This document shows, one piece after another, positions 1 through 64,000 of a DNA stretch of 64,000 bases. The position numbers were made by a program, and so were the translations under genes. The notes under the pieces were generated by a model that saw nothing but the letters and a program-made list of their open reading frames with translations, ran no database searches and had not been told where the DNA came from. Each line of letters begins with the position of its first letter. Position 1 is the first letter of the stretch. Location of the stretch: NCBI GenBank assembly GCA_963676155.2, contig CAXXOS010000001.1:509984-573983 (forward strand), in the 5' to 3' direction. The stretch is from Anaerolineales bacterium. Lineage in GTDB: Bacteria > Chloroflexota > Anaerolineae > Anaerolineales > UBA11579.

Positions 1-7543: not shown

Positions 7544-8170
7544 TTAGTCTGTGCGCTCTTCTTGCCAAACGTTGCCGCGGTTGTGGTAGCCTGCTTCTTC
7601 CCAGAAGCCGGGTTTGTCTAGGGAGGTGAATTCGAGGGCACGGATCCATTTGGCACCTTTCCAGAAGTAGGTGACTTGGATGTCTTGGCGACCGACGATG
7701 TTGCCGATGATGCCGCGGAGGGGGTAGCCGTGATCGGGGTCGAGAGGCTTGCCGTCGAAGTGGGTGGCGAGGAGGAAGTTGTCGGCAAGGGTGACATCGA
7801 GGGGGAGGTTGGTGGAGTATTCGTATTCAGCGTGTTGGATGACGAAATTGGCGCTGGGTTTGGGAGTGATGATGCCTTGGCGAACGAGTTCTCCGACGGA
7901 GACACCTTCCCAGAGAGTATCGAATTTGGACCAGCGAGTGACGCAATGGATATCCATTTTGAGCTGGGTTTTGGGGAGTTGGTTGAATTCTTGCCAAGTC
8001 CAAGTTTTTTCTTGCTCTACGTCGCCAAAGACGCGGAAGGTCCAGGTGTCGAGATTGGTTTCGGGAATGGGGCCGTAGTGGAGGACGGGGAATTTGACGG
8101 TGGCGGCCTGACCGGGAGGGAGGCGGTGTTCGGATTTCATTTGTTTTTCAAGTTCGCGGCGGGAGGTCAT
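7544..8170 (-). CDS. molybdopterin-dependent oxidoreductase (sulfite oxidase / YedY-like catalytic domain)
   Basis: LPPGQ...DIHCVTRWSKFDTLWEGVSV...GYPLRGI pattern of the oxidoreductase molybdopterin-binding domain. Confidence 0.8.
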   Translation of the reverse strand: MTSRRELEKQMKSEHRLPPGQAATVKFPVLHYGPIPETNLDTWTFRVFGDVEQEKTWTWQEFNQLPKTQLKMDIHCVTRWSKFDTLWEGVSVGELVRQGIITPKPSANFVIQHAEYEYSTNLPLDVTLADNFLLATHFDGKPLDPDHGYPLRGIIGNIVGRQDIQVTYFWKGAKWIRALEFTSLDKPGFWEEAGYHNRGNVWQEERTD

Positions 8171-8183
8171 AGGAAATTCCTTT

Positions 8184-8897
8184 CTATTTTAATTTGATAG
8201 AATCCCCGGGAGCAAGAAAATTTACATTAGAATTTGTGGTGGATTCGATTTGGGCTTGCCAGCTTTGGAGGGCCTGTTGGGCTTGAGCGATGAGGGGCCA
8301 GGTGTTGTAGTGAATGGGGACGATGTTTTTGGGTTGGATGAGCTGAGTGGCTGTGAGGGCATCTGTGGGGCCCATGGTGTAGCGATCGCCAATGGGGAAG
8401 AAGGCATAGTCGATGGGGGGATTGGCGAGGAATTGCATTTCGGCGTAGAGGCCGGTGTCTCCGGCGAAGTAGAGGGTGGATGAGGGAGTGGTGAGGAGGA
8501 AGCCTCCGGCAAGACCGCCGTAGGAGCCGTCGGGGAGGGCAGAGCCGTGAAGGGCGGGGGTCATTTTGATGCGACCAAAGTCCGTGGGGATGCTGCCACC
8601 GATTTGGATATGTTCAATGAGGGTGTTTTGCGGAAAATTCTTTTGGGAGGAGAGCCATCTGGCAATTTCGGGGACGGCTACGATGATGGGATGCGTGTGT
8701 TGGGCGATTTCTAGGGTGTCGCCAATGTGATCGCTGTGCCCATGCGTGATGAGGATGTAGTCGGCGGGAATAGTGGCGGGGGTGACATCTGAGGGACATT
8801 GGGGATTGTCGGTGAGGAAGGGGTCTATGAGGATGTGTTTGCCTTGGAGGGTGAGATGAAAGGTGGAATGTCCGAGGTATCTAATTTGGTCTGTCAT
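8184..8897 (-). CDS. metal-dependent hydrolase, MBL fold (UPF0173 type)
   Basis: YLGHSTFHL...ILIDPFL...ITHGHSDHIGD motif set. Confidence 0.85.
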   Translation of the reverse strand: MTDQIRYLGHSTFHLTLQGKHILIDPFLTDNPQCPSDVTPATIPADYILITHGHSDHIGDTLEIAQHTHPIIVAVPEIARWLSSQKNFPQNTLIEHIQIGGSIPTDFGRIKMTPALHGSALPDGSYGGLAGGFLLTTPSSTLYFAGDTGLYAEMQFLANPPIDYAFFPIGDRYTMGPTDALTATQLIQPKNIVPIHYNTWPLIAQAQQALQSWQAQIESTTNSNVNFLAPGDSIKLK

Positions 8898-9340
8898 TTA
8901 CTAACTCCTGAAACTTCTTGTGGATGTTGAATTTGATTTACGATTGTTTTTGCGGGAAAGGTATCTGGCTCGATATGGACTTGGGCGGGTAAGATGATGG
9001 ATTTGAGCGGATTTTTGTAGAAGGCGTCAGATTCTATTTGTAGCGGAGTGGTGCCGATGAATTTGATGTGTTTGAGCCTGTTTTTTCTAAAGGCGGCAAA
9101 TCTAATCATTTCGATGTGGGGTGGAAAGACTATTTTGGATAGTCTGTTGATGCCAAAGGCTCCATTTTCTATCTCAATGAGGTGATGGGGGAGAATGACT
9201 GAGCGGAGCCCTCTCAAAAAAAAGGCAAAACGACCAATATATTTCACTTTTTGTCCGTCAATGAAATCTGGAATTTGAAGATGTTTTTTGTGTCCGAGAT
9301 ATTGAATTATGGTGTTGTTGAAAAATTTATATTCTTCCAT
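8894..9340 (-). CDS. BspA-type leucine-rich-repeat-like protein
   Basis: Repeated FxxCxxLxxIxIP-like units (AFFLRGLRSVILP, AFGINRLSKIVFP, AFRKNRLKHIKF, AFYKNPLKSIILP). It overlaps the downstream gene by 4 nt. Confidence 0.5.
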   Translation of the reverse strand: MEEYKFFNNTIIQYLGHKKHLQIPDFIDGQKVKYIGRFAFFLRGLRSVILPHHLIEIENGAFGINRLSKIVFPPHIEMIRFAAFRKNRLKHIKFIGTTPLQIESDAFYKNPLKSIILPAQVHIEPDTFPAKTIVNQIQHPQEVSGVSK

Positions 9341-9388
9341 ACTTTCCCTTTCTTTTATTATAGAAGATTTTGGGAAGATGAGTTTAAC

Positions 9389-9414
9389 TAAAAAAGAGCC
9401 GATATGCTGGCTCT
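9389..9414 (-). terminator. rho-independent terminator (minus strand)
   Basis: agagcc gatatgct ggctct, with a plus-strand A-run on the left. It lies downstream of the gene ending at 9440. Confidence 0.45.
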
Positions 9415-9439
9415 TTTGTGATGATTGATTTTTGTGCGA

Positions 9440-10069
9440 TTATTTGGTGGGGGCAGCGGTGAAAGTGAGTTGACCGAGATCGTCTTTGAGGGTGAGGAGG
9501 AGCTGGTCTCCGAGGATGGTATAGGAAGCACTATTGAGGAGGGAGTTTTTGTAGAGTGTGTCGAGGGAGTCGTCTCCGCAATAAACTTCTGTGGTGATGC
9601 CGAGGGTGATGGTGAGGGCGTTGTGGTCTGTGAGTTGGTAGGTGCCGGAGACTATATTGCAATCGGCATTGAGACCGAGTTGGTTTTCTTTTGAAAAGTT
9701 GAGGGTGAAGTTTTGGGGAGTGGGAATTTCAAGCTGTTCTCCGGTTTCATTATTTGTATATTGGATCCATTGCCATGCAGTATTTTGGAGGGGATCTTTT
9801 TGAGTGAGTTGTTCGGGGGTGCATTCGTGGCGATAATATGCCCATTCTTCACATTCGTTGCCATTTTCAAAGACACAGTAGCCGGTTTGATCACCGTTAT
9901 CCGAGGTGCGAATGTCTAGGGTGCCGCCTTGTTCTATGCAGTAGGTGGAGGCGGGATTGGCGAGACCGACAGAAGGATGGTCTGGGTTGGCGATTGTGGG
10001 AGTGCAGGCTGAGAGGGCTAGAAGGAGACTCGTGAGACCGATTAAGGATAGTAGGTTATATTTCTTCAT
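9440..10069 (-). CDS. lipoprotein with DUF333 (putative hemolysin-like) and META/HslJ-like domains
   Basis: Lipobox LLLALSAC. DUF333-like NPASTYCIEQGGTL...GYCVFENGNECEEWAYYRHEC. META-like LTLNFSKENQLGLNADCNIVSGTYQL. Confidence 0.7.
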   Translation of the reverse strand: MKKYNLLSLIGLTSLLLALSACTPTIANPDHPSVGLANPASTYCIEQGGTLDIRTSDNGDQTGYCVFENGNECEEWAYYRHECTPEQLTQKDPLQNTAWQWIQYTNNETGEQLEIPTPQNFTLNFSKENQLGLNADCNIVSGTYQLTDHNALTITLGITTEVYCGDDSLDTLYKNSLLNSASYTILGDQLLLTLKDDLGQLTFTAAPTK

Positions 10070-10589
10070 TTTATTATTCTTTCTTTTTGATATGTATTTG
10101 TATCTCTAGAACGTTGGGAAAAGAAAAAAAGTTCCTGAGTGAAAAAGGTTTATGGAGATTTGGAATAAGGGTCTATAACCTTATTAATTAAGTTATACAT
10201 ATATTAATTAATTAAATAGTTTTAATAGTAGGGGGTGTGGATAAGTTGATAAGTAAAGTGGTTGACGATTTGTGGGGAAATTATTGGAAGATACAGGGGG
10301 GAGCGATGATGATAAAGCCTATATAGGGGGATGTGGCGCGGGAAAAGTTTTCAACAGTGAAAGTTTTTTTCTGGGGAGGAAAATGTTAAAACAGATGTTC
10401 TTTTTGGGAAAAAGGGAAAATTGGAACAGATGTTTTAATTCGGGGGATAAGTGAAGGATTTGGGGAAAAGTTCTCCTCTTTTAGACGAGAGTTTTAATGA
10501 AGATATCCCCTAGATATGGGGGAGTTTTCAACTGTTTTGAGGGATTTTTCCCCAGAAATGGAGGTGGTAAGGTGCTTGATTTTGGGTAT

Positions 10590-10616
10590 AAAAAAAGCTT
10601 CCCTTTTGAAGGAAGC
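10590..10616 (-). terminator. rho-independent terminator downstream of tRNA-Leu (minus strand)
   Basis: gcttcc cttttgaa ggaagc, with a plus-strand A7 run on the left that becomes a T7 run on the minus strand. Confidence 0.55.
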
Positions 10617-10632
10617 CTCTGTTATACTAAGG

Positions 10633-10716
10633 TGCCGAAGGTGGGAATCGAACCCACAATCCCTCTCGAGAACGCGAGTTTGAGTCGCGCGCGTCTGCCA
10701 GTTCCGCCACTTCGGC
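10633..10716 (-). tRNA. tRNA-Leu (anticodon CAA)
   Basis: Minus-strand sequence GCCGAAGTGGCGGAACTGGCAGACGCGCGCGACTCAAACTCGCGTTCTCGAGAGGGATTGTGGGTTCGATTCCCACCTTCGGCA. It has a 7-bp acceptor stem, anticodon stem CGCGA/TCGCG with loop CTCAAAC, a long variable arm and a GGTTCGATTCC T-loop. CCA is not fully encoded. Confidence 0.9.
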
Positions 10717-10792
10717 AACTTGTGACTCGGAAAAGTATAATCAATTTTAGGCGTTGAGTCAAGGCGATTCACGCTTGTTTAAGAGGTATGAA

Positions 10793-11857
10793 ATGAAATT
10801 AGGTATTATCGGAATGCCCCAATCTGGGAAAACAACTATCTTTAATGCATTGACGGGGGGCAATCGACCGACAAATATGAGCGGGGGACGGATTGAAGTG
10901 ACGACGGCTGTGGTGGATGTGCCGGATCCAAGATTAGACAAGTTGGTGGAGATTTATCAGCCGAAGAAGGTGTCTCCGGCGAAAGTGACTTATGCGGACA
11001 TTGCTGGGATGGATGGTAGCTCTTCTTCTACGGGGATTTCTGGGGAATTGTTGAACAATTTGCAGAAGATGGACGGTTTTTTGTTGGTGGTGCGTTGCTT
11101 TGAAGACCCAAATGTGCCACATCCGAAAGAAACTGTGAATGCGCAACGGGACATTGACTCAATGCTTTCTGAATTGTGGATTAATGATTTGATTGCGGTG
11201 GAGCGTAAGTTGGAGAAGTTGCAACAAGACCGCAAAAAGGGTGGGCGAGATATTGCACGAATTGAGAAGGAGCAGGGGATCTTCCAAAAATTGCATGACC
11301 ATCTTTCTGAAGAAAAACATTTGAAGACTTTAGATACGTTGGCGAAGGAAGATTGGAAAGATTTGACTGGCTATGCTTTTTTGACTTTGAAGCCAATTTT
11401 GGTGGTGTTGAATTGTGGTGAAGGACAAGATGCACCCGAGGTGACGGCACCGAATTGTGATGTGGTTTCTTTGCAGGGGAAATTGGAGATGGACATTGCC
11501 CAATTGGATGGCGAAGAAGCAGAGATGTTTTTGGCTGAATATGGAATTGAAGAGCCGAGTTTGAACAAGATGATTCGCTTGTCTTATGATTTGATGGGGT
11601 TGCAAAGCTTTTTCACGGTGGGCGAAGATGATTGCCATGCGTGGACTGTGGCACGCGGGGTGAAGGCTCCGGCAGCTGCGGGGGTGATTCATTCTGATTT
11701 GGAGAAGGGATTTATTCGCGCGGAAATTTTGAGCTACGAAGACCATATTCAATATGGTACGTTTGCGAAGGCGCGTGAAGCAGGTGTGCTGCGCATTGAA
11801 GGTAAGGAATATGTGGTGCAGGATGGCGAAATCATGCACGTGCGTTTTAATGTATAA
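10793..11857 (+). CDS. ychF: redox-regulated ATPase YchF
   Basis: MKLGIIGMPQSGKTTIFNALTGG P-loop and the C-terminal ...VVQDGEIMHVRFNV. I prefer the ATG at 10793, with AAGAGG 6 nt upstream, over the TTG at 10754. Confidence 0.9.
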   Translation: MKLGIIGMPQSGKTTIFNALTGGNRPTNMSGGRIEVTTAVVDVPDPRLDKLVEIYQPKKVSPAKVTYADIAGMDGSSSSTGISGELLNNLQKMDGFLLVVRCFEDPNVPHPKETVNAQRDIDSMLSELWINDLIAVERKLEKLQQDRKKGGRDIARIEKEQGIFQKLHDHLSEEKHLKTLDTLAKEDWKDLTGYAFLTLKPILVVLNCGEGQDAPEVTAPNCDVVSLQGKLEMDIAQLDGEEAEMFLAEYGIEEPSLNKMIRLSYDLMGLQSFFTVGEDDCHAWTVARGVKAPAAAGVIHSDLEKGFIRAEILSYEDHIQYGTFAKAREAGVLRIEGKEYVVQDGEIMHVRFNV

Positions 11858-11874
11858 GGTGTTTTAGGAGTACT

Positions 11875-13644
11875 ATGATGAGTCAAAAATATGAATTAGG
11901 GGCATGGGATCTGAAAGATCTTTATCCCGGATTAAAAACAAAAGAGATGGACGATGCGTTTGCGGAGATGACCCAGCTGGTGGAAGAACTGGAAGGGTAT
12001 CGGGCAAAGTTGAGCGACGATGTGGCTTGGGAGACGGTGAAGACTTATTTGGATGTCTCTGAAAAGTTGAATCGCTTGGTGTATCGTATTTATCAATATG
12101 CAAGTTTGCGCTTCTCTGAAGATTCACAAAATCAGGAAGTTTCTGCTTTCCAAGGGAAGGTGATGCAAGCGGTGGCACAGATGGAAAACCGTTTGTTGTT
12201 CTTTGGGCTGTGGTGGAAGGCTTTGGATGACGCAAATGCTGATCGTTTGTTGGCATTAAGTGGAGAATATGCGTATTATTTGCGCAAGATTCGCAGCTTT
12301 AAGCCGTATACGTTGAGCGAAAAAGAAGAGCAGGTGATTAACACCAAGAATGTGACCGGTGTGAATGCGTTGCAACAAATTTATTCGATGATTACGAGCA
12401 AGTATGAGTTCCCGTTGATGGTGGATGGCGAAGAAAAGCTGTTGACCCGTGGTGAATTGATGACTTATGTGACGGGAAGTGACGAAGAGTTGCGTAAGGC
12501 AGCTTATGATGCGCTCTATGATGTGTTCAGTGCAGATGGAACCGTGTTGGGTGAAATCTATCAGAACATTGTGCGGGATTGGAAGAATGAAAATTTGGAG
12601 ATGCGTGGGTTTGACACGGCGTTGAGCGCACGGAATTTGTCCAATGATATTCCGGATGAAGTGGTGGATGTGCTTTTGGAAGCTGCTCAGGAAAATGTGG
12701 ATGTGTTCCAACGATTTTTTGCTTTGAAGGCGAAGTTGCTGGGTGTGGAGAAGTTGCGTCGTTATGACCTTTATGCACCGGTGACGAAGGCTGATAAGAA
12801 GTATGATTTTGATTTTGCGGTGAATTTGACTTTGGATGCTTATGCAGATTTTGATGCAGAGGTGGCCGGGTTGGCGAAACGTATTTTTGAGAAGGATCAT
12901 TTGCACAGTGCGATTCAGAAGGGGAAGGACACGGGGGCGTTTTGCTCTTATGGCGACCCGGCGTTGACGCCTTATGTGTTGGTGAATTTCAATGGGAATG
13001 CGCGCGATGTGTCTACGTTGGCACATGAGCTGGGGCATGCGATTCATGGGATGTTGGCGGAAGAACATAATGTGTTCAATTATTCTTCTACGTTGCCTTT
13101 GGCAGAGACGGCCTCCACTTTTGGGGAGATGTTGTTGACGGATCGCTTCTTGGCGGTGGAAAAGGACGAAGATGTGCGCCGAGACTTGTTGTTTACGCAG
13201 GTGGATGATGCTTATGCAACGATTCAACGTCAGGCGTTTTTCGCTTTGTTTGAGAAACAAGCACATGCGATGATTGCGGATGGGGCTTCTACGCAGGAGT
13301 TGTGTGAGGCTTATTTGGAGAATTTGAAGACCCAGTTTGGGGATACGATGGATGTGAGTGAGAACTTCCAATGGGAGTGGGTGTGTATTCCGCATATTTA
13401 TCATGTGCCGTTTTATGTGTATGCTTATGCTTTTGGCCAGTTGTTGGTGTTTGCGTTGTATCAGGCTTATAAGGAAGAGGGCGAGAGTTTTATTCCGAAG
13501 TATAAGGCTTTGTTGAGCGCGGGCGGGTCTAAGGAGCCGGTGGTGCTTTTGGAAGAGGCTGGCTTTGATGTGACGAAGAAGAGCTTCTGGCAAGGTGGGT
13601 TTGATTTTATCGCTGGGATGGTGGATGAATTGGAACGTTTATAA
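11875..13644 (+). CDS. pepF: oligoendopeptidase F family (M3B) metallopeptidase
   Basis: HELGHAIH zinc motif, ~590 aa, AGGAG RBS. Confidence 0.9.
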   Translation: MMSQKYELGAWDLKDLYPGLKTKEMDDAFAEMTQLVEELEGYRAKLSDDVAWETVKTYLDVSEKLNRLVYRIYQYASLRFSEDSQNQEVSAFQGKVMQAVAQMENRLLFFGLWWKALDDANADRLLALSGEYAYYLRKIRSFKPYTLSEKEEQVINTKNVTGVNALQQIYSMITSKYEFPLMVDGEEKLLTRGELMTYVTGSDEELRKAAYDALYDVFSADGTVLGEIYQNIVRDWKNENLEMRGFDTALSARNLSNDIPDEVVDVLLEAAQENVDVFQRFFALKAKLLGVEKLRRYDLYAPVTKADKKYDFDFAVNLTLDAYADFDAEVAGLAKRIFEKDHLHSAIQKGKDTGAFCSYGDPALTPYVLVNFNGNARDVSTLAHELGHAIHGMLAEEHNVFNYSSTLPLAETASTFGEMLLTDRFLAVEKDEDVRRDLLFTQVDDAYATIQRQAFFALFEKQAHAMIADGASTQELCEAYLENLKTQFGDTMDVSENFQWEWVCIPHIYHVPFYVYAYAFGQLLVFALYQAYKEEGESFIPKYKALLSAGGSKEPVVLLEEAGFDVTKKSFWQGGFDFIAGMVDELERL

Positions 13645-13677
13645 AGCGCTTGCTCTTTATAACAGATTAGATATTGA

Positions 13678-13709
13678 ACACCCTACTCATTTGAGTAGGG
13701 TGTTTTTTT
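13678..13709 (+). terminator. rho-independent terminator of pepF
   Basis: acaccctactc attt gagtagggtgt forms an 11-bp perfect stem, followed by T7. Confidence 0.8.
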
Positions 13710-13741
13710 ATGCTATGATGTGTTTTTAGTGGAGGAATTTT

Positions 13742-15478
13742 ATGAATAAGTATATAGAAATGATAATTTCTGGTAAATTCTCAAGTAATCAAAATAAAAT
13801 AGAATTTCAATTTCTTTTAGATAATCCCGGAAAAATTAATAGTAATGATTGTGATGATATTGTCAATTATTTTTTTTCTGAGACTTATATTAATTCTGAT
13901 TTCATAAGATTAGATAACTGGGGAAGAGTTTTATATTTTTTTCCTGATTTTTTAAAGTATTTAGATAAAATTCTTGATTATTCATTAATAAATTTTGATA
14001 CAGATTTACAAAGAATTATTTCATATTTTATTTATAGCTTATTTATTTCCTTGAATTCAGATTACTATAAAAATAATAAATATAATCAAAAACATATAAA
14101 TGAATTTGAAAAGGTTTTTGGTCACAGAGAGTTTTTCTCTGGGGGAAAAATATATGAAAAAAATATCGAATTTTCTATTAATTTTCTTGATAATTTAAAC
14201 GATGAAATAATCGAAAATATACAATTTAATAATATCATTTTAAATTGTTTAGATTTTTTATATAAAGATAATGATATTCAAATATATATTAATTATTTAA
14301 TAAAAAAATTATGTGTATTAAACGAGACTATTATTAAATATGATAAAGAGATTGCAACTAATTGTGACACTTATTTTAATTATGTTTTAGATACTCTTTT
14401 TACTGAAAATCATTATATTTTATTATATTTATATAAATTAAAATTAGTAAATAGAAAACAAGAAAGGCAAATCGAAAAAAAAATATATTTAAAAATAAAA
14501 GAAATAGAAAATTTAAAAACACAACAATTAAAAATTCATAAAATTGAAGAAATAATTAATGTAATAAAAATCCTAATAAACATAAATTTCACGTCAAAAA
14601 TTTTGAGAAATAATTTAAAAAAAATAAAAGATTATTTATTGAAATTAAAAAGAAAGATAGTTAGAAATTTTGATTATTCAGAATTAAAAGAAATTCCATT
14701 CAAATGTGAAATTTCTGGAGATCAAATGAGAAATTATTTTCAAAGAATTGATAATAATTTAATAAGATTTATATTTGAAAATGGTTTTATTAATTTTAAT
14801 AATTTAATTGAAGATAGTATAAAACATGTAACAGAAGAAGCTTTGACTGAACTTTTAATTCAGAAATATGCTATTGATGATGTTATAGGGCTAACAAGAA
14901 GTTATAATTTTATAAATGAAAATGACTACATAAGCCAATATTATTCAAATGAAATTGAAAATTATATAAAACAACATGAAGATGAATTAATTAACAAAGG
15001 GCATTTAAAAAAAGAAGATTATTACAAATACTTGTTAGATACAGCAAGATTTAATTACAATTTTATTTATTCTAAAATTTATACAATTATAAAAACCCAT
15101 CTACAAGATCAAACAGAAGATAAAATTTTGAGTAATTTTGTTGGATTAACGATAAATGGTAATCATGAAATTTTGATATTAGCTTTAATTCAACAAATTG
15201 AAGCTAATATTTTACATTTATCTAATTTTATTTTTAATTGTAAAGAAAATCAATATAATGATTTTATGATTTTAAATCTTTTTAAGATTTATGTTGAAAG
15301 ATCAAATTTATTAAATGCAAATTATTTAATGAATGTAAAATTTATTGTATATGATGTTTTTGGAATGAGAATTAGGAATGAATATTCACATGGAAATTAT
15401 TATAGCAGTTATAAAAATTATATTAACTTGCTTGGTATTATTTCAGCTTGGTATATGTCTAATTTATTATTACAATAA
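13742..15478 (+). CDS. large alpha-helical hypothetical protein with a C-terminal HEPN-type Rx4H motif (DUF4209-like architecture)
   Basis: 578-aa uninterrupted ORF in very AT-rich DNA with a GGAGG RBS at 13730. Near the C-terminus, FGMRIRNEYSHGNYY gives R-N-x3-H-G about 35 aa before the stop, as in DUF4209/HEPN proteins. Confidence 0.6.
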   Translation: MNKYIEMIISGKFSSNQNKIEFQFLLDNPGKINSNDCDDIVNYFFSETYINSDFIRLDNWGRVLYFFPDFLKYLDKILDYSLINFDTDLQRIISYFIYSLFISLNSDYYKNNKYNQKHINEFEKVFGHREFFSGGKIYEKNIEFSINFLDNLNDEIIENIQFNNIILNCLDFLYKDNDIQIYINYLIKKLCVLNETIIKYDKEIATNCDTYFNYVLDTLFTENHYILLYLYKLKLVNRKQERQIEKKIYLKIKEIENLKTQQLKIHKIEEIINVIKILININFTSKILRNNLKKIKDYLLKLKRKIVRNFDYSELKEIPFKCEISGDQMRNYFQRIDNNLIRFIFENGFINFNNLIEDSIKHVTEEALTELLIQKYAIDDVIGLTRSYNFINENDYISQYYSNEIENYIKQHEDELINKGHLKKEDYYKYLLDTARFNYNFIYSKIYTIIKTHLQDQTEDKILSNFVGLTINGNHEILILALIQQIEANILHLSNFIFNCKENQYNDFMILNLFKIYVERSNLLNANYLMNVKFIVYDVFGMRIRNEYSHGNYYSSYKNYINLLGIISAWYMSNLLLQ

Positions 15479-15968
15479 CAGGTTATATAACCTGATTGAT
15501 AAAATAAATTTATTTGAACAAACAAATCATATTTTTGGTTATATTGACTACGATTTAATTTTTTATGAAAGCCATAATTGGATATTTCTTTTATATTATC
15601 ATCCGATGATAGAACGAATGGTTAGAATAATTCTTGATGAAGCAGGTGAATTTAATATTGAATTTTTAGAAAGAGAAACTTTTAAAACTTTAAATTCAAT
15701 GCTTGATAATAACAATGAAAAAAAACTTAAAAAAATTTTTGGAAGAGATTTGATTAACTATTTATATGAAGTATTTAAAGCAAATGGAAATAGAAATAAA
15801 ATTTTACATTATGATGAAAAGACAATTATTTATAAAAAAGATATTGATTTAGCAAGAAAAAATTTTATAAAATTAATAAAAATATATTTTTATAAAGTTA
15901 TAAATAAGAAAAAAATCCCCAGCTTTTTTATTTTGAAAATGTATTTTTTGAAAAAAATTCTTAGATAA
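15378..15968 (+). CDS. small hypothetical protein with a second HEPN-type Rx4H motif (start uncertain: 15378, 15390, 15432 or 15606)
   Basis: ORF in another frame overlapping the last 100 nt of the upstream gene. Motif ANGNRNKILHYDEK (R-N-x3-H). The conservative start is the ATG at 15606 (120 aa). Confidence 0.45.
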   Translation: MNIHMEIIIAVIKIILTCLVLFQLGICLIYYYNNRLYNLIDKINLFEQTNHIFGYIDYDLIFYESHNWIFLLYYHPMIERMVRIILDEAGEFNIEFLERETFKTLNSMLDNNNEKKLKKIFGRDLINYLYEVFKANGNRNKILHYDEKTIIYKKDIDLARKNFIKLIKIYFYKVINKKKIPSFFILKMYFLKKILR

Positions 15969-16041
15969 TTTAAAAAATAGCTTGATTTTAGATGACAAAT
16001 CATACATTTATTATACTTAATTAATTTTGTTTACTATAAAA

Positions 16042-16722
16042 ATGGAGAAAGATATGGCAAAGCGGATTGGGATGATTCCTTCGGGGGCGATGACGTTGAT
16101 GCATGTGGATTATGTGTGTGAGAAGTGTGGGCGGGGGTTTGAGCAGGTGTATGTGGTGTATGCGCAGGAGGAATTGCGCGCGCCGTTGCGGGTGTATGAT
16201 GGGGACTTGGCGCGGGTACGAGAGCAGATGGTGGAGATGGATGGGGAGGATGTGAAGGAAGTGGTGCAGGAGGCGTTGGCTGCTCAGAAGGTGGGGGGAT
16301 GGATGCAGGGGATGGCGGGTCAGTTTGCGGAGTTTGCGATGCAGAAGTCGGTGGATAATTTGGAGAAGGTGATGGGGCGGATTGAGAGGATGGTGCGTAA
16401 GGGGGAGTTCTCTTTTGTGAAGCCGGTGGCGTGTGAGTGTGGGCATGTGCAGAGTTGGATGGGGCGACGGAAGCGTTGGGGGGCGATGGTGATTTATGTG
16501 GGATTGATGGTGATGATTGCGGGAGTGTTGAGTGTTGAGGTGTTTGCTTGGGTGCTGACGGAGATGATGGAGACTGTTTTGATAGTGGTGTTGGGGTTGC
16601 TGGGCGTGTTGTTGGTGCTGGATGTGTATCGGATGTTGTTTGGCAGGACGATGTTGAAGTCTGAGCCGAAAGTACGATTTGAGGAGATTCGGATGATGGT
16701 GAATCCGGATGTGGGGTGGTAG
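16042..16722 (+). CDS. zinc-ribbon membrane protein, hypothetical
   Basis: CEKCG...CECGH cysteine pairs and two C-terminal hydrophobic helices, followed by a terminator. I prefer the ATG at 16042. Confidence 0.55.
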   Translation: MEKDMAKRIGMIPSGAMTLMHVDYVCEKCGRGFEQVYVVYAQEELRAPLRVYDGDLARVREQMVEMDGEDVKEVVQEALAAQKVGGWMQGMAGQFAEFAMQKSVDNLEKVMGRIERMVRKGEFSFVKPVACECGHVQSWMGRRKRWGAMVIYVGLMVMIAGVLSVEVFAWVLTEMMETVLIVVLGLLGVLLVLDVYRMLFGRTMLKSEPKVRFEEIRMMVNPDVGW

Positions 16723-16749
16723 GGAGTTGTGAAGAATTGAGATTAAGAA

Positions 16750-16778
16750 CAGGCATTCGAGCGAATGCCTGTTTTTTT
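16750..16778 (+). terminator. rho-independent terminator
   Basis: caggcattcg ag cgaatgcctg followed by T7. Confidence 0.65.
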
Positions 16779-16850
16779 CATTAAGAGGGGGATGATTGAA
16801 TGTCTGATTTTCAATAAGCTCCTAAAATCAGTGAAATGGGGGTATGTTTT

Positions 16851-17804
16851 TTATTGGATGCGCCAAATGTTGAGGGAGTTGATGAGGTAGGTGAAGTTTT
16901 GGGTTTCCCATGGGGAGGAGAGGAGTGCTACACGAGTGCCGTTGGGAAAGAGATTGTCGTAGATGGGGAGTTCGGTGAGGAGGACATCGTTGGCGTAGAG
17001 TTGGATGCTGTTGGCTTGGACGAGGACACCGAGGGTGTTGGCTTGGTGAGAACCAGTGTGAATAGCAGAATTCGCTGTCCAATTGACGAGATAGTTTTTG
17101 GTGTAGGGGGAATAGGATTCTAGACGCCAGAGAGAATATTGCCCGTCACAAGAGAATTGGGCGATATAGCCATTGGTGGTGTTTTGGGCAGAGCGGAAGA
17201 GAATGCCATAGGAATCTTGGTCGGCACATTCTTCTACTTCAACATTCATTTCAATATAAGCGTCTACGGGAGCAGTTGTGATGTGGAAAGGAGTGTCCCA
17301 TTGTGTATAAAGGCTGGTAAAAGTTAGGGGACCCTCATCTACGATAAGAATATAGGAATCATCTTTTTTTGTGGTGAGGAAGGTGTTCCAATTGGTGTGG
17401 TTGAATGCTTTGGCAGGAGAGCCAAATTGTTTTTGAGGATCAATGGAAATTGCGCTGGTGGGTACGGGAGTGAGTGTGGGTGGGGCAGTGGTGTCAGTGG
17501 GAATGAGGGGGGTGGGAGTGTGCGTGGGAAGCTCAGCAGCGGGTTCAGTGGGTTGGTCGTTTTGTTGGGATGTGGATTGTGTGGTTTGCGGGTCTGATGT
17601 GGTGGGTTGCTCTGCGGTTGAGGTGGTTGGTTGGAGGAGGGCATCTGCGGTGAGGGCTGCTTCGGCGGTGGCGGCAAGAGTGGGGAGTTTGACGATTGCT
17701 TCCATATCTGTGGGGGTGGACACCATGGTGCGGGTGCAACTGGGGAGGAAGAGGAGGAGGGCTATGGAGAAAATTATAAAGAAGAATCTTTTGTTTTTAT
17801 TCAT
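16851..17804 (-). CDS. secreted lipoprotein with a Thr/Pro/Gln-rich linker and a LamG/DUF1080-like jelly-roll domain
   Basis: Signal peptide plus lipobox FSIALLLFLPSC. The C-terminal pattern is GILFRSAQNTTNGYIAQFSCDGQYSLWRL...NTLGVLVQANSIQLYANDVLL. I prefer the start at 17804 (MNKNKRFFF), which has an RBS. Confidence 0.6.
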   Translation of the reverse strand: MNKNKRFFFIIFSIALLLFLPSCTRTMVSTPTDMEAIVKLPTLAATAEAALTADALLQPTTSTAEQPTTSDPQTTQSTSQQNDQPTEPAAELPTHTPTPLIPTDTTAPPTLTPVPTSAISIDPQKQFGSPAKAFNHTNWNTFLTTKKDDSYILIVDEGPLTFTSLYTQWDTPFHITTAPVDAYIEMNVEVEECADQDSYGILFRSAQNTTNGYIAQFSCDGQYSLWRLESYSPYTKNYLVNWTANSAIHTGSHQANTLGVLVQANSIQLYANDVLLTELPIYDNLFPNGTRVALLSSPWETQNFTYLINSLNIWRIQ

Positions 17805-17975
17805 GGGTTTCTTTCCGTTTGAGTTTGTTGTTAGTTGTATTTTTATCTGAAAATGGTTTTTGTGCAATTCATTTGGCGCGTGGGTTAGATGAATGGAGGA
17901 TAATTTTTAAGACGTTGAAAATGAGATTATGGTATGCTTAAACGCGATTAATTGAGAAATAGGAGAGTGAATTCA

Positions 17976-18605
17976 ATGTATATTGCGATTGAAGGCGTGA
18001 TTGGAGTGGGGAAAACTACCTTGGCTCGAATGTTGAAAGATGAGTTCGATGCTGAAGTTTTGATGGAAGTTTTTGATGAAAATCCTTTTTTAGCGAAGTT
18101 TTATGAAGATCGGGAACGCTATGCTTTTCAAACGCAGATCTTTTTTTTGCTGAGCCGCTATCATCAACAAACAAAGACTATTCCGACATTTTTGAAAGAG
18201 CACAATTTGGTGACAGATTATACTTTTTCTAAGGATGCGTTGTTTGCAGCGATTAACTTGGAAAGTGATGAGTTGGATATGTATAATGAAGTGCATGAAG
18301 CTTTGGCAGAAAAGATTGAGATGCCTGATTTGTTGGTGTATTTGAAGGCAGACACGGGGGTGTTGATGAAGCGAATTGCGAAGCGAGATCGTTCTTATGA
18401 ACGAAATATGGATGTGAATTATATTGATGCGTTGAATCGGAGTTATGATTCATATTTTACGAATTGTCCTTTGGATGTTAATTTGTTGGTGATTGAAACG
18501 AATGAATTAGATTTTGTGCAGAACGAAGATGATTTTGAGCTTATTTTGGACCGTATTCGACAAGCGTTGAAGATTGGCCCTTACCAGAATGAACTACCTT
18601 TATAA
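17976..18605 (+). CDS. deoxynucleoside kinase
   Basis: MYIAIEGVIGVGKTTLARML P-loop and dNK-family length. AGGAGA RBS before the ATG at 17976. Confidence 0.85.
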   Translation: MYIAIEGVIGVGKTTLARMLKDEFDAEVLMEVFDENPFLAKFYEDRERYAFQTQIFFLLSRYHQQTKTIPTFLKEHNLVTDYTFSKDALFAAINLESDELDMYNEVHEALAEKIEMPDLLVYLKADTGVLMKRIAKRDRSYERNMDVNYIDALNRSYDSYFTNCPLDVNLLVIETNELDFVQNEDDFELILDRIRQALKIGPYQNELPL

Positions 18606-18622
18606 GTAAAGGGGATTTGGCT

Positions 18623-19624
18623 ATGAAATTGACGAATGAGTTGCTGCAGAAAATTGCTGCGGATTTTGTGAAAGAAAAATCTGCTAGCGATTATGGAATT
18701 AAGGCGATTGCTTTGATGGGCTCGGTTTTGAAGGGCGATGCAATTGTGGGGAATACGGCGGACGTGGACCTTTTGATTTTGGAAAGCTATGGCGGACAAC
18801 GCCGTGAGATGATTGAATTGACGGAAGACGTGCATTTGGATGTGAGTTTTTATTCAATTGATGATTTTCAGCAAACGGTGGAATTGCGTTCGATGCCTTA
18901 TAAGGGGTATATGATTTACGGGTGTAAGCCACTTTTTGACCCGGAACATCTGTTGGATTTTGTGCAGGCAGGTGTGAGGGGAAACTTTTTTGAGGCTGAA
19001 AATGTGATGGCACGTGTGGATGCATTGTTGAGCGGGGTGCGTGATCGTTGGTTGAAATTTCAGATGACAAAAAATGTGCCTGCAGATTTGTTTGCAAAAT
19101 TCTATTTTGAGATGATTCATGATGCATTGCAATCTGTTGTCTTATATGAAGAGGCGCCTTTGGGTGTGAGAAAACTTTTGGCGGCGTTTCCGAACTATGC
19201 AAAGAAGGTGGGGGATGTGAGCTTGTTTGGGGATGTGTTGGGGTTGTTGGGGGTGGCTGGCAAAGATGCGACCGTGTTGCAGAATTGGGTGGCGGATTGG
19301 CAGGCAGACTTTGACGCTGTGCAGGGGTTGCCGAAGGTGGATGCGCAGATTGATGCGGTGAAGAAGAATTATTATTTGGCAGCGATTGAAGATCAATTGG
19401 CGAGCGATGTGCCGCTTTCTGCTGCTTGGACGTTGCTTTCTACTTGGGTGGATGTGGCGACTTTTGGGGAACAACGGGGAATGAATGATTTCCGTTGGCA
19501 GGCAATGGCAGAAGAATTGGGTTTTGTGGAAGCAGAATTTGGTGAAAAGATGAAGGCAATGGATGGCTTTTTGGATAAGGTGGAAGCGATTTTTGCTGAT
19601 TGGAAAAGCCAAAATGGGTTTTGA
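18623..19624 (+). CDS. nucleotidyltransferase-fold (minimal NTase)-like protein with a helical C-terminal domain
   Basis: ALMGSVLKGD...ADVDLLILE (GS...DxD pattern). The rest was not recognised. Confidence 0.45.
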   Translation: MKLTNELLQKIAADFVKEKSASDYGIKAIALMGSVLKGDAIVGNTADVDLLILESYGGQRREMIELTEDVHLDVSFYSIDDFQQTVELRSMPYKGYMIYGCKPLFDPEHLLDFVQAGVRGNFFEAENVMARVDALLSGVRDRWLKFQMTKNVPADLFAKFYFEMIHDALQSVVLYEEAPLGVRKLLAAFPNYAKKVGDVSLFGDVLGLLGVAGKDATVLQNWVADWQADFDAVQGLPKVDAQIDAVKKNYYLAAIEDQLASDVPLSAAWTLLSTWVDVATFGEQRGMNDFRWQAMAEELGFVEAEFGEKMKAMDGFLDKVEAIFADWKSQNGF

Positions 19625-19651
19625 GAAACTGAAATGATTGTGTATATAAAA

Positions 19652-19678
19652 AGCTCGTGAATTTTCACGAGCTTTTTT
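19652..19678. terminator. bidirectional rho-independent terminator between convergent genes
   Basis: agctcgtga attt tcacgagct forms a 9-bp stem, with an A-run on the left and a T-run on the right. Confidence 0.7.
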
Positions 19679-19688
19679 GTTTGATTTT

Positions 19689-20447
19689 TTAGTGATCGAA
19701 TTTTGAATTTTCAATCATCTTTTTGAGCTTGTCTTCTTCTGATTCAGTGGATGTGAAGTTCAAATCATTTTCAGAACGATAGAGTTCTTCGGCAGCACGA
19801 AGTTTTTCGGAAGAGGCAGGCATGGTGATTTGTCGTTTGCCACAATGGGGGCATTTTTCTAATTTGCCGAGACCCATGTTGGGCGACCACATGTTGCGTG
19901 CAAAGGGGAGGTGACATTTTTTGCAGACGGCACCACCTTTGACACCATAGACACCGAGCTCAAAATTTTTGTTTTGTTTTGCGCTGAGTATGGGACCTGC
20001 GATGGCAAGTAGGACGGAGATTGCTAAGACGGGGATGACAATGTTTTTCATTGAATCCCATGCTTTTCCTTTTTCTACAAATTCGCGTTTGAATTGATTG
20101 GACCCGATGAGGGTGCCATCGGCGAGGGTGCCTTGGGCGCTGAGCGTGTGCCAACCGGGATCGAAGATATCTGTGTTGAATTGAAGATGGAAGGGGGATT
20201 CGGTGAGGGTTGCCATCTCTTGATCGTCTATAAAGTAGGTGACGCTGACAAGTTCTTGACCAGAGGGATTGTTGGTGACTTTCATTGAGAAACGACCTTG
20301 AATGTCGCCATTAAATCCGCCATAGCCGAAATCGCGATTGAGCTTGAGGGTGAGTGATTCTGATTGCGCATAGGTATAAGAAAGGGAGAGGAGGAGGATG
20401 GTTAGGGTAATGAGAATCCAATTCTTTTTTAGTTTTGTATTTTTCAT
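19689..20447 (-). CDS. membrane protein: signal peptide, Ig-like ectodomain, TM helix, cytoplasmic zinc ribbon
   Basis: N-terminal signal sequence, TM segment VIPVLAISVLLAIAGPIL, then CKKCHLPF...CPHCGK. Confidence 0.55.
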   Translation of the reverse strand: MKNTKLKKNWILITLTILLLSLSYTYAQSESLTLKLNRDFGYGGFNGDIQGRFSMKVTNNPSGQELVSVTYFIDDQEMATLTESPFHLQFNTDIFDPGWHTLSAQGTLADGTLIGSNQFKREFVEKGKAWDSMKNIVIPVLAISVLLAIAGPILSAKQNKNFELGVYGVKGGAVCKKCHLPFARNMWSPNMGLGKLEKCPHCGKRQITMPASSEKLRAAEELYRSENDLNFTSTESEEDKLKKMIENSKFDH

Positions 20448-20474
20448 GAAAATTCCTTTTTAATGCTTGGTTGA

Positions 20475-21290
20475 TTATTTCCAACGGGTGAGAATGGTTT
20501 CTCGATCAAAAAATTGAGTGGTGATATAAAGCAGGATTGCATCGAAGACAATGGCGATCAAGATAAACCATAGTACCATAATTTTGTTGATGGTGATGAT
20601 GCCAAATGATTGCCCCAACATGAGCCCGACAAAGGGGATGACGAGAAAGCCGGAAAGTTGTTCGGCAACACGAGGGTCATTGGCTCGGGAGGAGATCATG
20701 ATGGCGACACAAACACCGGCGATGGAGAGCAGCCCACCGACACCGAAAATTGCACCAAGCCACATGGGAGAAAGCACTTGAGCGATTATGCCTGTGCCAG
20801 AGGCAGTGAAGAGCAAACTGAGTATGAAGATGCCATATGAAAGGATGGTGGCGAGGATGGCGGGAATGAAAGCCGCGAGGATTTTTCCAATGAGGAGCTC
20901 GACGGTTTTGATGGGGGTGGCGAGGAGTGGCTCTAGGGTGTGGGTGGTCTTTTCCCCGACGATACTATACGATGCAAAGGTGCTGGGGAGGATGACGGGA
21001 ATCATCATGAAGAGCATTAGAAATTGAGAGACCAAAAAATATTGCATACAGGCGTTGCCGGAAAGATCGCCACATGATTCAATAAAATATTCGGGGATAT
21101 CATAATACTCACCAGCATCGTCTAAATTGATGGCGGGTTGATCTGCTTGTTCAATGCCGTTCATGGCGACGATGGAGATGGTGGGCAACAAGGCAAAGAG
21201 CAGGGGGGTTAAGATCATCATGGTGAGGACGAGTTTGTTTCTGAATACTTCTGACCATTCTTTGAGAATGAGAACTTTTATCTTAGTCAT
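20475..21290 (-). CDS. ABC-2 type transporter permease
   Basis: Six hydrophobic segments, immediately downstream of (and overlapping by 8 nt) the ABC ATPase gene. I prefer the start at 21290 (MTKIKVL). Confidence 0.75.
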   Translation of the reverse strand: MTKIKVLILKEWSEVFRNKLVLTMMILTPLLFALLPTISIVAMNGIEQADQPAINLDDAGEYYDIPEYFIESCGDLSGNACMQYFLVSQFLMLFMMIPVILPSTFASYSIVGEKTTHTLEPLLATPIKTVELLIGKILAAFIPAILATILSYGIFILSLLFTASGTGIIAQVLSPMWLGAIFGVGGLLSIAGVCVAIMISSRANDPRVAEQLSGFLVIPFVGLMLGQSFGIITINKIMVLWFILIAIVFDAILLYITTQFFDRETILTRWK

Positions 21291-22236
21291 TGGTTTCCTC
21301 CGTTTGTTGAGATTGGGTGGTGTTTTCCATAAGTTGGAGATAGATGTCTTCGAGGCTGTGTTTGATTTCACCGATAAATTGAATGTCCGCTCCTGATTCT
21401 ACTAGTGTTTTGACGATGAGAGGGTTGTTTTGTTCTGGTGAATCTAGCTTGACGACGAGTTTGTTTTCAAGGGGAGTGACTTGATGGATGAAGGAATTGG
21501 CGGTGATTTTGGCTTGAAACTCTTGGGCGGGTTGGCTGAGGTGGAAGACGACTGTGCGGCCATAGAGTTCTTTGCGGAGATCAGAAGGAGCACCGGTGGC
21601 AAGCAAGCTGGTTTTGAGGATGCCGATGTTGTCGCAGAGGCGCTCGGCTTCGTCTAGGTTGTGGGTGCAGATGATGATGGTGCGACCTTCGTTTTTGAGA
21701 TCGGTGATGAAATCGCGGACGACGAGGGTGGCTTGAGGATCAAGCCCACTGGTGGGTTCATCTAAGAAAAGCACTTGAGGTTCGTGCAAGAGGGCACGAG
21801 CGATGGCGAGTTTTTGGCGCATGCCTTTGGAGAAGGTGGCGACAGGCTCATGACGGCGATTCCAGAGATTGAGCATGCGGAGATGTTTTTCTACTTTGGC
21901 GGGAATGTCTTCGATTTCATACATGGTGGCGAAGAACGCTAAGTTGCGCTCGGCACTGAGCTGCATATACATGCCGGGGGATTCGGTGAGGAAGCCGACG
22001 TTCTTGCGAATGGCGTAGTTATCTTGTCCAACTTTGTAGCCAGCGACTTCGATTTCTCCGGAAGTGGGTGCAATGAGAGAGGTGAGCATGCGAATGGTGG
22101 TGGTTTTGCCAGCACCGTTGGGACCTAACATGCCGAAGACTTCTCCTTTTTCCACTGAGAGGGAGAGATTTTTGACGGCAGTGGTGGTTTTGAATTGTTT
22201 TGAAATGTTGTTTGCAACGATCATAGGGTTATTCAT
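21283..22236 (-). CDS. ABC transporter ATP-binding protein
   Basis: Walker A GPNGAGKTT, signature LSKGMRQKL-like FSKGMRQKLAIA, Walker B LFLDEPTSGLD. Confidence 0.9.
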   Translation of the reverse strand: MNNPMIVANNISKQFKTTTAVKNLSLSVEKGEVFGMLGPNGAGKTTTIRMLTSLIAPTSGEIEVAGYKVGQDNYAIRKNVGFLTESPGMYMQLSAERNLAFFATMYEIEDIPAKVEKHLRMLNLWNRRHEPVATFSKGMRQKLAIARALLHEPQVLFLDEPTSGLDPQATLVVRDFITDLKNEGRTIIICTHNLDEAERLCDNIGILKTSLLATGAPSDLRKELYGRTVVFHLSQPAQEFQAKITANSFIHQVTPLENKLVVKLDSPEQNNPLIVKTLVESGADIQFIGEIKHSLEDIYLQLMENTTQSQQTEETND

Positions 22237-23197
22237 AGTGAGAATCCTTTAGATTTGAGTCATTTTTTGAATTTTGTTTTTGTGCGAGAGATTGCTTAAT
22301 TTCACTCAAACTGAGAATGTTTTCCTGAGAGAACGCGTTTAAAGGGCCTGTTTTTTCAGGATCTGGATCGGTTTTGCGGAGAGAGAGGGCGTAGAGAAGG
22401 ATGAGAATGGCGCCTGCTAAGAAGGTGATTTCGAGCATAGGAACGCTGAAGCGGACGGATCCGAAGACAGCAAATGCATCAATTGCGGTGTGGATGAGGA
22501 TGGCGAGGAAGAGATAGCCGATGTTCTTTTTGCGGAAGACTTGCAAGACGATGAGTGAAAGCGCAACGTGAATTATGACAGTACTAAAACGTTCGATGCT
22601 GCCGTAGAAAAATGTGTACCACTCGGTGTTGAGATAGGCATTGATGGTCTGTTCTACAACTGAGGCTTGTTCTCCTAAGATGGAGAGATCCATATTTTTA
22701 TAGGCAGAAATTTGAATAAATGAAAAAATGCTACTGATGCCGACAATGATTGCTTCAACGCCCCCATGGCCTAAACCGAGCATGATGCCGTCATTCCATT
22801 TGCGTTTGTCTTTGAGGAAGAAGCGATACCAGATATAACGGGTGACTTCTTCAAACACACCTGCGGAGAGCCCAAATGCGATGGCGGTTAGCAAGAGTGG
22901 GAGAGTGGCTGTTTGCGGGGTGAGGGTGAGATTGAATTTGGCTAAGAGGGGATTGAGGACGAAGATGTTAAAGGGGATGTGCCCGATTTGTGAGACGATG
23001 AAGGCGAGGGCGCCAAGGAAGAAGATTTTCCATGGGGTTTTGGTGCGCTTGTTGAATGTGATGGCTGCGACGAGGGGGATGGCGAGCATGATGAAGCCTG
23101 CAACAAGCGGGGCGGCAACTTGAACAAGCGCAGCGAATGTGACAAGCAATGCAACTGCGAGCAAGATGCCAAGGATGAATTTTTGATTTTGATTCAT
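22229..23197 (-). CDS. YhfC/CPBP-like intramembrane metalloprotease family protein
   Basis: Polytopic membrane protein with GVFEEVTRY (EExxR) and the later HVALS / IHTAIDAF motifs. I prefer the ATG at 23197 (MNQNQKF), which has a GGAG RBS. Confidence 0.6.
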   Translation of the reverse strand: MNQNQKFILGILLAVALLVTFAALVQVAAPLVAGFIMLAIPLVAAITFNKRTKTPWKIFFLGALAFIVSQIGHIPFNIFVLNPLLAKFNLTLTPQTATLPLLLTAIAFGLSAGVFEEVTRYIWYRFFLKDKRKWNDGIMLGLGHGGVEAIIVGISSIFSFIQISAYKNMDLSILGEQASVVEQTINAYLNTEWYTFFYGSIERFSTVIIHVALSLIVLQVFRKKNIGYLFLAILIHTAIDAFAVFGSVRFSVPMLEITFLAGAILILLYALSLRKTDPDPEKTGPLNAFSQENILSLSEIKQSLAQKQNSKNDSNLKDSHYE

Positions 23198-23213
23198 ATT
23201 TTTCTCCAAGATG

Positions 23214-23231
23214 GTGTTTCACGTGAAACAC
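23214..23231. promoter_or_regulatory. parS site 1 (ParB/Spo0J binding site)
   Basis: GTGTTTCACGTGAAACAC is an 18-bp perfect palindrome. Its core matches the parS consensus TGTTNCACGTGAAACA at 16/16. Confidence 0.75.
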
Positions 23232-23290
23232 TAATTTTTTTACACCTACTTAATTATAGCGCAAGGGGTGTTAATCGCATGTTATTGTGA

Positions 23291-23306
23291 TGTTTCACGT
23301 GAAACG
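23291..23306. promoter_or_regulatory. parS site 2
   Basis: TGTTTCACGTGAAACG matches the consensus at 15/16, with a 14-bp perfect palindrome core. Confidence 0.7.
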
Positions 23307-23336
23307 ATGTGTTGCAAGGGTGAGGGTGGGGATGTG

Positions 23337-23352
23337 TGTTTCACGTGAAACA
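23337..23352. promoter_or_regulatory. parS site 3
   Basis: TGTTTCACGTGAAACA matches at 16/16 and is a perfect palindrome. Confidence 0.75.
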
Positions 23353-23360
23353 ATCGATTG

Positions 23361-23633
23361 TTATGCTTCGATTGGTCTTTTGAGGGTCAGGAGCATAGAG
23401 TATGCAAAGCCATAGCTACCAGTGATGGGATTGATGGTGACGAGCTCCCAACCAGCTTGGGCGTAGGTGTTGAGGATGTCTTCTAGCTGGTTGGTGTTGA
23501 CTTCGGCTTTGGTAAAACGACTTTTGTTTTCGAGTGAGATGGTTTTGTATTCATATTTCATTTTATAAGTCCTTTCATAATATGGTAATTCATTCATTTT
23601 TTCTGCACATTTTTGGTATGCGTACTCTTTCAT
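23361..23633 (-). CDS. DUF4177-like small protein
   Basis: 90 aa. The YEYKTISL...GWELVTINP pattern is typical of DUF4177. Confidence 0.55.
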   Translation of the reverse strand: MKEYAYQKCAEKMNELPYYERTYKMKYEYKTISLENKSRFTKAEVNTNQLEDILNTYAQAGWELVTINPITGSYGFAYSMLLTLKRPIEA

Positions 23634-23730
23634 TTTTTTATTCTTTTTTACACATTTTTATTCTAGGCACAGTTTTAGACAATGCCGGTCTTGTGCGAGA
23701 CGGTTTTGTACCCCTTATGCGTTAAGAGGG

Positions 23731-24126
23731 CTATTCAGTTTTTGATTCGTTTTGAGGGGGTTCGTGATTGATTAGGAAAAAATTTTCGATGCTGTTTTGG
23801 ATTTGTTTTTGATTGTAGCCTAGGGCGCGGGCTTGGGTGAGATAGTCTTGGGTGAGTTGGGCGAGAAGCTCTTCTTTGGAGAGTTGTTCGCTGGCGGTGC
23901 GGATGAAGGTGCCGCGACCGTGTTGGGTGGTGATGATGCCTTCTTCATCGAGGATGCGATAGGCACGGGCGATGGTGTTGAAATTGATGTTGAGTTGGTC
24001 TGCTAATTGACGTACGGTGGGAAGTTGCTCTCCGGGGGTGAGTTCGCCGGTGGCTAGATTTTGTTTGAGATTGTCGACGATCTGGAGGTAGATCGGTTTG
24101 TTGGAGAGCGGGTTAATTTCTATCAT
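23731..24126 (-). CDS. GntR family transcriptional regulator, YtrA subfamily (short C-terminal domain)
   Basis: PIYLQIVDNLKQNLATGELTPGEQLPTVRQLADQLNINFNTIARAYRILDEEGIITTQHGRGTFI. Only 131 aa. Confidence 0.85.
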   Translation of the reverse strand: MIEINPLSNKPIYLQIVDNLKQNLATGELTPGEQLPTVRQLADQLNINFNTIARAYRILDEEGIITTQHGRGTFIRTASEQLSKEELLAQLTQDYLTQARALGYNQKQIQNSIENFFLINHEPPQNESKTE

Positions 24127-24191
24127 TTGATTTCTCGGTGTGTTGTAATTTTGAACGAGTTTGTCACTTTAATATTGTATTATTGTATCTT

Positions 24192-24205
24192 TGTATAATT
24201 GTACA
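24192..24205. promoter_or_regulatory. candidate GntR/YtrA operator overlapping a TATAAT-like box
   Basis: tgtataattgtaca is an imperfect palindrome (12/14) within four TTGTA repeats (24175-24205), in the divergent intergenic region upstream of the GntR gene. Confidence 0.25.
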
Positions 24206-24275
24206 TTAATAGTGTAGGTTGTCAAGGTTAGGTAGAGGATATGATGGTAAAATTTGGTTTAAGGAAGAATGAAAG

Positions 24276-25262
24276 ATGAAATTTTCTGGTTATGAAATTC
24301 GAGATCTAGAATTTTTTGATTTGCCAAAAATGAGCTTGCGTCCGTTGAAGACGCAGTTCTTTCATACTGCGCGGCGCTTGAGCTGGGGGCGAACGATGAT
24401 GCCGATGAGTGCTTTTTTGACACCGGTGCCACATGTGCAAGCACGGATCACCAAATTGGTGGAAGGGGATTGTTTGGCTGTGGGGCAACTGACGAAGGAT
24501 AGTTGGGAGAGCTTTGCGCGCTTGAACTATTTGAGTGCGGAAAAAGATGTGTGCTCTTTGGCGGGGAGCATGGTGTTGGATGGCTTGGTGGAAGATTTGA
24601 TTAACATGAATGTGCATGCGGTGTTTGCTGAGACAGAGATCAATGTGCCTAGTTATGAATTTTTGAAACGCCATGGATTTTCGACGATTGGGTATCAGAA
24701 GGTGTGGCGCGTGCCGATGCATATGGAAGAATCAAATGAGATGCATTGGCGGGCTTCGACGGAAGCCGACCAGAATGATTTTTTGAATTTATATAAGGAA
24801 GTGACGCCTCCTGTGATTCGCAATGCGGAACGCCCAGAGAAAGAATTTATGTATGGGATGGTCTATGAAGAAAAAGGCGAAAAGGTGGGCTTTGCGGAGA
24901 TTATGCAAGGGCCAGTGGGGGTGAGCGTGCGTTTGTTGATGCACCCGAAGATTGAAGAGATTGAGGAGTGTTTGTTGCAGTTGGCGCATGTGGCACATCG
25001 TTTTTATACCCGTGCGATTTATTTTATTGTGCCTGCTTATATGAGCTGGTTGGATTCAACTTTGTTGAGGATGAATGCAGATGTTTCAGATTTAATGGCT
25101 GTGATGACCAAGAGTGTGGTGGTGCGCCGAAAGGTGGCGGTGAACAACCAAGCGTTCGCAAATTATCAAGTGGCGATGCCTGGTACAAATCGGATGAGTA
25201 CGCCGATAACGATTAAGATAATTCCAAAATTACATGGCAAGGAACATGATAAAGAAAATTGA
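24276..25262 (+). CDS. hypothetical protein (possibly an acetyltransferase-like fold)
   Basis: 328-aa ORF with an AAGGAAG RBS. The segment VHAVFAETEINVPSYEFLKRHGFSTIGYQKVW is reminiscent of the GNAT C-terminal region. Weak call. Confidence 0.45.
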   Translation: MKFSGYEIRDLEFFDLPKMSLRPLKTQFFHTARRLSWGRTMMPMSAFLTPVPHVQARITKLVEGDCLAVGQLTKDSWESFARLNYLSAEKDVCSLAGSMVLDGLVEDLINMNVHAVFAETEINVPSYEFLKRHGFSTIGYQKVWRVPMHMEESNEMHWRASTEADQNDFLNLYKEVTPPVIRNAERPEKEFMYGMVYEEKGEKVGFAEIMQGPVGVSVRLLMHPKIEEIEECLLQLAHVAHRFYTRAIYFIVPAYMSWLDSTLLRMNADVSDLMAVMTKSVVVRRKVAVNNQAFANYQVAMPGTNRMSTPITIKIIPKLHGKEHDKEN

Positions 25263-26868
25263 AAATGATTTGACGGTCCTTTTGGACATTTTGCCTGCAG
25301 AGATCCGCAAAGAGATTGATGCGATTGATGATACTGATAATTTGATTGAAGTGATCATGGATTTGGGGAGAGTGCCGACAGCGCGATATTCTACGGAAGA
25401 GGTGGTGTTGAGCGAGAATGAAGTGACACGGAACCAGATTGCTGCGGTGGTGAAGCAGGTGGGCGATTTTGATGATGATAACCGTGCGGGAATTGAACGG
25501 GCGTTGCATCGTATCTCTGCGATTCGGAATCGTAAGGGCGATGTGATTGGTTTGACGATTCGCATAGGTAAAGCGGTATATGGGACGATCAAGATTATTC
25601 AAGACTTGATTGATGAGGGTCAGAATGTGTTGCTCTTGGGACGTCCGGGAGTGGGGAAGACAACGATGTTGCGTGAAGCGGCACGTATTTTGGCAGAGAC
25701 GAAACGGGTGGTGATTGTGGATACGTCCAATGAAATTGGCGGTGATGGGGATGTGCCTCATCCGGCGGTGGGACGATCGCGACGGATGCAAGTGGCGACG
25801 CCCTCTTTGCAACATGAAGTGATGATCGAGGCGGTGGAGAATCATAACCCGGAAGTGATTATTATTGATGAGATTGGACGTGAGCTGGAAGCAGCTGCGG
25901 CAAGAACTATTGCGGAACGTGGGGTGCAGCTGATTGGTACGGCACATGGGAACACGTTGGAAAATTTGTTGTTGAACCCGACGTTGTCTGACTTGATTGG
26001 GGGGATTGAGAGTGTGACGCTTTCCGATGAAGAAGCCCGCCGCCGAGGCACACAGAAATCTGTGTTGGAACGACGCTCGCCACCGACGTTTGATATTTTG
26101 GTGGAGATTCAAGAGCGGAATGTGGTGAATGTGCAGAAGGATGTTTCTGCGGCTGTGGACGCACATTTGCGTGGGTATCCGATGCCTCCGGAAGTGCGGA
26201 CACGACATGCGGATGGTGAGATTCGAATTGAGAAGATGAGTCCGATGAAAGCAGTGGCTTTGCCGGGATCGCATGGAAAATCTGGCCCGAGACGTTTGGC
26301 GAATGGCGGCAATGGGCAACACCATGAGGGTGGCAACCCTGTGGTGGATGTGGCGCCGGTGAAGAAGCCGAGCAATTTGAAGATTAAGAATGCGAAGAAG
26401 TTGCAACCTATCTATGTGTATCCTTATGGGGTGGCGCGGAATCGGTTGGAATATTCGGCAATTCGATTGAAGGTGCCGTTCTTTTTGGTGAAGGAGATTA
26501 AGGACGCGGATGTGATGGTGACGTTGAAAACGTATTATCAGAAGCGTCAGCATATGATTATGGAAGCAGAGCGACGGGGGATGCCTGTTTATGTGTTGCG
26601 ATCGAATACGACGAGTCAGATTGATCAGTTTATGTTGAATTTGTTCCGCTTGGGTTCGGATGATTTGCAAGATGCAAGTTTGGATGAGGTGTTGGAATTG
26701 ACTCGTTCGGCGATTTTGAATGCGAAGGCTGGCAAGGATCGAATTGAGTTACCTCCGGCCGCGAGTTATGTGCGTAAGTTGCAACATGAGATGGTGCGGG
26801 AAGCAAATTTGGGCTCTGAGTCTTTTGGGAAGGATCCGAATCGGCGTGTGGTGATTTATCGGAGATAG
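25234..26868 (+). CDS. AAA-type ATPase with a C-terminal R3H domain (SpoIIIAA/Ycf45-like)
   Basis: LLLGRPGVGKTTMLRE, VIVDTSNEIGGDGDVPHPAVGRSRRMQV, IIIDEIG. The C-terminal LPPAASYVRKLQHEMV...GKDPNRRVVIY fits the R3H pattern. It overlaps the upstream gene by 29 nt. Confidence 0.8.
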   Translation: MARNMIKKIENDLTVLLDILPAEIRKEIDAIDDTDNLIEVIMDLGRVPTARYSTEEVVLSENEVTRNQIAAVVKQVGDFDDDNRAGIERALHRISAIRNRKGDVIGLTIRIGKAVYGTIKIIQDLIDEGQNVLLLGRPGVGKTTMLREAARILAETKRVVIVDTSNEIGGDGDVPHPAVGRSRRMQVATPSLQHEVMIEAVENHNPEVIIIDEIGRELEAAAARTIAERGVQLIGTAHGNTLENLLLNPTLSDLIGGIESVTLSDEEARRRGTQKSVLERRSPPTFDILVEIQERNVVNVQKDVSAAVDAHLRGYPMPPEVRTRHADGEIRIEKMSPMKAVALPGSHGKSGPRRLANGGNGQHHEGGNPVVDVAPVKKPSNLKIKNAKKLQPIYVYPYGVARNRLEYSAIRLKVPFFLVKEIKDADVMVTLKTYYQKRQHMIMEAERRGMPVYVLRSNTTSQIDQFMLNLFRLGSDDLQDASLDEVLELTRSAILNAKAGKDRIELPPAASYVRKLQHEMVREANLGSESFGKDPNRRVVIYRR

Positions 26869-26931
26869 ATTGTTTTGATTAATTAAGATTAAACTGTATA
26901 CTTAATGTAGCTTGAGTGTTGGGAGAAGAAA

Positions 26932-27819
26932 ATGGCTACTAAAGAATTTAGTTTTGATTTTTCAAAGAATACTTTGTTTTTCAAAGTTTATTTATTAATG
27001 CAAGGCTTTTTCCTTGCATTAATTTTTTTAACTTTAGTGTTACCTAGCAGTGGGTTTCGGTTGTTTTTAATCTATTTTATTCTGATATTTAATTTTTTGT
27101 TGATTTTTCTTTTGATATCTTTATTGTTTTTTAGTTATCAGAAATTTAGAAAAGGATATTCCATTAAAAATAATATTGAAATTACATTTAAACAATATAT
27201 CAAATTTTCTGTAGAAAATTTTTTTGGCAATAAGCTGTTTAAACTGTTAGGAATTTTAGGAGGCATATTTGTTACTATTTCTTTATGTTGTGTTACTCCT
27301 ACCATGTGTGCTAACACTTCTGCTGACTTAGAACCAACACCGACGATTACAATGACTCCCACGCTCACATTAACTCCTACTATTACAGCAACGCCAACAT
27401 TAACTTTAGTTCCGACGATTACACAAACACCTTCTGTTACACCTACACTGTTATATGTATGCGCATATGATAATTACAATTGTAATAGTTTTTGGGATTT
27501 GAATACATCAATCGAAATTTATACTTACTGTTTTAATCTTGGGTATGGGGATGTGCATAATATGGATTCTGATAATAATGGGATTGCGTGTGAAACGAAT
27601 GATTTTCCGACTGCCGAGCCGACGGTAGTTTATTTTCAACCAACGGCTAGTACTTCTAATACAACAGATGCTCCTTGTTTGTGTGATAGAGATCGCTATA
27701 ATTGTTCTGGAGATAAATCAATTCCGAATATTCAGGCTTGCTTTAATTATTGTAAGGAAATAGGCATGGGAGATATTCATGGTTTTGATGGGGATGGAGA
27801 TGGATGGCCATGTGAATAA
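26932..27819 (+). CDS. membrane-anchored protein with a Thr/Pro linker and two Excalibur calcium-binding domains
   Basis: N-terminal TM helices, the TPT-rich segment PTPTITMTPTLTLTPTITATPTLTLVPTITQTP, and two DxDxDGxxCE motifs (DSDNNGIACE, DGDGDGWPCE). Confidence 0.7.
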   Translation: MATKEFSFDFSKNTLFFKVYLLMQGFFLALIFLTLVLPSSGFRLFLIYFILIFNFLLIFLLISLLFFSYQKFRKGYSIKNNIEITFKQYIKFSVENFFGNKLFKLLGILGGIFVTISLCCVTPTMCANTSADLEPTPTITMTPTLTLTPTITATPTLTLVPTITQTPSVTPTLLYVCAYDNYNCNSFWDLNTSIEIYTYCFNLGYGDVHNMDSDNNGIACETNDFPTAEPTVVYFQPTASTSNTTDAPCLCDRDRYNCSGDKSIPNIQACFNYCKEIGMGDIHGFDGDGDGWPCE

Positions 27820-27830
27820 TAAATATAAAA

Positions 27831-27854
27831 AGCTGAGAAAACCTCAGCTTTTTT
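27831..27854 (+). terminator. rho-independent terminator
   Basis: agctgag aaaac ctcagct followed by a T-run. Confidence 0.6.
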
Positions 27855-27930
27855 AAAACTTTAATACGGAGAGATAGGATTTAACGTTATAATCACAGCA
27901 CCAAAAAATAATTAAGAAAAGAGATGTTGC

Positions 27931-28548
27931 ATGCCTTTTATTAGTTTTGAAGGTCCTGATGGAAGTGGCAAAACGAGCCAAGTTAAACCTTTGGCCGCAT
28001 TGTTGCGCGAGAAGGGCTATGTTGTGTTTTGTACACGTGAGCCGGGTGGAACGCCGATTGGTGAAGCGGTGCGCAAAACTTTGTTTGATTTGAATTTCAA
28101 AGAAATGCATCCCAGAACTGAAATTTTGTTGTTCCAAGCTTCGCGAGCGCAATTGGTGGCGGAAGAAATTTTGCCCCGATTGGCAAGAGGCGAAGTGGTG
28201 TTGTGTGATCGGTATATGGATTCGACATTGGCGTATCAGGGGTATGGGCATGAGACGAATATTGAAGAATTGCGCAATGTGGTGAATTTTGCGACAGGTG
28301 GCTTGAAACCTGATTTGACGTTGTTGTTTGATGTGGATGCAGAGACGGGGCTGCGAAGACGCCAGCAAGAAGGGGATTGGAACCGATTAGATGATTATGA
28401 GGTGCAATTCCATCGTCGCGTGCAGGTGGGCTATCACACTTTGGCAGCCGAAGAACCGAACCGATGGCAGAAGATTGATGCTTCGCAAAGCAAAGATGCG
28501 GTGCAAGAAGATATTCATAAAATTGTGCTTGAATTTTTAGGGGAATAA
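27931..28548 (+). CDS. tmk: thymidylate kinase
   Basis: FISFEGPDGSGKTSQ...CTREPGGT...DRYMDSTLAYQG. Confidence 0.9.
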   Translation: MPFISFEGPDGSGKTSQVKPLAALLREKGYVVFCTREPGGTPIGEAVRKTLFDLNFKEMHPRTEILLFQASRAQLVAEEILPRLARGEVVLCDRYMDSTLAYQGYGHETNIEELRNVVNFATGGLKPDLTLLFDVDAETGLRRRQQEGDWNRLDDYEVQFHRRVQVGYHTLAAEEPNRWQKIDASQSKDAVQEDIHKIVLEFLGE

Positions 28549-28558
28549 GAGGAATTGA

Positions 28559-29188
28559 ATGCGACCTGATAAAATGTTTGGATTTGATGTACCTGTGACT
28601 CCTTTATTGGTGGTGATTTCTGGCCCATCTGGCGTGGGGAAAGATGCGGTGGTGGTGGCGTTGAAAGAGCGTTTGAATGAAACGTTGCATTTTGTGATTA
28701 CTGCGAATACGCGAGAGAGACGTGAAGAAGAAGTGGATGGGGTGGATTATCTGTTTGTGACTAAGGCTGAATTTGAAGCGATGATTGCGAATGAAGAGTT
28801 GTTGGAATATGCGGCTGTTTATGATGATTATAAGGGTGTGCCGAAGGCAAATGTGCAAGCGGCTTTGGACAGTGGTAAGGATGTGTTGATGCGCTTGGAT
28901 GTGCAGGGCGTGGAGACGATTAAAGGACTTTGCCCTGAAGCAATTGCGATTTTTTTGGCGACGGAAACAGAAGAAGAATTGTTTGAACGATTGAAGGCAC
29001 GCAAAACGGAAACTGAAGCAACGTTGCATACGCGGATGGAAACGGTCTATGCGGAATTTGAGAAGTTGGATTTGTTTGATTATATTTTGCATAACAAAGA
29101 CCATGCTTTGGAAGAGACGGTGGATATGGTGTTGGATATTATTAAGGTGGAACATCATCGTGTGCATCAACGAAAGATTACGTTGTAA
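28559..29188 (+). CDS. gmk: guanylate kinase
   Basis: LLVVISGPSGVGKDAV...TTR-like TANTRERREEEVDGVDYLFV. Confidence 0.9.
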   Translation: MRPDKMFGFDVPVTPLLVVISGPSGVGKDAVVVALKERLNETLHFVITANTRERREEEVDGVDYLFVTKAEFEAMIANEELLEYAAVYDDYKGVPKANVQAALDSGKDVLMRLDVQGVETIKGLCPEAIAIFLATETEEELFERLKARKTETEATLHTRMETVYAEFEKLDLFDYILHNKDHALEETVDMVLDIIKVEHHRVHQRKITL

Positions 29189-29214
29189 TTTGATTTGATA
29201 TAGTGAATGGTTGA

Positions 29215-29247
29215 GAGGTTGCTGAGGAAATGGCAACCTCTTTTTTT
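29215..29247 (+). terminator. rho-independent terminator after gmk
   Basis: gaggttgc tgaggaaatg gcaacctc followed by T7. Confidence 0.65.
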
Positions 29248-29282
29248 GAGATAAAAATTTGTTAATCTTGAATTTTTATAAG

Positions 29283-29311
29283 TGAACAAAATCAAAAGAT
29301 TCTGATAGAAT
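29283..29311 (+). promoter_or_regulatory. candidate sigma70-type promoter of the hyp operon
   Basis: TGAACA, 17 nt, TAGAAT with an extended -10 TG (tcTGaTAGAAT), about 55 nt upstream of hypA. Confidence 0.35.
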
Positions 29312-29365
29312 GAGGGTTGCAGAACATTTTTAGCACTTATCTCTTAGGAAGAACGATATATATTT

Positions 29366-29743
29366 ATGCATGAAGTAACGGTTACAGAAAATATTTTGGA
29401 GATCACTTTGCGCCATGCGAAAGAAGTGAAAGCAACGCGGGTGACAGACATTTTTTTGGTGATTGGGGATTTATCGACGATTATTGATGATTCGGTGCAG
29501 TTTTATTGGGATATTATTAGCGAGGGGACTTTGGCGGAAGGTGCACAATTGCATTTTGAGCGAGTGCATGCGAAGTTGCGTTGCTTGGAATGTGGGGAAG
29601 TCTATGTGGCGCCTGACCAGATGAGCCCGTGCCCGAAATGTGAGAGTGTGTTGGTGTCTGTGGAGGCGGGAGAAGAATTCTATTTGGCTTCGATTGATGT
29701 GGAAGCGGATGATCTTGAAGATGAAGATGAAATTTCAAACTAA
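29366..29743 (+). CDS. hypA: hydrogenase nickel incorporation protein HypA
   Basis: N-terminal MHE motif and zinc site CLECG...CPKC. Acidic C-terminal tail. Confidence 0.9.
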   Translation: MHEVTVTENILEITLRHAKEVKATRVTDIFLVIGDLSTIIDDSVQFYWDIISEGTLAEGAQLHFERVHAKLRCLECGEVYVAPDQMSPCPKCESVLVSVEAGEEFYLASIDVEADDLEDEDEISN

Positions 29744-29772
29744 CAATAGTTTATAGATAAAGGATTAATAAA

Positions 29773-30435
29773 ATGGCAGAAAAAATTCCAGTTGTTGAAA
29801 ACATTATGAGTGCGAACGATCGTTTGGCACTTGAAAATCGAAACACTTTAGATGCGCATAGTATTTTTGCAATCAATATGATGGCATCTCCGGGCGCAGG
29901 GAAAACGTCTTTGATTGAGCAAACTGTGCCCGCATTGGCAGCTAAATATCGGGTGGCTGTGGTGGATGGTGATTTGGCTTCTAATATTGATGCTGATCGA
30001 GCGGCTGCGGCTGGCGCGATGGCTGTGCAGATTAACACCGGGGGCGGATGCCATTTGGATGCAGTGATGTTGAAGAATGCATTGGAACAATTGGATTTGG
30101 ACAAGGTTGATATTTTGATTGTGGAAAATGTTGGCAATTTGGTGTGCCCCGCTGGGTTCCAATTGGGGACGCATAAGAGCGTGTTGGTGGCCTCTGTGCC
30201 TGAAGGGGATGATAAACCTTATAAGTACCCGACGATGTACCGTGGGGTGGATACGCTGGTGGTGAATAAGATTGATTTGTTGCCCTATATTAAATTTAAT
30301 ATGGAATATTTTAAAGATGGGGTGAAGTTGTTGAACCCGGATGTGGTGAGCTTCCCGATTTCTTGTGTGACCGAAGAAGGTGTGGCTGATTGGTTGGCAT
30401 GGATTGAGGCAGAGGTTGCTGCAAATAAGAAGTAG
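29773..30435 (+). CDS. hypB: hydrogenase nickel incorporation GTPase HypB
   Basis: SPGAGKTSLI P-loop and the ENVGNLVCPA motif. Confidence 0.9.
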   Translation: MAEKIPVVENIMSANDRLALENRNTLDAHSIFAINMMASPGAGKTSLIEQTVPALAAKYRVAVVDGDLASNIDADRAAAAGAMAVQINTGGGCHLDAVMLKNALEQLDLDKVDILIVENVGNLVCPAGFQLGTHKSVLVASVPEGDDKPYKYPTMYRGVDTLVVNKIDLLPYIKFNMEYFKDGVKLLNPDVVSFPISCVTEEGVADWLAWIEAEVAANKK

Positions 30436-30456
30436 GGATTTGAAGGAAACTGATTA

Positions 30457-32778
30457 ATGACATCCTTGGCTGACTCTGGCGTTTTTGTGCATGTGGATGG
30501 CGTGGTGCAAGGGGTGGGATTCCGCCCCTTTGTTTTTGCCTTAGCCAAACGCTGGGCGTTGATGGGATGGGTGTGTAATACTTCGGCAGGGGTGGACATT
30601 GAGCTGGATGGTTCGAAAGATGATTTGCAAGCATTTGTGAAAGCGTTGGAGGCGGAAGCGCCTCCTTTGGCACAAATTGACGCTGTGAAAGTGGCGTGGC
30701 AGAGCCCGAAAGGGTTTGAGCGATTTGAGATTGTGCATTCGCAGGCGATTCCGAATGCGTTTCAGCCGATTTCTCCGGATGTGTGTGTTTGTGAGGATTG
30801 TTTGCGTGAGTTGTTTGATGCGGAAGATCGACGCTATCGCTATCCGTTTATTAATTGTACAAATTGTGGGCCTCGGTTCACGATTATCCGAGATATTCCT
30901 TATGATCGACCGAATACGACGATGGCGGCGTTTCCGTTGTGCGAGGCGTGTGCGGTTGAATATGAGTATCCGTTGAATCGACGGTTCCATGCGCAGCCGG
31001 TGGCGTGCGAGAAATGCGGACCGGAAGTGTGGTTGTGTGTGGGGGAGGATGTGGTTGCACGCAGAGATGATGCGATTTTGGCTGCTCGGAGGCTGTTGAA
31101 AGAGGGGAAGATTGTGGCGGTGAAAGGGTTGGGGGGATTCCATTTGGCGTGTGATGCGACGAATGAAGCGGCGGTGGCACGATTGCGGAAGAGAAAGCAT
31201 CGTTTGGTGAAACCGTTTGCGTTGATGGTGAATGATGTTTCGATTGTAAAAAATATATGCGAAGTTAATGAGGCTGAGGAAGCGCTGTTGACTTCACGAG
31301 AACGCCCAATTGTGTTGTTAGATCAGCTTGCGGAGAATGCGATTGCTAAAAGTGTGGCACCAGGCCAATTGACGATGGGGGTGATGTTGCCATATACGCC
31401 GTTGCATTATTTGTTGTTGGAAGCAGGGGATGGGTTCCCGATGGCGTTGGTGATGACGAGTGGGAATTTGAGTGAAGAGCCGATTGCGACGATGAATGAG
31501 GAAGCACAGGCGCGTTTGGGCGAGATTGCAGATGCGTTTTTGATGCATAATCGACCGATTGAGACGAGATGTGATGATTCAGTGATGCGCGTTTTTGAGA
31601 AGAAGACTTATCCGATTCGACGAGGACGAGGGTATGCGCCTTATCCGGTGGGATTGGCTTGGCAGGGAGCTTCTGTTTTGGCGACGGGGGGCGAGCTGAA
31701 GAATACGTTTTGTTTTACGAAAGAAAATTATGCGTTTATGAGCCATCATATTGGTGATTTGGAGAATGCAGAAACTTTGGATGCATTTGAGACGAGTGTG
31801 GGGCATTATGAGCGGTTGTTCCGGATTTCTCCGGAGGCGTTGGTGTGTGATTTGCATCCGCGTTATTTATCTACTCGGTATGCAGAGAAACGGGCTGTTG
31901 ATGATGGATTGCCGTTGTTGAAGGTGCAACACCATCATGCCCATGTGGCGGCTTGCATGGCGGAACATGATGTGCCGGCGGGGGAAAAGGTGATTGGGGT
32001 GTCTTTGGATGGCACTGGGTATGGCACGGATGGGACGATTTGGGGGGGAGAATTTTTGGTGGCTGATTATGCACGGTTTGAGCGTGCATTTCATTTGGAA
32101 ACGATGCCGATGGTGGGGGGCGACTTGGCGGTGAAACAGCCTTGGCGCTTGGCGCATGCTTGGTTGAAGAAATTTGGACTTACAGATGTAGAAGATTTGC
32201 CTCCTTATGTATATTTGCGAGGATTGGAAAATGGTGAGATGCAATTGCAGGCAGTGGGACATCAATTACGAGCGGGATTGAATCAGGTGGCGACTTCTAG
32301 CATGGGGCGCTTGTTTGATGCGGTTTCGGCTTTGATGGGGGTGTGTCAAGAGGTGCATTATGAAGGAGAAGCAGCGATTCGATTAGAGAATCAAATTGGA
32401 CGTGGGTTTGTGCCGAAACGAGGATATGGATTTGCGTTGCAGGAGGATGGGGTGATTGGGTTGGCGCCGATGTTTGCGGAGTTGGTGGAAGATGTGCGCA
32501 AGGGGATGGCTGTGAGCGAGATGGCGGCGAAGTTCCACTGGGGGGTGAGTGAGATGGTGGTGGCGGTGTGTGAAGATGTGCGCAAAGCGCAAGGATTAGA
32601 AAAAGTGGTGTTGAGTGGGGGAGTGTGGCAAAATCGCACCTTATTAGGGTATACTAAGGAAAAATTGGAAAATGCAAAATTTAACGTTTTGTTGCATGGT
32701 AAGGTTCCGACCAATGATGGTGGAATTGCTTTGGGACAAGCGGTGATTTTACAACATATAATGAAAGAAAAAAAATAA
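30457..32778 (+). CDS. hypF: carbamoyltransferase HypF
   Basis: Acylphosphatase-like N-terminus (VQGVGFRPFV), two zinc-finger pairs (CEDC...CTNCGPRFTI, CEAC...CEKCGP), and YrdC-like and Kae1-like regions. Confidence 0.95.
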   Translation: MTSLADSGVFVHVDGVVQGVGFRPFVFALAKRWALMGWVCNTSAGVDIELDGSKDDLQAFVKALEAEAPPLAQIDAVKVAWQSPKGFERFEIVHSQAIPNAFQPISPDVCVCEDCLRELFDAEDRRYRYPFINCTNCGPRFTIIRDIPYDRPNTTMAAFPLCEACAVEYEYPLNRRFHAQPVACEKCGPEVWLCVGEDVVARRDDAILAARRLLKEGKIVAVKGLGGFHLACDATNEAAVARLRKRKHRLVKPFALMVNDVSIVKNICEVNEAEEALLTSRERPIVLLDQLAENAIAKSVAPGQLTMGVMLPYTPLHYLLLEAGDGFPMALVMTSGNLSEEPIATMNEEAQARLGEIADAFLMHNRPIETRCDDSVMRVFEKKTYPIRRGRGYAPYPVGLAWQGASVLATGGELKNTFCFTKENYAFMSHHIGDLENAETLDAFETSVGHYERLFRISPEALVCDLHPRYLSTRYAEKRAVDDGLPLLKVQHHHAHVAACMAEHDVPAGEKVIGVSLDGTGYGTDGTIWGGEFLVADYARFERAFHLETMPMVGGDLAVKQPWRLAHAWLKKFGLTDVEDLPPYVYLRGLENGEMQLQAVGHQLRAGLNQVATSSMGRLFDAVSALMGVCQEVHYEGEAAIRLENQIGRGFVPKRGYGFALQEDGVIGLAPMFAELVEDVRKGMAVSEMAAKFHWGVSEMVVAVCEDVRKAQGLEKVVLSGGVWQNRTLLGYTKEKLENAKFNVLLHGKVPTNDGGIALGQAVILQHIMKEKK

Positions 32779-32793
32779 CAGGAGTGTGTTGCG

Positions 32794-33045
32794 ATGTGTT
32801 TAGGCGTACCTGGAAGAATTTTAGAAGTTTTTGAAGTTGATGGAATCCATATGGGGAAGATTGATTTTAATGGAGCTGCCCGAGAAGTTTGCTTGGAATA
32901 TATTCCGGATGCTAAGGTGGATGAATTTTGTTTGGTGCATGCTGGGTTTGCAATTTCTTTGTTGAGTGAAGAAGATGCAATGGAAACATTGAAGTTGATT
33001 GAAGAAATGGAAGCTGAATCTGGTGTGGAAGGAATGTTTGAATGA
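32794..33045 (+). CDS. hypC: hydrogenase assembly chaperone HypC/HupF
   Basis: N-terminal MCLGVPG, 83 aa. Confidence 0.9.
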
Positions 33046-34130
33046 AATTTGTGGATGAGTTTCGGGATCCGAAACTTGCGAAACAATTAGTGGATAAAAT
33101 CCGCGAGATTACGACACAACCTTGGGCGATCATGGAAATGTGTGGGGGACAGACGCATGCGATTATGCACTATGGGATTGACCAACTTTTGCCAGATGAA
33201 ATTGAATTGATTCATGGACCGGGGTGCCCGGTGTGTGTGACGCCTTTGAAGCAGATTGACAAAGCGTTGGCGATTGCAAAGATGGAGAATGTGATTTTTA
33301 CCTCTTATGGGGATATGCTGCGAGTGCCGGGAACGGATGGCGATTTGTTTTCTGTGCGGGCACATGGGGGCGATGTGCGCACGGTTTATTCTCCTTTGGA
33401 TGCGTTGCAAATTGCGAAAGAGAACCCTGAGAAGGAAGTGGTTTTTTTTGCGATTGGGTTTGAGACCACCGCGCCGGCAAATGCGATGAGCGTGGTGCAG
33501 GCGAAAGCTTTGGGGGTGCAGAATTATTCTGTGTTGGTGTCGCAAGTGTTGGTGCCACCGGCAATTAATGCAATTTTGGAATCTGAAAATAACCGTGTGC
33601 AGGGCTTTTTGGCCGCAGGGCATGTGTGTGCGATTATGGGCTATCATGAATATTTCCAGATTGTGGATGATTTTGGGGTGCCTGTGGTGGTGACGGGGTT
33701 TGAACCGTTGGATTTGTTGAATGGGATTTATCAATGTATTCAATTGTTGGAAGATGGCAACCCGATGGTGAAGAATGCTTATCCACGGACGGTGACAGAA
33801 GCAGGGAACTTGCCCGCACAAAAGATGTTGGGGCGTGTGTTTGAAGCATGCGACCGCAATTGGCGTGGGATTGGGACAATTCCGATGAGTGGTTGGCGAT
33901 TGACGGAAGAATTCCAAGCGTTTGACGCGGAGACCCGGTTTGATGTGGGTGAGATTCATACGGAAGAACCGGAAGTGTGTATTGCGGGAGAGATTATGCA
34001 AGGGTTTAAGAAGCCGTTGCAATGCCCTGCATTCGGAACATTGTGTACACCGGAGAGACCATTGGGAGCAACGATGGTGTCTGATGAAGGGGTTTGTGCG
34101 GCGTATTATCGTTATAAACGAAATGAATAA
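33042..34130 (+). CDS. hypD: hydrogenase formation protein HypD
   Basis: [17 protein letters not shown] and GFETT motifs. It overlaps hypC by 4 nt. Confidence 0.95.
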
Positions 34131-34153
34131 GCTGCTTTAATTAAGAGAGCGAT

Positions 34154-35227
34154 ATGACAGAGAAAACGAATAGTTATGATTTTGAAGGGGCAACTTGCGC
34201 AGTGCCTTTGGTGCATGATGAAAAGATTGTGATGGGGCATGGCAGTGGGGGGCGAATGTCTTTGGATTTGATTCGCAATGCGTTTTACCCTTCTTTTAAG
34301 AATGATATTTTGGGGGCGGGCGATGACGCGGGGGTGTTTGATGTGGCGCAAGGGCGCATGGCAATGAGCACGGATGGGCATGTGGTGGCTCCTTTGTTTT
34401 TCCCGGGGGGGGATATTGGTTCTTTGGCGGTGTGTGGCACGGTGAATGATTTGGCTGTGATGGGAGCTGTTCCTCGCTATATAACTGTTGGATTTGTTTT
34501 GGAAGAAGGATTGCCGATGCAGACGTTGGCAAAGGTGATTGATTCGATGAAACGTGTGGCAGCGGAATCTGGGGTGCAGGTTGTGGCGGGGGACACAAAG
34601 GTGGTGCAAAAAGGCAATGCAGATGGGTTGTATATTACTGTGGCTGGCGTGGGAATGATTCCGGCTGGGGTGAATATTTCTGGGAATAATGCGCAAGTGG
34701 GGGATGCGGTGATTGTGAGTGGGACGATTGGCGACCATGGGATTGCGGTTTTGGCTGCGCGAGGGGATTTGGGTGTGGAAGTGGATTTGGAAAGTGATGT
34801 GGCGCCTTTGAACGGGATGATTGCAGAGATGATGCAAGCGAGCAATCAAATCCATGTGATGCGTGATCCTACGCGTGGAGGCGTGGCGACGACTTTGAAT
34901 GAAATTGCGGGGCAATCTGGGGTGACGATTGAGTTAGATCAGGAAGCCTTACCGTATCATCCGGCAGTGCAAGGGGCTTGTGAGATTTTGGGATTTGATG
35001 GGTTGAATATTGCGAATGAAGGCAAAATTTTGACTTTTGTGGCGCAAGAAGATGCTGAAAAAGTGTTGGCAACGATGCGCGCCCATGAATATGGCAAAGA
35101 TGCGACGATTATTGGGCGAGTGACTGAGAAGAATGAAAAGGGTGGCCGCGTGGTGTTGAAGACTTTGTTGGGGACACACCGAATTGTGGAAATGTTGCGG
35201 GGAGAGATGTTGCCACGGATTTGTTAG
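34154..35227 (+). CDS. hypE: hydrogenase expression/formation protein HypE
   Basis: AIR-synthase-like repeats and the diagnostic C-terminal PRIC. Confidence 0.95.
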   Translation: MTEKTNSYDFEGATCAVPLVHDEKIVMGHGSGGRMSLDLIRNAFYPSFKNDILGAGDDAGVFDVAQGRMAMSTDGHVVAPLFFPGGDIGSLAVCGTVNDLAVMGAVPRYITVGFVLEEGLPMQTLAKVIDSMKRVAAESGVQVVAGDTKVVQKGNADGLYITVAGVGMIPAGVNISGNNAQVGDAVIVSGTIGDHGIAVLAARGDLGVEVDLESDVAPLNGMIAEMMQASNQIHVMRDPTRGGVATTLNEIAGQSGVTIELDQEALPYHPAVQGACEILGFDGLNIANEGKILTFVAQEDAEKVLATMRAHEYGKDATIIGRVTEKNEKGGRVVLKTLLGTHRIVEMLRGEMLPRIC

Positions 35228-35243
35228 TGGTTTGGTTGGCTAG

Positions 35244-35999
35244 ATGAAGGAGAGCAAGATGAATGAGACGATTCAGACGATCTTGGGGCGCAGTTCTTTG
35301 CGGAAGTATGCAGATGCACCGGTGACAGATGAAGAATTACAATTGATTTTGCAGAGTGCGATGCGCGCACCAACTTCTTCTAATTTGATGTTATATTCGA
35401 TTATTCAGGTGACAGACCAAGCCAAAAAAGAGGCGTTGGTGGACACTTGCCATCAACAACGTTTTATTGCGAAGGCACCGGTGGTTCTGTTGTTTGTGGC
35501 TGATTTTCAACGATTGAGTGATTATTTTGATGCACATGGGGTGCGAGCACTCTCTGCACCGAAGGAATCGGAATTGGTGTTGGCGATGATTGACACAATT
35601 GCAGCTGCTGAAAATGCAGTGATTGCGGGGGAATCTTTGGGGATTGGGTCTTGTTATATTGGGTATGTGTTAGATAATTATCAAATGCATCGAGAATTGT
35701 TCCAATTACCTGAGTATGTGTTTCCGATGGCTTTGTTGACAATGGGGCATATTCCGGAAGGCTATGAACGCCCGCGAACCACTCGATATGCGCAAGATTT
35801 GATTGTGTTTGAGAATGAATATCAACGCTTGTCAGATGAGGATTTACGGCGAATGTTTGCCGATAGTGAAGCGGTGTATAATGAAAAGGCACGGCAACGA
35901 AGCTTTGCCGAGGTGTTGGATCGACGGATTAATCAGAAGGTGTCTGAGGAGATGCGGGCTTCGGTGCGCAGTGCTTTGCAGGCTTGGCGTTCTGAGTGA
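35244..35999 (+). CDS. nitroreductase family protein
   Basis: RSSLRKY...MRAPTSSN...IGSCYIG pattern. Confidence 0.8.
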   Translation: MKESKMNETIQTILGRSSLRKYADAPVTDEELQLILQSAMRAPTSSNLMLYSIIQVTDQAKKEALVDTCHQQRFIAKAPVVLLFVADFQRLSDYFDAHGVRALSAPKESELVLAMIDTIAAAENAVIAGESLGIGSCYIGYVLDNYQMHRELFQLPEYVFPMALLTMGHIPEGYERPRTTRYAQDLIVFENEYQRLSDEDLRRMFADSEAVYNEKARQRSFAEVLDRRINQKVSEEMRASVRSALQAWRSE

Positions 36000-36039
36000 T
36001 GGTTTGAGATGGGGGATGGATGATTAAAAAGGAGAAATT

Positions 36040-36780
36040 ATGAAAAATGAAGTGCTTGATGTGATTAATGGGCGAATGTCTTTGCGTAAGTTTGCGGACA
36101 AGCCAGTGACACAGGAAGAAATTGATGCGATTGTGCATAGCGCGATGCGCGCGCCGACGGCGGGGAATATGATGTTGTATTCGATTTTGCATATCACGGA
36201 CCAAGCCATCAAGGATCGTTTGGCGGTGACGTGTGATAATCAACCTTTTATTGCGAAGGCGCCTTTGGTGTTGATTTTTGTGGCAGATTATCAACGTTGG
36301 TATGATTATTTTGCTGCTTCGGGGGTGGATGTGCAGACTTCTCCCAATGAGGCCGATTTGCTTTTGGCTACTTTGGATTCGATGTGCGCTGCTCAGAATG
36401 CGGTGATTGCGGCGGAATCTTTGGGGATTGGGTCTTGTTATATTGGGGATGTGATGGAGAATTATGAGATTCATCAGGAATTGTTGAATTTGCCTGATTG
36501 GGCTTTCCCGGTGGGGATGTTGTGCTTTGGGCATTATCCGGAGACGATGAAACGCAAACCACGCCCTCGTTTTGATAAAGAGTATATTGTGTATGAGAAT
36601 CAATATCGACAATTGAGTGAAACAGAATTAAAGGAAATGTTTGCGGAGACGGAAGCAAGCTATCATAAAGTGCCGAGAGAGAAGGCTTTTGCACAGGCTT
36701 TTTATGATCGGAAGGTGAATTCTGATTTTTCGCATGAGATGCGCCGCTCTGTGCGGGCAGCTTTGGAGAAATGGAAATAA
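36040..36780 (+). CDS. nitroreductase family protein (tandem paralog)
   Basis: RMSLRKF...MRAPTAGN...IGSCYIG, colinear with the upstream paralog. Confidence 0.8.
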   Translation: MKNEVLDVINGRMSLRKFADKPVTQEEIDAIVHSAMRAPTAGNMMLYSILHITDQAIKDRLAVTCDNQPFIAKAPLVLIFVADYQRWYDYFAASGVDVQTSPNEADLLLATLDSMCAAQNAVIAAESLGIGSCYIGDVMENYEIHQELLNLPDWAFPVGMLCFGHYPETMKRKPRPRFDKEYIVYENQYRQLSETELKEMFAETEASYHKVPREKAFAQAFYDRKVNSDFSHEMRRSVRAALEKWK

Positions 36781-36902
36781 GTATATTCGATATGTGGTCT
36801 AAATGATAAGAGAGAGTTAAATCTTTGAAAACAAGAGAATGATTTTTGTTTTTTTGCTCTCTGTTTTATGGTATTATGTACTTCATATTAATATAAAGCA
36901 TT

Positions 36903-37346
36903 TTGGAGTATTTTGACGTGACATTGGAAAATAAGAATCAAGAAAAAATCACAATTATAGAAGGTCCCTCACCGATGTTTGAGCTGATTCCGATGGGATG
37001 GGCGACGAGCATTGTGGAAGGCGTTGCGCCTGCAAATGTGGCGTTGACACGTTTGCGTACTTTCAAAGGAATTGAATTGGTGGAACGTTGTCATCGTTCT
37101 TGGCGCAATCAAGAAGTGATCAATCTTGAATATCGAAATCAAGATGGGGTTGCAACGGAAGTGCCGATTGTGGCGGCTCGTTTTTCTGATACGGAAGAAG
37201 GGCAAATGCTTTTGTTGTGGGTGCGGCTTTCGGAAAGTGAATTTGAAATTGCTTTCGACGATGACTTCGAAGATGACGATGAAGAAGATTTCGAAGATGA
37301 TGGTCTTGATGGCGATGATTTAGATGATTTTGACATGCCCTTCTGA
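36903..37346 (+). CDS. hypothetical protein with a strongly acidic C-terminal tail
   Basis: 147-aa ORF ending in DDDFEDDDEEDFEDDGLDGDDLDDFDMPF. The start codon is uncertain (TTG 36903 or GTG 36918). Confidence 0.45.
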   Translation: MEYFDVTLENKNQEKITIIEGPSPMFELIPMGWATSIVEGVAPANVALTRLRTFKGIELVERCHRSWRNQEVINLEYRNQDGVATEVPIVAARFSDTEEGQMLLLWVRLSESEFEIAFDDDFEDDDEEDFEDDGLDGDDLDDFDMPF

Positions 37347-37362
37347 TTTTGGGCATGTTTTG
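37333..37362 (+). terminator. hairpin spanning the stop codon (possible weak terminator or attenuator before hpt)
   Basis: acatgccc ttctgatttt gggcatgt followed by tttgt. Confidence 0.35.
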
Positions 37363-37379
37363 TATAGGGAGAGTAGAAA

Positions 37380-37904
37380 ATGAATAAACCACCAAAGATT
37401 AAAAAAGTTGTGATCACTGAGGAACAAATCAAAGCCCGATTGGTGACCTTGGCGAAAGAAATTGAAGCCGATTATGGAGGGGTTGAGGAGCCTGTCTATT
37501 TAATTGGGATTTTGAAAAGCAGTTTTGTTTTCATTGCAGACTTGGTGCGGGTGTTGGATTTGCCATTTGAGATTCATTTTATGGCAACGGCTAATTATGC
37601 TCAAGATAATGCGGTGAAATTGGTGAAAGATCTTTCAAAGAGTGTGGCAAACAAACATTTGGTGATTATTGAAGATATTTTGGACACTGGGGCGACGTTG
37701 AATTATTTGGCGCGTTATTTGGGGAGCCGTGGACCTGCCTCTTTGCGCACGTGTGTGTTGTTGGATAAGATTGGTTCTCAGGTGGAATCTCATGTGAAAT
37801 ATATTGGGTTTGAAGTGCCTGAGGGTGAATATGTGGGTTATGGGATTGACTATAACGAACATTACCGAGGATTGCCTTATATTGCTGAAATTGAGGTTGA
37901 ATAG
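37380..37904 (+). CDS. hpt: hypoxanthine phosphoribosyltransferase
   Basis: PRPP-binding motif VIIEDILDTGATL, 174 aa. Confidence 0.9.
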   Translation: MNKPPKIKKVVITEEQIKARLVTLAKEIEADYGGVEEPVYLIGILKSSFVFIADLVRVLDLPFEIHFMATANYAQDNAVKLVKDLSKSVANKHLVIIEDILDTGATLNYLARYLGSRGPASLRTCVLLDKIGSQVESHVKYIGFEVPEGEYVGYGIDYNEHYRGLPYIAEIEVE

Positions 37905-37954
37905 AACTGATTTTTTTGGCTTGTCTTTTTTGATAAAGGCAGAGAGAATTTAAT

Positions 37955-38752
37955 ATGAAGATTTTTAATAAAGTGATCGTTGTTACCGGTGCCGGAAGCG
38001 GGATTGGGCAAGCAATGACACTTTATTTGCTTAAAAAGGGGGCGAAGGTCGTGGCGGTGGACATTAATTTGCGAGGGTTGGAAGAGACTTTCGAAATTGC
38101 TGGACGTCCTAAAGAGCGTTTGTTTTTATATCAAGTTGATATCACTCAAAAAATACAAATTGAAGAATTGATTGCGTTTTTGAAAACTGAACAGATTGAT
38201 GTGGATGGTTTGATTAATAATGCGGGGGTGATTCAACCTTTTGAGAAGTTTGTGAATTTGGACGAGGCTACGATTGAGCGAGTGATTGGGATTAATCTAC
38301 TGGGGCCAATTCAGTTTACAAGATTGTTTTTGCCTTTGTTGTTTGCACGTGAAGAAGCGCATATTGTGAATATTTCTAGTATGGGAGGCTTTTTGCCGGT
38401 ACCTGCTCAATCGATATATGGGGTGTCTAAGGCAGGGGTTAAGTTATTTTCTGAAGCATTGCAAACGGAATTGATGGGAACGCATATAAAACTGAGCTTG
38501 GTGATGCCGGGGGGGATGGAAACGAAGATTGCTGCTAATTCTGATGCAGAACTTCCGATGGATCGTTCAAAGATTCGCTATAAGATGATGGCACCTGAAA
38601 AAGCTGCGAAAAAGATTATCGATGGGATGGAACGGAATCGAAAGAGGATGTTGATTGGATGGGATGCACAATTGATGGATGTGTTCTATCGAATTTCGCC
38701 TACTTTTGCTACGTTTATGATTTCAAAGGTGATGCGGTTTTTGATTAAATAG
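37955..38752 (+). CDS. SDR family oxidoreductase
   Basis: TGAGSGIG cofactor motif, NNAG, and the YGVSK catalytic YxxxK. Confidence 0.85.
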   Translation: MKIFNKVIVVTGAGSGIGQAMTLYLLKKGAKVVAVDINLRGLEETFEIAGRPKERLFLYQVDITQKIQIEELIAFLKTEQIDVDGLINNAGVIQPFEKFVNLDEATIERVIGINLLGPIQFTRLFLPLLFAREEAHIVNISSMGGFLPVPAQSIYGVSKAGVKLFSEALQTELMGTHIKLSLVMPGGMETKIAANSDAELPMDRSKIRYKMMAPEKAAKKIIDGMERNRKRMLIGWDAQLMDVFYRISPTFATFMISKVMRFLIK

Positions 38753-38770
38753 CAAAATGATGGTTTGAGG

Positions 38771-38799
38771 AAAGCACTTGGCTAAAGTGCTTTTTTTTT
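38771..38799 (+). terminator. rho-independent terminator
   Basis: aaagcactt ggcta aagtgcttt forms a 9-bp stem, followed by T9. Confidence 0.7.
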
Positions 38800-38800
38800 G

Positions 38801-39577
38801 TTAATTTTGCTTTTGGCGGACGATTTCAAAGAGCATGATGGCAGTGGCGATGCTGGCGTTGAGAGATTCCATGGCACCGGGCATGGGGATGTGGAGACTG
38901 TCTTGAGCAATTTGACGGGCTTCGAAGGTGGCACCGTTGGCTTCTCCGCCGATGAGGAGAGCGATGTTTTGGTTTAGGTTTGCTTGATAGATGCTTTGGC
39001 CTTCTTGCATGGCGGCGATATAGAGGGGAAGGTGGTTTTTTTCTAAGAGGGTTTGGGTTTCTTGCCAATTGAGATTTTGAATGGGTTGGCGGAAGATGGC
39101 GCCCATGGTGGATCGAATGACTTTGGGGGAGTAGATATCGACACAGCCGGGGGCGGTGATGATGAGATCTACGTTGGCGGCTTTGGCGGTGCGGATGATG
39201 GTGCCCATGTTGCCGGGGTCTTGGATGCCATCGAGAATGAGGACGAAGGAGAGCGCTTGGGGTGGTTGAATGGGTTGGATGGGAACGACGGCGAGGATGC
39301 CTTGGGGAGATTTGGTGTCGCTGAGGGAGTTCATCACATGGGGGGCAACGGGGATGCATTGGATATCTTGTGATTCAAAAAAGGATACGGTTTCGAGACC
39401 ACGCGGCTGAAGGGTTTCATCATAGAGGACTTGGAAAGGACGTTGGCCGGTGTTTTGATATTCTTCGACGAGGCGGATGCCTTCAATGACATAGGCGTTT
39501 TTGTTTTTTCTCTCTTTTGATTTGGAGAGGAGCTTTTTGATGTCTTTGATGGTGTTGTTCTGTACGGAAGTGATCAT
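38801..39577 (-). CDS. TrmH/SpoU family RNA 2'-O-methyltransferase
   Basis: LDGIQDPGNMGTIIRTA, LLIGGEANG and IPMPGAMESLNASIATAI motifs. Confidence 0.85.
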   Translation of the reverse strand: MITSVQNNTIKDIKKLLSKSKERKNKNAYVIEGIRLVEEYQNTGQRPFQVLYDETLQPRGLETVSFFESQDIQCIPVAPHVMNSLSDTKSPQGILAVVPIQPIQPPQALSFVLILDGIQDPGNMGTIIRTAKAANVDLIITAPGCVDIYSPKVIRSTMGAIFRQPIQNLNWQETQTLLEKNHLPLYIAAMQEGQSIYQANLNQNIALLIGGEANGATFEARQIAQDSLHIPMPGAMESLNASIATAIMLFEIVRQKQN

Positions 39578-39607
39578 GAATGGTTCCTTTTGATTTTTTC
39601 TTTTGAT

Positions 39608-40174
39608 TTATTCGCCAAAGACGGTTTGCCATGCGTTTTGGAATGCAGTTTGGGTGGGGGTGTCATAGACGGTTTGGTGGATGGTGTGCAGTGATGTGTG
39701 TGGATGGGCAAGGATATAGGTTTGGATGGCGCGGAAGATGACTTCACCACCGCGTTGTTTGGGGAAACCGAAGATGCCGGTGGAGATGGCAGGGAAGGCG
39801 ATGGTGTTGAAGTGGTGTTGATCTGCTAAGGCGAGACTGCCGATGATGGCATCGGTTAAATTTTGATCTTCCTTGCCGGTGCCCCAGATGGGACCGACGG
39901 CATGGATGACTTTTTTGCAGGGGAGGTTGCCAGCATTGGTGAGGGCAGGATGGATGTGAGAGACGGGACCGTGCTCTTGGACCCAAGCATTACTTTCTTG
40001 AGTGATAATGGGACCACCTTTTTTTTCTATGATGGCGGCAATGCCGCCGCCATGTTGCAATGAACTGTTGGCGGCGTTGACGATTGCATCTACTTTTAAT
40101 TGGGTGAGGTCGGCTACTTGTAAGAGTAGCTCGGTGTGTGGGGTGAGATGAGCGCGGGCTAAGATTGTTTCCAT
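39608..40174 (-). CDS. macro domain protein (ADP-ribose binding / O-acetyl-ADP-ribose deacetylase type)
   Basis: DAIVNAANSSLQHGGGIA...AFPAISTGIFGFP. Confidence 0.85.
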   Translation of the reverse strand: METILARAHLTPHTELLLQVADLTQLKVDAIVNAANSSLQHGGGIAAIIEKKGGPIITQESNAWVQEHGPVSHIHPALTNAGNLPCKKVIHAVGPIWGTGKEDQNLTDAIIGSLALADQHHFNTIAFPAISTGIFGFPKQRGGEVIFRAIQTYILAHPHTSLHTIHQTVYDTPTQTAFQNAWQTVFGE

Positions 40175-40184
40175 TTTGATTTGG

Positions 40185-41159
40185 TTATTTTTCTTTGGCG
40201 GCTTCTAAGATTTCTAGGACGGTTTTGATGTGATTGCGAGTTTGTTCGTGGGTGACGAGGGCGGGTTTGCTGTTGAGGATGGCATCGTGCATATTTTCAA
40301 TTTCTCCGTCGTAGAGAGGTTTTTTGGGGACGCGGATGGTGTGTTTTTTGTTTTTGGCATCATACCATTCGATGCGGCGCACTTTTTCTAGATTGTTGAA
40401 GGGGGATGGAAGAACGATGTGTCCGTTGGTGCCAAAGATTTCGGCTGCGGTGTAATAAGGAGTGGAGAAAGAGGAGCCGATTTGGGCCATGCGGTCGCTT
40501 GAATATTCTAAGGTGGCGAAGAGGGAGAGATCGATGCTGTTTTCGATGTCGCTGATTTTGGCAGCGGTGATTGCTTCGGGAGGTTCCCCAAAGACAAATT
40601 GGGCAAAGGAAATGGGGTAGACACCGATATCCCAGATGCTGCCTCCACCATATTCGGGGACCATGCGGATGTCATTGAAGTTATCTAAGCGGAAGCTGAA
40701 GAAGGCACGGACGAGCTGCACATCGCCAATTACTTTTTCGGCGAGGAGATCGGAGAGAATTTTCATTTGTGGGTGATGGAGGTACATGAAGGCTTCTTGC
40801 AGGATTTTGTTGTTGGCGGTGGCGGCGGCGAACATTTCGTCTACGTCTTCAACGGTTAAGGCGAAGGGTTTTTCACAGAGGACGTGCTTGCCGGCATTGA
40901 GGGCTTTGATGGACCATTCTTTGTGGAGATGGTGAGGAAGACTGATATAGACGGCATCAATCTCGGGGGAGGCGAGCAATTCTTCGTAAGAGCCATAGTA
41001 ATGAGGAATATTGTTTTTGCGGGCGTATTTTTTTGCTTTTTTAAGATCGCGGCTGGCCACTGCGGTGAGTTCCCCACGATCGGAACGTTTGATGCTGGGC
41101 ATTACTTTTTGGTTGATGCGAGCGGTGGACACGAGTCCCCAACGTACTTTTTTATCCAT
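40185..41159 (-). CDS. Gfo/Idh/MocA family oxidoreductase
   Basis: VRWGLVSTARIN Rossmann start and the EKPFAL motif. I prefer the ATG at 41159, which has an AGGAGG RBS. Confidence 0.85.
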   Translation of the reverse strand: MDKKVRWGLVSTARINQKVMPSIKRSDRGELTAVASRDLKKAKKYARKNNIPHYYGSYEELLASPEIDAVYISLPHHLHKEWSIKALNAGKHVLCEKPFALTVEDVDEMFAAATANNKILQEAFMYLHHPQMKILSDLLAEKVIGDVQLVRAFFSFRLDNFNDIRMVPEYGGGSIWDIGVYPISFAQFVFGEPPEAITAAKISDIENSIDLSLFATLEYSSDRMAQIGSSFSTPYYTAAEIFGTNGHIVLPSPFNNLEKVRRIEWYDAKNKKHTIRVPKKPLYDGEIENMHDAILNSKPALVTHEQTRNHIKTVLEILEAAKEK

Positions 41160-41284
41160 AAATCCTCCTAGGTGATTTTTTCTTTCATTATATACCATTT
41201 GTTTGGATGTGTTTTGTTTTATGGGTTCCATAGTACAATACGGGGAAGTTTTCATTTGATTTTTATTTTAAGGACGCGATTATT

Positions 41285-42205
41285 TTGGAAAAGAACGATG
41301 GGATGCGCACGAAGGCGATTTTGGTGGGGCTGGTGGTTACTTTTATTTGGGCGACTTCATGGATTTTGACGCCGATGATTATTCAGGAATTTGACCCGAT
41401 TCATTATGCAGGTGTGCGTTTTTTGATCGCTGGGTTGGTTTTGGTGGGGGTACATTTGATCTCTAAGAAGGGAACTCCACTTTCGGAGATTCGCCGAGAA
41501 GATTGGCGTTTGATATTTTTGTTGGGGGTGGCACAATCCTCATTTATGCAATTTACACAATATATTGCGTTGTTGTCTTTGGATGCGACTACGTTGAATT
41601 TAGTGTCGAATTTGAGTGCGATTTTGATTATTGTGTTGAGTGTGGTGATTTTGAAAGAAAAGCCTACCTGGCTGCAATTGGCGGGGGCAGGGGTGTTTGT
41701 GATGGGAGTGTTGGCGTATTATTATCCTTTTGGAAAGACAAGTGTAAATTGGTGGGGATATGTGTTTGGGTTCCTTTTTATTTTGAGTAGTAGCTTTGCT
41801 TCGATTTTGGCACGTGCGATGGGACGCCGTGGGACGGTGAAGCCGATTACGTATACGGGATTCTCGATGGTGATTGGGGGGATGGTGAGCTTGGTGTTGG
41901 GGATGCTTGTGGAAGGTCCGCAAACGCTTTCGTTGCGTATTTGGGGGTTGGTGATTTATATGGCGGTGGTGAATGCGGCGCTGGCGTTTGTGTTGTGGAA
42001 TTGGACTTTTTCTCGTTTGCGCTCTTTTGAGACGGCGTTGATTTCTAGCACGATGTTGGTGGAGATTGCTTTTTTGCAATGGGTGTTTTTTGGAAAAACT
42101 TTTAGTGGATATCAGATGTTGGGAATGGGACTGGTGATGGTGGCGGTGATTTTGGTTCAATTGAAGCAATTGAATTTTAGAAAAGAGAAAAAAGTTGTAG
42201 AATAG
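41285..42205 (+). CDS. EamA/DMT family transporter
   Basis: Ten hydrophobic segments in two EamA-like halves. Confidence 0.75.
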   Translation: MEKNDGMRTKAILVGLVVTFIWATSWILTPMIIQEFDPIHYAGVRFLIAGLVLVGVHLISKKGTPLSEIRREDWRLIFLLGVAQSSFMQFTQYIALLSLDATTLNLVSNLSAILIIVLSVVILKEKPTWLQLAGAGVFVMGVLAYYYPFGKTSVNWWGYVFGFLFILSSSFASILARAMGRRGTVKPITYTGFSMVIGGMVSLVLGMLVEGPQTLSLRIWGLVIYMAVVNAALAFVLWNWTFSRLRSFETALISSTMLVEIAFLQWVFFGKTFSGYQMLGMGLVMVAVILVQLKQLNFRKEKKVVE

Positions 42206-42234
42206 TAGTATCAAAAATAAAAAGGAGTAAGAAT

Positions 42235-43338
42235 ATGGCAGATTCTCGGATGAAAAAATTAGCAAAACTTTTGGTTGACTATTCAGTGAAGGTGAAACCC
42301 GGTGATTGGGTGTATATTAGCGCTGAAAAAGTGGCAGAACCATTTGTGAATTTGGTGTTGGAAGAAGTTTTGAAGGCAGGCGGAAACCCGACAGTGCAAT
42401 TGGGTTCAGATATGTTGCGAGAAACGATTATGAATTTCTCTGATGATACCCAACTTTCTTGGGTATCCCCTGTCCAGAAGTTGGTGATTGAACAAGCGGA
42501 TGTGATGATTAATATTTCTGCGAGTAGTAATACGCGCACATTGGCAGCTGTGGACCCGAAAAAACAACAAATCATGGGCAAGGCAAACAGCGAAATTTCG
42601 AAGATTTATATGAATCGTTCTGCAGATGGCTCTTTGCGTTGGGTGATTACACAATTCCCTTGCAACGCTTTGGCACAAGAAGCGGACATGAGCTTGCGCG
42701 ATTTTGAAGATTTTGTGTATGGCGCGACTTTTGCTGATCAGGATGATCCAATTGCAAAATGGACTGAAATTTCTGATGAACATGAAAAGATGATTGCTTG
42801 GTTGGATGGCAAAAAAGAAGTGAAGGTGAAAAGCAAACATGCTGACTTGACACTTTCTATTGATGGGCGAAAATTTATTAATTCTGCTGGGACAAATAAT
42901 ATGCCGAGTGGTGAGATTTTCACTAGCCCAGTGGAAGATTCTGTGAATGGTTGGATCTATTTTACTTATCCGGCAATTACGGGTGGACGTGAAGTGGAAG
43001 GGATTCGCTTGGAATTTGAGAATGGTAAAGTGGTGAAGGCTTCTGCTGAGAAGAATGAAGATTATTTGATGAAGATGTTGGACATGGACGAAGGCTCCCG
43101 CACTTTGGGTGAATTTGCGATTGGGACCAACTATGGGATTCAAAAATTCACAAAGTCTATTTTGTTTGATGAGAAGATTGGTGGCTCAATTCACTTGGCA
43201 ATTGGCGCTGGCTTCCCTGAAGCTGGCTCTAAGAATGTGTCGGCAGTGCATTGGGACATGATTTGTGATATGAAGACGGATAGTGAGATTTTGGTGGATG
43301 GCGAATTGTTCTATAAGAATGGTAAATTTGTCGTCTGA
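42235..43338 (+). CDS. aminopeptidase, M29 (AmpS/PepS) family
   Basis: LAKLLVDYSVKVKPGDWVYI N-terminus and the conserved C-terminal GGSIHLAIG...HWDM. Confidence 0.85.
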   Translation: MADSRMKKLAKLLVDYSVKVKPGDWVYISAEKVAEPFVNLVLEEVLKAGGNPTVQLGSDMLRETIMNFSDDTQLSWVSPVQKLVIEQADVMINISASSNTRTLAAVDPKKQQIMGKANSEISKIYMNRSADGSLRWVITQFPCNALAQEADMSLRDFEDFVYGATFADQDDPIAKWTEISDEHEKMIAWLDGKKEVKVKSKHADLTLSIDGRKFINSAGTNNMPSGEIFTSPVEDSVNGWIYFTYPAITGGREVEGIRLEFENGKVVKASAEKNEDYLMKMLDMDEGSRTLGEFAIGTNYGIQKFTKSILFDEKIGGSIHLAIGAGFPEAGSKNVSAVHWDMICDMKTDSEILVDGELFYKNGKFVV

Positions 43339-43363
43339 AGTTGAAGAGAATTTATTAAAAAAA

Positions 43364-43395
43364 AGAGAGCTTGTGAGACAGGCTCTCTTTTTTTA
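43364..43395 (+). terminator. rho-independent terminator
   Basis: agagagc ttgtgagacag gctctct followed by a T-run. Confidence 0.6.
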
Positions 43396-43475
43396 TTCTT
43401 TGGGTGAATTAATGTTGATGCGGGTGAGATTTTGTAAAATAGAGATAGTGTTGGGACATACTAAAGGAGATTTTT

Positions 43476-44168
43476 ATGAAGAAGAATCAAAAAATTGGAC
43501 TTATTTTAGTGATATTGGTTGTGGTGTTTGTGTTTGGCGCGGTGGGATGGCTGACGCGGGATCGGGCTGTTGTGATTGCTCCGGATGAGAGTACTAAGGG
43601 GAATGAACAACCAGGTGGTATTCGAAGCCTTCCTACTTTAAAATCTTTGGAAAGCAATGGATTGATCTATGACTTTAAAGAGTTGGCTATGGAGAATGAT
43701 ATGCTGGTGTTGAAGGGGTGTGTTGAGATGCCTGATGAGCGTTTTTGGATGCCGATGATTCGCTTGGTGAATGAAACAACGGGAGAGGTTTATTCGAATG
43801 GTAGTTTTTCAAATGAGAAAGACCCTTCGAACAATGATGTTAAGTATCGTTGTCATGAATTTCGTTTTGATGATGCGATGGTAAATAAGGGGGATGTGAT
43901 TCAAGTGTTGATTGATGATTTGGAAGCGTATTTGAACCCGATTAATGCGGACGGAAAAGACCTTGCAAAAATCCGAGAACGGATATCTGAGGAATTTCCG
44001 GGGTTGACGTTTGAATTAATTGTGGAAAGTGGGAATGGGGGCGGCGGTGGTCGATTTGAAATTATAGAAAACCCAGAGGGGATCTCTGAGGAGGATTTTT
44101 ATACTGCATTTAATGAAGCGACTGTTTTGAATTTCCCCTTAGAAATTGAATTTTCAATATCTTATTAA
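43476..44168 (+). CDS. membrane-anchored hypothetical protein (paralog A)
   Basis: N-terminal TM helix, colinear similarity to 44316-44957. Confidence 0.6.
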   Translation: MKKNQKIGLILVILVVVFVFGAVGWLTRDRAVVIAPDESTKGNEQPGGIRSLPTLKSLESNGLIYDFKELAMENDMLVLKGCVEMPDERFWMPMIRLVNETTGEVYSNGSFSNEKDPSNNDVKYRCHEFRFDDAMVNKGDVIQVLIDDLEAYLNPINADGKDLAKIRERISEEFPGLTFELIVESGNGGGGGRFEIIENPEGISEEDFYTAFNEATVLNFPLEIEFSISY

Positions 44169-44187
44169 ATAGGCTTGCACTGGATTC

Positions 44188-44219
44188 GAGAGGGGTTGTT
44201 TTGCAACTCCTCTCTTTTT
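44188..44219 (+). terminator. rho-independent terminator
   Basis: gagaggggttg ttttg caactcctctc (one mismatch) followed by a T-run. Confidence 0.55.
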
Positions 44220-44315
44220 AATGATTTCTATTTTTTCTTTGAAGAGATTAATGTGAAATCGGCAATCTGTCAGTATACTTGAGCCATGAAAAAGGGTTGA
44301 AAAGGAGCTGCGGCG

Positions 44316-44957
44316 ATGCAAAAAAATAGGTTTGGCGTTTCTTTGTTGATTGTGGGGGGAGTGATTGTTTTGTTCATGGCGGTGGGGGTGATGGAACGAG
44401 ATATGTCTGTGGTGGAAGTGCCGGCAACGCAAGTGCTTTCTTTTACGAGCAATGAAATGACCTATGAGTTGAAGGGGTTTAGTGCTTCTGATGAATTCCC
44501 GATTTTGCAGGGGTGCGTGACTGTGCCTGATCAGCGTGGTTGGGTGCCGGTGGTGCAGTTGGTGAATGAGACTACGGGGGAGACGAGTGAGATGGGGAAG
44601 TATACGAAAGTGACGGATCCAGAAAGTGCGGATGCAAATAGAGTGTGTCATGAGATTTTATTCTATGATACTGCGGTGAACAAGGGAGATGTGGTGACTT
44701 TGGAAGTGCAGTATTTGGCGCATTATTTGGATTTGGTGAATGCTAGTGATTTGGCAAAGATTAAGGCTACGGTGAATGGACAATATCCTGCGTTGGATTT
44801 TGTGTTGGTGGTGGAGAATAATACGGGGGATGGGGGGATTGGGTTCAGGATTACGAAGAATCCGAATGGGGTGACGGATGCGGAATTGAATGAAGCGATT
44901 AATGCCGCGGCGATTGAGAAATATGTTTTGAATATTGAGATTACGTTGGAACAATAA
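44316..44957 (+). CDS. membrane-anchored hypothetical protein (paralog B)
   Basis: N-terminal TM helix. It shares LxGCVxxPDxRxWxPxxxLVNETTGE, RCHE..F.D.AVNKGDV and DLAKI blocks with paralog A. Confidence 0.6.
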   Translation: MQKNRFGVSLLIVGGVIVLFMAVGVMERDMSVVEVPATQVLSFTSNEMTYELKGFSASDEFPILQGCVTVPDQRGWVPVVQLVNETTGETSEMGKYTKVTDPESADANRVCHEILFYDTAVNKGDVVTLEVQYLAHYLDLVNASDLAKIKATVNGQYPALDFVLVVENNTGDGGIGFRITKNPNGVTDAELNEAINAAAIEKYVLNIEITLEQ

Positions 44958-44984
44958 GAGTTTGACAATTTAAATTAATTTATG

Positions 44985-45015
44985 AAAAAAGGACTGGTTT
45001 GAACCAGTCCTTTTT
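44985..45015. terminator. bidirectional terminator between convergent genes
   Basis: The ggactgg tttgaa ccagtcc hairpin is flanked by A6 and T5. Confidence 0.65.
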
Positions 45016-45020
45016 AGTTG

Positions 45021-47513
45021 TTATTTGCTTAATTCTGCGTCGATGCTCTCTTTGGCTTTTTTGACCGCTTCGTCGTTCTGATAGAAGACGAGATTGTCGG
45101 CTTCTGGATCGGGGGAGATATCAGCAAGGATTTTGTCACCTTTTTGATATTCACCACGGAGGAGCTTCATGGAGAGCGGGCTTTCTACATATTTCTGCAG
45201 GGCACGCTTCAGGGGACGAGCGCCGAATGCGGCATCGTAGCCTTGTTCGGCAAGCCACCCACGCGCGGCGTCGGTGAGGGCGACATGGAGGTCGTAGTCA
45301 CAGAGACGTTCGCGGATTTCGGCGAGTTGCAAATCGACAATTTCCATCATTTCTTCTTTGCTCAATGGTGAGAAGGTGATGATTTCATCAATTCGGTTGA
45401 GGAATTCGGGACGGAAGGTCTTGCGCAGGGCTTTTTCGATCTTGTTTTGCGCTTCTCGTTCTTCGTTGTTGGCAGATTGAGAGAGGAAGCCAAGGGTGCC
45501 TGATGAGCGCACGTATTCTGTGCCGAGGTTGGAGGTCATGATGAGGACGGTGTTGCGGAAGTCGACAGTGCGACCTTGCCCGTCGGTGAGACGGCCATCA
45601 TCCAAAATTTGGAGGAGGGAGTTCCACACTTCGGGGTGGGCTTTTTCGATTTCATCAAAGAGGATGACACGATAGGGACGACGGCGAACGGCTTCGGTGA
45701 GTTGACCACCTTCTTCGTAGCCAACATATCCTGGAGGCGCCCCAAAAAGACGGGAGGCTGTGTGTTGTTCGCGATATTCGGACATGTCGATGCGCACGAG
45801 GGCATCTTCGTCATCAAACATAAACTCTGCCAAGGCTTTGGCAAGCTCAGTTTTGCCAACACCGGAGGGTCCGATGAAGATGAAGGAACCGATGGGGCGC
45901 TTGGGGTCTTTGAGACCTGAGCGAGCACGACGAATGGCGTCTGAAATGGCGTTGATGGCGTCTTCTTGTCCGATGATGCTTTCATGGAGACGATCTTCCA
46001 TCTTGAGTAATTTTTCAGCTTCGGTTTCCATCATTTGTGAGACCGGGATGCCGGTCCATTGGGCGATCACTTCGGCGATGTCGTCTGTTTCGACGATTTC
46101 ATCGAGCTTGTGTTCTTCTTCCCATTTTTCTCGTTTTTCGTTAAATTCTTCTTCAATACGAAGACGTTCTGATTTTTTGGTGGCTGCAAGGGCGTAGTCA
46201 CGATCTTGACTGGCTGCATCTTCTTCTGCACGGAGACGTTCGATCTCTTGGCGCATAAATTTGAGGTTTTCAGGCAAGGAATAGAGGGCGACGCGTAATT
46301 TTGCAGCGGCTTCATCCATGAGGTCAATGGCTTTGTCTGGAAGACGACGGTCTGTGACGTAGCGAGCGGAGAGCTTGGCGGCGGCTTCGAGGGCTTCATC
46401 GGAGAAGCTAACTTTGTGATGGGCTTCATAGCGATCACGTAAGCCGTGCAACATGAGAATGGTGTTCTCTACGTTGGGCTCTTCGACAAATACGGGTGCA
46501 AAACGTCGCTCAAGAGCGGAGTCTTTTTCGATGTATTTGTGATATTCATCTAAGGTGGTGGCTCCGATACATTGCAATTCACCACGCGCAAGGGCGGGTT
46601 TGAGCATGTTGGAGGCATCCATGGCCCCTTGAGCGGCCCCAGCACCGACGACGGTGTGAAGTTCATCAATAAAGAGGATGATTTCACCATCGGATTCTTG
46701 GACTTCTTCAATGGACGCTTTGAGACGTTCTTCAAATTCACCACGGAAGCGAGCACCTGCGATCATGCCACTGAGGTCTAGGGAATAGACTTTTTTGCCG
46801 GAAAGGATTTCGGGGACGTCATCGGTGGCGATCTTGAGGGCGAGGCCTTCTACGATGGCCGTTTTGCCGACACCTGCTTCGCCGATGAGGACGGGGTTGT
46901 TTTTGGTGCGGCGAGAGAGCACTTGGATGACACGCAAAATTTCGGAATCTCGTCCGATGACGGGATCTAACTTGCCATCATGGGCGAGTTTGGTCATGTC
47001 TCGGGAATATTTTTCAAGTGTTTTGTAGCGGGATTCGGCGTTTTTGTCGGTGATCTTTTTGCCACCGCGGAGTTCTTGAATGGCGTCGTTGATGCGCTCG
47101 GGGGTGATGCCAAATTCTTTTAGGAAAGTGGCAGTGGGGGAGTTTTGCTCTTTGGCAATCGCGATGAAAAGATGTTCGGTGGAGATATATTCATCTCCGA
47201 GGCGATTGGCTTCTTCATTGGCCACTTCTGTGATGGTTTTGATGCGTGGGGTGACAAAAACTTGCCCGGCACCGCCTGCGTAGATGCTGACTTTGGGGCT
47301 GTTTCTGAGAAGTTGGTCTAATCTTGTGCGCATTTCACTGGTGGAGTTGTTCATGATTGTGATTAGTTGAGGAACTACACCATCTGGTTGTTCTAAGAGC
47401 GCCATGAGGAAATGCTCTGTATCAATTTGGTTATGCCCATAGCGTTGAATGATGCTTGCGGCTCTTTGGGCAGCTTCTTGCGCTCTTTCAGTAAATCTAT
47501 CAAATCGCATCAT
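45021..47513 (-). CDS. clpC: ATP-dependent Clp protease ATP-binding subunit ClpC-type (class I AAA+)
   Basis: Clp_N repeats, two Walker A sites ([16 protein letters not shown]), a short middle domain and the ClpP-docking tripeptide LGF. I prefer the start at 47513 (MMRFDRF), which has an AAGGAG RBS. Confidence 0.85.
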
Positions 47514-47697
47514 AGTTGTAAATGCTCCTTTGTTATGTGAGTGTGAATAAATCGGTAGACGATTGAACCCCATTTAAGGGTGTTTAATCGTAATAGTTTG
47601 ATTTGAGGTGTGTTTTTCTTTTACACCTATTTTGTTAGCCTAATTTTAGGATAGCAATATTAATATTATAGAAGCGAACTATAAGAATTGTATCAAT

Positions 47698-48519
47698 TTA
47701 ATCACTCTCGTATTTTGGATGATGATGAGAGACATGATGGCGGACTTCGTGACAGGAGAGGCAATTGGCTTGGTCACATAACATGCTGAGAGGGTTCTCT
47801 TGGAGGTGATTTTGAGTGATTTTGAGCATTTTATCTAAGGGGTAGGCGATGAGATAGTCTTCTCCTATGCGCTCTCTTTTGGCGATTACGTTTAGATGAG
47901 GGCGGATGTGCTCAAAACCAGCTTGGCAAGTGGGGAAGTTCTCAAATTGTTTGATTCCGGTGGGGGTGAGCGCCCAACGAATTAGTTGGGGGCGCCCGGC
48001 ACGTTGAGCAGCGATGTGCAATGAGATGTTTTGGGTTTGATTTGCTCCGACTAATAATACCCATGTTTTTTTGTTTTCAAGATATTTGATGGGGGCGAAA
48101 GGATCATTGAGGGTTTGTTGGGCGAGGGTGGTGGGCAGGTTGCGCCCTGAGAAGGAAAGCACAGGATGACGGGAGCGTTCGGTTTCTTTGTTTTGTCGGA
48201 AAAATTCTGCAAATTCTCCTAGTTCTTCTGAAACGGGTAATTCTGGATCAAAAAATTCGGGAGAGTGACTGACTTTGAGGGGGTCATTATAGTTGATGGC
48301 GTTGTGCTCGGGCCCTTCGCGAGGGGTGACAAGGGTTTGCATGCTGAAGGCGGGCATGAGAATGCGATGATAGTTGGCGAAGAGGGCTGTGAGGATGGCT
48401 TGATTGCCACCGATGACTTGCTCAAATGCGTGGAGGTTGGCATGTACGATGACGGGGCTCTCTTCGGGGAGGGCGAGCAATTCAAAGGCACGATCAAAAT
48501 CACGAAAACTTATTATCAT
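47698..48519 (-). CDS. AAC(3)-family N-acetyltransferase-like protein with a Cys/His-rich C-terminal tail
   Basis: The N-terminal pattern PVIVHANLHAF...GGNQAILTALFANYHRILMPAFS resembles aminoglycoside 3-N-acetyltransferase family proteins. Tail: CDQANCLSCHEVRHHVSHHH. Confidence 0.45.
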   Translation of the reverse strand: MIISFRDFDRAFELLALPEESPVIVHANLHAFEQVIGGNQAILTALFANYHRILMPAFSMQTLVTPREGPEHNAINYNDPLKVSHSPEFFDPELPVSEELGEFAEFFRQNKETERSRHPVLSFSGRNLPTTLAQQTLNDPFAPIKYLENKKTWVLLVGANQTQNISLHIAAQRAGRPQLIRWALTPTGIKQFENFPTCQAGFEHIRPHLNVIAKRERIGEDYLIAYPLDKMLKITQNHLQENPLSMLCDQANCLSCHEVRHHVSHHHPKYESD

Positions 48520-48560
48520 GGATTTATTGTAGCGGATTTTGAAAAGGGGACAATCAAAAA

Positions 48561-49310
48561 TTAGGGGGTGATGATGGGACAGGTGGGGAAGTCATCTGGG
48601 TTGGTGTTTTGATTGAGGGGGAGACCAAAATAGGGAGACGGGTCATAGGTGTTTTTGATATCGAGTTCATTGAGATAGGCGCCATCTTTGTCTTTGACGA
48701 CGGAGATGTGGAGATGGGTGCCTGTGGGGTTGGCGGGGTTCCCGGAATAGTTGCCGACATAGCCTAGCAAAGTGCCAGCGGGGATGAATGCTTCGGTGGT
48801 GCCGGCGGGAAATTCTTCTGAGATGAGACTGTTGCCTTCGGTATCTGCCATGTGGGTGTAATAGGTCCAGATTTGACGATTGGGATGGAGTGGATCTGCG
48901 GGGATGCGAATGATGAGGGTGGAGATCCAATTGGATTCACGGGTGAGATAGCCATCATAGACGGAATAGATGGGTGTGGTGCCGACGGGGGTGCCGGGGA
49001 AGATGTCGATGCCGGCGTGGCGATGGCCGATGCGGTAGGATTCATCCCAAAGGCCGAAGATGACACCATCTGTGGGGAATTGGAAGGGGGCGTCGTTGCA
49101 GGTGCTTTTGGCGGTGAAGGTGACGGCAGTGAGATCTTGTTTGCCTTTGAGCCAGCTACGATAGTTGGACCAACGGGCGGAATTGGAGGTGCTGCGGAGA
49201 TAGCGGGTGACGGCAAAAAGGCCGGCAATAATGAGGAGGAGCAGGATGCTGGCACCAAAGATGATGATGGGGGAAAGACGTTTTTTTTGATTCAATGAAA
49301 TGGGTTTCAT
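48561..49310 (-). CDS. M23 family metallopeptidase
   Basis: N-terminal TM helix, with HAGIDIF and GTHLHISV motifs. Confidence 0.8.
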   Translation of the reverse strand: MKPISLNQKKRLSPIIIFGASILLLLIIAGLFAVTRYLRSTSNSARWSNYRSWLKGKQDLTAVTFTAKSTCNDAPFQFPTDGVIFGLWDESYRIGHRHAGIDIFPGTPVGTTPIYSVYDGYLTRESNWISTLIIRIPADPLHPNRQIWTYYTHMADTEGNSLISEEFPAGTTEAFIPAGTLLGYVGNYSGNPANPTGTHLHISVVKDKDGAYLNELDIKNTYDPSPYFGLPLNQNTNPDDFPTCPIITP

Positions 49311-49321
49311 TTTTTATTTAT

Positions 49322-49828
49322 TTAGTTCTCTTGAGATTCGTCTTTGGGAGGTCTTTGTACGGAGAAGAGAGTGAGGTTGGGGAGGGCTTTGATGCTTTCA
49401 GTGTTGCAGCGTACGACAGTGGTGGGGTCTCCGCCACCAGCATATACGATGTCGAATTGGAAGATATCGGGGTCGACAAGGGTGATGAGAGGTGTTTTGT
49501 GCCCGAAAGGTGGTACGCCACCATTGGGATAGCCACAGAGTTCGATGGTTTCTTCATTTTGAGACATGCGCATTTTTTTGCGATTGATGCCAAAGTGTTT
49601 GGCAAGCAGTTTGTAGTCGATCCGATAGGTGCCGGGGGCAAGCACGAGTACGGGGGTGCCATCGGCATTGAAGAGAATTGATTTCATGATTTGGTTTGGG
49701 ACGACATGCAGGGCATCGGCAGCTTCTTGGACGGTGTGGGTGCTGGTAGGCATGGGAATTACCTCGGCGTCGAGGTGATGGGTGGTGATGTAGTCTGCTA
49801 AGTCTTGAGGGGTGAGTTGTTTTTCCAT
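49322..49828 (-). CDS. YbaK/EbsC/ProX-type aminoacyl-tRNA editing domain protein
   Basis: ~165 aa. The K.ILF...G.PVLV...G and PFGH patterns are typical of the YbaK family. Confidence 0.7.
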   Translation of the reverse strand: MEKQLTPQDLADYITTHHLDAEVIPMPTSTHTVQEAADALHVVPNQIMKSILFNADGTPVLVLAPGTYRIDYKLLAKHFGINRKKMRMSQNEETIELCGYPNGGVPPFGHKTPLITLVDPDIFQFDIVYAGGGDPTTVVRCNTESIKALPNLTLFSVQRPPKDESQEN

Positions 49829-50048
49829 GGGGAAATTATACTTTATATTCGGAGTGTTTTATCCGATTTTTACAAATATTTAAGATGTTTTTAACTTGAT
49901 TTATTGCTACTATATTTGTGTTTTTACTAATGATTGTTTTAGGATTCGCTCTTTTTTCTTCATAATTTCTTTATATTTAGTTGTTATAGTATTTTTATTA
50001 TTCTTGATTTTATTTATTATTTAAATTGCTTATAAAAAGGAAAAAACA

Positions 50049-51221
50049 ATGAATCAGAAAAAAAAGAATTGGATTGTGGACGCAGTCTGTTTTGTTGGGT
50101 TCTTGCTCTCTTTGAAGCCATCCATTACTGGCTTTTCGATCCACGAATGGTTGGGGATTGCTGTTTGTGGTGTGTTGATTGTGCATTTGTTGATGCATTG
50201 GCGTTGGCTGACACGGGTGACTAAGAATTTTGGCAAAGTGAAGTTCAATGTGCAGTTTGATTATGTGGTGGATGTGATGCTGGGGCTTGGTTTTGTTTTG
50301 ATTTTGGCAACAGGGTTGATTATTTCGAATTTGTTGAGTTTGGTTATTTCTTATGATTTTTTCACGGTGATTCGAGTGGTGCATGTGTTTTGCTCTTATG
50401 CAACTTTTGCTTTAGTGATGGTGAAATTGGCGAAACATTTTGACTGGATTGCGAAGGTGACGGCAAGTGTGTTTGGCGTGAAGCTTGGGAAGAAGAAAGT
50501 TCCGGCTTTGGCGATTTCGGCAAATGAAGCGGCGCAGATTAAAAATAAAAGAAAAGATGTGCCGGTGAACCCTGCGCGAAGAGAAGCGCTGCGAATGTTT
50601 TTGATTGGTGGGGCTGGGGTTGCGTTGGCTGGAAAATGGACGGTAGATTGGGGGAGTGAGTATTTGGTGGACGCGCAAAGTTTGGATGTGGTTGCTGGCG
50701 CAGATGTGACGGCGACTGCTTCCAGCACAAGTGTGGTTCCCTCTGCAACTGCGACCGCAACTTCAAATGTGGTGGCGGTGTTGGACCCGCTTTTGGCAAA
50801 TGTGCCCGATTGCCGCAAGGGCTTGCAATGTGTTTATCCAGGTAGTTGCCATGAGTATCAAGATGTAAATGGTAATAATTTGTGCGATCTTGGGGAGGTG
50901 TTGGCTTTTGATATTGCCCAAGGGATTAAGGTTGAAGATGGGTTGGAAGCGGGCAATCAAAAAGGAAATGGACACGGACGTGGAAAAAATCAATCTGAGA
51001 GCGCTAACGCGACAACTTTTTCTGCTGAGACGAGCGTGCCTGATGCAACGCCAACGGCTTTGCCAACTCAAAAGACGGATAGTATCGTAGCACCTACGGC
51101 GGATGTGTTGGCAAATGTGTCCACTTGCCGGAAGGGATTGCATTGTTCTTTTCCGGGTAAGTGCCGTGACTATCAAGATATCAATACAAATGGCTTGTGT
51201 GACCATGGAGAAGTTTCCTAA
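50049..51221 (+). CDS. DUF4405-like membrane protein with two copies of a 4-Cys extracytoplasmic motif
   Basis: N-terminal HEWLGIAVCGVLIVHLLMHWRW (DUF4405-like). Two copies of CRKGLxCxxPGxCxxYQDxNxNxLCDxGE. Confidence 0.65.
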   Translation: MNQKKKNWIVDAVCFVGFLLSLKPSITGFSIHEWLGIAVCGVLIVHLLMHWRWLTRVTKNFGKVKFNVQFDYVVDVMLGLGFVLILATGLIISNLLSLVISYDFFTVIRVVHVFCSYATFALVMVKLAKHFDWIAKVTASVFGVKLGKKKVPALAISANEAAQIKNKRKDVPVNPARREALRMFLIGGAGVALAGKWTVDWGSEYLVDAQSLDVVAGADVTATASSTSVVPSATATATSNVVAVLDPLLANVPDCRKGLQCVYPGSCHEYQDVNGNNLCDLGEVLAFDIAQGIKVEDGLEAGNQKGNGHGRGKNQSESANATTFSAETSVPDATPTALPTQKTDSIVAPTADVLANVSTCRKGLHCSFPGKCRDYQDINTNGLCDHGEVS

Positions 51222-51487
51222 ATGGATTTGATGGATTGAGAAATAGCGCTTCGAAAAGAGGCGCTGTTTTTATTAAATAATTGCATATTGTCTAGCTCAT
51301 CATTAATCGTTATAATGTTAGGGTACGAATATGCGTTTGAGACGATTACCTAGTTTGTGTAGAAGAGGGGTTTGGTTAGGTGCACAGAATAGGTAATAAA
51401 AAAATATTTACTAAGTTTAATGTGTGTTAAACTCGCTGAACTTATTTAGCGATAAAAAATTATTTTATTATTATTGGAGATACCGCA

Positions 51488-54319
51488 ATGTCAGAACTAG
51501 TAGAAACTAAGCAAAAGACTGAAGCATGGCATAGTTATCCCTCCAAAGAAGTGGAAAAGATGCTCGATACGTCTATCGAGAAGGGTCTTACTTCTGAAGA
51601 GGCGAATCGCCGGTTGAAGCTTTATGGTGAAAATCAATTGAAAGAAGCACCCCCTCCTTCAATTTGGAAGTTGTTGTGGGATCAATTCAATGATTTTACT
51701 GTGATGCTGTTGATCGCTGCTGCTTTTATTTCTTTGATCGTGAGTATTATTGATGGTCATGTGGAATGGACAGAGACGATTGTGATTTTGGCGATCGTGA
51801 TTTTGAATGCAATTATGGGGATTATTCAAGAGCGAAGGGCTGAGCAGGCTTTGTCTGCATTGAAGAAATTATCTGCACCAGATGCGCAAGTGTTGCGTGA
51901 TGGTGTGCGTCAAACAATTCCTTCTCCTCAAGTGGTGCCCGGTGATGTGGTGTTCTTGGAAGCAGGAAACTATGTGCCAGCAGACATCCGTTTGGTGGAA
52001 ACAGTGAACTTGCGCGTGGAAGAAGCTGCTTTGACTGGTGAATCTTTGCCAGTGGAAAAACATGACCACTTGACGCTTGAAAAAGATGCTGGAATCGGTG
52101 ACCGAAAGAACAGCGCTTTTATGAGCACGATGATTAATTATGGTCGTGGAAAAGGGATTATTGCCAATACGGGGATGGACACTGAAATTGGTCATATTGC
52201 AACGATGTTGCAATCTGTGGAAGTGGAACAAACTCCTTTGCAACGCAAATTGGAACAATTGGGCAAGACCTTAGGGATTGGTGCTTTGGTTGTGTGTGGT
52301 TTGGTGTTTGCAATTGGTGTGTGGCGACATGATCCTGCACAACCTTTGGGCGAAGCAATGATTGAAATGTTCATGGTTGCAATCAGCTTGGCTGTTGCTG
52401 CAGTGCCTGAAGGGCTCCCTGCAGTTGTGACCATCAGCTTGGCTTTGGGTATGCAAAAGATGATTGACCGCCATGCATTGATTCGTAAGCTTTCATCTGT
52501 GGAAACTTTGGGTTCTGCAACCACAATTGGTTCCGATAAGACTGGTACTTTGACACAAAATGAAATGACTGTGACCCGTTTGTGGGTGGATGAAACTTTT
52601 GTGGATGTGAATGGAACGGGTTATGCTCCTGAAGGTGACTTTTCCATTGAAGGCAAACCTGTTGAAATGAAAGATCATCAAGGCGCTTTGACCGCTTTGT
52701 GGTTGGGCGTTTTGAATAATGACTCTGAATTGATTAAAAAAGAAGTGGAAGGTTTCACTGTCTATAATATCGTTGGCGATCCTACGGAAGCGGCAATGGT
52801 GGTGGCTGGTGCAAAGGCTGATGTTGGCTATTTGGACCTTTTGAAGGCTTATCCACGTGAACAAGAAATTCCTTTTGATGCCACGCGAAAGCGCATGACC
52901 ACGATTCATCGTGTTCATAACCCCCAAAGCGCAGATATCTCTCCTTTCAATGAAGATGATAAGGATGTCTATGTGGTGGCAGTGAAGGGTGCTCCGGACA
53001 TGGTGTTGGAACACTGTACACGCTATCAAGCGATGGATGACACTCAAAAGAAAATGACTGACCAAATGCGTACTACTATTTTGGACGCTAACAAAAAGAT
53101 GGCAAACGATGCGTTGCGTGTTTTGGCAGTGGCCTTCAAGATTGTGAAGGAAATTCCTGAAGATATTTCTGTCGATACTATGGAATCAGATTTGATCTTT
53201 GTTGGTTTGCAAGGGATGATTGACCCACCACGCGAAGAAGTGAAACAAGCTTTGTTGCATGCAAAAGGTGCTGGGGTGCGCACTGTGATGATTACAGGTG
53301 ACTACCCGGCAACTGCACGTGCAATTGCAAAATCAATTGGTTTGTATCGGGATGGTACGGACGTTATTACAGGACATCAATTGGAAGAAATGTCTGATGA
53401 AGAATTGGTGAGTGTGATTGATGATGTGGATGTGTTTGCACGTGTTTCACCAGAACATAAGGTGCGCATTGTGCAAGCGTTGCGTGCTCATGGCGATGTG
53501 ATTGCGATGACTGGTGACGGTGTGAATGATGCACCTGCACTTAAGCAAGCGGATATTGGTGTGGCAATGGGGATCACGGGTACGGATGTGGCGAAAGGTG
53601 CCGCAGACATGGTTTTGACCGATGATAACTATTCTTCTATTGTTTCGGCAATTGAGCAGGGTCGTATCATTTATTCTAATATTCGAAAGTTTGTGTATTA
53701 CTTGCTTTCTTGTAATATGGCTGAAATTATGATTATCTTCTTGGCAATTGTGATTGGTTGGGCAAGCCCGCTCTCCGCAATTCAATTGTTGTGGTTGAAC
53801 TTGATCACCGATGGTGCCCCTGCTTTGGCATTGGGGATGGAAGAGGGCGATCCTGATATTATGGATCAACCCCCACGTCCTTCAAGTGAACCGATTATCA
53901 ACAAGCGTATGACCATTGGTGTGGTTGTGCAAACAGTTGCGATTACGTCAGTGACTTTGGGTGCTTATTGGTGGGGTCATCATATTGAAAATGTGGCCGC
54001 AGGTGACTTCAATATGTTGGCATCTACGATGGCGTTTGTGACACTTTCCTTCTCGGAATTGTTCCGTGCTTATACTGCACGATCTGAACGCTATAGCGTT
54101 TTCAAGATTGGCTTTTTCTCTAACAAAACAATGAACTGGGCAGTGTTGTTCTCTTTGGCTTTATTGGTGGGTGTGGTTTATTTACCATTTGCAAATACAT
54201 TGTTTGGCACACAACCATTAGCCCCTGAGCATTGGTATGTTGTGGCACCGTTGATTTTGATTCCTTCGATTGCAGCTGAAGTTACAAAAGCTGTGGTGAG
54301 AAAGATGAAATTAGGGTAG
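51488..54319 (+). CDS. P-type ATPase, Ca2+-transporting (type IIA-like)
   Basis: DKTGTLTQNEMTV phosphorylation site, PEGLPAVVT (M4), TGDGVNDAPALKQADIGVAMG, 943 aa. Confidence 0.9.
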   Translation: MSELVETKQKTEAWHSYPSKEVEKMLDTSIEKGLTSEEANRRLKLYGENQLKEAPPPSIWKLLWDQFNDFTVMLLIAAAFISLIVSIIDGHVEWTETIVILAIVILNAIMGIIQERRAEQALSALKKLSAPDAQVLRDGVRQTIPSPQVVPGDVVFLEAGNYVPADIRLVETVNLRVEEAALTGESLPVEKHDHLTLEKDAGIGDRKNSAFMSTMINYGRGKGIIANTGMDTEIGHIATMLQSVEVEQTPLQRKLEQLGKTLGIGALVVCGLVFAIGVWRHDPAQPLGEAMIEMFMVAISLAVAAVPEGLPAVVTISLALGMQKMIDRHALIRKLSSVETLGSATTIGSDKTGTLTQNEMTVTRLWVDETFVDVNGTGYAPEGDFSIEGKPVEMKDHQGALTALWLGVLNNDSELIKKEVEGFTVYNIVGDPTEAAMVVAGAKADVGYLDLLKAYPREQEIPFDATRKRMTTIHRVHNPQSADISPFNEDDKDVYVVAVKGAPDMVLEHCTRYQAMDDTQKKMTDQMRTTILDANKKMANDALRVLAVAFKIVKEIPEDISVDTMESDLIFVGLQGMIDPPREEVKQALLHAKGAGVRTVMITGDYPATARAIAKSIGLYRDGTDVITGHQLEEMSDEELVSVIDDVDVFARVSPEHKVRIVQALRAHGDVIAMTGDGVNDAPALKQADIGVAMGITGTDVAKGAADMVLTDDNYSSIVSAIEQGRIIYSNIRKFVYYLLSCNMAEIMIIFLAIVIGWASPLSAIQLLWLNLITDGAPALALGMEEGDPDIMDQPPRPSSEPIINKRMTIGVVVQTVAITSVTLGAYWWGHHIENVAAGDFNMLASTMAFVTLSFSELFRAYTARSERYSVFKIGFFSNKTMNWAVLFSLALLVGVVYLPFANTLFGTQPLAPEHWYVVAPLILIPSIAAEVTKAVVRKMKLG

Positions 54320-54357
54320 TTAGAAAAATTTAGTTCGTTCTAAATTCTTTTCCAAAA

Positions 54358-54386
54358 AAAGCTGGTGCAATTGCATCAGCTTTTTC
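54358..54386 (+). terminator. rho-independent terminator
   Basis: agctggtgcaa / ttgcatcagct near-perfect hairpin followed by a T-run. Confidence 0.65.
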
Positions 54387-54492
54387 GTTAAGATGAAAGA
54401 TTTTGAATTGATATTTGTCAATTTAATAGGTGGTTTCTTTATGAAATATGTCATAAATTCGTTAGAAATCCATTAATCGAGAAAATGGTCTC

Positions 54493-54520
54493 TTGACGTT
54501 CCTTTTAATCATCCTAGAAT
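54493..54520 (+). promoter_or_regulatory. candidate sigma70-type promoter of the cbpA-htrA pair
   Basis: TTGACG, 16 nt, TAGAAT, about 50 nt upstream of the start codon. Confidence 0.4.
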
Positions 54521-54568
54521 TATTAATGATAAGAATATCTGAAGAGATGGAGAAGTGTATAAAACATT

Positions 54569-55558
54569 ATGGAATATCAAGATTATTATAAAATATTAGG
54601 CGTTGCAAAAAACGCTTCACAAGATGAAATAAAAAAGGCGTATCGCAAATTGGCGATGAAATATCACCCTGATCAAAATCCGGGAGATAAGACTGCGGAA
54701 GAAAAATTTAAGCAGATTAATGAAGCGAACCAAGTGTTGAGCGATCCTGATAAGCGAGCAAAATTTGACCAGTTGGGCTCTGCGTATAAGCAGTATCAAC
54801 AAACCGGTGGACAAGCTGGTGGGTTTGATTGGTCGCAATGGCAAAGTGCAGGGGGCGGAGGCGCGCAACGGGTTAACTTGGAAGATCTGGAAGATTTGTT
54901 TGGGGGCGGTGGATTCTCGGACTTTTTCAGCACCATTTTTGGGGGAATGGGTGGCATGGGGGGCGCAAGAACTAGCCGAAGCCGTGGTCAACAACGGGTT
55001 TATCAACAGCAAGCTGGCAATCCTTATGGATTCCCAAATGGCGGGTTTGATGGGCGTGGTCAGGCACAACAAGCGCCACAACGTTATGAAGAAAAATTAC
55101 AGATCAGTTTGAGTGAGGCTTATCATGGGTCTTCTCGACAGATTCGAGTGAATGACAAAACCTTAAATGTGAAGATTCCTAAGGGAATCACAAGTGGTAA
55201 GAAGATCCGAATGAAGGGAGTTGCTCCGGGAGATGGAGACCTTTATTTGGTGATGGATGTGGCAAATGATCCACGTTTTGAAGTGGAAGGTGCAAATTTA
55301 ACCACGAAAGTGAATGTTGATCTGTATACGGCTGTTTTGGGGGGCAAGGTGAATGTGTCGGGAATGGATAAGAATTATTCTTTGAATATCCCCGCAGGCA
55401 CCCAACCCGGACAAAAATTCCGCTTGAGTGGCAAGGGGATGCCAGTGTTTGGAAAAAAAGGACAATTTGGCGATCTCTATGCTCAGACTCAGGTTGAAAT
55501 TCCTAAAAAATTAACTGCCAAAGAGAAGAAGTTATTCTCCGAACTTGCGCAGAAATAA
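54569..55558 (+). CDS. cbpA: DnaJ-class co-chaperone without a zinc-finger domain (CbpA type)
   Basis: J-domain DYYKILGV...KYHPDQN, a G/F-rich region, no CxxCxGxG repeats, and C-terminal substrate-binding domains. Confidence 0.8.
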
Positions 55559-55582
55559 GCATGTAGAAAAGAGAAAGGACTT

Positions 55583-56746
55583 ATGAAGAATAAACGATTA
55601 ATTCTAATGACAGTAATCACTGTCCTCGTGATGAGTAGCTTTGCCTGCTCTTTGGGCAGCGTTAACTTCCGCCCTAACGAATTTTCTTTCTCATCCTCCG
55701 ACGAGACGGTTGTCGCAGAAGACACCTCAACTGCTCCCACCCTGATGGATGAAGAAACTGTGGTGACAGTGGTTAATTCAACCTCTGAAGACCTCTATAT
55801 TAATTTGTATAAAGAGGCGATCAAAGGTGTGGTTGTGATTCAAACTTATGTGGAAGATTCTGCATATGGGACAGGCACCGGCTTTGTGTTTGACAAAGAG
55901 GGGCATATTGTGACCAATTTGCATGTGATTGAAAATGCAGATACGGTTGTGATTGGTTTTGATACGGGCACTAAGGTTTATGCAAAAGTGGTTGGGAAAG
56001 ACCCAGATTCTGATCTGGCTGTGCTTTCTGTCGATATGCCTGCGGATGAACTTTTTCCTTTGCCTTTAGGTGACTCGAGCGCTTTGCAAGTGGGTCAGTC
56101 TGTGGTGGCAATTGGGAACCCGTTTGGACATAATGGTACGATGACAACAGGGATTGTTTCTGCTTTGGGACGTACGATGGATTCTTTGAATTCTACGCCT
56201 GATGGCAGCGTTTTCTCTGCTGGTGACTTGGTGCAAACAGATGCGGCGATTAACCCTGGCAACAGCGGTGGCCCATTGTTGAATTTGGCTGGAGAAGTGA
56301 TTGGCGTGAATCGCGCAATCGAATCTTCTGGATATAGCTTGACGGGACAAGGGCAAAACTCTGGGGTTGGGTTTGCTGTTTCTTCGAATATTGTGAACCG
56401 AGTGGTGCCTGACTTGATTGCGCAAGGCTATGTGGACTATCCTTACTTGGGTGTGACTGTTTATAATGAAATTCCGTTGCAAGTGGCAGAGGAGTTGGGC
56501 TTGGAAAAGGCAGTGGGATTCATTGTCTCTGAAGTTTCCGCAGGTGGCCCGGCTGATGAAGCTGGTTTGCAAGCAAAAGACACTGTGATTGGGATCAATG
56601 GCGTTGATGTGAAGAACTTTGATGAGCTGTTGAGTTATTTGTTGGCGAATGTATATCCGGGTGAAAGTGTGACATTGACTTATATCCGTGATGGACAAAC
56701 GATGACCACTGATTTGGTGGTTGGTGCTCGCCCCCGCAGTAACTAA
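55583..56746 (+). CDS. htrA: HtrA/DegP family serine protease with a PDZ domain
   Basis: Catalytic TNLHV, DSDLAVL and GNSGGPL, with a C-terminal PDZ. Confidence 0.9.
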   Translation: MKNKRLILMTVITVLVMSSFACSLGSVNFRPNEFSFSSSDETVVAEDTSTAPTLMDEETVVTVVNSTSEDLYINLYKEAIKGVVVIQTYVEDSAYGTGTGFVFDKEGHIVTNLHVIENADTVVIGFDTGTKVYAKVVGKDPDSDLAVLSVDMPADELFPLPLGDSSALQVGQSVVAIGNPFGHNGTMTTGIVSALGRTMDSLNSTPDGSVFSAGDLVQTDAAINPGNSGGPLLNLAGEVIGVNRAIESSGYSLTGQGQNSGVGFAVSSNIVNRVVPDLIAQGYVDYPYLGVTVYNEIPLQVAEELGLEKAVGFIVSEVSAGGPADEAGLQAKDTVIGINGVDVKNFDELLSYLLANVYPGESVTLTYIRDGQTMTTDLVVGARPRSN

Positions 56747-56774
56747 TCCGTAATCAATTAAATTAATAAAAAAA

Positions 56775-56802
56775 AGCGACTCGATTTTTTGAGTCGCTTT
56801 TT
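56775..56802. terminator. bidirectional terminator between convergent genes
   Basis: agcgactc gatttttt gagtcgct, flanked by an A-run and a T-run. Confidence 0.7.
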
Positions 56803-56819
56803 CGTTTGTTTGCTAAGGA

Positions 56820-57314
56820 TTAGTCTTCTTCAACGTCTAAGAGTCCACCGTGATAGGTGAGTTCGTAGATTTTTTCACCGTCTTTGAGGATATATTCTTT
56901 GCCAGTGAAATAGCGGAAGTCGCCTTCGTTGGTGTCAATATAGGTGAAGCCATCTTCAGTGGTGAATTCATAAGGACCTAAGAAACGACCTTCGGTATAC
57001 AGATTGGAGAGGCTTTGTTTGAGCACTTCGCCCACACCTGCGGCGGAGATCATATCGTCTCGTAATAATTTGCCGTAGTAGTTCATCCCCCAAATGGCTC
57101 TGCCCATAAAATAGACAATTTCTTCCCCAATAAAATTGGAACTGCCATAGTAGCTATCGAGATAGCTAAAAACACCATCTTTATGTTCCATATCGAATGA
57201 ATTAGGACGGTGAGAGTTGACTTTTTCACCACTACCAATATAGGTTTTGGATTTTGCAGTCACAATAAATGCTAATAATTCTTCGGGATGATAGGGAGAG
57301 GTATCAATTTGCAT
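56820..57314 (-). CDS. DUF5680-like protein
   Basis: The pattern FIVTAKSKTYIG...YYGSSNFIGEEIVYFMGRAIWGMNYYGKLL...YHGG recalls DUF5680. This is from memory only. Confidence 0.45.
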   Translation of the reverse strand: MQIDTSPYHPEELLAFIVTAKSKTYIGSGEKVNSHRPNSFDMEHKDGVFSYLDSYYGSSNFIGEEIVYFMGRAIWGMNYYGKLLRDDMISAAGVGEVLKQSLSNLYTEGRFLGPYEFTTEDGFTYIDTNEGDFRYFTGKEYILKDGEKIYELTYHGGLLDVEED

Positions 57315-57354
57315 ACTTATTTCCTTACTTGTTTCCTTATTTTTTCATTAAAAT

Positions 57355-57726
57355 CTATTTTGCAACTGGCATGTCACGGCTGGCGAGTATATTTATATCA
57401 TATCCCAGCGGATTTTCTATGAGTATATCACCTTTTTTTATGGGGGCTGTGACTTCTTTTTCGCGGATGATGGCGAGCAGATCAAAGATTTTGTCTTTGG
57501 GGAAAGGGGTGGCAGTATAGACGGGGAGGACGGGAAGCAAGCCGTTTTGGACACGGACGGTGCTGGCGACCATGCGACGTGGGTCGGTGAGCTCTTGTTT
57601 GGCATAGGCTACGCCACGTTTGCATCCAGCATCTACGTGGGTGATTTCTCCATCTAGTTTATCTACATGTAATACACAGCCTTTGGGGCAACTGACACAT
57701 AAGAGGGTTTCTTGTTCTTTTGTCAT
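57355..57726 (-). CDS. DUF1667 domain protein
   Basis: LLCVSCPKGCVLHVD N-terminal motif, 123 aa, adjacent to the FAD oxidoreductases. Confidence 0.8.
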   Translation of the reverse strand: MTKEQETLLCVSCPKGCVLHVDKLDGEITHVDAGCKRGVAYAKQELTDPRRMVASTVRVQNGLLPVLPVYTATPFPKDKIFDLLAIIREKEVTAPIKKGDILIENPLGYDINILASRDMPVAK

Positions 57727-57727
57727 T

Positions 57728-59026
57728 TTATTTCACCTTGGTTTTCTCGAGAATGCGCACGGAAAGAGTTTGGACTCCTTGCAGGGCTTCGAGATCTTTT
57801 TCTTTTAATTTGACGGAGACCATTTCACCGGGGCGGACATATTGTTCTACTTTACGGGTGATGAGGGTGTCGCCATTTAAGACTTGAATGTGGACGGGCT
57901 CTTCAATGGGATGAGTGACGCGCAATTGGAGATCGATGGGATTATTGTGCAAATTTTTGGGTGCGATCTTTTGGGGGACGACATAGCGTACGTTTTGCCC
58001 GGGTTGGATTTCAATATCAGGCATGTCTTGGACAGGTGTTTGGCCTGCGCTGCGTGCATTGGCGTAATTGGCGGCGTTTTCACCGGCTTTGATGCCTGCG
58101 ATGGTGACCCAGTCGGCGAGGTCGTAGACATGCACGACGTTGCCAGCAGCGAAGATGCCGGGGACATTGGTTTGGAATTGATCGTCTACGATGGGTCCGC
58201 CAGTGATGGGGCTGAGTTCTACCCCCGCAGAGCGGGAAAGTTCGTTTTCAGGAATGAGACCGACGGAGAGAAGGAGGGTGTCACATTCAATGGTTTCTTC
58301 TGTACCGGGGATGAAGTTCATTTTGTCGTCTACTTGGGCGATTTCAACTGCTTCAATACGGTCTTTGCCGATGATGCGTTTGACTGTGGTTTGGAGCTGG
58401 GTGGGGATCTCAAAGTCTTGACAGCATTGGACGAAGTTGCGGGTGAGGCCGTTGATGAAGGGCATGATCTCGACAACGCGTTCCACTTTGGCCCCTTCAA
58501 AGGTCATGCGACGGGCCATGATGAGGCCGATGTCGCCAGAGCCAAGGATGACGCATTTTTCGCCAGGCATGTAGCCTTCCATATTGACCCAGCGTTGGGC
58601 GGTGCCAGCGGTATAGACGCCAGCAGGTCGGGGACCGGGGATTTGGATTTGGGCACGTGAGCGTTCTCGGCAGCCCATGGCCAATACGACGGCGTTGGCT
58701 TCTAAGGTGAGATAGCCATGTTCTTGCGAGCTGGCGATCACTTTTTTGTCGGGGGTGATTTCGATGACCATGGTGTCTAGCAATGTTTCTACACCGAGGT
58801 CGAGCATTTCTTGAATATAGTGTTGGGCGTAAGAAGGGCCGGGCAATTCTTCGCCTAGATTTTCGACGCCGAAGCCGTTATGGATACATTGGAGGAGGAT
58901 ACCTCCGAGTTCGACATCGCGTTCGATGACGAGCACGCTTTGCGCACCAGCTTTTTTGGCACCGATTGTCGCACCGACACCACCGGGACCGGAACCAATG
59001 ATAATTACATCGTAGTTTGTTTTCAT
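57728..59026 (-). CDS. FAD/NAD(P)-dependent pyridine nucleotide-disulfide oxidoreductase family protein
   Basis: YDVIIIGSGPGGVGA plus a second dinucleotide fold, VILGSGDIGL. Confidence 0.8.
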   Translation of the reverse strand: MKTNYDVIIIGSGPGGVGATIGAKKAGAQSVLVIERDVELGGILLQCIHNGFGVENLGEELPGPSYAQHYIQEMLDLGVETLLDTMVIEITPDKKVIASSQEHGYLTLEANAVVLAMGCRERSRAQIQIPGPRPAGVYTAGTAQRWVNMEGYMPGEKCVILGSGDIGLIMARRMTFEGAKVERVVEIMPFINGLTRNFVQCCQDFEIPTQLQTTVKRIIGKDRIEAVEIAQVDDKMNFIPGTEETIECDTLLLSVGLIPENELSRSAGVELSPITGGPIVDDQFQTNVPGIFAAGNVVHVYDLADWVTIAGIKAGENAANYANARSAGQTPVQDMPDIEIQPGQNVRYVVPQKIAPKNLHNNPIDLQLRVTHPIEEPVHIQVLNGDTLITRKVEQYVRPGEMVSVKLKEKDLEALQGVQTLSVRILEKTKVK

Positions 59027-59041
59027 GTTGATTTCCTTCCT

Positions 59042-60541
59042 TTAGCCTTCGTTGATGACGATTTTGGATCGGCGGGAGAGGAATTCGGAACCTTCTCCTT
59101 TTTTGCTGACTTCAAGATGGGATAGCCCAGTTTCTCGAGCGAGGATATCGACTACACGGGGCATATCAAAACCACCGAGACAACGACCGGTGCCGAGCCA
59201 TGTGCGACGTTTGATGGCATCATAGGTGAGGGCGGGAATGGGGGCATGGATGGCGTCGATGATTTCACCTTCGGTGACGTTTTCACAGCGACAGATCACG
59301 CGACCATAGGCGGGATTTTGGGCGATGAGCGTTTGGCGCTCTTCATGGGTCATGCTGGCAAAATTGGGACGAGCAGGCCGAATGGGGTTCCAGTCTTTTT
59401 TCTCTACAAATTTTTCTCCTGCTTTTTCCATTAATTCGATGACGTAGACGGCGATGGCGGGGGCACTGGTGAAGCCGGGGGATTCGATGCCGCCGAGGTT
59501 GACAAAGCCTTCGACTTCTTCAGGAATTTCGATGATGAAGTCTTTGTTATAGTCAATATTGGGATCTTCACAAGGGGCATTGCCACCAGCACGTAGACCC
59601 GCGAAATTGGCTACGGTGAATTTTTTGTTGAGAGTGGGGATGAGTTTTTTGGTGCCTTCCCACACTTCTTCTAATCCTGATAAAGTAACTGCTTTATCAC
59701 TCTTGTCGTCAATTTCTTCAGCTGTGGGTCCTAAGAAGGCATTGCCATGGGTGGTGGTGCCAACCACGATGCCTTTGGAGATTTTGCTGGGAACGGGGAA
59801 GATGACGGTGTCGATTTGGAATTCGGCGCCATCAAGGACGTAGTATTCGCCTTTGCGAGGGGTGATCTTGAATTCTGGACGAATGCCGAGTTTGTGCATA
59901 ACTTCGTCTGCATAGAGACCGGCGGCATTGATTACCCAGCGAGCGTTGAACTCCCCTTGATTGGTTTTGATACCGACGACTTTGTTGCCCTCGGTGAGGA
60001 ACTCTTCAAATTTGGTGTTGAGCTTTACGGTGGTGCCATTCATGACGGCGTTTTCGGCAGCGGCGACAACAGCGCCAAAGGGATCGACGACTCCAGCGGT
60101 GGGTGCCCAGAGTGCACCGACGACAGTTTTGGCAACTTCGGGAACACGTGCACGCACCACTTCGGGACCCACGATGGTGAGCCCGGGGACGCCATTTTTG
60201 AGTCCACGTTCTAGCAAGGGTTGCAGATCGTCTAATTCTTCTTGTGACGTGGCAACCACAAAATCGCCACAACGTTTGAAGCCAATTTGTAATTCTTCTG
60301 CGAGTTGATCCCACATGGGATTGGCGGCGATGTTCATTTTGGATTTCATTGTGCCGGGGATGGGGTTGTTGCCACTGTGAATGATGGCGGAGTTGGCGGC
60401 ACTGGTTTCCATGCCGATGTCTGAATTTTTATCAATCAGAAGGATGTCGAGCTCGTATTTGGATAAGAAACGAGCCATCATGCTGCCGACAATGCCAGCA
60501 CCAATGATGATGACGTCGTAGTTTGTTTTTGTAGGGGCCAA
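59042..60541 (-). CDS. FAD-dependent oxidoreductase, GlpA-like (glycerol-3-phosphate dehydrogenase type) with a BFD-like [2Fe-2S] domain
   Basis: YDVIIIGAGIVGS. C-terminal CRCENVTEGEIIDAI...RRTWLGTGRCLGGFD. TTG start with a GGAGG RBS. Confidence 0.8.
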   Translation of the reverse strand: MAPTKTNYDVIIIGAGIVGSMMARFLSKYELDILLIDKNSDIGMETSAANSAIIHSGNNPIPGTMKSKMNIAANPMWDQLAEELQIGFKRCGDFVVATSQEELDDLQPLLERGLKNGVPGLTIVGPEVVRARVPEVAKTVVGALWAPTAGVVDPFGAVVAAAENAVMNGTTVKLNTKFEEFLTEGNKVVGIKTNQGEFNARWVINAAGLYADEVMHKLGIRPEFKITPRKGEYYVLDGAEFQIDTVIFPVPSKISKGIVVGTTTHGNAFLGPTAEEIDDKSDKAVTLSGLEEVWEGTKKLIPTLNKKFTVANFAGLRAGGNAPCEDPNIDYNKDFIIEIPEEVEGFVNLGGIESPGFTSAPAIAVYVIELMEKAGEKFVEKKDWNPIRPARPNFASMTHEERQTLIAQNPAYGRVICRCENVTEGEIIDAIHAPIPALTYDAIKRRTWLGTGRCLGGFDMPRVVDILARETGLSHLEVSKKGEGSEFLSRRSKIVINEG

Positions 60542-60680
60542 GGGTGTATACCTCCAAGAAATTTTGAATTAGTTAAATTATATACTTTTTTTGCAGAGCT
60601 TGGATAATTTTTCATGAGACTTGCAAAACTTTGCAGTTAAATGAAATCGCCACCCATTTGGATGGCGTTTTTTTGGGAAA

Positions 60681-63077
60681 TTATTCAACGAGATAGGCAA
60701 TGGTGGCACCATCCCCTCCTTCGTTTTGTTGTGCGTCTTGATGGCTTTGAATATAGGGATGATTGCTCAAAAATTGACGCACGGCACTGCGTAAACGACC
60801 AGTACCTTTGCCATGCACGATGCGTACAAAGGGCATGTGTGAGACATAGGCGGCATCAAGATGACGTTCGAGTTTTTCAAGTCCTTCGTCTACGGTCATA
60901 CCAATCAGATTGAGCTCAAATCCGGGGGAGTCATAGGAGAAATTGCTGCCAACTTTGGGGCCGACATACGTTTTTTCTACTTGCTTTTGTTTGCGTTTGA
61001 TTAGTTCAACATCTTTTTTATTGACGCGTAGGCGCAAAGTGCCGACTAAGACTTCTAATTTATTGGCGAATACTGCCGAGACGGTGCCTTCTTTTTGATA
61101 GGTTTTGATGTGCACTTGATCGCCTTTACGAAAATCATCCTGATCTGTTGACTCACTAGATTCTGTGACGATCTGTTGGGAAGTCTTTTGAATCTTTTTG
61201 TGATAGGAATTGATTTTGGTTTCTAGCTCATCAATTTGTTCGGTGGGCTTGCGTTTGAGTTCAAGATTCCTTCTGGAGACGGCCATTTCCTTTTTAAGTG
61301 CTTGCATTTCTTGTTGGGCTTCTTGCAATTCTTTTTCTAAGACGGTTTGGCGTTCTTCTTCAAATTCACCGAGTTGTTTTTTGAGTTCGGCTCGGTATTT
61401 ATCTGCTTTGCGACGAGCACGGCTGGCGCGATTACGTTCTTTTTTGGCGATTTTTTGTAAGCGTTGCACTTCTTCAAGCAGGTCTTCGGCACGTAATTCG
61501 TTGGGGTCAATCACCGATTCTGCATCAGTGATGATATCTTCTTGTAAGCCAAGCCGTTTGGCAATTGCCAGTGCATTGGAGCGACCGGGCATCCCGATGA
61601 GAAGACGGTAGGTGGGGCGCAAGGTGTGGGTGTTGAATTCTACGGAGGCGTTGATGACACCAGTGTTGACTTGGGCAAAGCTTTTCAGGCTGGGATAGTG
61701 CGTGGCGATTACGGAGGTGACTTTTTCTTGGACGAGATGGTTCATAATGGCACGCGCTAGGGCGGCGCCTTCTTGCGGGTCTGTGCCGGAGGCGAGTTCG
61801 TCGAAGAGAATCAGGCTGTGATGATCGGCTTTGTCTATGATGCGGATGATGTTTTTGACATGCCCTGAGAAGGTGGAGAGCGATTGTTCGATGGATTGTT
61901 CGTCACCAATGTCTGCGTAGATGTTTTTGAATAAACTAATTTTGCTACCCGCTTGGCAGGGGATGTGCAGACCGCTTTGTGCCATGGCAGAAAGCAGACC
62001 GATGGTTTTGAGGGTGACGGTTTTGCCACCCGTGTTGGGACCGGTGATGACCATCATGAAGGTGCTATCATCCCAGATGACATCAATGGGGACGATTTGT
62101 TTGGGATCGATGAGGGGATGACGAGCTTTGTTTAATTGAATGGTGATGCCAGAGGTGTTATCCTCGGCGTTATAGTTGGTGATTTCAATCAAAGCGGGTT
62201 CTGTGGCTTCGATTTGATTGGCGTATTTGCCTTTGGCGAGAATCATATCTAGATGAGCGACGGTGTTGAGGGAGAGTAGGATATCTTCGTGATGGGCTTT
62301 GATTTGATCGGTGAGGAAAATCATGAGGCGGAGAATCTCATCACGTTCTTCTAGTTGAAGTTTGCGGACCTTGTTGTTGAGCTCGACTAATGATTCTGGT
62401 TCAATAAAAAGTGTTGCACCTGAAGAAGAGGAATCGTGAATGATGCCTTTGATGCGCCCTTTGGATTCTGCCCGTACGGGAATGACGATGCGACCATCAC
62501 GTTGGGTGATGATGGCGTCTTGAATATGGGGGGCTAGATTTTTATTGCTAATGATTTGTTGGGCTTTTTGAGATAGCTGGCTGTGAGTGGATTGTTGGGC
62601 TTTGCGAATGGAAGCCAGTTGAGGAGAGGCGCTATCTTTGATATCCCCTTTTTCGTCGATGACTTGGGTGATCTTTTGGATGGTGTCTGTGAGGGAGGGG
62701 ATCTTGGCAGCGATGGCTGCTAAAGAAGGATAATTCTCTGCGGAGCGATTGAACACACGGGCCACATCACGTGCGGTGAGCAAGGTGGCTTTGATATCTT
62801 GGACATCTGCGGGTTGCAGAATTTTGCCACGTTGTGCATCGGCCAAGAAATCGCGTATATCAAATACGCCTCCTACCAAGTTTCCTTCACTTTCGGCTAG
62901 GAATTGGCGGGCTTCGCTTGTCTCTCGAATCCAAAGCGCTGCTTGTTCTGCTTTGTGCGTAGGCTTCAGGTTTCTAGCGAGCTCTTGTGCGACAAAGCTG
63001 CTGCAGTTGGCTTCAACTTTGCGGAGCACTTTATGGTATTCCAAAATATTAAGTGTTTTAACGTCCATAACAGGCAT
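60681..63077 (-). CDS. mutS2: endonuclease MutS2 (MutS domain V ATPase plus C-terminal Smr)
   Basis: Walker A GPNTGGKT, a long coiled-coil region, and the Smr domain LNLIGMTVDEGLEKLERHLD...RIVHGKGTGRLR. Confidence 0.9.
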   Translation of the reverse strand: MPVMDVKTLNILEYHKVLRKVEANCSSFVAQELARNLKPTHKAEQAALWIRETSEARQFLAESEGNLVGGVFDIRDFLADAQRGKILQPADVQDIKATLLTARDVARVFNRSAENYPSLAAIAAKIPSLTDTIQKITQVIDEKGDIKDSASPQLASIRKAQQSTHSQLSQKAQQIISNKNLAPHIQDAIITQRDGRIVIPVRAESKGRIKGIIHDSSSSGATLFIEPESLVELNNKVRKLQLEERDEILRLMIFLTDQIKAHHEDILLSLNTVAHLDMILAKGKYANQIEATEPALIEITNYNAEDNTSGITIQLNKARHPLIDPKQIVPIDVIWDDSTFMMVITGPNTGGKTVTLKTIGLLSAMAQSGLHIPCQAGSKISLFKNIYADIGDEQSIEQSLSTFSGHVKNIIRIIDKADHHSLILFDELASGTDPQEGAALARAIMNHLVQEKVTSVIATHYPSLKSFAQVNTGVINASVEFNTHTLRPTYRLLIGMPGRSNALAIAKRLGLQEDIITDAESVIDPNELRAEDLLEEVQRLQKIAKKERNRASRARRKADKYRAELKKQLGEFEEERQTVLEKELQEAQQEMQALKKEMAVSRRNLELKRKPTEQIDELETKINSYHKKIQKTSQQIVTESSESTDQDDFRKGDQVHIKTYQKEGTVSAVFANKLEVLVGTLRLRVNKKDVELIKRKQKQVEKTYVGPKVGSNFSYDSPGFELNLIGMTVDEGLEKLERHLDAAYVSHMPFVRIVHGKGTGRLRSAVRQFLSNHPYIQSHQDAQQNEGGDGATIAYLVE

Positions 63078-63261
63078 AGTTTACCATAATTTTGCGCAAA
63101 TACATGCCTATTGCTGTTTCGTTTTTTGCATGTTATGATTAATTCAGGTGGGGCTATGCTCCATTTTCAAATTTCGCTCTTTTATTTATTTAATTTTATT
63201 TTTATTGATTTTATTCATGTTGAAATTTGAGATCAGTTTATTAATAAGGAATTATTGAATT

Positions 63262-64000
63262 ATGAAGACAAATTTATTTTCACGGATAGTGGGAGCTATC
63301 TTATTTGCGATGGTTGGCACTATGTTGGGGGTTTGGTTAATGAACCTTGGACTCATCTCTCCGAACAATACTGTCTTCCTATGGATTTTGGTTGGCGTTG
63401 CTGCTGTGCTGGGGTTGTTGATTACTCCTGCGCTAACAACTGTTCCGGTTGAAAAGGCAAAAGCCAAATTAAGTGAATTATCTGATCAGGCTTTGTTGAG
63501 TGTGACCCTTGGATTTTTTGTTGCAGTGGCGACAGGGGCGTTGATTTCTGTGCCTTTGTTCCGTTTGCCAGGTATTTTCGGGGTTGTGGTTCCGATTTTT
63601 GTGACGATTGGTTTGGCGACTGTGGCGGTTTCTGTTTTTTCGAAACGTGAATTTGAGCTCACTCTGAATGCTACGAAAAAGATTAGTGCACCGGAGTTGC
63701 CAGAAACACCATTGGCACCACCAGAACGTAAGGTGTTGTTGGACACAAGCGTGATTATAGATGGACGTATTTCTGATATTGCTCGGACTGGTTTTGTGCC
63801 GGGGACACTGTTGATTCCAAACTTTGTGTTGAATGAATTGCAATTTATTGCTGATTCTGGGGATGCGTTGCGCCGCCAACGCGGACGCCGTGGTTTGGAA
63901 GTGTTGAGCAATATGCAAAAAGATGCTTTGATCTCTGTGAAGATCACCAGTGTGGATGTGGATGGGGTGAATGCAGTGGATGAAAAATTGGTGGTGTTGG
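63262..64000 (+). CDS. PIN/TRAM domain membrane protein (YacL-like), 3' end beyond the window
   Basis: My own translation from the ATG at 63262 gives MKTNLFSRIVGAILFAMVG..., four hydrophobic helices, then the PIN core KVLLDTSVIIDGRISDIARTGFVPGTLLIPNFVLNELQFIADSGDALRRQRGRRGLEVL. The frame is open to position 64000 and is not in the supplied track because no stop is reached. Confidence 0.75.
   Translation, partial: MKTNLFSRIVGAILFAMVGTMLGVWLMNLGLISPNNTVFLWILVGVAAVLGLLITPALTTVPVEKAKAKLSELSDQALLSVTLGFFVAVATGALISVPLFRLPGIFGVVVPIFVTIGLATVAVSVFSKREFELTLNATKKISAPELPETPLAPPERKVLLDTSVIIDGRISDIARTGFVPGTLLIPNFVLNELQFIADSGDALRRQRGRRGLEVLSNMQKDALISVKITSVDVDGVNAVDEKLVVL

What the first reader, a model, noticed from the sequence alone, without database searches (positions are those of the whole stretch)
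13645..16041. AT-rich two-gene island whose products both carry HEPN-type Rx4H motifs: candidate undescribed RNase toxin or abortive-infection module
Seen in the sequence: a ~2.3-kb block lies between the strong pepF terminator (13678-13709) and the next backbone gene (16042). Its composition is radically different from its surroundings: very AT-rich and without the plus-strand G excess (line 14041-14100 has G2/C6, versus G28/C5 at 16081-16140). It holds exactly two same-strand ORFs. ORF A (578 aa) is long, Asn/Ile/Lys/Tyr-rich and apparently all-helical. It ends with FGMRIRNEYSHGNYY, that is R-N-x3-H-G about 35 residues before the stop. ORF B (120-196 aa depending on the start) contains GNRNKILHYDE, again R-N-x3-H. 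Established knowledge: Rx4-6H is the catalytic signature of HEPN RNases (Abi, toxin-antitoxin, Cas13/Csm6 and DUF4209-type families). A large helical protein with a C-terminal RNxxxHG is the DUF4209 architecture. Inference: this is a horizontally acquired HEPN-HEPN pair with no recognisable antitoxin, MNT or sensor partner. It could be an uncharacterised defence or toxin system. I see no integrase or flanking repeats, so the acquisition mechanism is unknown.
Basis: partly seen in the sequence, partly recalled or inferred. Interest (0 to 1): 0.75.

Follow-up and report, generated by a model that had tools for sequence, protein, structure and literature searches.

The report
Foreign two-gene HEPN-type RNase cassette
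An 18%-GC, two-gene insert in an Anaerolineales genome belongs to a rare, undescribed gene cassette built around predicted HEPN-type RNA-cutting proteins, and it sits at a site where a sister genome carries a different defence-type gene, so it is probably an untested anti-phage or toxin module.

Summary
Window 13.7-16.05 kb is 18.6% GC between flanks of 46-55% GC, and it holds two same-strand ORFs with R-N-x3-H motifs.

ORF A (578 aa) has no library hit of its own. A full HMMER scan found a rare family of about 600-aa proteins. Eight of 14 members match Pfam DUF4209, the C6orf70/ERMARD HEPN family, over their last 80 residues. G-x3-R-[ND]-x3-H-G is invariant in 39 of 39 sequences.

ORF B belongs to a family of about 145-aa proteins. 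A B gene lies directly downstream of an A gene in 42 of 44 testable loci, and the two are fused in one protein. In B, P-x2-E and R-N-x3-H are near-invariant. Its HEPN fold is plausible but not proven.

Many loci carry a third small gene, M, between A and B. The window lacks it.

The loci lie in restriction-modification (R-M), CBASS and defence-island contexts, prophage-like regions and a conjugative element. The closest genome has a SIR2-type gene at the same pepF-downstream site, plus an 18-codon relic of an A-type gene.

Best reading: a horizontally acquired HEPN-type RNase conflict module, with a two-protein composite active site. No activity has been shown. In the window, B lacks the family's usual start codon.

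The parts
13676..13705 (+). Intrinsic terminator of pepF. It marks the left edge of the variable site.
   Evidence: 13-bp stem with 6 GC pairs and a T run. Conserved in the sister genome L001.
13691..13719 (+). Promoter-like site (TTGAGT-17-TATGAT, with TG upstream of the -10 hexamer), upstream of ORF A.
   Evidence: Consensus scan only. The segment is conserved in L001. Function not shown.
13731..13735 (+). GGAGG ribosome-binding site, 6 nt before the ORF A start codon.
   Evidence: Read from the sequence. Identical in L001, upstream of the 18-codon relic.
13742..15478 (+). ORF A, 578 aa. A largely helical protein of a rare family of about 600-aa proteins, with a C-terminal DUF4209-type HEPN domain.
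   Evidence: The family HMM covers residues 5-582. No Pfam, NCBIfam, PADLOC or PHROGs hit for this sequence itself.
15149..15475 (+). C-terminal region of ORF A (about residues 470-578), equivalent to the part of its homologs that matches Pfam DUF4209. It includes the invariant E487.
   Evidence: DUF4209 maps to the last 60-80 residues of P0005, P0008, P0011 and P0012. Alignment.
15374..15394 (+). R545-N-E-Y-S-H550-G551, the HEPN-type Rx4H motif of ORF A.
   Evidence: G541, R545, H550 and G551 are invariant in 14/14 and 39/39 sequences.
15479..15494 (.). Perfect 16-nt palindrome CAGGTTATATAACCTG, directly after the ORF A stop codon and inside the N-terminal part of ORF B.
   Evidence: Role unknown.
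15432..15968 (+). ORF B, 178 aa from TTG 15432 (as called in the public protein collection). The conserved core begins at 15471. A small helical protein, always the partner of A.
   Evidence: Start-codon problem. AF2 model pLDDT 83.
15603..15626 (+). P-M-I-E-R-x-x-R motif of ORF B. This is the most conserved block of the B family.
   Evidence: P and E are 37/37. PMIER..R is invariant in 11/11. It aligns with the I-E of the A domain.
15792..15809 (+). R-N-K-I-L-H, the Rx4H motif of ORF B.
   Evidence: R 36/37, N 35/37 and H 36/37.
13762..16053 (.). Segment with no counterpart in the closest genome. This is the replaceable cargo of the pepF-downstream site.
   Evidence: blastn of the window against L001 breaks at 13761 and resumes at 16054. 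Junction alignments.

Best explanation
The block is a horizontally acquired cassette from a very low-GC donor. It sits in a variable site downstream of pepF in an Anaerolineales genome. It is a two-gene version of a rare, conserved A-(M)-B cassette.

Components:
- A is an about 600-aa helical protein. Its last 100 or so residues form a DUF4209 (C6orf70/ERMARD-type) HEPN domain.
- B is an about 145-aa helical protein. It has the same E ... R-N-x3-H layout and is probably a second, distantly related HEPN-like module.

Proposed mechanism (inferred):
- A and B are made together and bind each other.
- The two Rx4H motifs come together into one composite RNase site, as in HEPN dimers and in the two HEPN domains of Cas13.
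- The long N-terminal part of A keeps the nuclease off until a trigger such as phage infection arrives.
- RNA cleavage then stops growth or aborts the infection.

Shown here: the family, the motif conservation, the gene linkage, the fusion, the contexts and the strain-specific insertion.
Inferred only: RNase activity, heterodimerisation, the trigger and a defence role.
For: Composition and boundaries.

A family:
- 14 homologs among 1.84 billion representatives and 36 more metagenome loci.
- DUF4209 is hit by 8 of 14 members. P0008 scores 30.4 bits and P0011 22.5 bits against a gathering score of 22.3, both on the C-terminal 80 residues.
- DUF4209 is a predicted catalytically active HEPN family (PMC3710099).
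- G, R, H and G are invariant in 39/39.

B family and linkage:
- B lies directly downstream of A in 10 of 10 looked-up loci and in 32 of 34 testable metagenome loci.
- In other loci the B start codon overlaps or abuts the A stop codon.
- P0012 is a natural A-B fusion.
- In B, R, N and H are conserved in at least 35 of 37 sequences, and P and E in 37/37.

A-domain to B similarity:
- hhalign score 26.0, P=0.003, with E and RNxxxH in register. The maximum of 31 reversed or shuffled controls was 16.6.
- MAFFT placed the A domains on B without prompting, with E, G, R and H invariant across 23 sequences.
- The B model has pLDDT 83. Its best TM-scores are to HEPN proteins: 2hsb 0.46/0.58, 8xeh 0.38/0.46, 5yep and AbiV.

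Contexts of homologs:
- CBASS plus AAA/S8 peptidase (L008).
- DUF4238, PIN, GmrSD and Fic (L015).
- Relaxase and type IV secretion coupling protein (L010).
- Terminase and portal (L013).
- EcoP15I-Mod-like methyltransferase two genes upstream (L044).

The same site in the sister genome carries a SIR2_2, ThsA-like gene and an 18-codon relic of an A-type gene.
Against: - No experiment exists on any member. No bacterial DUF4209 protein has been shown to be an RNase.
- ORF A itself hits no library model, and its single-sequence AF2 model is unusable (pLDDT 38).
- The HEPN fold of B is not established. Foldseek gave no hit at E<=0.001 in PDB or BFVD. Only 1 of 11 B members gave a weak DUF4209 hit (E 0.008). 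The B HMM does not score A domains above shuffled controls.
- No A-B complex was modelled.
- In the window, B has TAC where relatives have their start codon. The alternatives are a TTG 39 nt upstream or an ATG inside the conserved core, so B may be poorly made or decaying.
- About half of the loci have a third gene, M, which this copy lacks.
- Family-library annotation of neighbours exists only for the ten looked-up loci. Neighbours were also inspected by eye and by a PDB search in L044. The other 35 metagenome loci were not annotated.
Confidence: 0.5

Rival explanations
1. Toxin-antitoxin pair. A is a HEPN RNase toxin. B is its antitoxin and neutralises A by occupying its dimer interface. The roles could also be reversed. 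The cassette would then act mainly as an addiction or stabilisation module of mobile elements.
For: - A small second gene is translationally coupled to a large one.
- The cassette occurs on a conjugative element and in prophage-like regions.
- No other regulator is visible in the window.
Against: - B keeps its own R-N-x3-H and E nearly invariant. That is not expected of a mere blocking protein.
- A and B are fused in one polypeptide in P0012, which is unusual for a toxin and its labile antitoxin.
- Many loci have three genes.
- No DNA-binding domain was detected in B.
Confidence: 0.2
2. Decaying remnant. The cassette was acquired but is no longer functional in this genome. B has lost its start codon, and the site is being overwritten, as in the sister genome.
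For: - The window has TAC at the family's start position, with no canonical start nearby.
- L001 shows that an A-type gene at this very site was reduced to 18 codons.
- The window's A deviates at two near-invariant positions: K where 37/39 have N, and V where 37/39 have L.
- The M gene is missing.
Against: - Both reading frames are fully open in 18%-GC DNA, where stop codons arise easily.
- All invariant residues of A and B are intact.
- TTG 15432 is a usable start, and it is the one chosen by the public gene call.
- A-B cassettes without M occur in many other loci.
Confidence: 0.15
3. The conserved R/H motif does not make an RNase. The proteins would have another role, for example nucleic-acid binding or sensing, or an anti-defence function carried by mobile elements. 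The HEPN label would then be a superficial resemblance.
For: - DUF4209 is only a computational HEPN assignment.
- The B fold search is not significant.
- No solved structure is related by sequence.
Against: - The motif is G-x3-R-[ND]-x3-H-G, with a polar residue after R as in active HEPN families. It is the only strictly invariant block.
- The Pfam match passes the gathering score for two members.
- The neighbours are defence or R-M genes rather than phage early or anti-defence genes in most annotated loci.
Confidence: 0.1

Closest known systems
DUF4209 / C6orf70 (ERMARD) HEPN family (Pfam PF13910; Anantharaman et al. 2013, PMC3710099)
   Same: - C-terminal domain of about 90 residues with R-N-x3-H-G.
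- A large helical N-terminal region.
- The bacterial versions were described as lying in R-M-related neighbourhoods.
- Two members of the A family pass the Pfam gathering score.
   Different: - The window protein itself is below detection.
- The A family is a divergent, very low-GC branch.
- The obligatory small partner B and the optional M gene are not part of the description of DUF4209 in the one paper that names it in the library searched.
PADLOC candidate system PDC-S39 (single-gene phage defence candidate, profiles of 595-615 positions)
   Same: - Similar protein length.
- P0008 matches profile positions 514-561 with its own residues 515-562, the HEPN motif region, at E 2.2e-5.
- ORF B gives a faint hit to the same profile region (E 0.023).
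   Different: - Only the about 50-residue motif region matches.
- ORF A and four other A members tested give no hit.
- PDC-S39 is listed as a single-gene candidate, whereas this is a two- or three-gene cassette.
- PDC-S39 is itself unvalidated.
Cas13 (type VI CRISPR effector): two different HEPN domains in one protein form one RNase site
   Same: Two non-identical modules carrying Rx4H are always present together and once sit in one polypeptide (P0012). This suggests a composite, pseudo-dimeric active site (inference).
   Different: - No CRISPR array, no guide RNA and no sequence similarity.
- The activation mechanism is unknown.
- This is a resemblance of principle only, taken from established knowledge, and was not tested here.
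HEPN-MNT (HepT-MntA) toxin-antitoxin modules and Abi HEPN proteins (AbiD/F, AbiV, AbiJ, ApeA)
   Same: Small or medium helical proteins with Rx4-6H that act in growth arrest or abortive infection. HEPN-MNT and AbiV structures appear among the best TM-scores for B.
   Different: - No nucleotidyltransferase partner.
- No Pfam hit to Abi_2, AbiV or other HEPN models.
- The partner of the HEPN protein here is another HEPN-like protein.

Membership tests
HEPN superfamily: ORF A | Conserved Rx4-6H motif, usually with a polar residue after R | tested here: met
   R545-N-x3-H550. R and H are 39/39, and N (or D) follows R in all.
HEPN superfamily: ORF A | Profile match to a recognised HEPN family (Pfam PF13910, DUF4209) | tested here: inconclusive
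   The window protein has no hit. Its family has 8 of 14 members with a hit. P0008 scores 30.4 bits and P0011 22.5 bits against a cut-off of 22.3, and P0005 scores 22.1. Membership therefore holds through the family, not for this sequence alone.
HEPN superfamily: ORF A | Four-helix up-and-down bundle fold, with the motif at a helix start | not testable with these tools
   The single-sequence AF2 model has pLDDT 38.
HEPN superfamily: ORF A and ORF B | Metal-independent endoribonuclease activity that depends on R and H | not testable with these tools
   Needs biochemistry.
HEPN superfamily: ORF B | Conserved Rx4-6H motif | tested here: met
   R-N-K-I-L-H, with R 36/37, N 35/37 and H 36/37.
HEPN superfamily: ORF B | Profile or fold match to known HEPN domains | tested here: inconclusive
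   - Pfam: 1 of 11 members hits DUF4209 at E 0.008.
- hhalign to the A domain: P 0.003, above 31 controls.
- The A-domain HMM enriches real B over shuffled sequences, but the reverse search does not.
- Foldseek: no hit at E<=0.001. The best TM is the HEPN protein 2hsb, 0.46/0.58.
PADLOC PDC-S39 | Full-length match to the PDC-S39 profiles | tested here: not met
   ORF A has no hit. P0008 matches only 48 residues.
HEPN-MNT type II/VII toxin-antitoxin | Adjacent minimal nucleotidyltransferase (MNT) gene | tested here: not met
   The island holds only ORF A and ORF B. Neither has a nucleotidyltransferase hit. No locus table lists one next to A or B.
Type VI CRISPR-Cas (Cas13) | CRISPR array next to a two-HEPN effector | tested here: not met
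   No repeat array lies in or beside the island. There is no Cas family hit in NCBIfam or PADLOC.
Genomic island or defence hot spot | Atypical composition, and different cargo at the same site in close relatives | tested here: met
   - The block is 18.6% GC against 46-55% in the flanks.
- L001 has a different 4-kb AT-rich insert, with a SIR2_2 gene, between the same flanking genes.
- L004 has pepF followed by dNK without any insert.
Genomic island or defence hot spot | Integrase, tRNA target or flanking direct repeats | tested here: not met
   No integrase ORF. The only tRNA in the window, tRNA-Leu, lies 3 kb upstream at 10631-10716. Only chance-level AT-rich repeats were found.

The most novel reading that the evidence does not exclude
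The A-(M)-B cassette is a new multi-protein defence system. Two different HEPN-type proteins, or three if M is also HEPN-like, would assemble into a hetero-oligomeric RNase with a composite active site. This would be a protein-only counterpart of the bipartite HEPN site of Cas13. The about 470-residue N-terminal region of A would act as the infection sensor.
Probability: 0.3. Interest if true: 0.7.

Novelty: new variant of a known kind. Interest (0 to 1): 0.6.

Why it matters
HEPN RNases are the effectors of many immune systems, including Cas13, Csm6, RNase L, Abi proteins and HEPN-MNT toxins. They work as dimers.

This cassette pairs a large DUF4209-type HEPN protein with a second small protein that carries its own conserved Rx4H. 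The pair is fused in one natural variant. That gives a simple, testable case of a heteromeric HEPN nuclease outside CRISPR.

It would also give the bacterial DUF4209/ERMARD family its first functional context. That family has eukaryotic relatives of unknown function.

The locus also shows a defence-gene exchange site in Anaerolineales, a poorly studied phylum. Very low-GC cargo is swapped there without an obvious integrase.

Tried and rejected
- Direct library searches of ORF A and ORF B (Pfam, NCBIfam, PADLOC, PHROGs) gave nothing meaningful.
- The word-indexed homolog search returned only the query itself, three times. This included a profile query and was probably swamped by low-complexity words.
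- Single-sequence AF2 of ORF A was unusable.
- An unpaired block alignment was misaligned by MAFFT, which put the A domains onto B. That was informative about similarity but unusable for prediction.
- Profile searches of A, B and M against PDB sequences found nothing.
- Foldseek of B against BFVD found nothing.
- tblastn of A homologs against annotated plasmids and phages, and megablast of two gut loci against phages, found no match.
- B-profile scans of the metagenome and viral contig collections found no confirmed relative, because only one short peptide pattern was usable.
- The full A alignment was too diverse for a pattern scan.
- Exact look-up of the window's own proteins found no record, so the source record was not identified.
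- Considered and rejected: ORF A and ORF B as one frameshifted gene. A ends after a complete C-terminal helix like its homologs, and B is a separate gene in about 40 loci.
- Considered and rejected: ORF B as a membrane protein. The hydrophobic N-terminal 30 residues of the 196-aa reading lie outside the conserved family core. They overlap ORF A in another frame of AT-rich DNA.
- M as a classical PF05168-type HEPN is a motif resemblance only (E-L-x2-K, H-x-[IL]-x2-L, Y-x3-R-Y-N). Pfam, PDB and hhalign gave no support.
Full report
**1. The observation**

The block is real and sharply bounded.
- GC falls from 0.44-0.49 in pepF to 0.15-0.22 between 13.8 and 16.0 kb. It rises to 0.52-0.56 in the next gene.
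- The segment 13710-16026 is 18.6% GC, against 46.4% for pepF and 55.2% for the downstream gene.
- The pepF terminator is at 13676-13705.
- Two same-strand ORFs fill the block. ORF A is 13742-15478 (578 aa), with GGAGG six bases before the ATG. ORF B is open from 15378 to 15968.
- Each ORF has exactly one Rx4H: RNEYSHG at A545-551 and RNKILH in B.

**2. The host and the site**

The pepF protein finds an Anaerolineales MAG (OY760067.1, locus L001) at 99% protein identity and about 89% DNA identity.

Collinearity with L001 breaks at window 13761 and resumes at 16054. Between the same two genes, L001 has a different 4-kb AT-rich insert (GC 0.20-0.36). That insert holds four ORFs.
- The first ORF is a SIR2_2-domain protein (E 1.6e-23). 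It resembles ThsA, PDC-S25, LmuA and Dsr1 in PADLOC.
- The terminator, the promoter-like site, the GGAGG and the first 13 or so codons of ORF A are conserved in L001. There the frame stops after 18 codons, MNKYVKFLLNDKFNTSYI*.
- MNKY[IV] is the typical N-terminus of the ORF A family. L001 therefore keeps a relic of an A-type gene whose body was replaced.

A more distant relative, L004, has pepF followed by the dNK gene, which lies further downstream in the window. It has no insert.

No integrase, adjacent tRNA or significant flanking repeat is present.

The site is therefore a strain-variable exchange site holding defence-type, very AT-rich cargo. The mechanism of exchange is unknown.

**3. 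ORF A**

ORF A has no hit in Pfam, NCBIfam, PADLOC or PHROGs. The word-indexed search of 5.8 billion proteins found only itself.

A full HMMER scan of 1.84 billion cluster representatives found 14 relatives. They are 23-29% identical, and most are full length at 590-630 aa.
- The strictly invariant positions are N418, Y428, E487, F514 and the block G541-x3-R545-x4-H550-G551.
- A pattern scan of metagenome contigs added 36 loci.
- In 39 unique C-terminal sequences, G, R, H and G are 39/39, and N follows R in 36 (D in the rest).

Eight of the 14 family members match Pfam PF13910 (DUF4209).
- P0008 scores 30.4 bits and P0011 22.5 bits. Both are above the gathering score of 22.3. P0005 scores 22.1.
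- The matches fall on the last 60-80 residues.
- DUF4209 overlaps the C6orf70 (ERMARD) family. Anantharaman et al. classed it as a catalytically active HEPN family found in bacteria, in R-M-related operons, and in eukaryotes (PMC3710099).
- P0008 also matches the motif region of the PADLOC candidate PDC-S39 (E 2.2e-5, 48 residues).

The window sequence is too diverged to show it alone. The single-sequence AF2 model is unusable (pLDDT 38).

**4. ORF B and the gene linkage**

ORF B also has no library hit, and the word-indexed search returned only itself.

Look-ups of the contigs encoding ten A homologs gave the following.
- Nine have a 135-154-aa ORF immediately downstream that is 33-41% identical to ORF B.
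- The tenth, P0012 (752 aa), is a natural fusion of an A-type and a B-type protein.

A local HMM scan of the 36 metagenome loci found B downstream of A in 32.
- In two loci the contig ends before B could appear.
- Two loci are rearranged or truncated. L035 has a short ORF that looks, by eye only, like a DNA methyltransferase (HsdM-type) C-terminal fragment. L043 has a truncated middle gene.
- Linkage is therefore 42 of 44 testable loci, plus the fusion among them.

In 37 unique B sequences, P and E of the P-x-I-E block are 37/37. R, N and H of R-N-x3-H are 36, 35 and 36 of 37.

With an 11-sequence alignment, AF2 gives a confident model (pLDDT 83.3, pTM 0.78). It is helical with one small hairpin.
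- Foldseek finds no significant match in PDB or BFVD.
- Among the weak PDB hits, the highest TM-scores belong to HEPN proteins: 2hsb 0.46/0.58, HEPN-MNT 8xeh 0.38/0.46, 5yep 0.34/0.40 and AbiV 9bj7.

Profile comparison of the A C-terminal domain with B gave the following.
- The conserved I-E and R-N-x3-H align in register. The spacing is 58 residues in A and 60 in B.
- P was 0.005 with the first alignments.
- With the expanded alignments the score was 26.0 and P 0.003. The maximum over one reversed and 30 column-shuffled controls was 16.6.
- MAFFT on its own placed the A domains on B, with E, G, R and H invariant across 23 sequences.
- HMM-to-sequence scores are only marginal, and only in one direction.

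I conclude that B is probably a second HEPN-like module, distantly related to the A domain. This is not proven.

**5. A third gene elsewhere**

Many loci have a 124-196-aa gene, M, between A and B. It was detected in 5 of the 10 looked-up homologs (6 of their 11 loci), in 11 of the 36 metagenome loci, and in diverged form in four further loci inspected by eye.

Its conserved residues are E-L-x2-K, H-x-[IL]-x2-L and Y-x3-R-Y-N. They recall the classical HEPN domain (PF05168). That is a resemblance from memory only: Pfam, PDB-profile and hhalign tests gave nothing.

The window has the two-gene form. Five looked-up loci and many metagenome loci share it.

**6. Contexts and donor**

Neighbours of the homologs:
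- a CBASS CD-NTase with Cap15, and an AAA/S8 peptidase pair (L008)
- DUF4238, two PIN_12 genes, GmrSD and Fic (L015)
- a WYL regulator (L009)
- relaxase, type IV secretion coupling protein and IS1595 (L010)
- terminase, portal and an nSTAND3 protein (L013)
- phage-type replication genes (L011)
- an EcoP15I-Mod-like methyltransferase two genes upstream (L044)

Almost all loci are 21-30% GC, and one contig name states a human gut origin. This fits a very low-GC donor for the 18.6%-GC island.

No annotated phage or plasmid in the collections carries the family.

**7. Caveat for this copy**

In every other two-gene locus examined, an ATG or GTG for B lies within a few codons of the A stop codon, which suggests translational coupling. 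The one exception is L009, where B starts 63 nt downstream.

The window has TAC at that position (15471). The nearest canonical starts are TTG 15432, which adds 13 residues and is the public gene call, and ATG 15606, which lies inside the conserved core.

A perfect 16-nt palindrome lies right after the A stop codon (15479-15494). B may therefore be weakly translated or beginning to decay. All conserved residues of both proteins are nevertheless intact.

**8. Mechanism**

From established knowledge, HEPN RNases are active as dimers. Their site is built from two Rx4-6H motifs. In Cas13 the two motifs come from two different HEPN domains of one chain.

Here two different motif-bearing modules are always co-encoded, usually translationally coupled and once fused. 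Both keep their R, N, H and a conserved E.

The most economical reading has three steps.
1. A and B form a heteromeric nuclease with a composite site.
2. The about 470-residue N-terminal helical region of A acts as regulator or sensor.
3. The output is RNA cleavage, leading to growth arrest or abortive infection.

All three steps are inferred; none is shown.

Rival readings:
- A toxin-antitoxin reading, with B neutralising A, is the main rival. The conservation of catalytic-type residues in B and the fusion make it less likely.
- Decay of this particular copy is possible.
- A non-nuclease role for the motif is possible.

**9. Novelty and verdict**

DUF4209 as a predicted HEPN family has been known since 2013. 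PADLOC lists a related single-gene candidate, PDC-S39.

The obligatory A-B pairing, the fusion and the frequent third gene do not appear in any library or paper searched here.

I class the finding as a new variant of a known kind. It is a valid and moderately exciting candidate, not a categorically new system. Interest 0.6.

Noticed in passing
L001 11883-15922 (sister genome, same site as window 13762-16053): A different AT-rich insert. It has a SIR2_2-domain gene (12036-12941, ThsA/PDC-S25/LmuA-like), a 147-aa partner ORF, and two minus-strand ORFs of 280 and 255 aa with signal-peptide or lipoprotein-like N-termini and no family hit. It is preceded by an 18-codon relic of an A-type gene at 11866-11921.
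   Followed up: partly
Loci L011, L013, L014, L016, L017, L019, L022, L029 and others, between the A and B genes: A third conserved small gene, M (124-196 aa), with conserved E-L-x2-K, H-x-[IL]-x2-L and Y-x3-R-Y-N. This recalls classical HEPN domains, but no profile or PDB match supports it. M is absent from the window.
   Followed up: partly
window 1-64000: The plus strand has an unusually strong G-over-C excess (GC skew +0.1 to +0.6 in 1-kb windows) almost everywhere, whichever strand the genes are on. The exceptions are a few AT-rich or atypical patches (1-1000, 4001-5000, 27001-28000).
   Followed up: no
window 808-1617 (-): A gene in a low-GC patch (GC 0.26-0.37 in the two 1-kb windows that cover it) encodes a PLD-family nuclease domain fused to a DpnI_C (Dam-replacing HTH) domain. 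It is probably another acquired restriction-type gene.
   Followed up: partly
window 4018-6672 (+): An 884-aa ROCO protein (LRR repeats, Roc GTPase, COR-A, COR-B). Its LRR part (window 4097-5080) has no DNA match in the sister genome, and GC skew is reversed there. The 3' part is AT-rich (GC 0.26-0.35).
   Followed up: partly
L001 16590-18255, against the window 16722-16744 junction: The sister genome has 1.6 kb that is absent from the window. It holds an HTH_3 membrane protein and a BacA/UppP gene, and lies between the zinc-ribbon membrane gene and the lipoprotein-like gene. This is a second indel in the same neighbourhood.
   Followed up: partly
window 15479-15494: A perfect 16-nt palindrome, CAGGTTATATAACCTG, lies immediately after the ORF A stop codon. 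The family's usual B start codon, just upstream at 15471, is missing.
   Followed up: no
window 6663-7475 (-) and 26932-27819 (+): Two further AT-rich patches. One holds a 270-aa ORF with no Pfam hit (GC about 0.26). The other holds a 295-aa protein with an Excalibur calcium-binding motif (GC about 0.33).
   Followed up: partly
L044 8901-10766: A 621-aa ORF about 1.4 kb downstream of an A-M-B cassette, with a peptide deformylase-like gene in between. It contains its own R-x4-H (VRRYFVHS) and has no PDB relative. It may be another HEPN-type defence gene in the same island.
   Followed up: partly
L035 752-1003 and L043 1806-2027: Two loci where the cassette is broken. In L035, A is followed by a short ORF that looks (by eye only) like a DNA methyltransferase (HsdM-type) C-terminal fragment. 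In L043, A is followed by a truncated M and no B.
   Followed up: partly
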